Source: a virus (taxonomy: Duplodnaviria > Caudoviricetes). From it: 42,956 nucleotides of DNA. This document shows, one piece after another, positions 1 to 42,956 of the stretch; position 1 is the stretch's first letter, and every line of letters begins with the position of its first letter. Made by a program: the position numbers and the translations under genes. Location of the stretch: the IMG/VR virus record IMGVR_UViG_3300048670_000236, positions 1-42,956 of that record. One strand, given 5' to 3'. Under the pieces are notes generated by a model, which saw only the letters and a program-made list of their open reading frames with translations, was not told where the DNA came from and searched no databases.

Positions 1-127
1 GGCCACTGCCTGACGCACGAGGTATTCTGTATAGCGTTGCATGCGGTACCGGATGCCTTACGCAAAGAAATATGGCGACGAGTGAACCTTGTTGAGGTCC
101 AGTTCGCCGACAGATGGAGGAAGAGGA
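1..127. repeat. Terminal overlap of a circular contig (identical to 42830-42956)
   Basis: Bases 1-127 match 42830-42956; 127 is a common assembler k-mer and the overlap cuts through the RNAP 3' end. Confidence 0.95.
37..56. promoter_or_regulatory. Operator-like motif copy 1 (TTGCATGCGGTACCGGATGC)
   Basis: One of five similar 20-mers; lies just past the RNAP stop, over the start of the next ORF. Confidence 0.6.
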
Positions 128-2442
128 ACGTCAAAGCCTTTGGCCTGCAGTTCCGCAGCCAGCGCATGAAGCGCGGGCGTGGCGTGGATGGCAGCGAACG
201 CATGCCTCAACGTCGATGCCATTCGGTCGGCATCTGCGGCAAGGCAGAGATAGCTGTCATGCACGAACGCGAACACATCGACGCCCTGGTCGAGCAGTCG
301 ATGGATCGTGAACTTCACGTGCGCGGCGTCGAAGCTGTGCACGAAGTTGGGGCTGATGCCGTTGCGCTGGTTGAACGTCGAGACCTTGTCGGTCATTTCG
401 AACACCCTCGGACGGATGATGCTGCCCATCATCGATGTGCGTATCCGATAGGATTTCACATCGTTGTACTTCTGCTTCACGATCAGTCCTGTCGGTGCCG
501 TCCAGTAGATAGGCTGGGCACCGACCACGTCAGCCACCTGTCGCAGCCAATCCATCGCGGCACGAGCGGCGACAACAACCTTGTCGATGCTCTCCCAGAT
601 GATGTTGGCGAGATAGGTGATCGCCTCGTTCTCCCCGGCTTGAGGGAACGGACTGCCGCCCTTCGATGGTGCCACCTCGTTGAACCAATCACGGGTGTAC
701 CTGAAGCACGAGAAGCGGGTGCTGCCGTATGGCAGTGTCATGACCTGCCGCTTGGTGGCCTTGCGGTCCACACCAAACTGCAGCCACGCCGCTGCGATGG
801 CACTGGTGCCGGCGAGTTCCTTCAGCCTAGCCGTGACAACGTCTGCCACACGCTGGTAGATGTCAGAAGGACGAGGCGACGGTACAAGATTTGTCGCACT
901 GCCTCCAACAGGATCACGCAGCATGGCGCTAAAGTGCTGCAGCCCATTGCACGTACCATCCATTCCGATTGGCAGTACACTATCGGCGGATGGGTCTCGC
1001 TTGAGGCGGGCGTACTCGAAGCAGAACGCGAGGAACTGCCACGGGTTCTCTGCCCCCGACCAGTATGTGTCATCGAGTGGATGCTCCGCGCATTGCAGGA
1101 TGCGCTGTTCGTTGCGTTTGATGAAGTCGATGCGGGCGTCGAAGCTCTCCTTCGTCAGCCCGTTGTCCCACGAGTTGGCCCCGTGGATCATGAGCCATCG
1201 CCAGCCCGCCGCTGTTATCGGCTTGCCCTTCGAGAAGACGAGCAGCCCCTTCGCAGCATCGATGCCTTGCGGGTTCAGGTGCGGCACCAGCGGGTACATG
1301 CGGCCACGGAAGTCCATCGAGTACGGGAACCAGAACTCGTGGTCCTTGTAGTCGTGAGCCATGCGCTTGATCTGGTGCACGGTGATCCACTGTGCATCGG
1401 CCTCGCGCACCGCTTCGAACTTCCTGATGTTGGCAAGACGCTGGCGCGAACGCTCCTCGTCATCCATGTCATCGGTGAGCCTGACGTACTGGATGCCGTG
1501 CGTCTCCGCTGGCAGTGCCGAGATCGGGAGGCGTGCAGCCACCGCTTCTTCGAACACGTCCAAGACCTGGCGGTTGATGCGCCAGCCCACGTTCTGCATC
1601 GCGTTGACTGCATCGAGGACGAACTGGTTCATGCCGTTGATGTTGAGCGTCTCGGCGTCGTGCGTCTTGATCAGCGTGAGCGGGTTGACGTTGTCGGTGT
1701 GATAGCCGCCGCCCCAGTGGCTGGTCCACGGCTTCGGCGGGATCACTGTGGGCAGGTAGTCAGGCTTGACCTGCGCTGTCTGTAGCCAGTACTCGGCGAA
1801 CAGGTTGAAGGTCTTCGTCCGCAGCAGGTAGTGGGTCTGGCGTGTCCTCGACTTGACGATCTTGAACTCGTACCAGCCGGTGACTTCGGACAGTATCTCG
1901 ACCAGCTTCAGGCCCACACGTGTGCGGGTCGTGGCTGGCCACAACTGCATGGGTTCGAAGCCGTCCTTGGTTGCGGCCCATGTCACGAGGCCCTGCTTCA
2001 GGTCTTTGCTGTTGCTGCGGCGGGCCATGTCCCGCATCAGCTCGTCGTAGAGCTTGCGGTTGTGGGTGCGGAAACCCTCCAGCCACATCTCCCGCTGCAG
2101 GTTCGTGGCTATCCTGTTTGCGATCTTGACCATCGACAGCCCCGGCTTGTGCGAGACTCCCAGCACGGTCTTGATGGTGATGAAGGCGACCACATCAGGG
2201 TCGGCGTCGATAAGCACCACGCCCTCGGCGTGATACCGGCCAGCCTTCTGTGCCTTGATGTCCTCGATCCATTCGCGGATCGCCTTGGACACCTCGGTCA
2301 GGCTGTTCCTCAACATGGCGATACCGGCAGGGGTGTTGTTGAAGTCACCAGACTTGGTCGGCACCGAGAGGAGCTTTGTCTCCCTCGATGCAGCCATGTC
2401 CTGCTCGATACTGGCCTGCAGATTTGTGAGTTCAGGCTTCAT
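58..2442 (-). CDS. T7-like single-subunit DNA-directed RNA polymerase
   Basis: Motifs DFRGRMY, DGTCNGLQH, RKATKRQVMTLPYG, VHDS and C-terminal YFFA; start placed at ATG 2442 behind GGAG (ORF track extends to 2520). Confidence 0.97.
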   Translation of the reverse strand: MKPELTNLQASIEQDMAASRETKLLSVPTKSGDFNNTPAGIAMLRNSLTEVSKAIREWIEDIKAQKAGRYHAEGVVLIDADPDVVAFITIKTVLGVSHKPGLSMVKIANRIATNLQREMWLEGFRTHNRKLYDELMRDMARRSNSKDLKQGLVTWAATKDGFEPMQLWPATTRTRVGLKLVEILSEVTGWYEFKIVKSRTRQTHYLLRTKTFNLFAEYWLQTAQVKPDYLPTVIPPKPWTSHWGGGYHTDNVNPLTLIKTHDAETLNINGMNQFVLDAVNAMQNVGWRINRQVLDVFEEAVAARLPISALPAETHGIQYVRLTDDMDDEERSRQRLANIRKFEAVREADAQWITVHQIKRMAHDYKDHEFWFPYSMDFRGRMYPLVPHLNPQGIDAAKGLLVFSKGKPITAAGWRWLMIHGANSWDNGLTKESFDARIDFIKRNEQRILQCAEHPLDDTYWSGAENPWQFLAFCFEYARLKRDPSADSVLPIGMDGTCNGLQHFSAMLRDPVGGSATNLVPSPRPSDIYQRVADVVTARLKELAGTSAIAAAWLQFGVDRKATKRQVMTLPYGSTRFSCFRYTRDWFNEVAPSKGGSPFPQAGENEAITYLANIIWESIDKVVVAARAAMDWLRQVADVVGAQPIYWTAPTGLIVKQKYNDVKSYRIRTSMMGSIIRPRVFEMTDKVSTFNQRNGISPNFVHSFDAAHVKFTIHRLLDQGVDVFAFVHDSYLCLAADADRMASTLRHAFAAIHATPALHALAAELQAKGFDVPLPPSVGELDLNKVHSSPYFFA

Positions 2443-2514
2443 GTTTGCTCCGTAGTGGGAATATGGTCCCTCTTCGCCACAGCTTTTCGCCACATGCCCC
2501 GTCACGAGTGCGGA

Positions 2515-2534
2515 TTGCATGCGGTATCAACTGC
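2515..2534. promoter_or_regulatory. Operator-like motif copy 2 (TTGCATGCGGTATCAACTGC) upstream of RNAP
   Basis: Matches the repeated 20-mer; overlaps the IHF consensus. Confidence 0.6.
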
Positions 2535-2546
2535 TTGAAATCAAAG

Positions 2547-2574
2547 GAAAAGCCCGCTGTTGGGCGAGCTTTTC
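2547..2574 (-). terminator. Intrinsic, possibly bidirectional, terminator between att core and RNAP gene
   Basis: GAAAAGCTCGC-CCAACA-GCGGGCTTTTC hairpin followed by T-rich sequence on the minus strand. Confidence 0.7.
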
Positions 2575-2608
2575 TGAAACGGATACGAGGTCGGATAGAC
2601 CAGGTCTT

Positions 2609-2624
2609 GGGATTTTAAGTCCCT
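2609..2624 (-). mobile_element. attP common core AGGGACTTAAAATCCC (anticodon arm of a bacterial tRNA-Leu(UAA))
   Basis: Reads like the anticodon stem-loop of proteobacterial leuZ-type tRNAs; centred between arm-type repeat clusters. Confidence 0.78.
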
Positions 2625-3030
2625 ATTCCGCCGCCTCAACGGCAGGAAAGCTGGGGCTTTCGTCGCCGGGATCGCCCTGTGGGGCGTCATTCGCCACATC
2701 CTGTGGCGCTGTGGCGGCTGCGTCCTGCTCGTTGCGGACGCGGGCCGGAACCCAATCCGCCGGCAGTGCCGCCTTCATGTCATCGATCAGCACGCGCTGC
2801 TCGTTGATGGTCTTGATGGCGTTCTGCATCATGCTGCCCATCGACCGGAGCCTGACCTGCGTGCGGAGCAGCGCCGTGCGGGTCTCAAGGAAGGTGCTGA
2901 GCAGGAGCAGAAGCTCCTCGGGTACGACGGGGAAGGTCTGCCCTTCCGGGGTCTCGTCGGCAAGCTGGACCCACAGGAGGGCGGTGTCGGTCGAGAAGGT
3001 GGCAGGCGCAGTCGGTGTCTGTTCGGTCAT
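2623..3030 (-). CDS. Hypothetical protein (135 aa) coupled to integrase; C-terminus overlaps attP
   Basis: ATGA overlap with integrase stop; its stop codon overlaps the att core. Confidence 0.75.
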   Translation of the reverse strand: MTEQTPTAPATFSTDTALLWVQLADETPEGQTFPVVPEELLLLLSTFLETRTALLRTQVRLRSMGSMMQNAIKTINEQRVLIDDMKAALPADWVPARVRNEQDAAATAPQDVANDAPQGDPGDESPSFPAVEAAE

Positions 3031-4040
3031 TCAAGTACCTTTATGGCTTCGGTGTAGTTGTGTGGCGACAGATGTGCGTAGCGCATCGTGACGCTCACGT
3101 CGGAGTGACCGGCAAGCTCTTTGACGGTCACGAGATGCACTCCCCTCTGGACGAGGCGAGAGCAAAAGGTGTGGCGCAGGATGTAGGGGATGAACTGGTC
3201 ATCCGCCTCCAATCCCATCGCCGATTTCATGCGGTCCCAGTTCCCACGCAGTATCGCATACGAGTAGTCCGAGAAGAGACTGTTCGCGCGGCGCGTCAGT
3301 ACCTCCTGCGTGCGTGCGGTGAGCGGGATCATGCGGGACTTCTTCGACTTGCTCTGGCTCGGGTGCACCACGATGCCGGTGATCTTGCCATCGCGCATCA
3401 CGAGGTTGCTGGGTTCCAGTGCAAGGTGCTCGGAGCGGGTCCGCAGTCCGGTGTCCATGCCTACGATGATGAAGTCACGCAGCGCATCGAGGCCCATGTC
3501 TGAGGCCCACTGCAGCATGCGCTTCTCCTCACCCTCGGTGATGTAGCGGATGCGGTGCTCGCCTTCGGCAAGCTTCGGTATCTTGGGCATCTTCATGATG
3601 CCGCCGAGGTCCACATAGTGCTGCAGCATCTTGCTCAGTGCTGCCAGCTTGCGGTTCACGGTGCTCGTGCTGTTGCCCTGCTGCTTGAAGCGGGCGATCA
3701 TGTCGCGCACGGCCTGGTCCGTCACATCAGCGGGCGATACGTCCTCGCCGATGGCTTGCACGACCTGCTTGGCGTTGCCCACGAGGCTCTTCTCGGCACG
3801 CATGCCGTCCCAGTGGTCATCGGCAGTGCGCGTGCACAGCGCGGACATGGTCGCAGGCAGGCCAGAGGCCATCGCCACGACCGAAGCGGGCGAGCGGCCT
3901 GCCATGATGGCGGCTCGGCTTTCGAGCAGCCACTGATCCGCGGATGCCTTCGTCGCGAAGGTCACCCGCAGTCTCCCTCCCGGCAGGGAGGCGTGGTTCA
4001 AGACGGCTTGGAAGCTTCCGCCTCTCTGATATACTGGCAT
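3027..4040 (-). CDS. int: Tyrosine integrase
   Basis: DTGLR, K, LRHTF, LAGH and TMRY catalytic motifs; N-terminal arm-binding-like segment. Confidence 0.96.
   Translation of the reverse strand: MPVYQRGGSFQAVLNHASLPGGRLRVTFATKASADQWLLESRAAIMAGRSPASVVAMASGLPATMSALCTRTADDHWDGMRAEKSLVGNAKQVVQAIGEDVSPADVTDQAVRDMIARFKQQGNSTSTVNRKLAALSKMLQHYVDLGGIMKMPKIPKLAEGEHRIRYITEGEEKRMLQWASDMGLDALRDFIIVGMDTGLRTRSEHLALEPSNLVMRDGKITGIVVHPSQSKSKKSRMIPLTARTQEVLTRRANSLFSDYSYAILRGNWDRMKSAMGLEADDQFIPYILRHTFCSRLVQRGVHLVTVKELAGHSDVSVTMRYAHLSPHNYTEAIKVLE
4008..4035 (+). promoter_or_regulatory. Sigma70 promoter for the tRNA, antisense within the integrase 5' end
   Basis: TTGGAA (4008-4013), 16 bp spacer, extended -10 TGaTATACT (4027-4035), 13 nt before the tRNA. 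Confidence 0.7.
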
Positions 4041-4048
4041 CTCGATCT

Positions 4049-4134
4049 CCCTGCTTGGCGGAACGGTATACGCAGCAGACTTAAAATCTGCCGCTCGAAA
4101 GGGTATGTGGGTTCAAGTCCCACAGCAGGGACCA
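4049..4134 (+). tRNA. tRNA-Leu, anticodon UAA
   Basis: Acceptor CCCTGCT/AGCAGGG, discriminator A and encoded CCA; D arm with GG; anticodon arm GCAGA-CTTAAAA-TCTGC; long variable arm; T arm GTGGG-TTCAAGT-CCCAC. Confidence 0.96.
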
Positions 4135-4470
4135 TCACGCCAACGCATGCAGTTGGCTCAGCACCATCTTGCCCTTGTGTGTCAGTGCCACTTCCTTGTG
4201 CCTGCGATCCATCGGGTTCTCGCGAACCGTGATCAGGTCGAGCGCAGTGCCTCGGAAGTTGGCGAGTGCTGACAGGTTGCGCGAGACGGAGGATTGTGAC
4301 AGGCCCACCATCTCGCCGATCTGTGTCTGAGTCTTGCCCTCCCAGCGTGCCACGGCCAGGAATACCATGATCATCTGTGTCTCGATGCGTGGGTGCAGCG
4401 TCCTGAAGACGTTCAGGAACGCTGTCCACTTGTCGAAGCTACGTGTCGGTGACTCGTTCGGTTTATTCAT
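4135..4470 (-). CDS. MarR-like winged-helix regulator, probable immunity repressor
   Basis: HTH TQTQIGEMVGLSQSSVSRNLSAL and wing ENPMDRRHKEVALT.KG; GAGGA RBS before ATG 4470; adjacent to integrase. Confidence 0.85.
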   Translation of the reverse strand: MNKPNESPTRSFDKWTAFLNVFRTLHPRIETQMIMVFLAVARWEGKTQTQIGEMVGLSQSSVSRNLSALANFRGTALDLITVRENPMDRRHKEVALTHKGKMVLSQLHALA

Positions 4471-4507
4471 CGCGGTGTCCTCGCTAGAGCGAGGGTGCCG
4501 GGGTCCC

Positions 4508-4666
4508 TCACTCAATCATGATCTCGATGGGTCCCCAGTGGAACCATCGAACCCGGTCTGCAATGCTCATGCGTGGTAACGCTCCATACCCGGGCGATAC
4601 CACATAGCATGAGACTTCGCATGTGAATAGGCGAAAGTACGATACGCAGTGCCTGTTTACCGGCAT
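4508..4666 (-). CDS. Small hypothetical protein (52 aa, MPVNRHCVSY...GPIEIMIE)
   Basis: Translated manually; GAGGT RBS; lies between a TTGACA promoter and the repressor; below the ORF-track cutoff. Confidence 0.55.
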   Translation of the reverse strand: MPVNRHCVSYFRLFTCEVSCYVVSPGYGALPRMSIADRVRWFHWGPIEIMIE

Positions 4667-4705
4667 TGGTTACCTCTTTGACTCGGAGGATTGGGAACGA
4701 ACAAC

Positions 4706-4746
4706 GCCCATCACATAATTGTCGCAGGCGCACTGTCAAGATGGGC
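4706..4746 (-). promoter_or_regulatory. Candidate host promoter for the repressor operon
   Basis: Perfect -35 TTGACA (4734-4739) with TATGTG 16 bp downstream; flanked by inverted repeat GCCCATC/GATGGGC. Confidence 0.5.
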
Positions 4747-4752
4747 AAGTGG

Positions 4753-4965
4753 TTAAGCCGCAACTTTCTTTGGCGGTTCTGCGCCGAAGAACTCGTAAGG
4801 CCAGCGGCCCACCTGTGCCTCGACGTGCACGCAGACCCAACGGCGATGGTCCTCGCCATCCAGCTCGACGTTGCGAAGCTCGAAGACGCGCCAGCGTCCA
4901 TCGACACAGCGAATGGCCTGCCGACCACGACCAAGGTTGCGCTCGATGCGGGTGTACTTCTTCAT
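4753..4965 (-). CDS. Hypothetical early protein (70 aa)
   Basis: GGAG RBS, ATGA overlap with upstream gene. Confidence 0.7.
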   Translation of the reverse strand: MKKYTRIERNLGRGRQAIRCVDGRWRVFELRNVELDGEDHRRWVCVHVEAQVGRWPYEFFGAEPPKKVAA

Positions 4966-5261
4966 TCAGTCTCTCCTGTTGATTTGGCTATGCGACGGGC
5001 GATGCGCTCCGTCATGATTGCGTGTTCGACCTCGCCCTGATGTGGGCCACGGTCATAGGGGCTGATGCCGCCCAGTTCGTTCAGGATGCCAACGGCAGCG
5101 GCGCGCACCTGAAGGCCATTGAGCCTGTGCACGTCATCCAGCTCGTCCACGAGCGCCATCTTGATTGCCTTGATGACGCGCTTGAGGCGCGTTCTGGTCG
5201 GCTGCTCGCGCACACCACCCCAGAAGGCATCCTCGATGTCCTGCAGGGTCTTGGGTGTCAC
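4962..5261 (-). CDS. Hypothetical early protein (99 aa)
   Basis: GTG start at 5261 behind GGAGG, overlapping the upstream stop. Confidence 0.7.
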   Translation of the reverse strand: MTPKTLQDIEDAFWGGVREQPTRTRLKRVIKAIKMALVDELDDVHRLNGLQVRAAAVGILNELGGISPYDRGPHQGEVEHAIMTERIARRIAKSTGETE

Positions 5262-5467
5262 GCTGCCTCCGCTGAGTGGATCAGGATGTGCGCCGCGAAA
5301 CGCTTCAGCGTCTTGCGGAACTCGTCGCCCTCCTGTGTCTGCCAGTATGACTTGGCTGCGTCCCCGTAATCGAGGCCCAGCCCCTCGCACACAGTGCGTG
5401 CTGCGTCCTCGGCAGCGGCCTCGAAGATGTCGGCATGCACGAGCAGGTTTCGTTCAGGTCTCTTCAT
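5258..5467 (-). CDS. Hypothetical early protein (69 aa)
   Basis: AGGAG RBS, coupled to neighbours. Confidence 0.7.
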   Translation of the reverse strand: MKRPERNLLVHADIFEAAAEDAARTVCEGLGLDYGDAAKSYWQTQEGDEFRKTLKRFAAHILIHSAEAA

Positions 5468-5643
5468 TGCATTGTCTCCTCGATGACATCGATCAGGTGT
5501 TCGGCCAGGCTCACCTCGCGCTGCACCTCACGTGGCCAGTTGCCACCATTGGTCAGGCTGTAGACGTGGCGATTGCACAGGTCGTTCAGGCCCCAGAGGA
5601 GAATGCGCTTCTCCTCTGGCGTTAGTTTTCTTGCGTCAAGCAC
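5464..5643 (-). CDS. Hypothetical early protein (59 aa, MLDARKLTPEEK...)
   Basis: Manual translation; GTG start behind GAGG; fills the gap with an ATGA overlap. Confidence 0.65.
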   Translation of the reverse strand: MLDARKLTPEEKRILLWGLNDLCNRHVYSLTNGGNWPREVQREVSLAEHLIDVIEETMQ

Positions 5644-5646
5644 GGT

Positions 5647-6201
5647 TCATCCTCGGATGTTGATGATGCGGGCTTCCCCGATCATGTTTGGTTGGTGCCC
5701 TCGCGACCACCACGGTCGCTTGTGGCCATGCCAGTAGTGGTCACCACCGGCAGTCGGATCGATGATCCAGTAGTTCAGCCGCCCCATGACCACGCGATCC
5801 ACGATCTCCTTGACGCGCACGAAGTCCTTGCGGCCATCGAGGTTGCCAGTGATCACGGGCAGGTTGGGGTCGGCGGTGTTCCACACACTGAACTGACAGG
5901 CGTCACGCTCGCGGTTGCATTGCGTGGCCACACCAGCCAGCGTGTCAGCCCAGCCCTTCTCCCAGCGGTTCACGATCACGTGCACGATGGCCTCGATCTC
6001 GTGATCCGATTGGGAGCGTGCTTCGCCGTAGACGGTGCGATAGACGGCATCCATCTGGCTGGCATCAGGCAAGGGTGTGATGGTGGGTGCGGGTGCCTCG
6101 ATTGCCGGCACTGTGGGTGCGGGCTGATCGGGCAGAATATGCGAGGCAGTGAGGCAGACTAGAGCAACGGCAGCGATGACGTTGTTAGCCTCCATTGGCA
6201 C
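5647..6201 (-). CDS. SleB/CwlJ-like cell wall hydrolase (Hydrolase_2) with N-terminal hydrophobic segment
   Basis: TVYGEARSQ, VHVIVNR, QFSVWN and DPTAGGDHYW motifs; start may be ATG 6195. Confidence 0.85.
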   Translation of the reverse strand: MPMEANNVIAAVALVCLTASHILPDQPAPTVPAIEAPAPTITPLPDASQMDAVYRTVYGEARSQSDHEIEAIVHVIVNRWEKGWADTLAGVATQCNRERDACQFSVWNTADPNLPVITGNLDGRKDFVRVKEIVDRVVMGRLNYWIIDPTAGGDHYWHGHKRPWWSRGHQPNMIGEARIINIRG

Positions 6202-6466
6202 CGGCCTTGCGGCGACGTTGCCGCTCCATCACCTCGATCTCAAACAGGACTGCCTTGGCAACCTGCTGAGACACGACGGCAGCGGCCTCGACCTGCTGAT
6301 GGTACTCGAATACTGCCGCGACCTTCTTCGCCAGTGCCTGCTCCAGCACTGTAATCTGCTGCACTGCGTTCATGCCGTCGATGCGGTCGAGAACGTCGAA
6401 GACATCGGCCACGCCGATCTCCTGCAGGGTGGCATTGTACTTCATGCCCGTGACTTGCTTACGCAT
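6185..6466 (-). CDS. Hypothetical early protein (93 aa)
   Basis: AGGAG RBS; fits operon. Confidence 0.7.
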   Translation of the reverse strand: MRKQVTGMKYNATLQEIGVADVFDVLDRIDGMNAVQQITVLEQALAKKVAAVFEYHQQVEAAAVVSQQVAKAVLFEIEVMERQRRRKAGANGG

Positions 6467-6569
6467 AGGCTTTGCTCCTGTGTTTGATTTTGCGGGTGTA
6501 GTGCTTGCGTGAGCGCACCACCTTCGGGGCGATGCGCGTCACGGCTTTGGCGATTGGGTTGCGTTTCAT
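6459..6569 (-). CDS. Small basic protein (36 aa, MKRNPIAKAVTRIAPKVVRSRKHYTRKIKH...)
   Basis: Manual translation; overlaps both neighbours in operon fashion. Confidence 0.55.
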   Translation of the reverse strand: MKRNPIAKAVTRIAPKVVRSRKHYTRKIKHRSKAYA

Positions 6570-6796
6570 GTCTCGCACGCGATCAGCAGGGTGTTGATCT
6601 GGGCATCGACCTCGGACGTGTCCTCGGAGCGAGCCAGTTGTTTGTTCCGGCGCAAGGCCAGGGCCACCAGTGAGGCGTGAAGATCAGCGTGGCGCTTCGC
6701 TTCGATCTCCTGCTTGAACATCGCCACGTTGAGGCGATTGGTCAGCCGACGATCTGCGATGATCTCGGCTGCAGACTTCAGTGTCATGCGCTTCAT
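6566..6796 (-). CDS. Hypothetical early protein (76 aa)
   Basis: ATG 6796 behind GAGGG; 3' part of ORF 6566..7000. Confidence 0.65.
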   Translation of the reverse strand: MKRMTLKSAAEIIADRRLTNRLNVAMFKQEIEAKRHADLHASLVALALRRNKQLARSEDTSEVDAQINTLLIACET

Positions 6797-6798
6797 GG

Positions 6799-7080
6799 TC
6801 AGTCCCTCTTGTCTTTCAGTCCGCACACTGTGCAGACGCCGTTTGAGTTGAACGCACAGTCCCCATCGCTCTCCTCGCCAGCCTCTTCGAGCACCTCGGC
6901 GTGGTAGTGCATGGTTGCCATCGACAGCGTGGCGATTGGATCGCGGCCACGAGCGGCGATGTAGTGCATCAGGTCCACGATCAGATCGGTGGCTGTGCAC
7001 TCGTCTTCTGGCTCGACGTAGACCTTCATGTAGGCCTGCATTGCAGTGGCTGCGCGGATAGCACGGTTCGCGTTACTCAT
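6799..7080 (-). CDS. Hypothetical early protein (93 aa) with C-terminal Cys cluster
   Basis: ATG 7080 behind AAGGA; TDLIVDLMHY segment and C...CxxC tail. Confidence 0.7.
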   Translation of the reverse strand: MSNANRAIRAATAMQAYMKVYVEPEDECTATDLIVDLMHYIAARGRDPIATLSMATMHYHAEVLEEAGEESDGDCAFNSNGVCTVCGLKDKRD

Positions 7081-7151
7081 GTGGTTTGTTCCTTGGTTGT
7101 GAGCACTGCGCTCAATGCTGCACCACGTGAGCGGTGCAGTGATGAAGGCAG

Positions 7152-7430
7152 CTAGAGCACGGCACCTGAGACAATGGCTTGCTGGTAGGCGAGCTTGATG
7201 CGCGGTGCCACTTTTCCTGGCCTTGACGCTGTGATGCTCGCGATGCCCTTGATGCCAGTGCGCTCCACGTAGCGGCGGAATGCCCAGCCCCGCTCGTATC
7301 GCCACTGCTCATAGGCATTGATGCGATCAGGGTTGAACACGCCACGCTTGGCGTCGTTCCAGCCCTCGGCGAAGGCTGGCGTGAGCATGTTGCCGTTGAT
7401 GGTGACTTCCTTGGTTCTGACCTGTGTCAT
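7152..7430 (-). CDS. Hypothetical early protein (92 aa)
   Basis: ATGA overlap with upstream gene. Confidence 0.7.
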   Translation of the reverse strand: MTQVRTKEVTINGNMLTPAFAEGWNDAKRGVFNPDRINAYEQWRYERGWAFRRYVERTGIKGIASITASRPGKVAPRIKLAYQQAIVSGAVL

Positions 7431-7780
7431 GCGTTCCCCCAGAGGCGCTTGATGTGGTCAGTCGTGGTCACGTATCGCTTGCCAGCCTTCTCGATCACCC
7501 AAGGCTTGGTGCGTCCCTTGGACCTGTAATCAACCAGCGTCCAGCCAGCGGCAGGCCTTGAAGCATCGACGCCCATAAGCTTGGCGAAGGCAATCGCTTG
7601 CTGCTGATCTCGCTCCCCTGCACCTGACGTGGTCACAGTGACCTTGGTGGTCATGCTGACACCGTCGAAGGTGCAGTTGCCGACCTTTACGGACAGGCCA
7701 TGCTTGGCCATTAGGTGGGCAATAGCGGCCTCGATCTCACTGGCCAGCAACTTGCATTCATCGCGCATGATCTTCTGCAT
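7427..7780 (-). CDS. Hypothetical early protein (117 aa)
   Basis: ATG 7780 behind AGGAG. Confidence 0.7.
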   Translation of the reverse strand: MQKIMRDECKLLASEIEAAIAHLMAKHGLSVKVGNCTFDGVSMTTKVTVTTSGAGERDQQQAIAFAKLMGVDASRPAAGWTLVDYRSKGRTKPWVIEKAGKRYVTTTDHIKRLWGNA

Positions 7781-7805
7781 TGGGTAGTCTCCTGTTGAAG
7801 TGGGA

Positions 7806-8171
7806 TCAGTAGCCAATCGCCATGATCAGCGGCTTGGTTTCGCGCACGCTGAGTTCCACGAAGACAGCTTCGTGTACTGGCGTGCCCATGACTGCAGTGG
7901 TGAAGTGCGGCCCTTGGTATGGGTTGTATCGGACGCGACTGCCGCAGCCGACCAAGTCCCAGCCATCAAGCCACTCGCCAGCCACGCCAGCGTGGACGTT
8001 CTTGCGCTTCTCGCGCAGCACTCGCTGGCGTCCTGCCTCGCTCACCTTGAAGGTGGCATTGCGAAGCAGCAGCTCGTTGACGTGAGCGACCACCCTGCCC
8101 TTGTTCGCACCTTCCAAGGCTTTCACGCTGAAGCACTTGCGGTGCAGGTTCCAGTAGACGAACACTCTCAT
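7806..8171 (-). CDS. Conserved phage protein of unknown function (121 aa)
   Basis: Recognisable phage signature VYWNLH...FKVSEAGRQRVLREKRKNVHA. Confidence 0.8.
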   Translation of the reverse strand: MRVFVYWNLHRKCFSVKALEGANKGRVVAHVNELLLRNATFKVSEAGRQRVLREKRKNVHAGVAGEWLDGWDLVGCGSRVRYNPYQGPHFTTAVMGTPVHEAVFVELSVRETKPLIMAIGY

Positions 8172-8377
8172 TGGGTTTTTCCTTTGTTGTAGTGGGCGAT
8201 TGCTTCATCAGTGATCTGCCCGATCTCGTTGAGACCGAGACGAATGCTGCGCGTGCGGCACAGCACCTGAATGCAGGCGCTCTGCACTGGCACGCCATGC
8301 ACCTCGACAAGGTCGCGGATCATCTTGATCGCGCGCCGCATCATGCGATTGTGTTTGAGTTTCACAGTGTCCCCCAT
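8168..8377 (-). CDS. Hypothetical early protein (69 aa)
   Basis: Fits between neighbours with short overlaps. Confidence 0.55.
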   Translation of the reverse strand: MGDTVKLKHNRMMRRAIKMIRDLVEVHGVPVQSACIQVLCRTRSIRLGLNEIGQITDEAIAHYNKGKTQ

Positions 8378-8931
8378 TGATCAGCCATCGCGTCAGCGAT
8401 GCCCTGATATGTCTTGCTGCGAAGCTTCCAGCGATCCGCGGAAGGTGGCAGGCTGTGGCAGTAGCCGTGACGCCCTTCCACGATGTTTGTGGGCGTCAGT
8501 TTCGGCAGTCCCTTGAGCCACAGGCACGTCGCCTTGGTCTCGCCATGCCCGAATTGCCAAGGCTGAATTATCTGCGTGTACTTCTCGCCGATACGATCAC
8601 GAGCGTGGCCATGTGGTATCGGGTTCTCAACTGCGATCCGTGCAATGGGCGCGTTCAGGAACGTGCGGAAGAGTGCACAGGCTTCGTCAAGCTCGCTCCA
8701 CAGATTGCGCTCGTGAAGCCAGCGCACGCCGCTCAGCGTCAGCCTTGTGCAAGGCGGATGTGCGACCAGAAGGTCCCAGCCATCGCCAAGCAATGCAGTG
8801 GCATCGCCTTGGATGTGGAAGGGTGAAGCATCGTCAGCCGGAAGCAGGTCGCAGGACCATGCATCGTGGCCACGAGCGCGGAAGGCATTGCGTACCGCGC
8901 CAGAGTATTCACAAGCGACCAGCACTCTCAT
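8362..8931 (-). CDS. Compact DNA (cytosine-5) methyltransferase
   Basis: Motif-I-like VACEYSG, catalytic HPPC, ENP, and C-terminal RSKTYQGIADAMA. Confidence 0.8.
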   Translation of the reverse strand: MRVLVACEYSGAVRNAFRARGHDAWSCDLLPADDASPFHIQGDATALLGDGWDLLVAHPPCTRLTLSGVRWLHERNLWSELDEACALFRTFLNAPIARIAVENPIPHGHARDRIGEKYTQIIQPWQFGHGETKATCLWLKGLPKLTPTNIVEGRHGYCHSLPPSADRWKLRSKTYQGIADAMADQWGTL

Positions 8932-9092
8932 TGTGCGGCCTCCTGCGTGTACAGGATGCGCTTGCCCTGAAGTCGGATTTTTGGCTGTTCCTGGCCATTC
9001 ACCAGTGCGTTGATTGCCTCGCGTGCGGCCTCGCGTTCAGCGGCCTTGCGTTCAGCGTGCACGTCAGTGCGGCGATAGTTGTTTGCAGTCAT
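8928..9092 (-). CDS. Small hypothetical protein (54 aa, MTANNYRRTDVHAERK...)
   Basis: Manual translation; AGGA RBS; ATGA overlap with the methyltransferase. Confidence 0.6.
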   Translation of the reverse strand: MTANNYRRTDVHAERKAAEREAAREAINALVNGQEQPKIRLQGKRILYTQEAAQ

Positions 9093-9171
9093 TGCAGTTG
9101 TTCCTGTGTTGTCGTGCGTGGTTCAGCACGTGACAGCGCACCGTCGATGCGATGCGCTGTGGCTTGCTGAA

Positions 9172-9191
9172 TTGCATGCGGTATCGGATCA
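9172..9191. promoter_or_regulatory. Operator-like motif copy 3 (TTGCATGCGGTATCGGATCA)
   Basis: Matches the 20-mer; at the end of the first early gene. Confidence 0.6.
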
Positions 9192-9932
9192 GTTAGGGCG
9201 CACGAAGCCTGACGTGTCGCGCTTGGCGTTGCCCTTGGCGTACAGCCCGATGATCCCGCGATCATCAAGGAAGCGCAGATCGCTTTCGTCACCATTGATC
9301 ACGGCGATTGTTTCGCCTGCCAGATTGAACGTCTCAGGCAAGGCCTTGTGACGAAACACGGCGGCAACGTTCATGCCGTTGCGATAGGCCTGCAGCGCCA
9401 ATGCGTCGTTGTCTTCCGCGAGGCTGTAGGTCAAGTGATAGTTGGCAGGAATGCCCTTGCGATTGTGGCGCTTCGTGTAGTCGTAGAACTGCACGTCGGG
9501 AAACTCGGCCATGATATTCTCAAGACCGTTGCAGGGAATGCGCTCCCATGGAATATCGCTTGTACCGTTGAGGCGGACACATGGCGTCAAGCCAAGCTTG
9601 GTTGCGCGTGCCTTGAAGGCCTCGATTTCGCGGACTAGCTGCAGCATGAACGCTTCACGGTCTGTGAAGTACCAGCGAGTGCGAGCGATACGTGCACGCT
9701 GGATTGCGTTGTCAGGCAACGCTTGGCCATTGGCATCAAACGTGGCGTTGCCCTTGGCCATGCCGCCACGTCCTGCAGTGTTGAGGCATGCAGCCTTGCA
9801 GCCTTTTGTGGCCATAGGGCACACTTCGAAGCCCGAAGTGTCTGCAGGTGCCAAATACAGCACTGCAGTCATGAAGCCTTTAGCCTGCCCTTTGACGGTC
9901 TTGGCATTGGCGTCAATGTTGAGAAGTTTCAT
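9189..9932 (-). CDS. GP88-like protein with CX6CX3C motif (putative Fe-S, radical-SAM-like)
   Basis: VCPMATKGCKAAC, RLNGTSDI, QFYDYTK and NYHLTYS motifs; ATG 9932 behind AAGGA. Confidence 0.78.
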   Translation of the reverse strand: MKLLNIDANAKTVKGQAKGFMTAVLYLAPADTSGFEVCPMATKGCKAACLNTAGRGGMAKGNATFDANGQALPDNAIQRARIARTRWYFTDREAFMLQLVREIEAFKARATKLGLTPCVRLNGTSDIPWERIPCNGLENIMAEFPDVQFYDYTKRHNRKGIPANYHLTYSLAEDNDALALQAYRNGMNVAAVFRHKALPETFNLAGETIAVINGDESDLRFLDDRGIIGLYAKGNAKRDTSGFVRPN

Positions 9933-9953
9933 GCGTGTTTTTCCTTGGTTGGA

Positions 9954-9973
9954 TTGCATGCGATACGGCATGC
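9954..9973. promoter_or_regulatory. Operator-like motif copy 4 (TTGCATGCGATACGGCATGC)
   Basis: Matches the 20-mer; contains tandem GCATGCGATA; just upstream of the first early RBS. Confidence 0.6.
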
Positions 9974-9997
9974 GATAGTGCAAAAAAACTGCACAGT

Positions 9998-10346
9998 TGA
10001 ACGCTCGCGATTTGCAAGCGTTCTCAGTGTAGTTTTGATTTTCCCCTGTGTTCGACAAGGTGGCTTGTATGCTAGTGGTCTGTGAGAGCACACACAGGAT
10101 GATCACAGGCTAGCTTTCCGCCTTACGTGCTTCGCGTGCTCCTCGCACACTATGGGACGCCTTAGTCCCTCGGGGTCCGCCTTGCTGCTACTCAGGCAAT
10201 CTGCACTTGTCAGGTGCTAGACGTGTTCCCAAAATCCCGCTTTCGCTACATGGGTGAGCCTGTCGCAAGGGTAGTCCCTAAACGCTGATCTGATTTATGC
10301 CCCGAGGGACCAACGATGCCCGGCAAGATCAGTTGCCGCTGTCGAT
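9998..10346 (-). ncRNA. Candidate structured leader RNA, unassigned family
   Basis: 11-bp perfect inverted repeat 10165-10175/10300-10310 enclosing nested stems and a GAAA-loop hairpin; further hairpins at 10321-10338 and about 9999-10023; no convincing ORF. Confidence 0.45.
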
Positions 10347-10352
10347 GGATGA

Positions 10353-10381
10353 AACCTAATCGCATCCCTTGCCGCATGCAA
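10353..10381 (-). promoter_or_regulatory. Early sigma70 promoter overlapped by operator-like copy 5
   Basis: TTGCAT (10381-10376), 17 bp, TAGGTT (10358-10353); motif TTGCATGCGGCAAGGGATGC covers the -35 and spacer. Confidence 0.7.
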
Positions 10382-10469
10382 TCCCCCCATGCATGCCCTT
10401 TTGGCGGAAAATCATGCGACGGGTTGACGCAGACAAAAAATCATCCCATGACGGACAAGAGCCGGATAA

Positions 10470-10730
10470 ACGCGCGCCCGAGCATTTCCCGCGCGCACAC
10501 ATACGCGCGCCTGGGTGCCCGCGCGGAGAATGCTCGCGCGAGGCCTGATCCTGCCCGATTGCTGGCAACACGGGATTGCTAGTCCGTTGCGATTGGCTCA
10601 ATCCCGCCGCGATTGCCTCGGCTTGTGGCGTGCATCGTGGCGATTGCAGCGCACGCCCGAGCATTCACCGCGCCCGCGATCACGTGCGCCCGAGCCATTA
10701 CCGCGCGCCCAGGCGCGTACACGCGCGCGA
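10470..10730. repeat. GC-rich direct and inverted repeats in the genome-end region
   Basis: CGCCCGAGC(C)ATT three times (~10475, 10654, 10687), inverted AATGCTCG (~10529), five GATTG units in 10555-10648. Confidence 0.6.
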
Positions 10731-10785
10731 CCCCCCACGGGGGGAGCCGGCACGACCCGTAGTCGAGTACACGTCTCACATTTTT
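10731..10785 (-). other. Probable start of the direct terminal repeat / packaging signal
   Basis: AAAAATGTGAG followed ~30 nt later by CCCCCC-GT-GGGGGG, resembling the T7 terminal-repeat start as recalled; lies between terminase and first early gene. Confidence 0.45.
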
Positions 10786-10989
10786 GTGCCAAAAGGTCGC
10801 TGAGCCTCATAGAAGCCCGTACAGCCGCTTTGCCCCTCCTGCGCTACCTTCGTACCACCCGACCCCTCTTCGCCCGTCCTGTGGCCTCTCAGAGGCTCCT
10901 AGCCGGTGTCGGATGCCATCCGCTCGTGCATGCTGTTCTGGGGCCTCATAAAGACCCTGCAGCGTGCGGGGGTAAAAGCCCCTACTTTT

Positions 10990-11010
10990 TGTAGTGGACC
11001 ATATTGGGAG
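10990..11010. promoter_or_regulatory. Candidate phage RNAP promoter (GGACCATATT core)
   Basis: Minus strand CAATATGGTCCACTACA matches the T7 promoter TAATACGACTCACTATA at 11 of 17 positions; the core recurs at 2460-2469 and 33584-33595. Confidence 0.4.
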
Positions 11011-11146
11011 CGAGCGCAGCGATGCTCCCCTATGGAGAGGATACGGCTATGACTGAGGGGATAGAGGGGTAGAGAGTACTGGGTATCTTAGACTGAGCTT
11101 GAGGACCTCGCAGGGGCGAGTTGAATTGGGAGGGGTATAGGAGGGA

Positions 11147-11566
11147 CTACCTCCTACACCACCTCAGTATCCTAGCTGGGGGCATGGGCCTGCCCTTCTT
11201 CTTGTCTTCCTTGATGCAGTCCCTGATGTACGCCTTGGCAGAGGCCACCATCTTGCGGGAGACAGGGATGCCCTCCCTCCGCATGGTGGCTATGGCCCAC
11301 TGCTCTGCTTCGTATTCCATCTTCCAGAGCGGGGCATCGTACCCGTCCCTGCAATGACCGAGGTGATGGTGGGCACATTCGTGCAGGTAGATGTAGAGGG
11401 AGTCCCGGCATTCGAGTCTCGGGACCTCGATCCACTTGATACCATCCTCATCCGTCCAGGCGTAGGCTGGGAGCAGGTCCCTGCCCTTCCTGAACTTCAC
11501 CTTGGTCCTTGCTGGTCGGTACCGTTTGGCAACTTCCAGCAGTCTCTTCATCGTGTCGAAGCCCAC
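11147..11566 (-). CDS. Zinc metallopeptidase-like protein (ImmA/IrrE-like)
   Basis: YLHECAHHHLGH (HExxH) with downstream EYEA; start GTG 11566 or ATG 11551. Confidence 0.65.
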   Translation of the reverse strand: MGFDTMKRLLEVAKRYRPARTKVKFRKGRDLLPAYAWTDEDGIKWIEVPRLECRDSLYIYLHECAHHHLGHCRDGYDAPLWKMEYEAEQWAIATMRREGIPVSRKMVASAKAYIRDCIKEDKKKGRPMPPARILRWCRR

Positions 11567-13218
11567 ACTGGTTGTCTTGGCTTCCGCCCGAGGGCTGACT
11601 CCATGAACCTGTCCAGCTCCTCACGCAGCTTCTGCTCCTTGTGGTCCTCCTCTGCCCGCGTCTGATCGACCTGCAGGTACTTCATCCAGTAGGAGATGCT
11701 GCCGGCAAGGGCGTCCACACGGTCATCGTGTCGGAGGGCACCGCGCTCTGGCGTGATACGGGAGAGCTGGTACATGAGCTGGAAGTCACGGTCATCGTTG
11801 GCTTCGGCCTTGATGCCTTCCTGCGCCACCACGAGCCTGTGCTGGTTCATGACCGGCTCAAGGGCTGCGATGATGCGCTTCTCCTTCTGGGCCACACCGA
11901 CCTTCACGTCCTCAAGGATGAGCGGATAGATGCGGTTCATGTGCGGCTTGAGGAGCTGGGTGAACATGCCGTCACCGAAGTTGGCTTCGATCTGGCAGTG
12001 GTTGACCTTCTGCAGCTTGGCGATCTCGCACAGCTTGATCAGGTTCTCGTCGCTGTAGCCGCCCTGCAGGCCACCCCACGTGGTGAGGTAGACGTTACCG
12101 GCGAGCAGCTTGGTCACGCAGTAGGCCAGTTCGTCCCCGCCCTTGCCTGACGGGTCGATGTACAGGAGGGAGCCTTGCCACGGCTGGAAGGTCTCCGAGA
12201 CCCGCATGGGGGCCACGAAGTAGTCGCCGCGGAGTCCGACGCACGGCAGGCCATCGAGGGCCTTCTTCTGGTCGGGACCAGAGGCCCACTGGTAGCTGAT
12301 GGGAGCCTGCCCCCACGTCGAGATGCCCGACATGATCACGAGGTCGTTGAGCTTGAGCGGGTACTTGTTGGCATCCGACAGGCTGGTGTCGAGCATGAAC
12401 TGCAGGGCGAAGCCCGAGCGTCCATAGGACATCTCGCGCTCAAGCAGATCGGTGTCGGAGAACCGCTTGGGGTCTGTGGTCCTGCCCACGAGGCTGGGCT
12501 TCTTCTCGATCCTGTCGATGATCGAGGGGGCCAGGCGGTCGCTGTAGACCTCCACGAGCCGCTTGTCGGGATATCGGGCCGGCCAGATGCGGGTCTGGTA
12601 GCCACGCTGCTCCAGCTTCACGTACAGGCTCTCTTCGGTCTGCGGCGTGCCGAGGAAGGTCACGATGCCTCCCGGCTTCAGGATGGCGTCGAACTCCTTG
12701 ACGCTCTCGCTGAGCTTGTCCCGCATGTCGGGTGTGGCCGAGTTGTTGGGCACTTCCACGTCATCGCCGATGATCTCGTCGGCACGCGATCCCGAGAGCT
12801 GCCCAGTGATGCCTGCGGACTTCACAGACGGCGCGTGATCTGGCAGGGCCGGTCCTACGTCGAAGGACAGCTTCGAGTCTCTCTGGCCGTCTGTGGGGCG
12901 CAGAGGGTGCAGTTCCGGCATAAGGTCGATCAGGTTGCGCGTGAAGGTCGTGAAATCGTCTGCACGCTGCTTGGACGCCGAGACCACGAAGATGTTGACC
13001 TGTGGGTCCATCGCCAGCCGCCAGCACACGTAGGCACTGGTGATCCATGACTTGCCGACACCACGGAAAGCCTTGATGGTCCTGCGTCGGGGGCCGTGCT
13101 GCAGGTACTCCGCGATCTCGTACTGCACCTCGGTGGGTTCAGGGAGGTTCAGGTACTGCCATGCGAGGTAGAGGAAGTTGCGGAAGTCGTGGAGTTCTTC
13201 AGGCAGGATCGATGACAT
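11548..13218 (-). CDS. Terminase large subunit (T7 gp19-like)
   Basis: AFRGVGKS Walker A, GSRADEIIGDDVE, LGTPQ, IDPSGKGGDE, HDDRVDAL. Confidence 0.97.
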   Translation of the reverse strand: MSSILPEELHDFRNFLYLAWQYLNLPEPTEVQYEIAEYLQHGPRRRTIKAFRGVGKSWITSAYVCWRLAMDPQVNIFVVSASKQRADDFTTFTRNLIDLMPELHPLRPTDGQRDSKLSFDVGPALPDHAPSVKSAGITGQLSGSRADEIIGDDVEVPNNSATPDMRDKLSESVKEFDAILKPGGIVTFLGTPQTEESLYVKLEQRGYQTRIWPARYPDKRLVEVYSDRLAPSIIDRIEKKPSLVGRTTDPKRFSDTDLLEREMSYGRSGFALQFMLDTSLSDANKYPLKLNDLVIMSGISTWGQAPISYQWASGPDQKKALDGLPCVGLRGDYFVAPMRVSETFQPWQGSLLYIDPSGKGGDELAYCVTKLLAGNVYLTTWGGLQGGYSDENLIKLCEIAKLQKVNHCQIEANFGDGMFTQLLKPHMNRIYPLILEDVKVGVAQKEKRIIAALEPVMNQHRLVVAQEGIKAEANDDRDFQLMYQLSRITPERGALRHDDRVDALAGSISYWMKYLQVDQTRAEEDHKEQKLREELDRFMESALGRKPRQPVWASTR

Positions 13219-13221
13219 GGA

Positions 13222-13428
13222 TTACCCCTTGGGGAATGGAACCACCTTGGCCAGCCTGCTCATCTCTGGGATGAGCTTCGGCGAGCCGTTGACCCCGTTG
13301 TCCTTCAGGAACTTGAGGGCATTGGCGATGTCCGCTGCTGTGGCCTCACCGGACTCGACACGCTGCAGGAGCGTCTTGAGGGTGGCCTGAAACAGCTTGT
13401 CGGACAGTTCGTCAGTTTCTCTTGACAC
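13222..13428 (-). CDS. Terminase small subunit (gp18-like)
   Basis: ATAADIANALKFLKDNGV motif; directly upstream of the large subunit. Confidence 0.85.
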   Translation of the reverse strand: MSRETDELSDKLFQATLKTLLQRVESGEATAADIANALKFLKDNGVNGSPKLIPEMSRLAKVVPFPKG

Positions 13429-13684
13429 TGGTCTGGCATCTCCGAATGGCGGCTATGAGGGCCTTGTGGTCCTTGTCGTTCAGCTCCTTGTCGCCAAGGT
13501 CACTGAGGTACTGCTCGTACATCTCACGCTGGGACGTGGTGCGCTCTGGCATGACCACGGTCGGCAGAGGCTCCTTGAGCATCTCCGGTGTGATGTACTG
13601 CCTGCAGTCCACCCCTGGCTCGACTGTGTGGGCACAGCCGGCCAGAAGCAGGACAAATGGCAGAGCGATTAAAGCGCGAGGCAT
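13412..13684 (-). CDS. Lipoprotein, probable o-spanin
   Basis: Lipobox LLLAGC, Pro-rich linker, C-terminal helix; in lysis cassette. Confidence 0.65.
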   Translation of the reverse strand: MPRALIALPFVLLLAGCAHTVEPGVDCRQYITPEMLKEPLPTVVMPERTTSQREMYEQYLSDLGDKELNDKDHKALIAAIRRCQTSVKRN

Positions 13685-13908
13685 GCTTCGATCTTATCTC
13701 GAAGCGGATCGCCTGCCGGGAGATCAGCCGCGTAGGGACCGGCCTGTGCCACGCTTGTCGGGAAGCTGGCGTCGATCCGGTCGGGGAACTGTGCCGGGAG
13801 CCGGTCAACGCAGCGTTCAGCGTCCCAGTTCTTCGCTGGGCCGGATGACTTCGTTCCGCAAGCGGACAGCGTCAGGGCTAAAGTCACAAGCGCGATTGTC
13901 TTGTACAT
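13669..13908 (-). CDS. Second lipoprotein overlapping the i-spanin (Rz1-like position)
   Basis: Lipobox LTLSAC; starts inside the 3' end of the i-spanin gene. Confidence 0.6.
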   Translation of the reverse strand: MYKTIALVTLALTLSACGTKSSGPAKNWDAERCVDRLPAQFPDRIDASFPTSVAQAGPYAADLPAGDPLRDKIEACLAL

Positions 13909-14179
13909 ACACGGGTACCTTCTTGATGTTGGTGCGGGTCACGACGCGGATGTGCTCCTTGCTCTGGAGCAGGTCATCGACCCATTTCAAATTCTGTTCG
14001 AACAGCTCGATCTGCTGTTGCTGCTCCAGCCTGCGGAGCGTCTCCACCTCTTCAAGGGCAGAGGCGACTTCCTGCAGTCGGGCTGAGTTGTGTCGCCACT
14101 CCGCTACCTTGTAGCCGGCGAAGAAGATGGCGACGGAAGTGAGGGCGGTCAGCCCCCACTTCAGCGTCTGCCAATTCAT
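13817..14179 (-). CDS. i-spanin (Rz-like)
   Basis: N-terminal TM, coiled coil, VPVYV...C...DAVRL tail. Confidence 0.75.
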   Translation of the reverse strand: MNWQTLKWGLTALTSVAIFFAGYKVAEWRHNSARLQEVASALEEVETLRRLEQQQQIELFEQNLKWVDDLLQSKEHIRVVTRTNIKKVPVYVQDNRACDFSPDAVRLRNEVIRPSEELGR

Positions 14180-14397
14180 TAATCGCTACCGAAGAGCTTC
14201 TCTTCCACGCTCTTCTTGAACGTGTTGAGAGCGTCACGGAGCGCCGCAGCCTGTGCGGAGAGACCGAGGAGCGCGAAGCCCCCGATCAGGTCCCATGTGA
14301 AGAACATGTAGACCACGGCAACAGCCGACGTGATGCCGGCTGCGATGTAGGTTTTCCAGCCCTTCAGGAAGGCGAGAGTCTTGATAAGGAAGTCCAT
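14179..14397 (-). CDS. Holin-like membrane protein (72 aa)
   Basis: KGWKTYI followed by two hydrophobic segments and a charged tail. Confidence 0.65.
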   Translation of the reverse strand: MDFLIKTLAFLKGWKTYIAAGITSAVAVVYMFFTWDLIGGFALLGLSAQAAALRDALNTFKKSVEEKLFGSD

Positions 14398-14657
14398 TAC
14401 TTGTTCCTCAAGTCATCGAGTTTGGTTTCAATACGCCCCAGTTGTTCCTTCATCTCGACGGTCTGCTGCCGATGTGCCGTGAACTGTTCGCGAAGGATCG
14501 CGAGGGACGTTGGAATCTCCTGCCGCTTGATCTCGTCAAGCTGCGTGGAGTGTTGTTCGACCGTCTGGGTCAGCCGAGAGAATGCCCAGATCAGGTATGC
14601 GAACTGGGTGACTACGAATACGCCGAGAGCCACCAAGCCTGATGTCAGGTAGTCCAT
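14397..14657 (-). CDS. Single-TM coiled-coil protein, lysis-associated
   Basis: ATG 14657 overlapping the upstream stop; TM plus RIETKLD coiled coil. Confidence 0.65.
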   Translation of the reverse strand: MDYLTSGLVALGVFVVTQFAYLIWAFSRLTQTVEQHSTQLDEIKRQEIPTSLAILREQFTAHRQQTVEMKEQLGRIETKLDDLRNK

Positions 14658-15331
14658 TACACTGGTCTCACTGCAAGTGTGTTGGAGCGCCATGATACAG
14701 AGGCAGATAGCGTGAATGTTGCAGGGTCATCTACTGTTCCTGTGGCGTACTTGGTCGCCAAGAAGAGTCGGTTAGTCGTTCCACCTGTTGAAGCAAGGCT
14801 GGTCTGATTATTTGTGTAGCCTGTTGGCCATGCGCTCACAGTAGCTGCAGTGCTTCTGATGCCACCAAATGCAATCCACAGGTTCCTCGCTGATCCCCAC
14901 GACGGTGTTAGTGATGGCGGGTTGGGTGCAGTCGAGGACCCGGTCGCAGTCGTACCAATTGCAGGGCCTGTTGCCGAAGCCGCATTCTTCATACGGAACG
15001 CCATGCAGCACACTGCGGTGGCAGCACTGGTCGTAAGGCTTAGCGTAGCGCCTTCTGATCCATCCGCGATCCTTGTGTAGACGTGGAGTGCGCCCTGCGC
15101 CTGATTCTCGTTGATGAGCTGCGTCCAGCCTGCCGGCGTGGTGCAGTTCTGTGCGAGCGTCGAAGACTTCCCGATCACCAGCAGAAGCCTCTCACCCGCC
15201 ACGATGCCCGAAGGCAGATTCAGCGTGTGAGAGGTAGCGTCTGCCGATGATTGGTATGTGGCTGTCCCCGTGATCTCCAATAGTAGGGAGCCGGGGACCA
15301 CCATGAACGGGTTGATGAATCTTACTGCCAT
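14657..15331 (-). CDS. Putative fibre-tip / receptor-binding protein (224 aa)
   Basis: Follows the fibre; INPF N-terminus; Thr/Ala/Gly/Ser-rich; codon usage differs from neighbours. Confidence 0.55.
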   Translation of the reverse strand: MAVRFINPFMVVPGSLLLEITGTATYQSSADATSHTLNLPSGIVAGERLLLVIGKSSTLAQNCTTPAGWTQLINENQAQGALHVYTRIADGSEGATLSLTTSAATAVCCMAFRMKNAASATGPAIGTTATGSSTAPNPPSLTPSWGSARNLWIAFGGIRSTAATVSAWPTGYTNNQTSLASTGGTTNRLFLATKYATGTVDDPATFTLSASVSWRSNTLAVRPV

Positions 15332-15332
15332 C

Positions 15333-18300
15333 TTACGTCCTGAACCCAATCATCGTCACCTTGAGACCTGCAGCCACGTTGCCCGCTGTGTTGTTCTGGG
15401 CGAAGATCGTGACGATGTCATCGTCAGCGAACGTCATTGGGCTGGTTGTGAGCACTGCCGGCGTAACTGCCGTCAGTGTTGTCAGTTCGGTGTTGTCGAA
15501 GGTCATCTGCGTTGAGAAGATCGATGTGCCGTTCTTGCGAACGTCCACCGTGAACAGTGTGGCACCGGTAGCCTGCGCCGCGTTGAGCGAGGCCTTGATG
15601 CTTGTCATCGTGAACGCATACGGCATGCGGAAGGTGACTTTCGGCACAGACGAGCTGAGCACGATACCTGCCGTTGTTTCGTCGGAGCACGCGATGATGA
15701 TCGCTTCCTGTGCACGCACGTCACGCAGGGCAAGCTTTCGCATACCCACAGCGTTTGCTGAGTAGATCGGAACGAAGTCCGCTGTACCACTCACCGTTGC
15801 CGGTGCCGAGGTCATCGGGTTCACGTCCATAGCCACTGTCAGCGTTGTACCTGCTCCACCATCGGTGAAGCCGATACCTGCGCCTGCCGTCAGGACACGC
15901 TCAGCCGTCAGTGTGGCGTCCGTGCCCAGAGTCAGGTAGGAAGCACCTGTTGGTGCCGCCGCCGCCGCTGTGGCCGCGATGGTGACATCCACCTCTTCGT
16001 TGGCCGCGTCATCCGCGATGGTCAGGGTGACGTTGGAGCCTTCGATGAAGTTGATCTTCCGCCGCGTACCGACTGCCACGCCGGCCTTCGAGACTGCCAC
16101 TCGGGCGTTGTTGCCCAGCGTTGCCGTCTCATCAAAGTCCAGCACACCACCGGTCAACGTGAGCGGAGCGCCCACCGTCAACTCTTCAATGACGCCCGAG
16201 CCTGCGGTCGTGCGACCGAGAATGCGGGACGTGGCGATGTTCGCGATCTTCGCGAGCGTGACTGCACCGTCAGTGATACCTGCCGTTGCAATCGTGCCGA
16301 AGGCCAGGGCTGTGCCTGACCGACGAAGGACGTGTCCGTCCACGCCTGCTGCAATATCCGCGACGTTGGCTGTGGCGTTGCCTGTGACACCAACCACCGA
16401 CAGGGCTGCACCCTGACGGAACTTGGCGTTCGTGATGCCGTTCGTTGCGACACCGATAGTCGCGGCCAGACCTGCACCACCATCCGTGAGCGTGAGTACG
16501 CTGGCTTCAGCAGCCAGCGTGCGCTCGTTGGTCAGCGTTGCGTCGGTCGAGATCGTGACATAGGTCGCCGTCGTAGGCGCACCGGAGCCTGATGGAGCCG
16601 CCCATGTGCCGTCACCGCGCAGGTAGAGTGTGTCCTGCCCAGCGTTCGGTTGAGGAACGAGACCCTTGGTACCGTTGGCCACACCTGTGGCTCCGACCAT
16701 CGCGTTGAGCAATGCCGTCGCCTGTGTGGCTGTGAGGTCTTCCGGGGCACCTGTGCCGGTGTTGCGGCCCTTGAACGTGCCAGCCGTCATGTTGGCCAGC
16801 TTGCCATTGGCAATACCGCTCGTGGCGATACCGATAGTGATGTTGCCACCACCAACGCCGCTGTCCGTAAGAGACAGGACGCCCGACTCGATAGCCAGTA
16901 CGCGCTCGTCCGACAGCCCTGTGTCGGTAGCGTAGGCGATGTACTTGCCCGCTACTGGAGCGCCAGAGCCGCCACCACCACCGTCACCCCACGTGCCGTC
17001 GCCGCGCAGGTACTTGGCCTGATCGCCAGCCGCTGGTGCCGGGACAAGTCCCTTGGTACCACCGGTTCCGGCTGTGGCCCCGCCCATTGCGTTGAGCATG
17101 CCAGTGACTTGCGTCACCGAGAGGTCTTCGATGTTGCCGGTGCCCGCAGTCAAACGACCGCGGATCGTGTTGGTCGCCACCTGAGACAGGTAGGCGTTCG
17201 TGATGCTGTTCGCACCGATGGTCAGCGTCAGGTCGTTCGACAACGCCCCGCCGCCCGAGAGTGGGCCGCTGGTGTTGACGTTGCGGCTGGTCTGGACGAA
17301 GGCTGTCGCCTGCAATCCATCGAGCAGGTCCGCATCGAGGCCAGAGCTTGGCCCGTCTGCCGACTGAAGGAACTGGATCACCTGTGAGGGTGTCAGGTCT
17401 TCCACGTTGCCGGTGCCGGCTGTTACGCGGCCCTTGATCGTGTTGGTGGACACTGTCGCCAGCAAGGCGTTCGTGACACCGTTCGTCGCGATGGCAATCG
17501 TCCGGTCTGCGGACAGATCGCCTCCACCCGTCAGGCCTGTACCCGCCGAGACCAGACGCGAGGTCTGCGTCAGGGCTGAGCCTTGGATGCCGTCAACTGT
17601 GTCGGCGTCGAGGCCAGAGCCAGGACCGTCAGCCGTCGAGATGATCGAGACGAGGTTGCCAGCCGTCAGGTCTTCCGGCGAACCGGTGCTGCCTGTGATG
17701 CGGCCTTTGACCGTGTTCGGGGACATGTTGGACAGCATGGTGTTGACCACGCCGCCACCGGCAATGCCGATGGTCTGGTCAGTGGCCAGCGTGCCGCCGC
17801 CTTCCATGCCCGCGCCTGCGAGCACCTGACGCGATGTCTGCACAAGGCTTGCGCCTTGGATGCCATCCACCGTGTCTGCGTCAAGACCTGTGCCTGCACC
17901 GTCTGCGGTCGTGATGATCGAGACGAGCTGAGCGGCTGTGAGGTCTTCCGGGTCGCCGGTACCGCTGCTTACGCGGCCCTTGATCCGGTTCTGCGCCATG
18001 TCGGCGAGCTTGGTGTTCGACACACCGTTGTCCGCGAGGGACACAGTGAGCGTGCTGCCTGCGCCGCCATCGGTGAAGCCCACACCGGTTCCGGCAGTGA
18101 GCACGCGCTCGTTGGTGAGCGTGGTGTTGGTGGCGAGTGTAAGGTACTGCGCTGCGGACGGGGCGGTGTTGGGATCGATGGTCCCGCCAAGCTGCTCGCC
18201 CTGGTACAGCGTGATGTTGCCCGAGGCGTCGAAGCCAAGGTAACGGTTGGCGCGAGCCGTCGCAGAGGGGATAGGACCGATGTCGGCTTCCTTGTCAGGA

Positions 18301-18641
18301 ACCCGCAGGGCCTTTGCCTTCGCGTCTCTCGCGGTGTCGATAGCTTCCTGCGCCAGATTGAATGACTGCAGGGAGAGTGCTTCGAGGTTGTCTTTGTCGA
18401 TCTGGTTGACGGAGAGCCATTGCGTCAGTCGTGCCGCTTCGCTTGTGGCGCGGCGGATTTCGATCAAGGCTCCGACTGCTGGTGCAGTGTTCAACGTCAC
18501 TGTCGATGAGGTGGCCCAAGTGAACGGGACCGAAACCCCGTCAACGTAGACCGCCACGTCGCCTCTCAGGCGATATGAGAAGGGGACACTGTACGGTCCC
18601 GTACTCCCCGCCGATGTGTAGCGGGCGTAGCTGTATGCCAT
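15333..18641 (-). CDS. Tail fibre (T7 gp17-like N-terminus, modular repeats)
   Basis: YSVPFSY...VYVDG...IEIRRAT anchor domain; several internal repeat families; ATG 18641 behind AGGA. Confidence 0.9.
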   Translation of the reverse strand: MAYSYARYTSAGSTGPYSVPFSYRLRGDVAVYVDGVSVPFTWATSSTVTLNTAPAVGALIEIRRATSEAARLTQWLSVNQIDKDNLEALSLQSFNLAQEAIDTARDAKAKALRVPDKEADIGPIPSATARANRYLGFDASGNITLYQGEQLGGTIDPNTAPSAAQYLTLATNTTLTNERVLTAGTGVGFTDGGAGSTLTVSLADNGVSNTKLADMAQNRIKGRVSSGTGDPEDLTAAQLVSIITTADGAGTGLDADTVDGIQGASLVQTSRQVLAGAGMEGGGTLATDQTIGIAGGGVVNTMLSNMSPNTVKGRITGSTGSPEDLTAGNLVSIISTADGPGSGLDADTVDGIQGSALTQTSRLVSAGTGLTGGGDLSADRTIAIATNGVTNALLATVSTNTIKGRVTAGTGNVEDLTPSQVIQFLQSADGPSSGLDADLLDGLQATAFVQTSRNVNTSGPLSGGGALSNDLTLTIGANSITNAYLSQVATNTIRGRLTAGTGNIEDLSVTQVTGMLNAMGGATAGTGGTKGLVPAPAAGDQAKYLRGDGTWGDGGGGGSGAPVAGKYIAYATDTGLSDERVLAIESGVLSLTDSGVGGGNITIGIATSGIANGKLANMTAGTFKGRNTGTGAPEDLTATQATALLNAMVGATGVANGTKGLVPQPNAGQDTLYLRGDGTWAAPSGSGAPTTATYVTISTDATLTNERTLAAEASVLTLTDGGAGLAATIGVATNGITNAKFRQGAALSVVGVTGNATANVADIAAGVDGHVLRRSGTALAFGTIATAGITDGAVTLAKIANIATSRILGRTTAGSGVIEELTVGAPLTLTGGVLDFDETATLGNNARVAVSKAGVAVGTRRKINFIEGSNVTLTIADDAANEEVDVTIAATAAAAAPTGASYLTLGTDATLTAERVLTAGAGIGFTDGGAGTTLTVAMDVNPMTSAPATVSGTADFVPIYSANAVGMRKLALRDVRAQEAIIIACSDETTAGIVLSSSVPKVTFRMPYAFTMTSIKASLNAAQATGATLFTVDVRKNGTSIFSTQMTFDNTELTTLTAVTPAVLTTSPMTFADDDIVTIFAQNNTAGNVAAGLKVTMIGFRT
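17110..18040 (-). repeat. About 3.5 tandem 273-bp (91-aa) repeats in the tail fibre
   Basis: LDAD(T/L)(V/L)DG recurs at exact 273-bp spacing (17882, 17609, 17336) with KGR...TG..EDL units. Confidence 0.85.
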
Positions 18642-18660
18642 TTCATTTCCTGAATGGTGA

Positions 18661-18680
18661 GTGGGGGATTGCTCCCCCAC
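18661..18680 (-). other. GCAA-tetraloop hairpin before the fibre gene (processing or stability element)
   Basis: GTGGGGGA-GCAA-TCCCCCAC with no U-tract. Confidence 0.5.
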
Positions 18681-18689
18681 CAGTTGTTG

Positions 18690-21600
18690 TTACTGCAGAG
18701 CCTTGATGGCTGCGTCTTGACGCGCTGCCGGCGACCTGCGCTGTGTGTCCTCTTCGAGACGCTTGGCGAGGTCTGGGTACTCCTGCATGAGCTGCTCTTT
18801 CGCGAGCGAGCGGTAGGCACCAAAGATGCGCCGCACTTCTTCCTCGATGGGGCTTTTGATCTGCTCCCCAAACTCGTCCCGCTGGGGGCCGATGTTGCCG
18901 TACTCGGCCTGAAGCTCGCTTACGCGGGTCTCCAGTTCCTGCTTGAGCGTGCGACCTGTGCCCTCATCAACGACCTGTCCGGTCAGTTCAAGGAACCTGT
19001 CATAGGCATCCTGTCCCTTCGCGTTCTTGAAGTCGGTGAGGTTGACGTTCCCGATCTTGCGGGGCGGGTGCTTGAACGTGATCTGCGCCTTCAGGAGCTG
19101 CTCCTTCACAGGAGAGTCCGCAGGCAAGGCCATTGTGAATGGCGACATCCAGTTCGGCACTTCGCCGAAGAGCCAGCCAGTGTTCTTGGCAATCGGCTCG
19201 CCGGTCATGTCCCGCTTCGGTGGAAGGCCGGCGTCTCCGCCAAACATCCACAGACGGTTCATGGTCTGATCGAGAATGCCGCGCGTCTCGCGCAGCGTGT
19301 CATCTGGGTTCATCTGGGACGTGAAGTTCGGAACCAGCGAGGCAACTTGCTTGCCCACTGATCGCGTGAACTGATCCGTCCGTGCTTCATCGTCCTTCGC
19401 GAAGCCAGACCCGATGAGGTCTGCCACGTCGGAGATGCCGGTCAGGTACGACTTGTTCTTCAGATTGTCACCGATGCCGATAGCGGCTGCGACGAACGCC
19501 TGAGTGATGTCAGTGCCCTCGTGCTGGTAAGCTGCCGCCAGGTCCGCAGCGATGCCGAAGGGCAGCGCATACGGGTCGAGACGGTTGAACTGTACCCAGC
19601 GTCCGCTGGACTGATCGTAGAACGAGTAAGGCAGTCGCCCAGACTCTTGGAAGGTCTTGAGCATCTGTGGGTCACTTGGTGCCCTGCCGATGATCATGCC
19701 CTGCGATGCGTAGTACAGCGCAGTGCCCATCACGAATGTGCCGAATGCCATCTTGCCGACAGCCTCTGCCCGCTTGGCGGGATCGGTACTGTGCAGCGCC
19801 GCGCGGTAGCGCGATGACAGCAGGTTGGCCCCCGGGAACATCTGGATGCCCTCGGAGATCAGGTTGGTCGGTGTACGGATGAACGGGAACACGAGCTTCA
19901 GCGGTGGGATGGCGTTTGCCGCTTCTTGGAACCGCTTGCCCCACGGACCCATGTCCTGCGTGAATGTAGCCTCGCGGGCGTACTGCAGGCCTTCTGGATC
20001 GATGGCTGCACCATCGGCGTCGAACGCATTTTTCACATAGTTCTCGACCCAATCGTCAACTTCGGCTTCCTTGAGGATGCCCTTCTGCACGCCTTCAAGC
20101 GCGATTGAGGTACCCTTGGAGGTGACGAAGCTGCGATAGGCGATCTGCTTGAAGAACTCGTCCTGTGCCGTCAGAGCACGCATCGGCAGGTTCGATACCC
20201 CGTCGAGGTACTTCGCTGCCAACTGGGCACTGTCACCCTTGCCTTCGGCCAGAGCCTGAAAGGCAACGCCGTTCTGCTCGTAGGTGTTGTTGTACCCATC
20301 CATGATGCCTTTGTTCTCAACGAACGACTTCCGCATCATGCGCCACGAGTCTGCTGTGGCTGAGCGCATCGCACCAAGCACGCGCAGGTTCTCCCTCGCG
20401 GTCTTGCCGTCTGCCATCAAGAGCGATCCGAGGACACGCAGTGACGGCTTCGTGACGCCCCACAGACCTGTGCCCACGATGTTTGTGATCATCGTGCGCG
20501 GGCCATAGAGGAGTGCGCCGGTACGCCATTGGATCAGTGCGTCCCACGACTTGTGCAGCATGATGCGCTTCGCTGCTTCGGCTGCTTTCGCGGGTGCGAG
20601 GCGAGCGATGACGAGCTGAGCCATCTTCCGGTCACCCGGGAACTGCTTCACCGCGCGGAGGATTTCGTCTGGTATATCCGTGCTGACCGTCTGGATGTTG
20701 CCCACCCATGTCGTGGTCGCTGCCCTGTGACGCACGAGCGTCAGGTCAGGCAGCATGCCCTGCAGCATGGACAGGTCACGCGCGAACATCTCATCGAGTT
20801 CCTTGGTCGCCATACCGGCTTCCGCGTGAGCGTTGATCTTCGCAGCGGTCTTGACCATGCGATTGCCAACCGATGCCATTGCCATCTTCGTCGCGAGGAC
20901 GAGGGACGGCATGTCCACCGAGGTGTCCCCGAGTTGCCGCATCTTGGCGAGCAGCACCCGCGGATTTTCGAGGAAGGCGTCAGCCAGCTCTTGGATGTAC
21001 TTCTGCGTCAGCTTCTGATCGACCTTCACGCCGTTCTGGCGCAGGATGTCAGCGGCCTGGCCGATGGCTTCCTTCACTTCGTCCGACGTTGTCCAGCGTG
21101 CGCTGTTGAACGTCTTGTCGAAGGCTTCCATCGAGGCTTCTGGACTCTTGCCCATCGCCTCTGCGAACTCTTTCGCAGCCTGCTTCGAGACGGACAGGAT
21201 GACCGGCTCTCCGCGCACGGGGGCTTCGAATGCCCTCGGCGTGGCACCGTCAGACACAGGGATTTCAGCCCCGGCCTTCTTGCCACCAGCAGCCTTCTTG
21301 CCGGCCTGCTCGCCGCCTTCCTTGGCAGCAGGAGCTGCTTTGGCGGGCTTCGGCTTGACCGCAGAGTATCGAGGTGCTGTGGGTGTCGGTAGCGTGGCAG
21401 ACATGAGTGGCCGGCCACTGTCGATGTCATTGGGGTACACAGCAGCCCGCATGTCGCCGACTTGCCTTGTACCAGCGGCCTCTGCGGTCGCCTGCCCAAC
21501 ATCCACACCTTCCGTGCCCACACGAACAGCCGCTGCGTCCTGCGCTGCCTGCCCCTGTGTGAGGGCCTGCATGCTCTCTTCAAGCGTCCTGAACGGGCCG

Positions 21601-22709
21601 CTCTGGATCGGGAGAGGTCCCGGCGTGTTGACGCTGATGTCACCCAGTGCGCCGATGCTGTCCGGGTTGAAGGTTGGATCAACGGGAGGCGCGGACTTGA
21701 TGTCGTAGTAGGCATTGGTCGGAGCTGCCTGTGCGGCCCTGCGAGCGTAGAAGGAACCGGAGTCCCATTCCATCTTCTCAGGGTCGAAGAACGGTTGGCC
21801 GGTCTCCTTGGCAATCTCATCGGCCTGCTCAATGGCAGTCTCGAATGCCTCGGCGGCAGCTTTCTCTTCGCCCTTCTCAGCGGCCTTGTAGGCAGTCTTC
21901 ATGTTCTTGAAGACGCCCCAGAGCTTCTCGCCCAGCCACTCGACGGGCTTACCGACGATCTCGCCGACGAGGAAGCCTTCCGCTGCATTCTTGAAGCGGG
22001 CTTCCCAGACGCTGTCATCCTCGTTGCCTTCAGCCGCGAAGTAGTTCACGACGAAGTTGTCATCGAGGCCAGGGATTTCTGACTTCTTCAGGAGGTCCGC
22101 AACGCCTTCAGCGAACGGGTCCTGCCCGAAGGCATCGGCTGCACCGCCGGCCAAGCCCCATCGCAGGACATTGGAGCCGATACCAGCCACCTTCAGGAAC
22201 TTGTTGTAGCCCGCGAACGAGGCAATGAACGACAGGATGCCTGCCGTGGTCTCTTCTGCGGGACCTGCGGACCACCCCTTGCCACGCTCGCGCGTAGCCA
22301 CGTCGGTGATGCCGAGGCTATTGGTTACGTCGAAGAGCGAGCGACCGGTCTCAAAGAGAGTCTGGTCTACTGCGTCCCCGATAATCGCTGTGGGTGAGAA
22401 CCCATCGGCGAGCGGATTGAGTCCGTCCGTCGCCCAGCGTTCAATGTCTTGGAACTTGCGAACCGCTGTCTCCCAAGAGGACTTCTCCTGCTTGGAAGCG
22501 GCATAGGGGTCGTACCCTTCGGCCCATACCTTCTCTTCGAGGCCCGTCATCCGGGGCGGCGTTCCCGCAGGAGCCGCAACGGTAGGAAGAGCTTCGTCGG
22601 GCATTGACATGATCATGTCAAGCTCGCGCTGATACTCTTCAGGCGTCATGTTCTGGTACGGATCAGAGGTGCCCGTCTGCGTCCCCGCAGGGTTGAGAGG
22701 GTCTGCCAT
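18690..22709 (-). CDS. Internal virion protein D (gp16-like)
   Basis: 1339 aa, position before the fibre, QDEFFKQ, PFIRTPTN and RLDP motifs. Confidence 0.85.
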   Translation of the reverse strand: MADPLNPAGTQTGTSDPYQNMTPEEYQRELDMIMSMPDEALPTVAAPAGTPPRMTGLEEKVWAEGYDPYAASKQEKSSWETAVRKFQDIERWATDGLNPLADGFSPTAIIGDAVDQTLFETGRSLFDVTNSLGITDVATRERGKGWSAGPAEETTAGILSFIASFAGYNKFLKVAGIGSNVLRWGLAGGAADAFGQDPFAEGVADLLKKSEIPGLDDNFVVNYFAAEGNEDDSVWEARFKNAAEGFLVGEIVGKPVEWLGEKLWGVFKNMKTAYKAAEKGEEKAAAEAFETAIEQADEIAKETGQPFFDPEKMEWDSGSFYARRAAQAAPTNAYYDIKSAPPVDPTFNPDSIGALGDISVNTPGPLPIQSGPFRTLEESMQALTQGQAAQDAAAVRVGTEGVDVGQATAEAAGTRQVGDMRAAVYPNDIDSGRPLMSATLPTPTAPRYSAVKPKPAKAAPAAKEGGEQAGKKAAGGKKAGAEIPVSDGATPRAFEAPVRGEPVILSVSKQAAKEFAEAMGKSPEASMEAFDKTFNSARWTTSDEVKEAIGQAADILRQNGVKVDQKLTQKYIQELADAFLENPRVLLAKMRQLGDTSVDMPSLVLATKMAMASVGNRMVKTAAKINAHAEAGMATKELDEMFARDLSMLQGMLPDLTLVRHRAATTTWVGNIQTVSTDIPDEILRAVKQFPGDRKMAQLVIARLAPAKAAEAAKRIMLHKSWDALIQWRTGALLYGPRTMITNIVGTGLWGVTKPSLRVLGSLLMADGKTARENLRVLGAMRSATADSWRMMRKSFVENKGIMDGYNNTYEQNGVAFQALAEGKGDSAQLAAKYLDGVSNLPMRALTAQDEFFKQIAYRSFVTSKGTSIALEGVQKGILKEAEVDDWVENYVKNAFDADGAAIDPEGLQYAREATFTQDMGPWGKRFQEAANAIPPLKLVFPFIRTPTNLISEGIQMFPGANLLSSRYRAALHSTDPAKRAEAVGKMAFGTFVMGTALYYASQGMIIGRAPSDPQMLKTFQESGRLPYSFYDQSSGRWVQFNRLDPYALPFGIAADLAAAYQHEGTDITQAFVAAAIGIGDNLKNKSYLTGISDVADLIGSGFAKDDEARTDQFTRSVGKQVASLVPNFTSQMNPDDTLRETRGILDQTMNRLWMFGGDAGLPPKRDMTGEPIAKNTGWLFGEVPNWMSPFTMALPADSPVKEQLLKAQITFKHPPRKIGNVNLTDFKNAKGQDAYDRFLELTGQVVDEGTGRTLKQELETRVSELQAEYGNIGPQRDEFGEQIKSPIEEEVRRIFGAYRSLAKEQLMQEYPDLAKRLEEDTQRRSPAARQDAAIKALQ

Positions 22710-22718
22710 CTATGTCCT

Positions 22719-24578
22719 TTATTTCTTCTGAGGTTGCTGTGACTGAGCCGTGGCGTAGAATTTCTTCTGGCCCCGCTTCAGATACTCCGCGAGTGCGGCG
22801 CGTGGATTTGTAGTGTCGATGCCGACCGTAGACATGACGCGAAGAAGCGCCTGCTTCTCCGGTGTGTTCGTGCCCTCGGTGATGCTCTTCATCGCGACGG
22901 TAAAGAGTGCCGGCGACATGAGAGGCTTCGTGGTGAGGAGACGGTTGACCACTTCCGCGGGCTTCCCACGCATGGCCTGAATCTCAGGCATCGATGCGAC
23001 GGGCTGCAGTTGGAGTGAGCTTGTCTGGCCTTTGGCCGGTGCCTTGATCCCACCGGGAGGCAGGGGGACACCATTCGTGTCGAGGTTGCTCTGGGGCACG
23101 GGAGCGAACTGTTGGCCCACTTCCTTCTGCAACCGACGCAGCTCATCGAGTTCCTTCTTGACCTCGGTCGGAAGGTTCTCTTTGGGCACCTTGCGTGCGG
23201 TGGCATTGCGGATGGCCTGTGCCATCTGGCGCGTGTTGATCGCGGCAGTGGCTTCGTCCTTGTTCCTGTTCATTTCGAACAGGCGTGTCTCAAGCTCTGG
23301 ATACTGTGCGAAGATCGACTTGCCATTTTGCACGTGCTGGTTCCACGTCTGGGCGAAGGCATCGAGATCGCCTCGATCACCACCGGCAGCGGAGATGTCC
23401 TTCACGTACTCGGCATATGTCTTGTTCGGACCATTCTGCATGATGTCGGAGTAGATGTCCGTCACCAGCCGGTCGGTCCATTCGTTCTTTCGGTTCTTCA
23501 GGATGTTGTTGACGCTCGACACAGCACTGAGAGTCGCTGCTGCGTCCCCACCATTGGCTGCTGCCGCTCGTGCGATCTCGAAAGGATCGACGGCCTGGCC
23601 GGTCTCGGCGACCTTGTTGATCGCGTCGGTCACGGTCTTGCGAGTGCTATCCTGCCGCTCGTTGTCTTCGTTGCTTCGCCGGATGTTGTCCAGCGTCACT
23701 GATGCTTTGAAGGCGTCGTTGCGTGCCTTGTCGAGGATCGCGGTCGCCTTGGTGTTCTTGAGCACCGGGATCAACTGGCCCGTCTTCGCATCCTTGCGGG
23801 AGTACGAGCGGACGAGGTCCACGATGCGGGCGTCACCGGACTCGACTGCGAAGTCTGTCACGGCCTGCAGGAGCTGGGGACCAACTTCCTTACGCAGACC
23901 GATGAAGTCCTGCCTGTTGTAAATCTCATCGAACTTGCCGAAGAGCTTGTCCTTCGTCATGCCGGGAGTCTGGAACAGGTTATAGAACTCGTTGTAGACC
24001 TGCGTCTTCATGTTCTCGGTTGCGACCTGGCGTGCCTCGGCGATGTGCTGGCGCACCATGTTGTCCTCTTCGGGGACAGCATAGGCGTCGAAGCCTGTGT
24101 ACTCGACGCTGTCCAGTTCGCCCTGCTGCTGCAGGAACTCCTGCCGCCACTTGGGCAGAGCGTCCACGAGGGCCTTGCCGTCGATGTCATCGGAGCCAGA
24201 GCCTTCCCAGTTCAGCTTCTTGTCCGCGACGAACGCGGCGTAGGACTGACCGAGGACGCGGCCCTTCTGCTGCTTGTAGCCATAGACCACCCACGGGGAC
24301 GCCATCGGGTCTCCACCCTTCTCGACGTACTCCTTGAATGACTTGGCATCGTCCAGCATGGCGATGCGCTTGCCCTCTTCGATGGCAGCTTTGTTCGCTT
24401 CATCGACCTTCTTGTCGGCGTACTCGCCGAGGCTGCGGTTCACGCTCTTCAGGTTCTGCGCGAGGTCGAGCAGTGGGTTGTCGCGTGGTGCAAATGCGAT
24501 GGCACCCTGAACAGATGTTGCGGGTGCCGATACGGTGTTCAGACCCTGTAGGTCATCGATCTGTTTACGGGGTGCCAT
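22719..24578 (-). CDS. Internal virion protein C (gp15-like)
   Basis: 619 aa helical protein in the expected position. Confidence 0.75.
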   Translation of the reverse strand: MAPRKQIDDLQGLNTVSAPATSVQGAIAFAPRDNPLLDLAQNLKSVNRSLGEYADKKVDEANKAAIEEGKRIAMLDDAKSFKEYVEKGGDPMASPWVVYGYKQQKGRVLGQSYAAFVADKKLNWEGSGSDDIDGKALVDALPKWRQEFLQQQGELDSVEYTGFDAYAVPEEDNMVRQHIAEARQVATENMKTQVYNEFYNLFQTPGMTKDKLFGKFDEIYNRQDFIGLRKEVGPQLLQAVTDFAVESGDARIVDLVRSYSRKDAKTGQLIPVLKNTKATAILDKARNDAFKASVTLDNIRRSNEDNERQDSTRKTVTDAINKVAETGQAVDPFEIARAAAANGGDAAATLSAVSSVNNILKNRKNEWTDRLVTDIYSDIMQNGPNKTYAEYVKDISAAGGDRGDLDAFAQTWNQHVQNGKSIFAQYPELETRLFEMNRNKDEATAAINTRQMAQAIRNATARKVPKENLPTEVKKELDELRRLQKEVGQQFAPVPQSNLDTNGVPLPPGGIKAPAKGQTSSLQLQPVASMPEIQAMRGKPAEVVNRLLTTKPLMSPALFTVAMKSITEGTNTPEKQALLRVMSTVGIDTTNPRAALAEYLKRGQKKFYATAQSQQPQKK

Positions 24579-24587
24579 TGGGTACCT

Positions 24588-25094
24588 TTATGACTTGGGC
24601 GGGGTGGGGAAGAACCGGTTGTACGAGCTGAAGATGTCGCCACCGATGCTCAGAGCTGTCCCCAGTGCGTTCGGGGGCGGGTTCTGGATGATCGTGTTGT
24701 TGCGACGGACTTCGGCTGAGCGGTTCTGGAACTCAAGAGAACGGTTCACGTTCTCAAGGCCCATCTTCTCGCGGGAATAGATCATGCCTTCCTGCATCCC
24801 CACGGACTGCAGAAGACGGTTCACACTGTTGCCATACGCTCCAGACTCGCCGGCAGATGTTGTGGCTGTCGAGGTGGCTCGCAGTGCGGCGCGGTTGTTG
24901 TCGAGGAGCTTCTGTGCTGTGGTAGAAGCTTCTTCGTACTGGCGCGAGATCGCCGCCTCGCGGTCGATCTGGTAGGCCTGCTGCGCGTTGCGCGCTGCTG
25001 CCTTGGCTTGCTGCTGCTGTCCCATATGGCCTGCTACGCCGGTAGCGACCGTCAGTGCCGTTGAGATGGCGAACAGCGTCATTGGTTCACACAC
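24588..25094 (-). CDS. Internal virion protein B (gp14-like)
   Basis: GTG start giving MCEP; AGESGAYGNSV motif. Confidence 0.8.
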   Translation of the reverse strand: MCEPMTLFAISTALTVATGVAGHMGQQQQAKAAARNAQQAYQIDREAAISRQYEEASTTAQKLLDNNRAALRATSTATTSAGESGAYGNSVNRLLQSVGMQEGMIYSREKMGLENVNRSLEFQNRSAEVRRNNTIIQNPPPNALGTALSIGGDIFSSYNRFFPTPPKS

Positions 25095-25545
25095 GGGTGT
25101 ATTTCCAGAATGGGAAGAAGGTGACACCACCGATGTCGGTGGGAAGCTCGTGCTCGATGTTGAAGCCGAGGTGCTTCAGCCAGCGATGCGCTGCCTTGTT
25201 GTTGGCCGAGACCATGTTCTCAAGGTAGTGGTGCTGGGACGCGAGGGCGTCGAAGAAGGTCTTGCTTCGGTATGCGAAGGGACGAGCGATGAGGGGGAAC
25301 TTGTTTGACGTAAGCATCCACGGACAGCCCCATGTGATCAGGTCGCTGATGCCAAACATGGCGTAGACCGTGTTGCGGGGGTCTGAGATGCAGAGGACTT
25401 CCTGACCCCCAAGGAAGGGAAGCAGCAGGGCTTCGAGCGGTTCATGCCCGAATGCCCTGCACTCTTCCACGTCGTGGGGTCTCATGTCCGCTGCCAGCAT
25501 GTGCGCGTCCAGCGTGGTGGCTGGTCGCACGAAGGCATCGGTCAT
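25087..25545 (-). CDS. gp13-like protein (GNAT-like fold)
   Basis: MRPHDVEEC, LENMVSANN, RWLKHLGF; position after the nozzle gene. Confidence 0.8.
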   Translation of the reverse strand: MTDAFVRPATTLDAHMLAADMRPHDVEECRAFGHEPLEALLLPFLGGQEVLCISDPRNTVYAMFGISDLITWGCPWMLTSNKFPLIARPFAYRSKTFFDALASQHHYLENMVSANNKAAHRWLKHLGFNIEHELPTDIGGVTFFPFWKYTRV

Positions 25546-27893
25546 TAGACACTCCTGTCGTTGTTGGTGTAGTCCACAACCAAGCGGGCCTTCGTGACCT
25601 GCAGTGGGTATGGGTCTTCAGATCGCAACTGGACCTGAATGTTTTCGTTGCGGCTGTGGATCGGCACACGGAAGGCACCGTCCCGCATTGCGGGGGCACC
25701 CAGCGGACTGCCGATGCTGAGACCGGAGAACTCGTAGTCTCGATCCTCCTGCCCTGTGCGGGACACAATGGCCTTGAGGTAGCCGGTGTCCTTCAGATAG
25801 AGCGTCATGGCCTTGCACACCGTGCGCCCGTCTTCCTGCGCCTGGCCTTGCTCGTCGCGCACGTAGAAGCGCGAGAACTCGTATAGGAACTCGAAGGGGA
25901 CGCCGAGGATACACGTGTCTTCCGAGTGGTCGCCGATGGCCCGCACCTGTGTGGTGGAGGACCGATAGGCGCTCTGGATGACTGTGCCGGCCCCAGAGGT
26001 GAACCCGGGGCCACGGATGACCGTGAAGGGGACTGTGGTGGGCCACTGCAGGGGCAGCGTCCACGTGGTCCAATCGTTGGCGGCGTCATACGATCCCGTC
26101 AGCTCGACCTTGTTGTCGAGGTGGACGTGGAACTCGTAGGTGCCGTCCGTGTAGTCAGCCTGGTTCTCAAGGTCGATGTAGCCGAGGCGATAGTCCGTCG
26201 TGCTGGTACCGAGGCGCACGATGTACATCTTGTTGTCCACCACGAAGAAGTCCACGATACCGAGGGACTCGTCATCGAACTCCCAGTAGGACCAAGATGC
26301 CTGCGCCCGCTTGTTGTCCTGCACGAGCCACCGGTAGACGTAGAGCCGGTTGGGCTGGAAGTCGGAGTGCATGTACAGGCTTGAGCTTCCCTGATGGTAG
26401 ACGATGCGGCGCATGTCATCCGGCAGGTAGTCAGGCACGTGCTCGGTCACATCGATGGCAAGCTCCTGCCCCGGGTTCTTGTCCGCGTCTGGGATCATCT
26501 CCCAGAGCCTCGACCACTCCTTGTTCCGCTGTGGGATGAAGAGCGTGGTCTTGGCGACCGTGGCGTTTGTTGGGCCGATGTAGCTGTCGTACTCGGACTT
26601 GGCCTTGAAGGCCGCGGTCTTCGGTGTCAGCAGGTCATCCCCGCTCACGTTGTCGAAGAACTGCACCTTGTCGGACAGAAGCACGAGACGCTCGGATACG
26701 GGGATGGCGCGCTTGAGCACGCTCACCCGCGTGTGCGAGGTGGCCACATCGATGGGATCGCTGTCGAGCAGATCGGTCACGGTGGTGGCGAAGAAGTTGA
26801 AGAACTCGCCGGCCTCACTGAGGAGGACGTTCTCGTCAGCCACGAAGCCCAGACGGTTGCGGTAGAAGAACACGTCGTTGATGGGCGTGCCGATGAAGGA
26901 CGGCTCGGGATTGCTCTCCGCGTCCCCCACGTTTCGCTCACCCCAATCAAGCTGCCTGAAGGTCAGCGAGGTGCCGTTGGAGTCGATGACCAGCGCATGG
27001 GGCATGGTGGCCTTGTCGATGGTCGTGGTCAGGTTGTGGGCATTGGACTCGCGCCACACGCCACTCTCGGTGTCGTTGTTGCTGTCGTACTTGACCCAGT
27101 AGTCATCGAAGTTGTTGCCGCTGTTGCCAATGACGTTGATCTTCACGCCGTCTTGGCCACGGGCTGGCAGGTACGAGAAGTCCTGCACCGTCTCCTTGAT
27201 GACCTTGATGTCGCTGTTGCCGCCGTTGATGCGGATCGAGAAGTCCACACCACCGAGGCGCTCGATGTAGATCACGTTGCTGCCAAGATCGCGGACGATC
27301 CAGTTGGCGTTGAGGCTGGTGTCCAGAGCGGCCACGAGCGCGTCTGTAAGCGTGGCAGCGTCACCCACGTTGTTCGATGCGCTGCGTGCTCGCTGCACAC
27401 CGTCGATAAACACTTCGTGCCAGGACGATGCCTGCACCGTCTTCAGATAAATCATCGCGCTGTAGTTGGGCCGGCCTGTGTTGGCCGAAGCCATCGCTGG
27501 CACCTTCTGCGTGTTCACGAGGAAGGTGTAGTCGGCGACAGTCAGGAAGCGCATCGCGTCATGGGCGTGGCCGGTGAACGTCAGGTAGCTCGTGCCGACC
27601 GCATTGTTGATCGTGGCCGGTGCACCAGTGTTCAGGTTCCACGCACGGATCGCGCCGCTCGTGACCGCCACAAGGAAGCGGCGGTCTGGATCGCGGTCGA
27701 TCAGGTGGAACACGGCACCCGCCGCTGCACCAGACAGACCCACGAGGTGGGACAGCCCGGGCCGCTTGCGGAGACCCTTGACTACATCGGAGGACGCATT
27801 GACCTGCTCTTCCCCCTGCGATGCGAGGCGCAGATTGAAGGGCTGTCGCGACACGCCGTTGAGAAGATTGGGAAGGTCAATGGCCTGCAGCAT
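25545..27893 (-). CDS. Tail tubular protein B / nozzle (gp12-like)
   Basis: NLLNGVSRQP, GLRKRPG, TVADYTF, FFYRNRLGF, QASWS. Confidence 0.95.
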   Translation of the reverse strand: MLQAIDLPNLLNGVSRQPFNLRLASQGEEQVNASSDVVKGLRKRPGLSHLVGLSGAAAGAVFHLIDRDPDRRFLVAVTSGAIRAWNLNTGAPATINNAVGTSYLTFTGHAHDAMRFLTVADYTFLVNTQKVPAMASANTGRPNYSAMIYLKTVQASSWHEVFIDGVQRARSASNNVGDAATLTDALVAALDTSLNANWIVRDLGSNVIYIERLGGVDFSIRINGGNSDIKVIKETVQDFSYLPARGQDGVKINVIGNSGNNFDDYWVKYDSNNDTESGVWRESNAHNLTTTIDKATMPHALVIDSNGTSLTFRQLDWGERNVGDAESNPEPSFIGTPINDVFFYRNRLGFVADENVLLSEAGEFFNFFATTVTDLLDSDPIDVATSHTRVSVLKRAIPVSERLVLLSDKVQFFDNVSGDDLLTPKTAAFKAKSEYDSYIGPTNATVAKTTLFIPQRNKEWSRLWEMIPDADKNPGQELAIDVTEHVPDYLPDDMRRIVYHQGSSSLYMHSDFQPNRLYVYRWLVQDNKRAQASWSYWEFDDESLGIVDFFVVDNKMYIVRLGTSTTDYRLGYIDLENQADYTDGTYEFHVHLDNKVELTGSYDAANDWTTWTLPLQWPTTVPFTVIRGPGFTSGAGTVIQSAYRSSTTQVRAIGDHSEDTCILGVPFEFLYEFSRFYVRDEQGQAQEDGRTVCKAMTLYLKDTGYLKAIVSRTGQEDRDYEFSGLSIGSPLGAPAMRDGAFRVPIHSRNENIQVQLRSEDPYPLQVTKARLVVDYTNNDRSV

Positions 27894-28489
27894 TAGTTGC
27901 CTCCGTAGTTCCGGTAACGCCTGAGAATGTTGTAGGCGTGGTAGTTTGAATTGAGCACGTTCGCGTCTTCAGCCTCGGCATCGAGAGCCTCGAAGGCCTT
28001 CTCGGCATCGTCCTCGGACTTCGCGGAGAAGCGGTAGACGGTCTCGCTCCCCTGCACGTCTGCCTGAAACTGGCGAGCGGCGCGGAGGGCGATGTAGAGG
28101 CGGGCGGCGAACGGGAGATCAATGAAGTCGAGGGCCAGATGCAGATCGGCCTTCACGGACTTATTGATGGTGTAGGTGTGGTTCAGTCGGTCGTAGAGCT
28201 TCGTGCCACGCTGTACGTAGTTGTTGTCTTCGTACTTCGTGACATCGACCCAGAGCGTACCGGCGGGGAGAGTGATCTCGCCGTTCTCGTCAGGGGTCAG
28301 CGTGTACTCGATCTCGCGGTTGAACTGCTTGCCACGCGCGGTGACTTCGAGCAGTACCTGATCGAGCTTCTGCTTCGCCATCTCCACTTCGGAGATGGAC
28401 GTATCGACGCTGGCAACAGGCGCTTCTCCGATGCAGGAGAGCATGATGTTGATTGCGTCCAGCTCGGAAGTGAGGGTGGGAGTAGCCAT
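27893..28489 (-). CDS. Tail tubular protein A / adaptor (gp11-like)
   Basis: ELDAINIMLSCIGEAPV, RGTKLYD, RAARQF. Confidence 0.95.
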   Translation of the reverse strand: MATPTLTSELDAINIMLSCIGEAPVASVDTSISEVEMAKQKLDQVLLEVTARGKQFNREIEYTLTPDENGEITLPAGTLWVDVTKYEDNNYVQRGTKLYDRLNHTYTINKSVKADLHLALDFIDLPFAARLYIALRAARQFQADVQGSETVYRFSAKSEDDAEKAFEALDAEAEDANVLNSNYHAYNILRRYRNYGGN

Positions 28490-28507
28490 GTGTGTTCCTT
28501 AAACGCG

Positions 28508-28545
28508 AAAAAAGGGGGAGGACCAGGTTTCCCCGATCCTCCCCC
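28508..28545 (-). terminator. Tphi-like terminator after the capsid gene
   Basis: GGGGGAGGATCGGG-GAAA-CCTGGTCCTCCCCC followed by six T. Confidence 0.9.
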
Positions 28546-28555
28546 AATTCATTCA

Positions 28556-29350
28556 TTACGCAGTCTTGATCTGCACCGCAGCTTCAGGACGCAGGACGCC
28601 GTGGCCCGAAGCGTACTTCGCGACCATGAGCGTGCCCTGACGGCGGATGTCGTATTCCGACTCCATCGCGAGGTCCATGAGCTTGACGGTACCAACCGAC
28701 GACGGGTGGGCGCAGATCGCCACCGTGTTCGTCGCGTTGACTGCCTGTGCGGCAGCAGCGCCACCAGCGTCCACACCGGTGCCGGTGATGTTCGTGGTCG
28801 GCAGGTTCGGAGTCTTGACCAGCTTGAAGCCAGCCACCTCGTAGACCTTGCCAGACATGACGCCACCGTTCGCTCCGCCGGCAACGTCCTTGTTGACTGC
28901 CGAGGAAGCGTTGGCCAGTGCGTAGTACTGGGCGGGCTTGAGGAAACAGTAGCGATCCTCTTGCGGGACCCAGTTGTTGTCCAGCACCGCAGCGGCGTTG
29001 AACAGCTCGGTGATGAGGTCAGCAGCAACGTCAGCCGCGTTGGCGTTCGTGAGGACCGTACCACCGGGGTATCCGGCGTCACCGACGTTGGCGGATGCCA
29101 GAGCGGCCTGAACCATCGTCTGCAGAACGTGCTTGTCCCACTGGATGGCGAGGGCTTCGCCCATGCTCTTCGAGTAGATGCTGCGAACGTCATAGTGGTT
29201 CATGGCCTCGTCAATGTTCGCGATGAAGTGATGGGCGATCAGCAATCCATTGATGCTGATGACCTTCTCGTTCGCGTTCACTGCGTTGCCGAGGATTTCG
29301 GCACCCGGGGTATGGTAGCCAGCGGAGCTGCGACCAAGGACCGGGAATTG
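28556..29350 (-). CDS. Major capsid protein, exon 2
   Basis: Begins QFPVLGRS, ends GHGVLRPEAA...; joined to exon 1 gives 319 aa with the T7 gp10 motif GKSAQFPVLGR. Confidence 0.93.
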   Translation of the reverse strand, partial: QFPVLGRSSAGYHTPGAEILGNAVNANEKVISINGLLIAHHFIANIDEAMNHYDVRSIYSKSMGEALAIQWDKHVLQTMVQAALASANVGDAGYPGGTVLTNANAADVAADLITELFNAAAVLDNNWVPQEDRYCFLKPAQYYALANASSAVNKDVAGGANGGVMSGKVYEVAGFKLVKTPNLPTTNITGTGVDAGGAAAAQAVNATNTVAICAHPSSVGTVKLMDLAMESEYDIRRQGTLMVAKYASGHGVLRPEAAVQIKTA

Positions 29351-29958
29351 CTTTGTGTTTGGACGGGCGCTACCCCGTCGCGCTCACTGTTGCCAGTGAG
29401 AGCAGACTATCTCTTAATCAGGTGCGTGCCGCTGCACGTATTCGAGCGCAGCTTGTATGCGCTCGGGAGAATCTTTCAGCAGGCCAATCGCCGTGTTGCA
29501 CGAAGTACAGAGTAGACCTCTGAGCTTCTTCGTCTTGTGGCAGTGATCGGCGGCGAGGCGAGAGTACCGTGAGCTGTTGAGAGCAGTCTTGCAGATGGCA
29601 CAGGTGCCGTTCTGCAGGATGAACGCTTTCTCGTAGGCTTCTGGGGACCATCCGGTTTGACGCATGCGGCCCCGCTCAATTATGCAGGCCTTGCATTCCG
29701 TCTTGTATTTACCGGTCTCTTTGCGGAAGTAAAACTCCGACGCGGGCTTTTCAGTCCCGCATGTGCGGCACGCACGAGGCGATTGCTCGTGCATGGTAGT
29801 CCTATGCTAGTTTGATTTTGCGCGCTTCGGGGACGCTTGCCCCCTACTCCCTTGCGGGATAGTCGTTACACCTTCCTCCCTTGCGGTGAGGCTTGGCTCG
29901 GTATTGTCCCAGTGGGATGTTCACCGAATTCACGCAATTTTATAGTCAGCCCAATTTA
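29351..29958 (-). mobile_element. Group I self-splicing intron (608 nt, IA-like)
   Basis: P1 GUCAGCU|...GGCUGAC with U-G at the splice site; P3 UUGCGUG/CGCGCAA; R GUAACGACUA; S AAGAGAUAGUCU; P9 hairpins; terminal G at 29351; P10 AAUUG/CAAUU. Confidence 0.92.
29414..29794 (-). CDS. Intron-encoded homing endonuclease (endonuclease VII-like) in the P8 loop
   Basis: N-terminal CxxC...CxxC; QNGTCAIC, DHCH and RGLLCTSCN. Confidence 0.9.
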   Translation of the reverse strand: MHEQSPRACRTCGTEKPASEFYFRKETGKYKTECKACIIERGRMRQTGWSPEAYEKAFILQNGTCAICKTALNSSRYSRLAADHCHKTKKLRGLLCTSCNTAIGLLKDSPERIQAALEYVQRHAPD

Positions 29959-30123
29959 AGCTGACTTGCCCGACTCGATGGTGCGGACGAAGTGCTTGTC
30001 AACGGTTACCGCGTTGCGCTCGAAGGCGGCGAGAACTTCGCCAGAGAAGACCTTGAGGAACAGGGCATCGGTTCCGCCAGAGCCGTTGACTTGGCCAAGA
30101 CGGGTTGGGGTAGCTGCAGTCAT
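29959..30123 (-). CDS. Major capsid protein, exon 1 (55 codons)
   Basis: ALFLKVFSGEVLAAF...RTIESGKSA, the T7 gp10 N-terminus; AAGGA RBS. Confidence 0.93.
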
Positions 30124-30266
30124 GTGCAGGTATTCCTTGTGTTGTGAGAGGCAGTAGTGAGCCGTCTCCAACACTCACGACGCGCAAGATTGTCCGTGCA
30201 CGGATCGTCCTCAGACGAAGCGCAGCGGGTCATGGTGTTTGCGAGTGGTGGTAGTGAGGCTTGGGT

Positions 30267-30288
30267 GGGGAGAGCCTAAGCCCTCCCC
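30267..30288 (-). other. Hairpin in the capsid leader
   Basis: GGGGAGGGC-TTAG-GCTCTCCCC with no U-tract. Confidence 0.5.
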
Positions 30289-30294
30289 GAAAGA

Positions 30295-30654
30295 TTACAC
30301 GCGGTCGCGAACGATCAGCGTGATGACGCGGTCAGCACCCTGGTTCACAGGGGTGCCCGTGGTACCCGACCGGACCTTGAGGGCCATGATCGAGTCAGTC
30401 TTGTCAGCCGGAATCTGGATGTACCGCGATGCGCCAGCGGCGACCGTGTACTCAGAACCGCTGTCGTAGAGATCAGCGAAGTTGGTGCTGTCAGCAGAGG
30501 CCTGAAACGAAAGGCCAGCCGTAGTCCAAGCTGCGGGCATCACGATGCCGACGAGGGAGACGCCACGACCGAGACCGGCCACGCCCGAGAGGGACGCGCC
30601 GTTGGCGATGGTGACCTGAATGCGACGATAGCCGCGAGACTGAAGAACAGACAT
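30295..30654 (-). CDS. Putative virion accessory / decoration protein (119 aa)
   Basis: Beta-rich sequence between scaffold and capsid genes; AAGGA RBS. Confidence 0.6.
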   Translation of the reverse strand: MSVLQSRGYRRIQVTIANGASLSGVAGLGRGVSLVGIVMPAAWTTAGLSFQASADSTNFADLYDSGSEYTVAAGASRYIQIPADKTDSIMALKVRSGTTGTPVNQGADRVITLIVRDRV

Positions 30655-30664
30655 AGGGGTTTCC

Positions 30665-31450
30665 TTATCTGAGGTTGGATCGGCCAAGCTTGTCTTGGAC
30701 CGACTTTCTGAATGCTGGATCGCGTTGGTACTCAGGCTTGTTCATGTCAGCCGAGACCTGTTTCCAGTTGTCGTAAGCATCGCTCTTTGACTGAGTCTGC
30801 TTGCCTGACACCAGATTGGGTTCGCTGCCACGTGCAGCCGTGAAGTCGGACTTCAACGCTTTAACGGCAGTCACAGCGCGGTTGTAGTCGCCACTGTTCA
30901 CTGCTTCGTTGTATGCCTTGATCTCATCGGCAGAGAGATTGCTCTGTGCCCACGTTGTCATCTCGGCGTACTGCTCCTTGCCTCCGACAGTGCCGACGAT
31001 ATTGTCGGCGAACTGCTGGACCTGGAGCTGAATCCCTGCGATGTAGTTGTCCACCATCGACTTGGGAATGCCTGCCTTCTGAAGCGCCTCGTAGTCGCTC
31101 TCCTCAAGCTGGCCGGTCTCGTAGAACTTGTTCTGCAAGCTCTCCAAATTCAGGCCCGCGGAGTCGGCGGCTGCTTTCGCAGCGTCGGTCGCTTCATCCC
31201 CTTGCGGGGCATCTGCAGGTTTGGCGTCAGGCTTCTTGCCGCCCTGCTTCTTCTCCAGCTCACCGTAGGACTTCGCGAGTCCTTCGATGTTCGGCTCGCC
31301 CTTCTCGGCATTCCAGAACTTCTCGGGAAGCCACGCGGGCTTCTCGGTCTTGCTGGGCTGCTGTTCCGGGGCGGGTGCCGGTGCCGGTGTATTCGATGTC
31401 GGCGCGTCGGGGCCAGAAGCCCCTGAAGTGATTGTCACTCTCTCGACCAT
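30665..31450 (-). CDS. Capsid scaffolding protein (gp9-like)
   Basis: PAWLPEKF, LAKSYGELEKK, VGGKEQY, YQRDPAFR. Confidence 0.92.
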   Translation of the reverse strand: MVERVTITSGASGPDAPTSNTPAPAPAPEQQPSKTEKPAWLPEKFWNAEKGEPNIEGLAKSYGELEKKQGGKKPDAKPADAPQGDEATDAAKAAADSAGLNLESLQNKFYETGQLEESDYEALQKAGIPKSMVDNYIAGIQLQVQQFADNIVGTVGGKEQYAEMTTWAQSNLSADEIKAYNEAVNSGDYNRAVTAVKALKSDFTAARGSEPNLVSGKQTQSKSDAYDNWKQVSADMNKPEYQRDPAFRKSVQDKLGRSNLR

Positions 31451-31459
31451 GTGGGTCCC

Positions 31460-31648
31460 TTAGCTGAAGCGGATCGTGCCGCCGGTTTCCATGCGATAGG
31501 TTTTTCCGGGGACACAGAGGTCACGACTTCCGGGGTACAGCGGCATGTCTTCTTCGACAGCCGGCGTCACAGGGGTCGGTTCAACCGTATTCTCAGAAGT
31601 TGTCTCGGGGGCTGGTGCCTTACGAGGCTTCTTGTGGGGGTTGGACAT
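31460..31648 (-). CDS. Hypothetical protein (62 aa) between portal and scaffold
   Basis: ATG 31648; fills the gap. Confidence 0.5.
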   Translation of the reverse strand: MSNPHKKPRKAPAPETTSENTVEPTPVTPAVEEDMPLYPGSRDLCVPGKTYRMETGGTIRFS

Positions 31649-33224
31649 TTGAGGTTGCGCTTTCCATTGCGGTTTGAGCCACGCCCGGGATGGTCTTGCT
31701 GGCAAGTTCCTGCATCATTGCAGCCTGCTGCTGTGCCTGCTGCTGTGCCGCGAACTCTTCATCATCGATGACGAGCGAGTCGGCGTCCTGCAGGCCATGA
31801 CCGAGGGCGAGGCGTTTCATGAGGTCGTCTTTGCGGATACGCTGGACGAGCGATGGGTCAGCCGTTGCGATGCGTGTCACATCTTCAACGAAGGCCCGCA
31901 GCTTGTTCAGATCGTTGCCACGACCCAGAGCCTCGATACCGGTGATGATCACCGGCTTGGCTTGGTTGTCTTTCAGCTTCGGAATCTTGCCCTCGCTCAC
32001 CATGCGCTGGGAGAAGAGCTTGATCAGGCGAAGCTGGAACTCTTGGCTCAGCAGCGAGTAGACACCACCAAGGGCACCTTCCAGCTCTTGAGCCATGTAA
32101 CGAATCTCCTCGGCAGTCACACGCTCGGCGTCACGCTGAACGGCAGTGTTGAGGAGGAAGGCAAATTCCAGGCGCTGCTCGATCCGCGTAATGGATTCGA
32201 GCACGACCTTGAAGTCGGCGTATTTCTCGACCTGCAGGACATCAACGTCCTCGCGGTCACCTGACAAGACGGCACCGTTCTCGGCTTCTGCCAGAGTGCG
32301 GGGCTTCAGTGTTCCGTTGGGCTTCAGCAGGAAGATCACCTTGGCCATGATCGCTGCACCCTCAACGAGGGACTGCGTCAGGCCTTCGAGCGACTGTAGA
32401 TCGCCTTGGTACTCTTCAGCATAGGAGCGCCCATAGGACTCGCCCTCGATACGCACGAGACGCAGAGCGAACCACGGCAGTTCATCCTCGTTGGGATAAG
32501 AGCCGTCGCCCTCTTCGATGTGCACACCGTTGCGGAGTTCCTGTCGGACCATGAACCGCTCGCTGCCCTCGACACGATAGACGTGGGTGAAGACATCGAT
32601 GTCCTCGTCCTTCGTCTCGTTGTTGGGCTTGTCATCTGCGAGCTGAGCCTTGACCTTGACCGGCAATGCGTCCTTGGCCACCTTCTCGTGCACGATGATC
32701 TCGTAGACCCTGTCGCTGCCATCACGGCACACGACGTAGTTCGCGAGATTGAACACACGAGCGGACTTCTTCTTCGGCAGGTAGAGCAGCGTGTTGCCGC
32801 CTACCACCAACTGGCGGATGCCTTCGAAGAGGTGGGGCCGGAAGCGGGCAGCTTCGATCTCGGACTGAACGTCCTTCTCGATCTGAGCCAGTGCCTTCTC
32901 GATCTCGGTCATGACCTTGCGACCATCCTCGCCTGCTTCCTCCAGTGCCTTCTGCTTCGCCTTGCTGTCGGGCTGGTAGCGGAAGAACGGACTGTTGGGA
33001 GGCAGGAGAGTCAGATGCAGTTTGTTGGCGATGTTGTTCACACCGCGCGCACCGAGGTTCTGGAAGGGCACGACCAGCTTGGTGCTGGTGCCGAAGCCAT
33101 CAGGCGGAAAGAGCGAGGGAATGGTCAGCTTGGCCATGTCCCTTGCTCTGTCCAAGAAAGGTCGCCGATCTGCCGATAGTTTGTTGTAGCGTCCCGCGAT
33201 GGGACCCAGATCGGTTTTGCTCAT
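31620..33224 (-). CDS. Portal / head-tail connector (gp8-like)
   Basis: LTIPSLFP, GARGVNN, ERVTAEEIR, LGGVYS, TGIEALGRG. Confidence 0.97.
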   Translation of the reverse strand: MSKTDLGPIAGRYNKLSADRRPFLDRARDMAKLTIPSLFPPDGFGTSTKLVVPFQNLGARGVNNIANKLHLTLLPPNSPFFRYQPDSKAKQKALEEAGEDGRKVMTEIEKALAQIEKDVQSEIEAARFRPHLFEGIRQLVVGGNTLLYLPKKKSARVFNLANYVVCRDGSDRVYEIIVHEKVAKDALPVKVKAQLADDKPNNETKDEDIDVFTHVYRVEGSERFMVRQELRNGVHIEEGDGSYPNEDELPWFALRLVRIEGESYGRSYAEEYQGDLQSLEGLTQSLVEGAAIMAKVIFLLKPNGTLKPRTLAEAENGAVLSGDREDVDVLQVEKYADFKVVLESITRIEQRLEFAFLLNTAVQRDAERVTAEEIRYMAQELEGALGGVYSLLSQEFQLRLIKLFSQRMVSEGKIPKLKDNQAKPVIITGIEALGRGNDLNKLRAFVEDVTRIATADPSLVQRIRKDDLMKRLALGHGLQDADSLVIDDEEFAAQQQAQQQAAMMQELASKTIPGVAQTAMESATSNVQPPQEAS

Positions 33225-33227
33225 GGG

Positions 33228-33404
33228 TTAGGCCGGTGGGATCGCGAGGCCGACGTTCGGCGAGTCTGTGCGGAGGCTGTTGCGCCCGCGTGCAGCACGC
33301 AGCCTGGTCTTATCTCCGTCGTTTCCCTTGATCCGAAGCTCTGGCGGCTCCGGTGGCTTGGGAAGCGGCGTAGGGGCCGGCATCTTTGGTGAGGACATGC
33401 ACAT
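33228..33404 (-). CDS. Small virion protein (gp6.7/gp7.3-like)
   Basis: MC...SPKMP start and GRNSLR...GLAIP end, directly before portal. Confidence 0.7.
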   Translation of the reverse strand: MCMSSPKMPAPTPLPKPPEPPELRIKGNDGDKTRLRAARGRNSLRTDSPNVGLAIPPA

Positions 33405-33573
33405 CGGGGTTACCTTCTTGTGCGTTGAGGTGGGTGAGCAGCCTCTCAACGAGGCGGCGCTCTCCCGCCCTCATCCAGATTTCACGCTCTTCATGGCGTG
33501 GATCAGGGGGGCGGGCTGGGTACCGCTCATTCAGGAGCTGAATGAGATCGGCAGAAAAGGGTGGAATCTTCAA
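33310..33573 (-). CDS. gp6.5-like hypothetical protein
   Basis: LIQLLNERYP...EIWMRAGERRLVE; TTG start behind AGGA. Confidence 0.65.
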   Translation of the reverse strand: MKIPPFSADLIQLLNERYPARPPDPRHEEREIWMRAGERRLVERLLTHLNAQEGNPDVHVLTKDAGPYAASQATGAARASDQGKRRR

Positions 33574-33600
33574 AGCGGGTCCTAATATGGTCCACCCGCG

Positions 33601-35553
33601 TCAGCGCACTGGACACACGCCCGAAACGCACTCGGTTTCGAGCAGGTCATCCGTGGACTTGACGGAGGAAGTGTTAACGGGGGCGAGGGTCTGGGAGTAC
33701 GCCCGCCACTCGGTCTCGGTAACCACCTCCTGCGGGAGGTAGGGGTAGCCGAGGTCGGCGGCACGCTTTGTCGGATCAGCCCGATAGATGAAGCTGACGC
33801 CCACGTAGCTGTCCCAGTTCTCGTTCAGCCAATCGATGATGCGGCTGACTTCGTGCTTGTCGTAGGACACCGTGATCGAGCAGTTGTGTTCGACGTAGTT
33901 GTCCATGACCATCTTGTACCGGTTGAGCTGGTCAACCGCGGAGTCGGTGTTCACGAGCAGACCGTTCTTCTCCGTGAACGAGACATCGTCCCAGCGAACC
34001 GGGAACGTCACGATCACGGCGGTCTTGTCCGTGGGATGCGCCATGATGCGGTACCCAGCGGCGGCAAGCTCGTGCACTATGGGGTCGTGCAGGCCAAACA
34101 TCACGTTGTTGAAGATGTGGGCACCGAGTGGCTTGTGAATGCCTTCGGTGGTGTCCATGATCTTCGAGATCGTGCCGCTCGGCTTGATCGTCGTGACAGC
34201 CTTGGGCATGGGCATGCCAAGCTCCTCGGCCATCGAGCGCGCCGCCCACTGCGCTTGGGCGTGAAGGCCCGCCCAGCGTGACGGATCGGCCTGATGCTTC
34301 CACCGCACGACGCCAGTGACGCCCACGCCGCACAGGCGTAGGAACTGGTTCAGCTCGTGCCAGCTCCGCTGCAGGATGCCGTCATCGAGGTTGACGCAGG
34401 TCTGCCGGTAGTTGGCGCGGGCCACCAGCCACACAGCGTCCTTCAGGTCGCCATAGCTGTTGTTGAACCGGCCAAGGTCAACCTCGACCAGATTGCAGAA
34501 GCTGCGGTTGCCGAGGAGAATCTCGGCGCACGGGTTCACGCCCTTGAACCACGGAGCACGTCGCGTGGCTGCTTCGGCGTTGATGAACCCCGGCTCGCTC
34601 CCGCCGCCCTGCTCCATCAGATCGAAGATGTCGTGCAGGTCGAACTTGCTGGGCTTCGAGTAGAACATCAGTGAGTTGTTCGACTGCGCGCGCTGCGGGT
34701 TGTTGACCCAGTAGTCCTTCTTGGCTGTTGCGAACTCGCGCCAATCCTTCGCGTTGGAGGGACAGAGTGCAATCTCTGCCGACCGGCGCGAGGACAGGAC
34801 GGTGCCTAGCCAGTTGAAGATGTCGAGCAGGTCCATGCGGGTGAGGAGCTGATCGACACGATTGTTCATGATACCCGCGATGGCCTCATACGCAGCAGCC
34901 AGCGGCCCGTAACCGGAGCTGATCCAGCCGTAGCCTTTGAGCCTGACACCCGAAGGCCTGATCTGCGAAAAGTCGATAACCAGTTTCGTCGCGGCATACT
35001 TACCGGCCAATATCTTACCGATAGATTTGGCCCAGGCTTCAGCGGAGTCTCCGATAGAGATGGTCCAAGTCGTGCCGTCAAAGGTCTCCACATTGTGTTC
35101 TCTGCCGCCCGCCTCCGTGCGGCTCGAAGGGATGACTTCGACAGTGACTCGCGAAGCAAAGCCGCTGAGTGCTCCTGTAACGGGTTGACCACCGACACCA
35201 CAGCCCTGCAGGAGTAGCCAAAGGGCATCGACAAAGTCGTGAACGGTTTCAAGACGGAGAAAGCTGCAGTTGAACTGCGAGGCTTCGCGGCGACGTGCAA
35301 TATCGGTACCGCCAAGCCAAAGCGATCTGCCGGCAGGTAGCGCCTTGCGCGAGATGAAGAGGTTGCGAAGAAGCTCAAGTTCGGTCTCCTGATTGCTGTT
35401 GAGGGGTTTCCCCTGCGCTCTCTCCCACAGCCATCGCTGGTGGGAGATCACGCGGGAGATCGTCTGTTCCCATGTCTCGAATTGTGTCCCCGCCTCGTTC
35501 GTGGGGCGTGAGTAGGTCCTGCGGGTGATGATGTTGGCGCGCGTTGTTGTCAT
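33601..35553 (-). CDS. nrdJ: Class II (B12-dependent) ribonucleotide reductase
   Basis: RRTYSRP, FNCSF, NPCAEI, TTIKPSGT and C-terminal CVSGVCP; no R2 subunit gene present. Confidence 0.92.
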   Translation of the reverse strand: MTTTRANIITRRTYSRPTNEAGTQFETWEQTISRVISHQRWLWERAQGKPLNSNQETELELLRNLFISRKALPAGRSLWLGGTDIARRREASQFNCSFLRLETVHDFVDALWLLLQGCGVGGQPVTGALSGFASRVTVEVIPSSRTEAGGREHNVETFDGTTWTISIGDSAEAWAKSIGKILAGKYAATKLVIDFSQIRPSGVRLKGYGWISSGYGPLAAAYEAIAGIMNNRVDQLLTRMDLLDIFNWLGTVLSSRRSAEIALCPSNAKDWREFATAKKDYWVNNPQRAQSNNSLMFYSKPSKFDLHDIFDLMEQGGGSEPGFINAEAATRRAPWFKGVNPCAEILLGNRSFCNLVEVDLGRFNNSYGDLKDAVWLVARANYRQTCVNLDDGILQRSWHELNQFLRLCGVGVTGVVRWKHQADPSRWAGLHAQAQWAARSMAEELGMPMPKAVTTIKPSGTISKIMDTTEGIHKPLGAHIFNNVMFGLHDPIVHELAAAGYRIMAHPTDKTAVIVTFPVRWDDVSFTEKNGLLVNTDSAVDQLNRYKMVMDNYVEHNCSITVSYDKHEVSRIIDWLNENWDSYVGVSFIYRADPTKRAADLGYPYLPQEVVTETEWRAYSQTLAPVNTSSVKSTDDLLETECVSGVCPVR

Positions 35554-35947
35554 TCTTTTCCTTGTTCCGTTCGAATAGGTTGCGATACCGCATGAGATAG
35601 AGCGCGGCTTCTCTCAATAGGTTCGGATCGTCGAAGAACTTTCCTAGACCTGTGTTACAGTTATGGCATAGCAGTGCCCTGCGCTTGCCGGTCGTGTGGC
35701 AGTGATCTGCGGCCAACCCCTTTCCAGTACTGCATCGTTTTCTGCATATCGCGCACTTGCCAGATTGAAGGGACAGTGCCGCTTCGTACTGCGCGTGAGA
35801 CCATCCGGTCTTATACTGCCTGACGTGTTGGTTGTTGCATTCAATGCAGTAGGGCTGCAGACCGTCCTTTGTTTTTTTGTGTTTATGGTAGCAACTCCGA
35901 AGACGGGAGCGTCCGCATTTGGGACAGAGCTTACGGCTGCTGCTCAA
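35375..35947 (-). CDS. Free-standing endonuclease VII-like homing endonuclease
   Basis: CPKC...CIEC, QSGKCAIC, DHCH, LLCHNCN; TTG start behind AGGAG; AT-richer than flanks. Confidence 0.85.
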   Translation of the reverse strand: MSSSRKLCPKCGRSRLRSCYHKHKKTKDGLQPYCIECNNQHVRQYKTGWSHAQYEAALSLQSGKCAICRKRCSTGKGLAADHCHTTGKRRALLCHNCNTGLGKFFDDPNLLREAALYLMRYRNLFERNKEKNDNNARQHHHPQDLLTPHERGGDTIRDMGTDDLPRDLPPAMAVGESAGETPQQQSGDRT

Positions 35948-36389
35948 GCCCCAACTCCTGCTGTTCAGGAGTGAATGAGTGCCCAACGCACGGATTGATT
36001 TTCACGACGTTGGTATAGGTTGGCATGCACGAGGTGAGGTCCGGGGCCTTGTAGTTCGGCCCCTTCATCACCTTGCCATCCGCACGCATGACCGGCTTCC
36101 CCGTTACCGGGGACAGTTTGGACATATTCGACTGATGCACCAGTTCGAAGGCGCGGTCGATGTTGATGCCCATCGCGATGGCAGTGCCGACGAGGACGTA
36201 GATCAGGTCTGCCATCTCCTTGGCGAAACCGTCAGACGGCTTCTCCAGATCGAGGCCTGCCGCTTCACTGCAGAACTCGGACCACTCCTCGCCGATGAGC
36301 TTCAGCCGCAGCCGGTACTCTTCGTCGGTCAGCTTGCGGGCGATGGGGTGGCCGAAGGCCTTGTGAAATTCAATGAGTTGCCAGTTCAT
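35931..36389 (-). CDS. MazG-like NTP pyrophosphohydrolase
   Basis: EFHKAFG, LIGEEWSE, KEMADLIYV, VHQSNMSK, DGKVMKG. Confidence 0.88.
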   Translation of the reverse strand: MNWQLIEFHKAFGHPIARKLTDEEYRLRLKLIGEEWSEFCSEAAGLDLEKPSDGFAKEMADLIYVLVGTAIAMGINIDRAFELVHQSNMSKLSPVTGKPVMRADGKVMKGPNYKAPDLTSCMPTYTNVVKINPCVGHSFTPEQQELGLEQQP

Positions 36390-36943
36390 CCTGCGATCAC
36401 CTTATTGATCTGGGAGTGGAGGTCTTGGATCGTGCCGCTGTTGTCGATGACTCTGTCGAACAGGTGGCTGTCGAGCTGGCCTTCGGAAACGTGACCATTC
36501 GTGGCCGATGCGCCAGGCCGGTTCACACGCCAGACCTGCGCGCCATAGAGGCTGCGGACTGCCGCGTACTCGTTGGCGAAGCGCATGTCATCGATGACGA
36601 AGCGGATCAGCGGTGCGTCCTTCACGCGCTTGAGGGCGAGGTTCACCCACAGGTCGGGCATGACGTGCTGCCTGCCCCACTCTGTCCCCAAGGTCTGCAT
36701 GAGGTGGCGAGCGGTGACACCGTTGAGCTGCTTGATCGGCCATTCCTTCTTGGAGCCATACAGGTGCTCCCAGATGTCATCGTCACTGAGGCCGGCATAG
36801 CCCAGCATGGTGTCCACCATGTCCTTCAGCGGATCGCAGAAGCGGATGAGCTTGTAGCCGTAGGCTTCGGACAGGTACTGCGCGGTCGTGGACTTGCCCG
36901 ACTGCATGACGCTGGAGTAGAGGGCGATTACGCGGGGGACCAT
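36386..36943 (-). CDS. Deoxynucleoside monophosphate kinase
   Basis: SGKST P-loop, RHLMQTLGTEWGR, DDMRFANE, HVSE; ATG 36943 behind AGGAG. Confidence 0.9.
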   Translation of the reverse strand: MVPRVIALYSSVMQSGKSTTAQYLSEAYGYKLIRFCDPLKDMVDTMLGYAGLSDDDIWEHLYGSKKEWPIKQLNGVTARHLMQTLGTEWGRQHVMPDLWVNLALKRVKDAPLIRFVIDDMRFANEYAAVRSLYGAQVWRVNRPGASATNGHVSEGQLDSHLFDRVIDNSGTIQDLHSQINKVIAG

Positions 36944-37680
36944 AGGATCGGCTCCTTCTTGGCGAAGTTGTAGAGGGTGTGGTCGAGTATCTTGGCGATA
37001 CGCGCCTGAGTGAGAGCGAACGTCTCGTCCAGACCGGCGTCGTTGAACGCCTTCAGGACACGCGGCCACCACTCTTCGGGTGGGGAGTTGAGAATCTTCT
37101 CGGCGGTCTTGGGACCGATGCCGGGACAGCCGGGATAGTTGTCCGTCTGGTCGCCGGTCAGCGTCTGGAACATGTGGATGTAGTCGAGGTTGATGCGCTG
37201 GTTCGGGTGGTCGATCTCGCCACGCCGGTAGATCGGGCAGTCGATCTGCATCATGTCCTTGTCCTCGGACACGATGATGCGCTCGCCCTTCACGATGGTC
37301 GGGTGTGTCCCCAGAATGCCCATCACGTCATCGGCTTCGAGGCCAGGTCGTTCGAACACTTCGAACATCTCCCCCAGCTTGCGCTTCAGCGCAGCGTAGA
37401 CGATGGGCTTCTGCCCTGTGCGGTTGGCCTTGTAGTCGGGGTAGAGCTGCTTGCGGAAGTTCGTGGAACTGGTGAAGCAGAGGATGACCCGCTTGGCGTA
37501 CAGTTGGTTCTTGATGCGACGGATGTCGTTGGTCGCGGCTTCGAGTGCTTCGTTGATGCTGCCAACGCGAACGACGAGGTCTTCGTCATCGTGGCCTTCA
37601 ACCTCCACGCCCATGTTGAACTCAGTTGCCGTCGCTGCTTTGTAGGCAAGCAGGTCGGCGTCGATCAGGAGTGTTGTCAT
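36928..37680 (-). CDS. 5'-3' exonuclease (gp6-like)
   Basis: LLIDAD, YKANR, EADDVMG, DKD, GDQTDNYPGCPGIG. Confidence 0.93.
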   Translation of the reverse strand: MTTLLIDADLLAYKAATATEFNMGVEVEGHDDEDLVVRVGSINEALEAATNDIRRIKNQLYAKRVILCFTSSTNFRKQLYPDYKANRTGQKPIVYAALKRKLGEMFEVFERPGLEADDVMGILGTHPTIVKGERIIVSEDKDMMQIDCPIYRRGEIDHPNQRINLDYIHMFQTLTGDQTDNYPGCPGIGPKTAEKILNSPPEEWWPRVLKAFNDAGLDETFALTQARIAKILDHTLYNFAKKEPILWSPA

Positions 37681-37686
37681 GTTCCC

Positions 37687-39456
37687 TCAGTGTGTGTCAG
37701 CCCAGTTCTTCCCGACCTTGTATTCGCCGGTCAGGGGGCATCGGACTTTGTATGCGGCCTGTGCGACTGCAATCGCTTCGACCACTGTCTTGCCGACTTG
37801 TTCGGCAATCTCGGTTGGTGCCTCGATCTGGATTTCGTCATGGCTCCACGCCACCTGATGGCAGGGCAGGCCCCGCTCGTTCAGCAGCTTGTGCGCGGTG
37901 ACGATCCACTTCTTGCAGAGCACGCCACCCGCACCCTGAAGCAGGGTGTTGAGCGCAGCGTGCTGGGACCTGACGGGCATGTGGCGTCCGTCAAGACCGA
38001 CGAGGTACTTCTTGGAACGGGAGGCTTCCTGCGCCAGCTTCGTGATCCGGTCGAGGCCGGTGTAGCGTGCGTACAGGAGGGACCGAAGCTTGGCCCCGGC
38101 TTCCCTGCCGCCGCCCACGATCTCGCCCAGCTTGGCGTCCTGTGCGCCATAGATCATGGCGTAGATCACAGGCTTGGCCATCGTGCGGGACTTGATCAGA
38201 TCGGGCGCGGCCTTCCAGTTTTCAGAGTGGATGTCGCCTTCGACCACGACCTTGGCGAAGTCGCCGCCGTCGTATCGAGCGAGGTAGTGGGCGAGCATGC
38301 GAAGCTCCAGACCCGACACGTCCACACCCACCAGAGACTTGCCAGCCGGCACCGTGAAGAGCGACCTGCACTCCTTGCCGTATGGCTTGGACACGCTGGG
38401 CACTTGGCTCATGTTGGGGCTGGAGTGGGTGGCGCGTCCGGTCGGCGTGCCGTTGGTGACGATGCGTCCGTGCATCCTGCCGTCCGGTCCCACGAGGCGC
38501 ATCCAGCCGGTCTTGCCTTCGGAGATTTGCGCGATGCGCTTCTCGATCAGGAAGTACTCGGCCAGCATCTTGGCTTCGGGGTACGGCAGGGACATGAGAA
38601 CGTCTTCGTCAATCGTGGGCTGGTTGTTCTCGCTCCAGACCTTCGGCTCCCACTGGTACTTGTGGATCAGCCGCTTGATGATGTGTGCGCGGCTGGATGG
38701 ATTGAACTCCACCCACTTCGTCTTCCAGTAGGGCACGTCCTTCTGGATGCCCTTGGCCTTGTTGTTCGCTTTGGGGATGACCTTCTCTTTCTCCCACCAT
38801 CCACCGAAGGCCTGCTTCAGCGTTGTCTCAAGCGTGTTGCGCTTCTCGGACAGGCTGGCGTACAGGGCAGCGGCAGCGGGCTGGTCGAAGAGGAAGCCAT
38901 AGTCCTCCTGTGCCCCGATGATGTGGGCCAGGTCGTGCTCAAGCTCCACGCACTCTGTCCCCCAATCGATCTTGTCGAAACGGCGGAGCAGATTGGTGGT
39001 CACTTCAACGTCTTGCTCGCAGTAGGTCTGCATCTCGGGGGTCCACTGGTCCCACGGTCCCTTGAAGTCACCCTTGTGCTGGCCGAGGCGATGGCCCCAT
39101 GACTCCAGCGAGTGCTTGCCGATGAGGCCGGCGGGCAGCTTGCCCCCCTTGTTGAGCTTGAAGTCGATTTCGTTCTTGATGTCCGGGTGGTACAGACGAG
39201 CGAGCAGCAAGGTGTCGCGGACTGTCGGGGACTTGAACCCCTTGAACACCTTGTTGATGGCAGGAACGTCGAAGCGGAGTGCATTGTGGCCTATAACCAC
39301 ATCGGCCTTTGACAGCAGCTCGATCCCGGCTGGGATGTTCTCAGGTGTGAACGAGAACTTCTCCCCGGTGTCGGGGTCTTGAGCTGCAAGGCAGTGGACT
39401 CGGTCGAGTTCCTTCAGAAACCCATTGGTTTCAATGTCGAATACGATGCGTTTCAA
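37687..39456 (-). CDS. Family A DNA polymerase (gp5-like)
   Basis: FDIET exonuclease motif, DVSGLELR, AKPVIYAMIYG, HDE. Confidence 0.97.
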   Translation of the reverse strand: MKRIVFDIETNGFLKELDRVHCLAAQDPDTGEKFSFTPENIPAGIELLSKADVVIGHNALRFDVPAINKVFKGFKSPTVRDTLLLARLYHPDIKNEIDFKLNKGGKLPAGLIGKHSLESWGHRLGQHKGDFKGPWDQWTPEMQTYCEQDVEVTTNLLRRFDKIDWGTECVELEHDLAHIIGAQEDYGFLFDQPAAAALYASLSEKRNTLETTLKQAFGGWWEKEKVIPKANNKAKGIQKDVPYWKTKWVEFNPSSRAHIIKRLIHKYQWEPKVWSENNQPTIDEDVLMSLPYPEAKMLAEYFLIEKRIAQISEGKTGWMRLVGPDGRMHGRIVTNGTPTGRATHSSPNMSQVPSVSKPYGKECRSLFTVPAGKSLVGVDVSGLELRMLAHYLARYDGGDFAKVVVEGDIHSENWKAAPDLIKSRTMAKPVIYAMIYGAQDAKLGEIVGGGREAGAKLRSLLYARYTGLDRITKLAQEASRSKKYLVGLDGRHMPVRSQHAALNTLLQGAGGVLCKKWIVTAHKLLNERGLPCHQVAWSHDEIQIEAPTEIAEQVGKTVVEAIAVAQAAYKVRCPLTGEYKVGKNWADTH

Positions 39457-39704
39457 TGGATGGTATCTTCCTCCGTGGGTTCAGCGTCATCGACAGGCAG
39501 GAGCAGGAGGTAGTGGGCTTTGATGAACTTGCCCTCCTCGTGATAGGCGACCGTCGTGATCGCCTTCTGCCCCATGCGCCTGCCGTACTCGGTGACGTAG
39601 TCGTACACGCGCCCCAGTGCGATCCAGATGTCCTCACCGGGGAGCAGCATGGTCACGACGTAGCGGGCCTGCGTGATGATGTAGTCTTCGGGTTCGTCAG
39701 TCAT
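39453..39704 (-). CDS. Hypothetical protein (83 aa)
   Basis: GAGG RBS; overlaps both neighbours. Confidence 0.65.
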   Translation of the reverse strand: MTDEPEDYIITQARYVVTMLLPGEDIWIALGRVYDYVTEYGRRMGQKAITTVAYHEEGKFIKAHYLLLLPVDDAEPTEEDTIH

Positions 39705-41307
39705 CGTCCTCACTGTTTTCGAAGTTGATGTCTACGGCTGCAAGGCGTCCTGTCCCCGCATCGTACTCAAGCGCATCGGCCAGCCCCGTCCTGCCTGCAG
39801 GTCGGTTCTTGAGGATGCGGATGCGGATGACGTTGGAGTCGGTGTCGCTCTGCTGATCGCGCTCGCCGGCCAGCACCACGTCGGAGAGCTGAGCCAGGGA
39901 CTGACTGCCGCGAAGATCGGACAGTGAGACCTGACCACCTTCCTCGTGCGGCGTACCCTGCGTGCGCTTCAGGTGGCTGACCACGAACAGCGTGCAGTTC
40001 GGCAACTCGCCGATGGCTGAGCGCAGCTTCGTCATCAGGTTGTCGATGGCGCGGCGTTCGTCAGTGATCTCGTCGTTGCCCGACACCACGATGCTCACGT
40101 GGTCGAGGAAGATGTAGCGACAGCCACATCCCTTCGCGAGGTACTTGATCTTGTTGATCAGGTTCTCGCCCTCAAGCGAACCCCAGTGGTCATAGAGGAA
40201 CAGGCGTCCGGTGCCGAGGGTGGCATCGAAGGCAGCGCGCTGCTCTTCCTCGGTGAGATCGTTCTTCACAAGCAGCGGCTTGTTGGCCGCAAGCGACATG
40301 AAGCGGATGTCACTCTCCTCGATGGTCTCTTCGAGAGCGATGTACCCGATCTTCTCATCGAGCGGTCGCGTGAGCAGGAAGTGGTACGCGATCTCCGCGC
40401 ACATGGTTGACTTGCCGATGCCGGTGCCTGCGGTCAGCAGGAAGATGCGGCTGGCCCACGCGCCCTTCAGCATGTCGTTCATCTGCGGCCACGGGAACTG
40501 CGGCAGATCGTGCGTGGTATTCATGAACGTCTTCACACGTTCCCACGTGTCGGCTGCGTTCACGATCCCGTCAGGCCGGTGGGTCTTGGCACCCCACAAG
40601 GCACTGACCAGCTCGCCACCACGCCCAGCCTTGAGCATGTCGTTCGCATCCTTGAGCGGGAGCGAGACGATCTTGGCCTTGCCGGGAGTGAGAAGCTCGG
40701 CGCATTCCTTCGCAGCCTTGCGGCCAGGCTCGTCCTGATCGAAGCAGATCACGACGGACTCGAAGCCTTCGAGGTACTGCAGCGCCTTGCGGAAGGCACC
40801 GGCTGCACCCTGTGCGCCGTTCGGTACAGATACCACAGGCCACTTGTTGCCCTGCATCTGGGACACGGACAGGGCGTCGATCTCCCCCTCCGTGACCACG
40901 ACCATGCGACCGGTCTCGCGCCACAGCCACTGGCCATAGAGCGGCAGGGCTTCCTTCATGTTGCCCAGAACGGCGAAGGTCTTGTCGGCGAAGCGCAGCT
41001 TCTGCGCGACGATGGCCCCGTCGTTGTTGCGGTAGTTCGCAATCTGCACGGGGCGTCCGTTGTACAGTCCGACCTGATAGTTCCAGTGTCGGCACGTGTC
41101 CTCGGTCAGGCCTCGCTTGTCGAGCGCCTGTGTAGTTCCTTCGAGCAGGTTCACGTTCCTCTCCCTTGTCTGTTTCTCGGAGACTTCGCCATCGCTCGGC
41201 TCGTAATGTCCGCAGCCGAAGCAATAGCCGTGGCCATCCGAGTGCCGGCCAAGGTTGTCCCTTGACCCGCACTTCGGACATGGCTCTTTAGCGACCCACT
41301 CAGTCAT
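39697..41307 (-). CDS. DNA primase-helicase (gp4-like)
   Basis: CPKC...CFGC zinc finger, EGEID TOPRIM, GTGIGKST, LDH, LRGS. Confidence 0.97.
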   Translation of the reverse strand: MTEWVAKEPCPKCGSRDNLGRHSDGHGYCFGCGHYEPSDGEVSEKQTRERNVNLLEGTTQALDKRGLTEDTCRHWNYQVGLYNGRPVQIANYRNNDGAIVAQKLRFADKTFAVLGNMKEALPLYGQWLWRETGRMVVVTEGEIDALSVSQMQGNKWPVVSVPNGAQGAAGAFRKALQYLEGFESVVICFDQDEPGRKAAKECAELLTPGKAKIVSLPLKDANDMLKAGRGGELVSALWGAKTHRPDGIVNAADTWERVKTFMNTTHDLPQFPWPQMNDMLKGAWASRIFLLTAGTGIGKSTMCAEIAYHFLLTRPLDEKIGYIALEETIEESDIRFMSLAANKPLLVKNDLTEEEQRAAFDATLGTGRLFLYDHWGSLEGENLINKIKYLAKGCGCRYIFLDHVSIVVSGNDEITDERRAIDNLMTKLRSAIGELPNCTLFVVSHLKRTQGTPHEEGGQVSLSDLRGSQSLAQLSDVVLAGERDQQSDTDSNVIRIRILKNRPAGRTGLADALEYDAGTGRLAAVDINFENSEDDD

Positions 41308-41749
41308 TGCCGGCGAAGTACGCGGCCTGCTTGTCAGCCCACCACTTCTTCACGTCGAACGCGGGGCACTCGGGCTTCTTCGGATCGAGGTCGCGATGCC
41401 CAACAACCTCCGCCGCAGGGTAAGCTGCTGTTGCTGAGCGGAGGGTTTTCTCCAGAGTCGCAAGCTGGGCTTCGGTGTAGTTGAACTCGGCTTTCTTCCC
41501 GTCATCGGACAGCCCGCCTACAAGGCAGATGCCGATGGAGTTGTGGTTGCGCCCGGACACGTGCGCGCCCGCGACTCCGATTGCGCGGCCAGTTTCGAGG
41601 CGACCATCGCGACGGATGATGTAATGATAGCCAACGTCAGTAAAACCCCGATCAAGGTGCCAACGGCGTATCTCTTTGACTCCGACATCCTGTCCCTTCT
41701 TTGTTGCTGCGTGATGAACTACGATGAACTTGGTTGACTTGCGCTGCAT
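41300..41749 (-). CDS. N-acetylmuramoyl-L-alanine amidase (T7 lysozyme gp3.5-like)
   Basis: IVVHH, IRRWH, VGYHY, GAHV, GHRDL, CPAF. Confidence 0.93.
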   Translation of the reverse strand: MQRKSTKFIVVHHAATKKGQDVGVKEIRRWHLDRGFTDVGYHYIIRRDGRLETGRAIGVAGAHVSGRNHNSIGICLVGGLSDDGKKAEFNYTEAQLATLEKTLRSATAAYPAAEVVGHRDLDPKKPECPAFDVKKWWADKQAAYFAGND

Positions 41750-42072
41750 ACGAACCTCTTGAGCAGCCGCTGCCAGGTGTCCCACTTGAGGACCACGAGG
41801 GGCGGCTCGTTGTTTGGTTTGAGAATGAGACCATCGGTGCGAGCGATCTGCTGTCGGATCGTCTTCCAATCGTCCTTGCGTGCCTTGGCTTCGAACGTCA
41901 GGACGAACTCCTTCGCGAGTTCGACCTTCAGGTCTTCCCCGTCCATCTGGACGAGGCGACCCTTCACCGCGCCGGAGTGTGGGGCACGCTCTGCAGCGAA
42001 CCCCATCTCCTTGTGCGCGTTCACGAGTTCACGTTCGACACGTGCACCCTTGTTCCGCTGCATGCGTCCCAT
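41719..42072 (-). CDS. Holliday junction resolvase, Hjc-like PD-(D/E)xK
   Basis: RNKGARVEREL, SGA, DL and EAK motifs. Confidence 0.75.
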   Translation of the reverse strand: MGRMQRNKGARVERELVNAHKEMGFAAERAPHSGAVKGRLVQMDGEDLKVELAKEFVLTFEAKARKDDWKTIRQQIARTDGLILKPNNEPPLVVLKWDTWQRLLKRFVCSASQPSSS

Positions 42073-42734
42073 CAGAAGTCCACGCCATCGTCCGGTTCTG
42101 CAGCAGAGCCGCCGCTCTCGGCAGCGCCCGTCTCTGCCGGGGCATCCGAGGTCTCCGCGGTGAACTCAAAGGCATCATCATCATCCTCCGCTTCGAACTT
42201 CGCGTCCTCGCCAGAGAACGTGTTCAGCTTGATGACCTGCACGCCGCGCATCTTGAGCGACACACCCACGCCGAGGGCCGGCACGTAGTACGGGGACAGG
42301 AAGCCGTTGATCTTGATGATCGAGCCGCTGCCCATCGCCGGGACCTTGTCCACCGGGATCAGGTTGCCCTTCGCGTCGGCGACTGCGACGTGGTTCTTGA
42401 CCTTCTTGCCGTCGATGTTCGACTCGGCAGGCTTCTTGAAGCGGAACTTGATCAGCCCCGTGGTTTCATCCGTCGAGTACGGAGGGTCCACTTCCTTCGG
42501 CTTCTTGCCGCCAGCCTTCACCTCGGCCAAGGCCGCTGCCTTGATCTTGTCGATGGCGTCGATGAGCGGCTGAGCGTCAGCCTCGCTGAGCAGGATCGTC
42601 GCGGTGTAATCACCCGCGCCACCCTCGGCGAACTTCGTGTTCGGCTTGTTGATCCAGAGGTACTGGCCAATGCCCTTCTTCGTCTGGACCTTCTCGCCCT
42701 TGACTGTCTTGAACTTGAACGGTGTGCCCTTCAT
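42072..42734 (-). CDS. Single-stranded DNA-binding protein (gp2.5-like)
   Basis: KPNTKF, GSGS, GVSLKMRGVQVI, acidic tail ending in DF. Confidence 0.93.
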   Translation of the reverse strand: MKGTPFKFKTVKGEKVQTKKGIGQYLWINKPNTKFAEGGAGDYTATILLSEADAQPLIDAIDKIKAAALAEVKAGGKKPKEVDPPYSTDETTGLIKFRFKKPAESNIDGKKVKNHVAVADAKGNLIPVDKVPAMGSGSIIKINGFLSPYYVPALGVGVSLKMRGVQVIKLNTFSGEDAKFEAEDDDDAFEFTAETSDAPAETGAAESGGSAAEPDDGVDF

Positions 42735-42871
42735 GAGCTGTATTTTCCTTCGAGTTGCTGGATTGAAATGCCCTCTTCAGCCAGCCGTGCGGCCAGCGTC
42801 AGGGGGACGGGTATGCCTCGCTTGATCAGGGCCACTGCCTGACGCACGAGGTATTCTGTATAGCGTTGCAT
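42731..42871 (-). CDS. Small hypothetical protein (46 aa) between RNAP and SSB
   Basis: Manual translation MQRYTEYLVRQAVALIKRGIPVPLTLAARLAEEG...; ATGA overlap with SSB. Confidence 0.6.
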   Translation of the reverse strand: MQRYTEYLVRQAVALIKRGIPVPLTLAARLAEEGISIQQLEGKYSS

Positions 42872-42956
42872 GCGGTACCGGATGCCTTACGCAAAGAAAT
42901 ATGGCGACGAGTGAACCTTGTTGAGGTCCAGTTCGCCGACAGATGGAGGAAGAGGA
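42830..42956. repeat. Terminal overlap copy (identical to 1-127)
   Basis: Direct sequence identity. Confidence 0.95.

Follow-up and report, generated by a model that had tools for sequence, protein, structure and literature searches.

Probable destruction of a host tRNA-Leu(UAA) gene by an integrating T7-like phage, and its replacement by a phage-borne tRNA-Leu(UAA)

The genome of a T7-like phage carries, on one side of its tyrosine integrase gene, a bare copy of the anticodon arm of tRNA-Leu(UAA) and, on the other, a complete tRNA-Leu(UAA) gene. We interpret this arrangement as destroy-and-replace integration, in which integration splits the host tRNA-Leu(UAA) gene and the phage tRNA-Leu(UAA) replaces it, and we put the probability of this reading at roughly 85%.

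The window, by which we mean the whole stretch of DNA analyzed, corresponds to one virus record, 42,956 bases long, whose ends overlap by 127 nt. The phage DNA derives from freshwater metagenome runs and has a GC content of 60%. A PHROG scan of 45 ORFs revealed a T7-like gene set on the minus strand, with a single-subunit RNA polymerase (RNAP), replication genes and virion genes. In the phage direction, the module reads MarR-like gene, antisense tRNA-Leu(UAA), integrase (int), 135-aa ORF, core, terminator-like hairpin and RNAP; it therefore has features of a temperate T7-like module, namely a predicted attP between int and RNAP and a MarR-like gene and integrase upstream of RNAP. Its parts are listed below, with their conservation in a related phage, L244.

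58..2442, minus strand: T7-like single-subunit RNA polymerase (PHROG 414, E 4e-220; Pfam RNA_pol)
2475..2494, minus strand: two putative arm-type repeats (TGTGGCG) between core and RNAP (exact in L244)
2525..2537, plus strand: match to the IHF consensus, WATCAANNNNTTR (sole match in the genome; region kept in L244)
2547..2574, minus strand: intrinsic terminator-like hairpin in the core-RNAP interval (hairpin and T run kept in L244)
2609..2624, minus strand: predicted attP core, the tRNA-Leu(UAA) anticodon arm AGGGA-CTTAAAA-TCCC (same position in L244, with CAA there)
2613-2619, minus strand: predicted overlap, the 7-nt loop (junctions of relatives share as little as the loop)
2623..3030, minus strand: 135-aa ORF whose stop overlaps the core and whose 3' end holds arm repeats (43% identical to the L244 ORF)
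2692..2716, no strand assigned: three putative arm-type repeats between core and integrase (exact in L244)
3027..4040, minus strand: tyrosine integrase, 337 aa (PHROG 1, PF00589)
4008..4035, plus strand: predicted tRNA promoter of the host sigma-70 type, embedded in the beginning of int but on the other strand (L244 has a similar extended -10)
4049..4134, plus strand: complete tRNA-Leu(UAA), CCA encoded, on the strand opposite to the phage protein genes (ARAGORN, Rfam)
4135..4470, minus strand: MarR-like winged-helix regulator, putative repressor (PHROG 9665, E 5e-22)

The integrase, whose best named match is LUZ100 Int (39.8%), contains R200, K231, Y286 (instead of His), R289, H312 and Y321, and Y286 is invariant across 11 close relatives. 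The MarR-like gene scored 26.4 bits against Pfam MarR_2, just below the cut-off of 27, and a MarR-like gene occupies the same position in LUZ100, RHEph01 and HTVC119P. Pfam, PHROG and Atlas yielded no family for the 135-aa ORF.

The original prediction, made by reading the sequence, had placed a 16-bp core on the minus strand at 2609-2624, and we found that core, AGGGACTTAAAATCCC, at this position. The 11-mer GACTTAAAATC within it has exactly two occurrences in the genome, one in the core and one in the phage tRNA; when one mismatch was allowed, the shuffle mean was 0.08 and 0 of 100 shuffles reached two. Only the exact match is informative, because a looser motif, GAYTYARRW, is expected 6.7 times, and we dropped "Leu-loop motif only twice in genome" as a statistic. 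Clusters of arm repeats do flank the core, as had been claimed: the genome contains 17 copies of TGTGGCG, and 5 of them fall in a 242-bp stretch around the core (P ~5e-5). The claim of an IHF site near the core stood in part: there is a single match (2525-2537), weak by itself since 25 of 100 shuffles also yield one; its credibility comes chiefly from conservation in the nearest relative, L244.

Neither flank of the core was expected to rebuild a tRNA half, and we confirmed this with model junctions built with the halves of a real host gene, from genome G001, as a surrogate: the model attL, attR and attP gave no tRNA call, and the control attB was called. The classical feature of tRNA-restoring sites, a 5' or 3' half of the target tRNA at attP, is absent from the window. 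A candidate relic D-arm immediately 5' of the core, GGCGGAAT, was rejected, as it is not conserved in L244. The window's 16-mer occurs exactly in bacterial tRNA-Leu(TAA) genes of two phyla (29 of 150 and 7 of 48 among the matches listed, counted by eye), so that the core cannot predict the host, a use that had been suggested for a BLASTN search.

On the other side of int, both ARAGORN and Rfam identified one tRNA-Leu(TAA), at 4049-4134 (+), with a clean cloverleaf fold, in agreement with the claim of a complete tRNA. This tRNA had been described as sharing the loop of the core on a different stem; the CTTAAAA loop is indeed common to both, but only the outer three pairs differ, and GA-loop-TC is identical. 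The promoter attributed to the tRNA also has a counterpart, a predicted sigma-70-like site with an extended -10 at 4008-4035 (+). Promoter-like sites number 2 in the region versus 0.4 in shuffles, and the -10 of this one is largely kept in L244. The supply of UUA codons is not why the tRNA is kept, as the 32 ORFs of the window contain no TTA among 11,796 codons. The core, repeats, layout, intact tRNA and lack of tRNA halves at attP are thus plain features of this phage. The tRNA promoter lies inside int and points against the MarR-int transcript, and the likely integrase ribosome-binding site (GGGAG; 4038-4055) is the complement of the first bases of the tRNA; a comparable overlap of int start and tRNA is seen in L244, LUZ100 and RHEph01. 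Antisense or collision control of int by tRNA transcription is possible.

L244 is the sister of the window (integrase 67%, RNAP 55%); in a FastTree phylogeny of 63 integrases, the two were joined with a support of 1.0, and deeper nodes were weak. L244 retains exactly both arm clusters, together with the IHF region and the terminator, and the stop codon of its homologous ORF likewise overlaps the core. Its core, however, is AGAGA-CTCAAAA-TCT, and the homologous L244 tRNA also reads CAA, indicating that the anticodon changed together in core and tRNA. Between L244 and the window, the inverted repeat of the core has changed on both sides, and the tRNAs differ by compensatory stem changes as well as by the switched anticodon.

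To ask how widely core and tRNA agree in isotype, a check that had been proposed with the original prediction, we surveyed 322 sequences, the window and 321 retrieved loci, among which 270 were distinct. The filter, at least 120 nt after int plus an RNAP, MarR or tRNA-Leu gene, passed 129 of these; eight loci with an upstream antisense tRNA, in which the contig ends at int, were dropped, and downstream tRNA calls in L197 and L126 were set aside by hand. All 14 surveyed loci with an upstream antisense tRNA-Leu had exactly one core, with a matching anticodon and no 5' half. These loci form 12 clusters at 80% (6 CAA, 2 TAA and 4 TAG), and the match between core and tRNA anticodon has a permutation value of 7e-5 with kinship ignored. 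On the tree of 63 integrases, the isotypes were interleaved. A whole tRNA just after int was present at 48 loci, 29 of which had a matching core by a strict pattern (four plus a stray TAG-like match); by eye, the bare 7-nt loop was present in 18 of the remaining 19. None of the 13 loci with a 5' half at attP had a whole tRNA-Leu beside int. Restoring attP sites of the other type, with a 3' half, were found in L012, L231 and G982.

Because the strict core pattern was designed after early loci had been viewed, we inspected 80 additional loci found through RNAP. Among these, two new upstream-tRNA loci matched (L401, and L391 in sense orientation). Of the new downstream-tRNA loci, the six that had a core all matched, one of them showing an additional stray match, and in five others (L399, L400, L403, L408 and L409) the strict pattern found no core. 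Both the core and most of the tRNA have been lost from L310. In L394, a bare CAA core is accompanied by a broken tRNA, which could be explained if CAA tRNA-Leu genes are dispensable through wobble, as they may be. We rejected L119 and L121 as cases of a split gene lacking a phage tRNA, since both ends of G982 carry the 3' half, which marks this as a restoring type; for that reason L266, L153 and L197, for which only attR is available, were not counted as proof of non-restoration. Upstream of int, L089 (2761-3000) contains a whole tRNA-Leu(TAA)-like copy and a second one of which just the 5' half is left, fused to other sequence, as though something had inserted into the tRNA of the phage itself. 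In L002 (3084-3392), from a Ralstonia phage, an HNH gene sits at the attP position; int is present, and MarR and the tRNA are absent.

We then asked whether host genes are split in prophages of relatives. RNAP searches gave matches in 8 of 400 and 9 of 401 genomes, and prophage ends were taken from nine RNAP-matched genomes plus G001 and G003; G769 (no integrase match), G189 and six weak RNAP matches remained outside this set. Five genomes had both junctions and no restoration: G001 and G291 (TAA), G181 and G237 (CAA), and G705 (TAG). In each, the host 5' half lies at one end of the prophage and an orphan 3' half at the other, and the same-isotype matches to loop plus T-arm comprise only the phage tRNA and the orphan half, in genomes of unreported completeness. 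The G237 prophage ends lie on two contigs, and among the five prophages the exact tRNA position of the window is seen in G705 only. At the int-side junction of G181, G291 and G237, the match to the host gene starts only at the loop or one base ahead of it, and the crossover therefore falls within the loop. The G001 host arm holds the window's 16-mer exactly. In that prophage (G001:C11:112841-150575), the core is inverted relative to int, with the host 5' half at the int end and the 3' half at the RNAP end. The attP/attR pairs from free and integrated forms of the same phage also agree (L085/L086 and L289/L279). G378 served as a restoring control, with its tRNA-Cys restored, and G089 is a 3'-end duplication; the prophage ends of G308, G003, G337 and G641 were one-ended or had no resolved junctions. 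Most matches from a search of genome contigs were discarded because they were not T7-like modules, and a search of 401 genomes with a LUZ100-type integrase found no prophage.

Together, these data demonstrate that in relatives the crossover occurs in the loop, the host gene is split, the anticodons are matched, and the phage tRNA is the sole intact copy found. Junctions inside the phage tRNA, which had been named as evidence against the prediction, are not what relatives have: theirs are at the core, and the tRNA is whole. The proposed search for attL/attR junctions thus succeeded for the five relatives but not for this phage, as contigs assembled from four runs contained no joint at the core over 2000-4600, and no loose end at the core among those listed; contigs drop rare forms, three of the four runs may be the source of this DNA, and one run, X4, does not cover attP. 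In L336 (G237:C147), the anticodon arm of the host tRNA-Leu(TAG) is the same as the unusual arm of the RHEph01 phage tRNA. This host gene is either a natural variant or a domesticated phage gene, and the gene behind it is presumably trigger factor, judging from its first codons.

A single tRNA-Leu(TAA) was found in 164 of the 178 bacterial genomes with a match, and in 48 of 48 in the second phylum. As is well established, tRNA-Leu(TAA) is the only reader of UUA in bacteria and is essential. A bare tRNA-Leu core accompanied by a complete tRNA of the same type suggests that the host gene is likely broken and the cell likely kept alive. We propose that the tyrosine integrase would catalyze recombination between the host tRNA-Leu(UAA) anticodon loop and the bare 16-bp core, leaving two non-functional host tRNA halves, and that in the lysogen the phage tRNA-Leu(UAA), probably expressed from a promoter of its own, would stand in for the lost gene. 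Judging from gene order, integration would also separate RNAP from the int/MarR region, the upstream operon. For this phage, we infer that integration occurs, that the host gene is single-copy, and that the tRNA is expressed and required. The relatives support the attP identity, the tRNA-Leu target, the non-restoration and the same-isotype rescue put forward in the original prediction; stem recoding, which it also put forward, is not part of our best explanation.

The original prediction had regarded this phenomenon as new for T7-like phages. It had already been reported by Zhao et al. (bioRxiv 10.1101/410191), who describe a non-restored tRNA with a phage substitute in HTVC119P, HTVC200P, HTVC025P and HTVC019P. 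According to the same text, junctions of T7-like pelagiphages were sequenced, and HTVC119P and HTVC200P disrupt the host tRNA-Leu(TAA) without complementing it, the phage gene upstream of the integrase being "likely used instead". Like the window, these two phages have MarR, an antisense tRNA-Leu(TAA), integrase, a bare core and RNAP in the same order. Their integrases, however, are only ~32% identical to that of the window; they are marine, with a SAR11 host, whereas the window is from freshwater and has 60% GC; and the window has an extra ORF between int and core. The sequenced junctions are those of the pelagiphages.

Dependence of lysogeny on a phage tRNA was defined and tested by Guerrero-Bustamante and Hatfull (PMC10865867), whose actinobacteriophages Fionnbharth, LeBron and Gaia resemble the window in having a tyrosine integrase, no reconstruction of the target and a phage tRNA of the same isotype. 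Their cores comprise 8-17 bp in the anticodon loop, compared with 16 bp here, and there are pairs of relatives that differ in isotype, Gaia using tRNA-Leu(CAA). These phages belong to another phage group and integrase family, and there the requirement was shown by deletion; within the sources available to us, mycobacteriophages are the only phages for which an experimental test of the phage-tRNA requirement was found (PMC10865867). The available part of that paper contains no mention of pelagiphages. Of the features it sets out, the window has the integrase, the short core, the absence of a rebuilt tRNA (in models) and the same-isotype tRNA.

Two other phages share the layout of the window: LUZ100 (Pseudomonas), with a TAA tRNA and a bare TAA core after int, and RHEph01 (Rhizobium), with a TAG tRNA, unannotated in its record, and a TAG core. 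The tRNAs of both lack the loop-adjacent GA, whereas the window tRNA keeps it. In PMC10134795, the upstream tRNA-Leu of LUZ100 is read as an excision remnant, and no stable lysogens were obtained. Restoring attP sites of the same integrase family have the same crossover in the tRNA-Leu loop and the same place between int and RNAP as the window. They differ in carrying one half at attP (5', in 13 loci, or 3'), whereas the window carries none, and in having no whole tRNA next to int.

What is new here is the breadth of the pattern across temperate T7-like phages and the coupled switching of anticodons. Our findings extend tRNA-dependent lysogeny to many temperate T7-like phages, including the culturable RHEph01 and LUZ100, and probably correct the view, now in print, that the LUZ100 tRNA is an "excision relic". 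They also suggest a rule for finding att sites, which is to seek an anticodon loop matching the lone tRNA of the phage; searches for tRNA duplications miss such sites. As the phenomenon, isotype and layout are in print for pelagiphages, this is a useful generalization and would not surprise a specialist. Neither clade-wide co-switching nor stem recoding was the subject of any paper found in literature listings, which cover few subscription journals. A 2022 Virology survey of temperate T7-like phages may cover part of the clade-wide pattern.

We also considered a broader reading, in which core and replacement tRNA form a coupled, retargetable pair, the tRNA stem is selected against use by the phage's own integrase, and tRNA-dependent lysogeny is the default of the clade in Gram-negative hosts. 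On this reading, matched single-base changes would move a phage between host tRNA-Leu genes (TAA, CAA and TAG). We offer it tentatively and would sooner bet against it. Somewhat more doubtful still is its component that the stem was recoded so that the integrase cannot use the phage tRNA as an att target. In the window, such protection is unsupported, as the tRNA keeps GACTTAAAATC, 11 bp identical to the core, with the whole loop, and thus retains the predicted overlap and two nearly invariant pairs; the tRNAs of HTVC119P and HTVC200P likewise keep GA-loop-TC, and the G705 tRNA has 13 bp in common with its host arm. Across the family, however, the loop-adjacent GA/TC pairs were lost in 8 of the 12 upstream-tRNA clusters and in 4 of 6 TAA lineages, whereas host genes kept GA in 150 of 150 among the matches listed (by eye), and an estimated 460 viral matches were CA-type versus 8,800 GA-type (~5% CA-type). 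The window and L244 tRNAs each differ from their own core from the third pair outwards, but hosts show free variation at the outer three pairs, and the GCAGA/TCTGC arm itself is present in a bacterial genome, G912. Hosts too carry non-GA arms (3 of 48 in the second phylum, and the G237 TAG gene), and 78 of 80 CA-type viral tRNAs had no integrase match within 1.5 kb. PMC10865867 speculates that a phage tRNA could serve as attB. The loss of GA in 8 of 12 clusters, against 0 of 150 among the host matches listed, is at the family level a hint of recoding.

The module might instead derive from a tRNA-dependent system in a phage that no longer integrates or forms stable lysogens. The contigs contained no junction, the integrase has a His-to-Tyr change in its HxxR motif, LUZ100 gave no stable lysogens (PMC10134795), and the lytic-looking relatives L002 and L003 lack both tRNA and core. 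Yet every part of the module is intact and has a conserved counterpart in L244, no member of the clade departs from Tyr286, and HTVC025P, which integrates, is reported to carry the same substitution. We consider such a loss unlikely.

Still less probable is that the tRNA serves lytic growth, through codon supply or evasion of anticodon nucleases (the latter a published idea), and that it matches the core by coincidence. Phage tRNA-Leu(TAA) genes often lie at a distance from any integrase, and this tRNA could read the 62 UUG codons of the window; however, the 32 ORFs have no UUA codon, core and tRNA share their anticodon at 14 of 14 loci, the tRNA is absent where attP restores the gene, and it lies on the strand opposite to all lytic genes. 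Lytic use could be a secondary role of the tRNA. The least credible alternative, that the tRNA is a relic of imprecise excision or is itself the att site, was proposed for LUZ100 in PMC10134795 and draws on tRNA genes being integration hot spots, but it is largely refuted by the core junctions of relatives, which leave the tRNA whole, and also sits badly with the homology of the window and L244 tRNAs (compensatory stem changes, switched anticodon), with the difference between tRNA and host gene in lysogens, and with the position of the tRNA ~1.4 kb from the arm repeats in opposite orientation.

Elsewhere in the genome, a 608-nt group I intron at 29958-29351 (minus; Rfam RF00028, 52.8 bits) splits the major capsid gene between ...GKSA and QFPVLGR..., and an endonuclease VII-like ORF lies inside it (29794-29414). 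In a literature search judged by titles only, no title obviously described an intron in the capsid gene of a T7-like phage. A second endonuclease VII-like ORF overlaps the start of the ribonucleotide reductase gene (35375-35986 and 33601-35553).

Follow-up and report, generated by a model that had tools for sequence, protein, structure and literature searches.

How does a phage produce its most abundant virion protein when the reading frame for that protein closes after 55 codons? The question is raised by the window analysed here, a complete virus record of 42,956 bases with direct terminal repeats, in which the major capsid gene on the minus strand is split between codons 55 and 56 by a 608-nt insert (Table 1). 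The gene set is T7-like, with a single-subunit RNA polymerase, primase/helicase, DNA polymerase, portal, scaffold, capsid and tail tube genes, and this gene order together with a match to the Gp10A family PF21703 (E 1.6e-82) identifies the interrupted gene as a T7 gp10-type capsid gene.

The preliminary description of this DNA had placed the end of the capsid frame at a TAA directly after GKSA and had obtained a 319-residue protein by removing the insert. Both boundaries were reproduced exactly, and intronless alleles skip precisely this length. The exons joined without the insert form one 319-aa frame that is colinear with 70 intact relatives, and both exons match one profile, phrog_267 (major head), at positions 29-75 (exon 1) and 76-325 (exon 2). 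Among 80 related viral loci, the capsid gene is unbroken in 70 and carries an intron in 8, while 2 are too short to tell. The G+C content of the intron is 56%, compared with 60-62% for the exons. Residues R47, I49, G52, S54, A55, F57 and P58 are invariant in the 59 distinct intact capsids. The proposal that conservation in the capsid gene peaks at the insertion site was rejected, since the 12-residue segment 50-61 ranks 76 of 308 in conservation. That the interruption is an assembly artefact, or marks a dead phage broken by a free-standing nuclease, is extremely improbable. The sequencing runs that match in full may themselves be the source of the window DNA, but run X4, from a different study, holds zero-mismatch pieces within the intron and across the 5' junction; because of these pieces and of cultured phages that carry introns at the same site, an artefact is excluded. 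None of the 18 runs listed was an RNA run.

Table 1. Positions of the features of the capsid locus, in window coordinates.
Feature	Position	Strand	Remarks
Ribosome-binding-like AAGGA	30138-30134	-	upstream of exon 1
Capsid exon 1	30123-29959	-	55 codons, last codon GCT; final U belongs to the predicted 5' splice site
Group I intron	29958-29351	-	608 nt; in-frame TAA is the first triplet, G the last base
Internal guide	29956-29944	-	contains P1 and P10 strands
P3 5' strand	29937-29931	-	
P4-P5-P6-P6a domain	29928-29867	-	
P7 5' strand	29866-29860	-	bulged C
P7.1	29859-29848	-	
P7.2	29844-29829	-	
P3 3' strand	29824-29818	-	
P8 5' strand	29817-29814	-	
Predicted hairpin over nuclease AGGA site and AUG	29807-29791	-	paired when the 5' domain or the complete intron is folded
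EndoVII/DHHRN-type putative homing endonuclease	29794-29414	-	126 aa, loop L8; stop just before J8/7
P8 3' strand	29419-29416	-	J8/7 next
P7 3' strand	29409-29404	-	
P9	29400-29383	-	GCAA loop
Second P9 hairpin	29379-29362	-	
Terminal G	29351	-	
Capsid exon 2	29350-28556	-	264 codons and stop; PF21703 Gp10A-like; opens CAA TTC CCG
Intrinsic-terminator-like hairpin and T run	28545-28514	-	3' of the capsid gene

Several other features were observed around this locus and elsewhere in the genome. In the capsid leader (about 30215-30165, minus strand), upstream of the start codon, a GACAAY motif comes after a hairpin. In simple form the element is present in 47 of 62 related leaders and in 16 of 400 control windows; the hairpin in this leader is longer (z -3.0) and is without an Rfam match. 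It may represent a conserved element that acts as a promoter, in processing or in autoregulation. No sigma-70-type promoter was found near the capsid locus. Between the scaffold and capsid genes lies a family-less gene of 119 aa (30295-30654, minus strand), and the Ralstonia phages have a hypothetical gene of similar size at its position. A tyrosine integrase on the minus strand adjoins a tRNA-Leu(TAA) on the plus strand (3027-4134), which suggests that this T7-like phage is temperate and has an attachment site.

An Infernal-type check with a group I model, as the preliminary description had proposed, returned a match to Rfam RF00028 at 29969-29383 (52.8 bits, E 9.7e-11), the sole intron match in the window and just 2.8 bits over the curated cut-off, the gathering score of 50. 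The fold of the 5' domain beats 200 of 200 shuffles (z -3.9), whereas the 3' domain alone is weaker, with 9 of 200 shuffles equally good (z -1.7). The elements claimed earlier, P1, P3, P7, P8, P9, P10 and the terminal G, could all be placed, as could P4-P6. P1, P3, P7 and P10 were confirmed to pair: nucleotides 29951-29944 pair with the final 8 nt of exon 1 to form P1 (8 of 8 pairs, with a U-G at the splice site), and nucleotides 29956-29952 pair with the first 5 nt of exon 2 to form P10 (5 of 5 pairs). P4-P6, P7.1, P7.2, P8 and P9 were read off the folds and the sequence, P8 being a helix of 4 pairs placed by eye. Two hairpins, P7.1 and P7.2, lie between P7 and the 3' strand of P3, an arrangement associated with subgroup IA2, to which the window intron may belong. 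Collectively, the model score, the U-G of P1, a P3-P7-P8/P4-P5-P6 core with the G-binding site in P7, the terminal G with P10, and the restored frame assign the insert to the group I introns, whose general features have been reviewed (PMC3984707).

The EndoVII-type open reading frame noticed earlier in P8 was borne out by a match to PF02945 (Endonuclease_7, E 8.8e-21) and by its position between the two P8 strands. Aligned with T4 EndoVII and Hpy99I, the protein keeps the D-H-x-H, R and N residues of the DHHRN catalytic motif (PMC6083498), and with its zinc-binding cysteines it belongs to the EndoVII/DHHRN (F-CphI family) nucleases. Every one of the 276 nuclease pairs shows more synonymous than non-synonymous difference, with synonymous sites saturated in most of them; the closest pair has dN 0.05 and dS 0.56. 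Two locus searches with the nuclease as query returned distant loci, 1 in the first and 13 in the second; the single locus had no capsid match.

We consider it highly probable that the insert is a group I intron with an EndoVII gene in L8, which likely self-splices to give the 319-residue capsid and whose nuclease is predicted to cut intron-free alleles, with repair copying the intron in. Established directly are the boundaries, the in-frame stop, the pairings, the covariation described below, the intact nuclease motif and the patchy distribution. By the established group I mechanism, ribosomes would halt at the UAA directly past the 5' splice site, P1 would fix the U-G cleavage site, and free guanosine bound in P7 would attack it; P10 and the terminal G would then position exon 2 for ligation. 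We strongly infer that capsid production depends on splicing. By the precedent of I-TevI of T4, the hairpin over the nuclease start would restrict the entry of ribosomes into the core. A 61-nt fragment prefers a different pairing, and hairpin control of the nuclease start is therefore a prediction only.

Introns at this site were collected with a search pattern made of the exon-1 end and the guide sequence. All 20 pattern matches in viral contigs were capsid introns with a nuclease. In metagenomes, 19 of 27 matches had a capsid exon and 8 had no capsid, and none of the 13 matches in bacterial and archaeal genomes lay at a capsid locus. The 46 full-length matches formed 23 clusters (~90%), and removal of a chance match (L142) left 22 clusters with the same capsid site occupied, the window included, with seven cultured Ralstonia phages among the carriers. 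Pairing in P1 is partly imposed by the search pattern in this family; that in the other helices is not. In the alignment of the 5' core, pairing is found in 95.5% of 660 cells, and both partners vary in 17 of 30 pairs; sliding the partners as a control lowers these values to 29-47% and 5-8 pairs. The P3 region of the three long introns is misaligned in this alignment, and the shuffle test is inflated by the relatedness of the sequences. P7 and P10 covary across clusters. An Rfam scan of seven related capsid introns left five below the cut-off (34.7-46.9 bits). The terminal G is present in 21 of 22 clusters; the L124 intron has A instead of G before the exon-2 QFP codons at the boundary used, which an assembly error, an additional codon or a terminal A, which would be rare, could explain.

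A second capsid intron site lies 9 nt upstream, after codon 52, in L041, L044 and L047, which represent one sequence with an intron of 609 nt (about 1883-2491 in L041; Rfam 74 bits). A pattern for the long architecture described below was discarded as too loose (119 loci, about 480 estimated). L085, an unrelated 79-kb viral contig, has group I introns at 67-350 and 483-794 (77 and 61 bits).

Seven Ralstonia phages, represented by nine GenBank records, have a same-site intron of 515 nt: DU_RP_I, RsoP1EGY, vRsoP-WF2, -WM2, -WR2, PY04L1 and PY065YO380. These intron-bearing relatives have been cultured and produce virions (PMC8703784), and the word 'intron' is absent from the main text of that genome paper. 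Miscalling of this gene by automatic annotation had been predicted, and the relatives in GenBank illustrate it: the four records examined all have split genes with a 55-codon capsid fragment and no intron feature, and three of them list endonuclease VII and three a truncated capsid starting at codon 84. P-PSG-11, of the same genus, and LUZ100 have an intact capsid gene. MW202497 was rejected as a carrier, as its EndoVII lies outside the capsid gene. The DNA polymerase locus of DU_RP_I (L269, about 1001-1110) has an intron-core-like match, and because this sits at the break between two annotated fragments, the phage may carry a second unannotated intron.

A further explanation does without splicing: translation of the capsid would begin within exon 2, and exon 1 might or might not give a 55-residue peptide of its own. 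Exon 2 is open, with a GTG at codon 79, and the start annotated for the Ralstonia relatives lies in this exon. However, the first exon-2 start is scattered over codons 59-106 in the 21 of 22 clusters scored, with at most 3 bases matching AGGAGG in all, and codons 56-61 change silently only, with 4 silent and 0 amino-acid differences between RsoP1EGY and P-PSG-11. For these reasons we judge an exon-2 start very unlikely; it would also leave the conserved ribozyme unexplained.

The introns that splicing would remove from this site come in two architectures. The long introns, those of the window, L112 and L116, measure 598-611 nt, have extra hairpins after P7 and place the nuclease start after P7. 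The compact introns, of 19 clusters, measure 504-537 nt, and their P3 strand follows just 3 nt past P7. The compact nucleases form one clade (95/95) without that of the window, which is 55% identical to those of L112 and L041, 50% to that of L116 and 38-50% to the compact ones. Neither a long-type nor a codon-52 intron was found in cultured phages.

Between the guide and a point past P7, 18 of the 19 compact clusters have no stop in the nuclease frame; the other two frames are open in 1 and 0. An ATG, GTG or TTG stands in this frame in or at the P1 loop in 17 of 19, and these 17 have no start between P7 and the first cysteine pair; in the 2 clusters lacking a loop start, the start is located after P7. 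The guide-to-P7 spacing is 89, 92, 98, 101 or 104 nt, a single frame throughout, and length changes in the first 140 nt of each compact intron (L001, L018, L027, L032, L087-L105, L117 and L121) come only in multiples of 3. Many overlaps of reading frames with intron cores may be gene-calling errors (PMC3073962). Frame-preserving insertions and deletions in the compact relatives are comparative evidence for a nuclease frame that crosses the ribozyme core, and they argue strongly, if indirectly, that the compact nuclease is translated through it; the sequences are related, and starts inside P4-P6 would also be possible. In the compact lineage the nuclease would be read from the P1-loop start, a few bases past the exon-1 stop, through the core, and each compact transcript would therefore become either capsid mRNA or nuclease mRNA. 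We tentatively entertain a broader reading, for which the case is not yet an even one: a single codon junction may be a long-contested homing site of two intron-nuclease lineages, of which the compact and commoner one would act as a splice-or-translate switch and that of the window would rely on a hairpin-hidden start.

Homing would occur in mixed infection and would carry nearby exon bases along. Contigs of runs X6 and X8, from two other studies, have flanks about 95% alike to those of the window and skip exactly 608 nt; of the 9 junction bases, 5 differ in the X6 contig and 7 in the X8 contig, compared with 12 of 314 and 9 of 198 in the flanks. No joint was found in runs X13 and X15. Similarly, the exons of RsoP1EGY differ from intronless P-PSG-11 at 18 positions within 64 nt around the junction (-46 to +18) and at 33 in the other 881 nt, and P-PSG-11 has Ala at codon 54, where all 59 distinct intact capsids have Ser. 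The Ala codon ends in T at 15 of 51 KSA-QF junctions (L005-L084) and in 22 of 22 intron clusters, where the search pattern forces it. Exon differences that cluster at the junction thus match the prediction of homing. This divergence fits co-conversion of the flanks, escape of the target or both; ordinary recombination or recoding of the target could also be its source.

The intron might instead splice while its nuclease no longer homes here, or cuts elsewhere, with vertical inheritance. Nuclease loss apparently occurs: in run X8, a 324-nt contig corresponding to 29318-30018 of the window seems to carry a same-site insert in which 109 letters replace 487, apparently a nuclease-less intron of about 230 nt, from this one contig of low depth (4.1). 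The two closest intronless alleles may be resistant, given their junction differences, and a second, free-standing EndoVII-type gene exists in the same genome (35375-35986, minus strand), where it overlaps the beginning of the gene for ribonucleotide reductase; it is 38% identical to the intron nuclease, and no intron match lies there. Against loss of homing, the nuclease motif is intact and a 95% identical homologue is likewise full length, the synonymous excess is family-wide, and the intron is present or absent among close kin. We regard loss of homing as unlikely; the group I intron is real and probably mobile.

The preliminary description implied that a capsid gene is a novel home for a phage intron. 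This was overstated, since capsid introns are published for LittleE, Tuc2009 and crAss-like phages; the T7-like capsid site does seem new. The intron in the major capsid gene of mycobacteriophage LittleE is spliced in vivo, as established by RT-PCR and N-terminal sequencing (PMC3706429, which also cites the Tuc2009 capsid intron). Similar to the window, these introns split the major capsid gene, exon 1 ends in U and the intron in G. However, both phages are siphoviruses of Gram-positive hosts with a different capsid lineage, and the LittleE nuclease, encoded on the opposite strand and LAGLIDADG/HNH-related, is unlike the EndoVII of the window (PMC3706429). For crAss-like phages of the Delta and Zeta groups, group I introns are likewise predicted in MCP genes (PMC7886860). 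These share with the window a predicted nuclease-bearing group I intron, a podovirus-type capsid gene and confused annotation, but belong to another phage order, were found through protein domains and reach up to four inserts per gene.

The combination of a group I intron with an EndoVII/DHHRN frame in an essential phage gene is known from the podovirus DNA polymerase genes of LUZ24 and the Yersinia phages Berlin and YpP-G (PMC6083498, PMC10914365; also bioRxiv 2020.01.16.909176), with splicing of the LUZ24 intron demonstrated in vivo (PMC6083498, PMC10914365). There the host gene is DNA polymerase, whereas here it is the capsid; the window nuclease matches LUZ24 gp35 over 48 residues only (54%) and lies apart from it in the tree. 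The td intron of T4 with I-TevI, for which 'core creep' and ribosome-binding-site hairpins have been described (PMC3073962), resembles the window in its in-frame stop just past the 5' splice site and in the hairpin that hides the nuclease ribosome-binding site. I-TevI is encoded within P6, with its 3' end overlapping the core, whereas in the compact relatives the overlap seems to begin in the P1 loop and to take in the entire 5' core; unlike them, the window nuclease frame has no overlap with the 5' core. A literature search of main texts, covering few subscription papers, found no report of a T7-like capsid intron, and the available parts of PMC10580990, PMC9145550, PMC8351571 and PMC8557907 contained nothing on capsid introns. 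The T7-like capsid site is thus apparently an unreported location for a group I intron.

These findings add the T7-like capsid gene to the range of mobile group I introns, which occupy it at 8 of 78 informative related loci. They also correct the annotation of cultured Ralstonia biocontrol phages: the 'major capsid protein' deposited for them is without its first 83 residues. The natural intron-plus and intron-minus alleles, with divergence centred on the junction, offer material for studies of homing and of target escape. If the splice-or-translate switch of the compact lineage is true, it would act on the most abundant protein of the virion.
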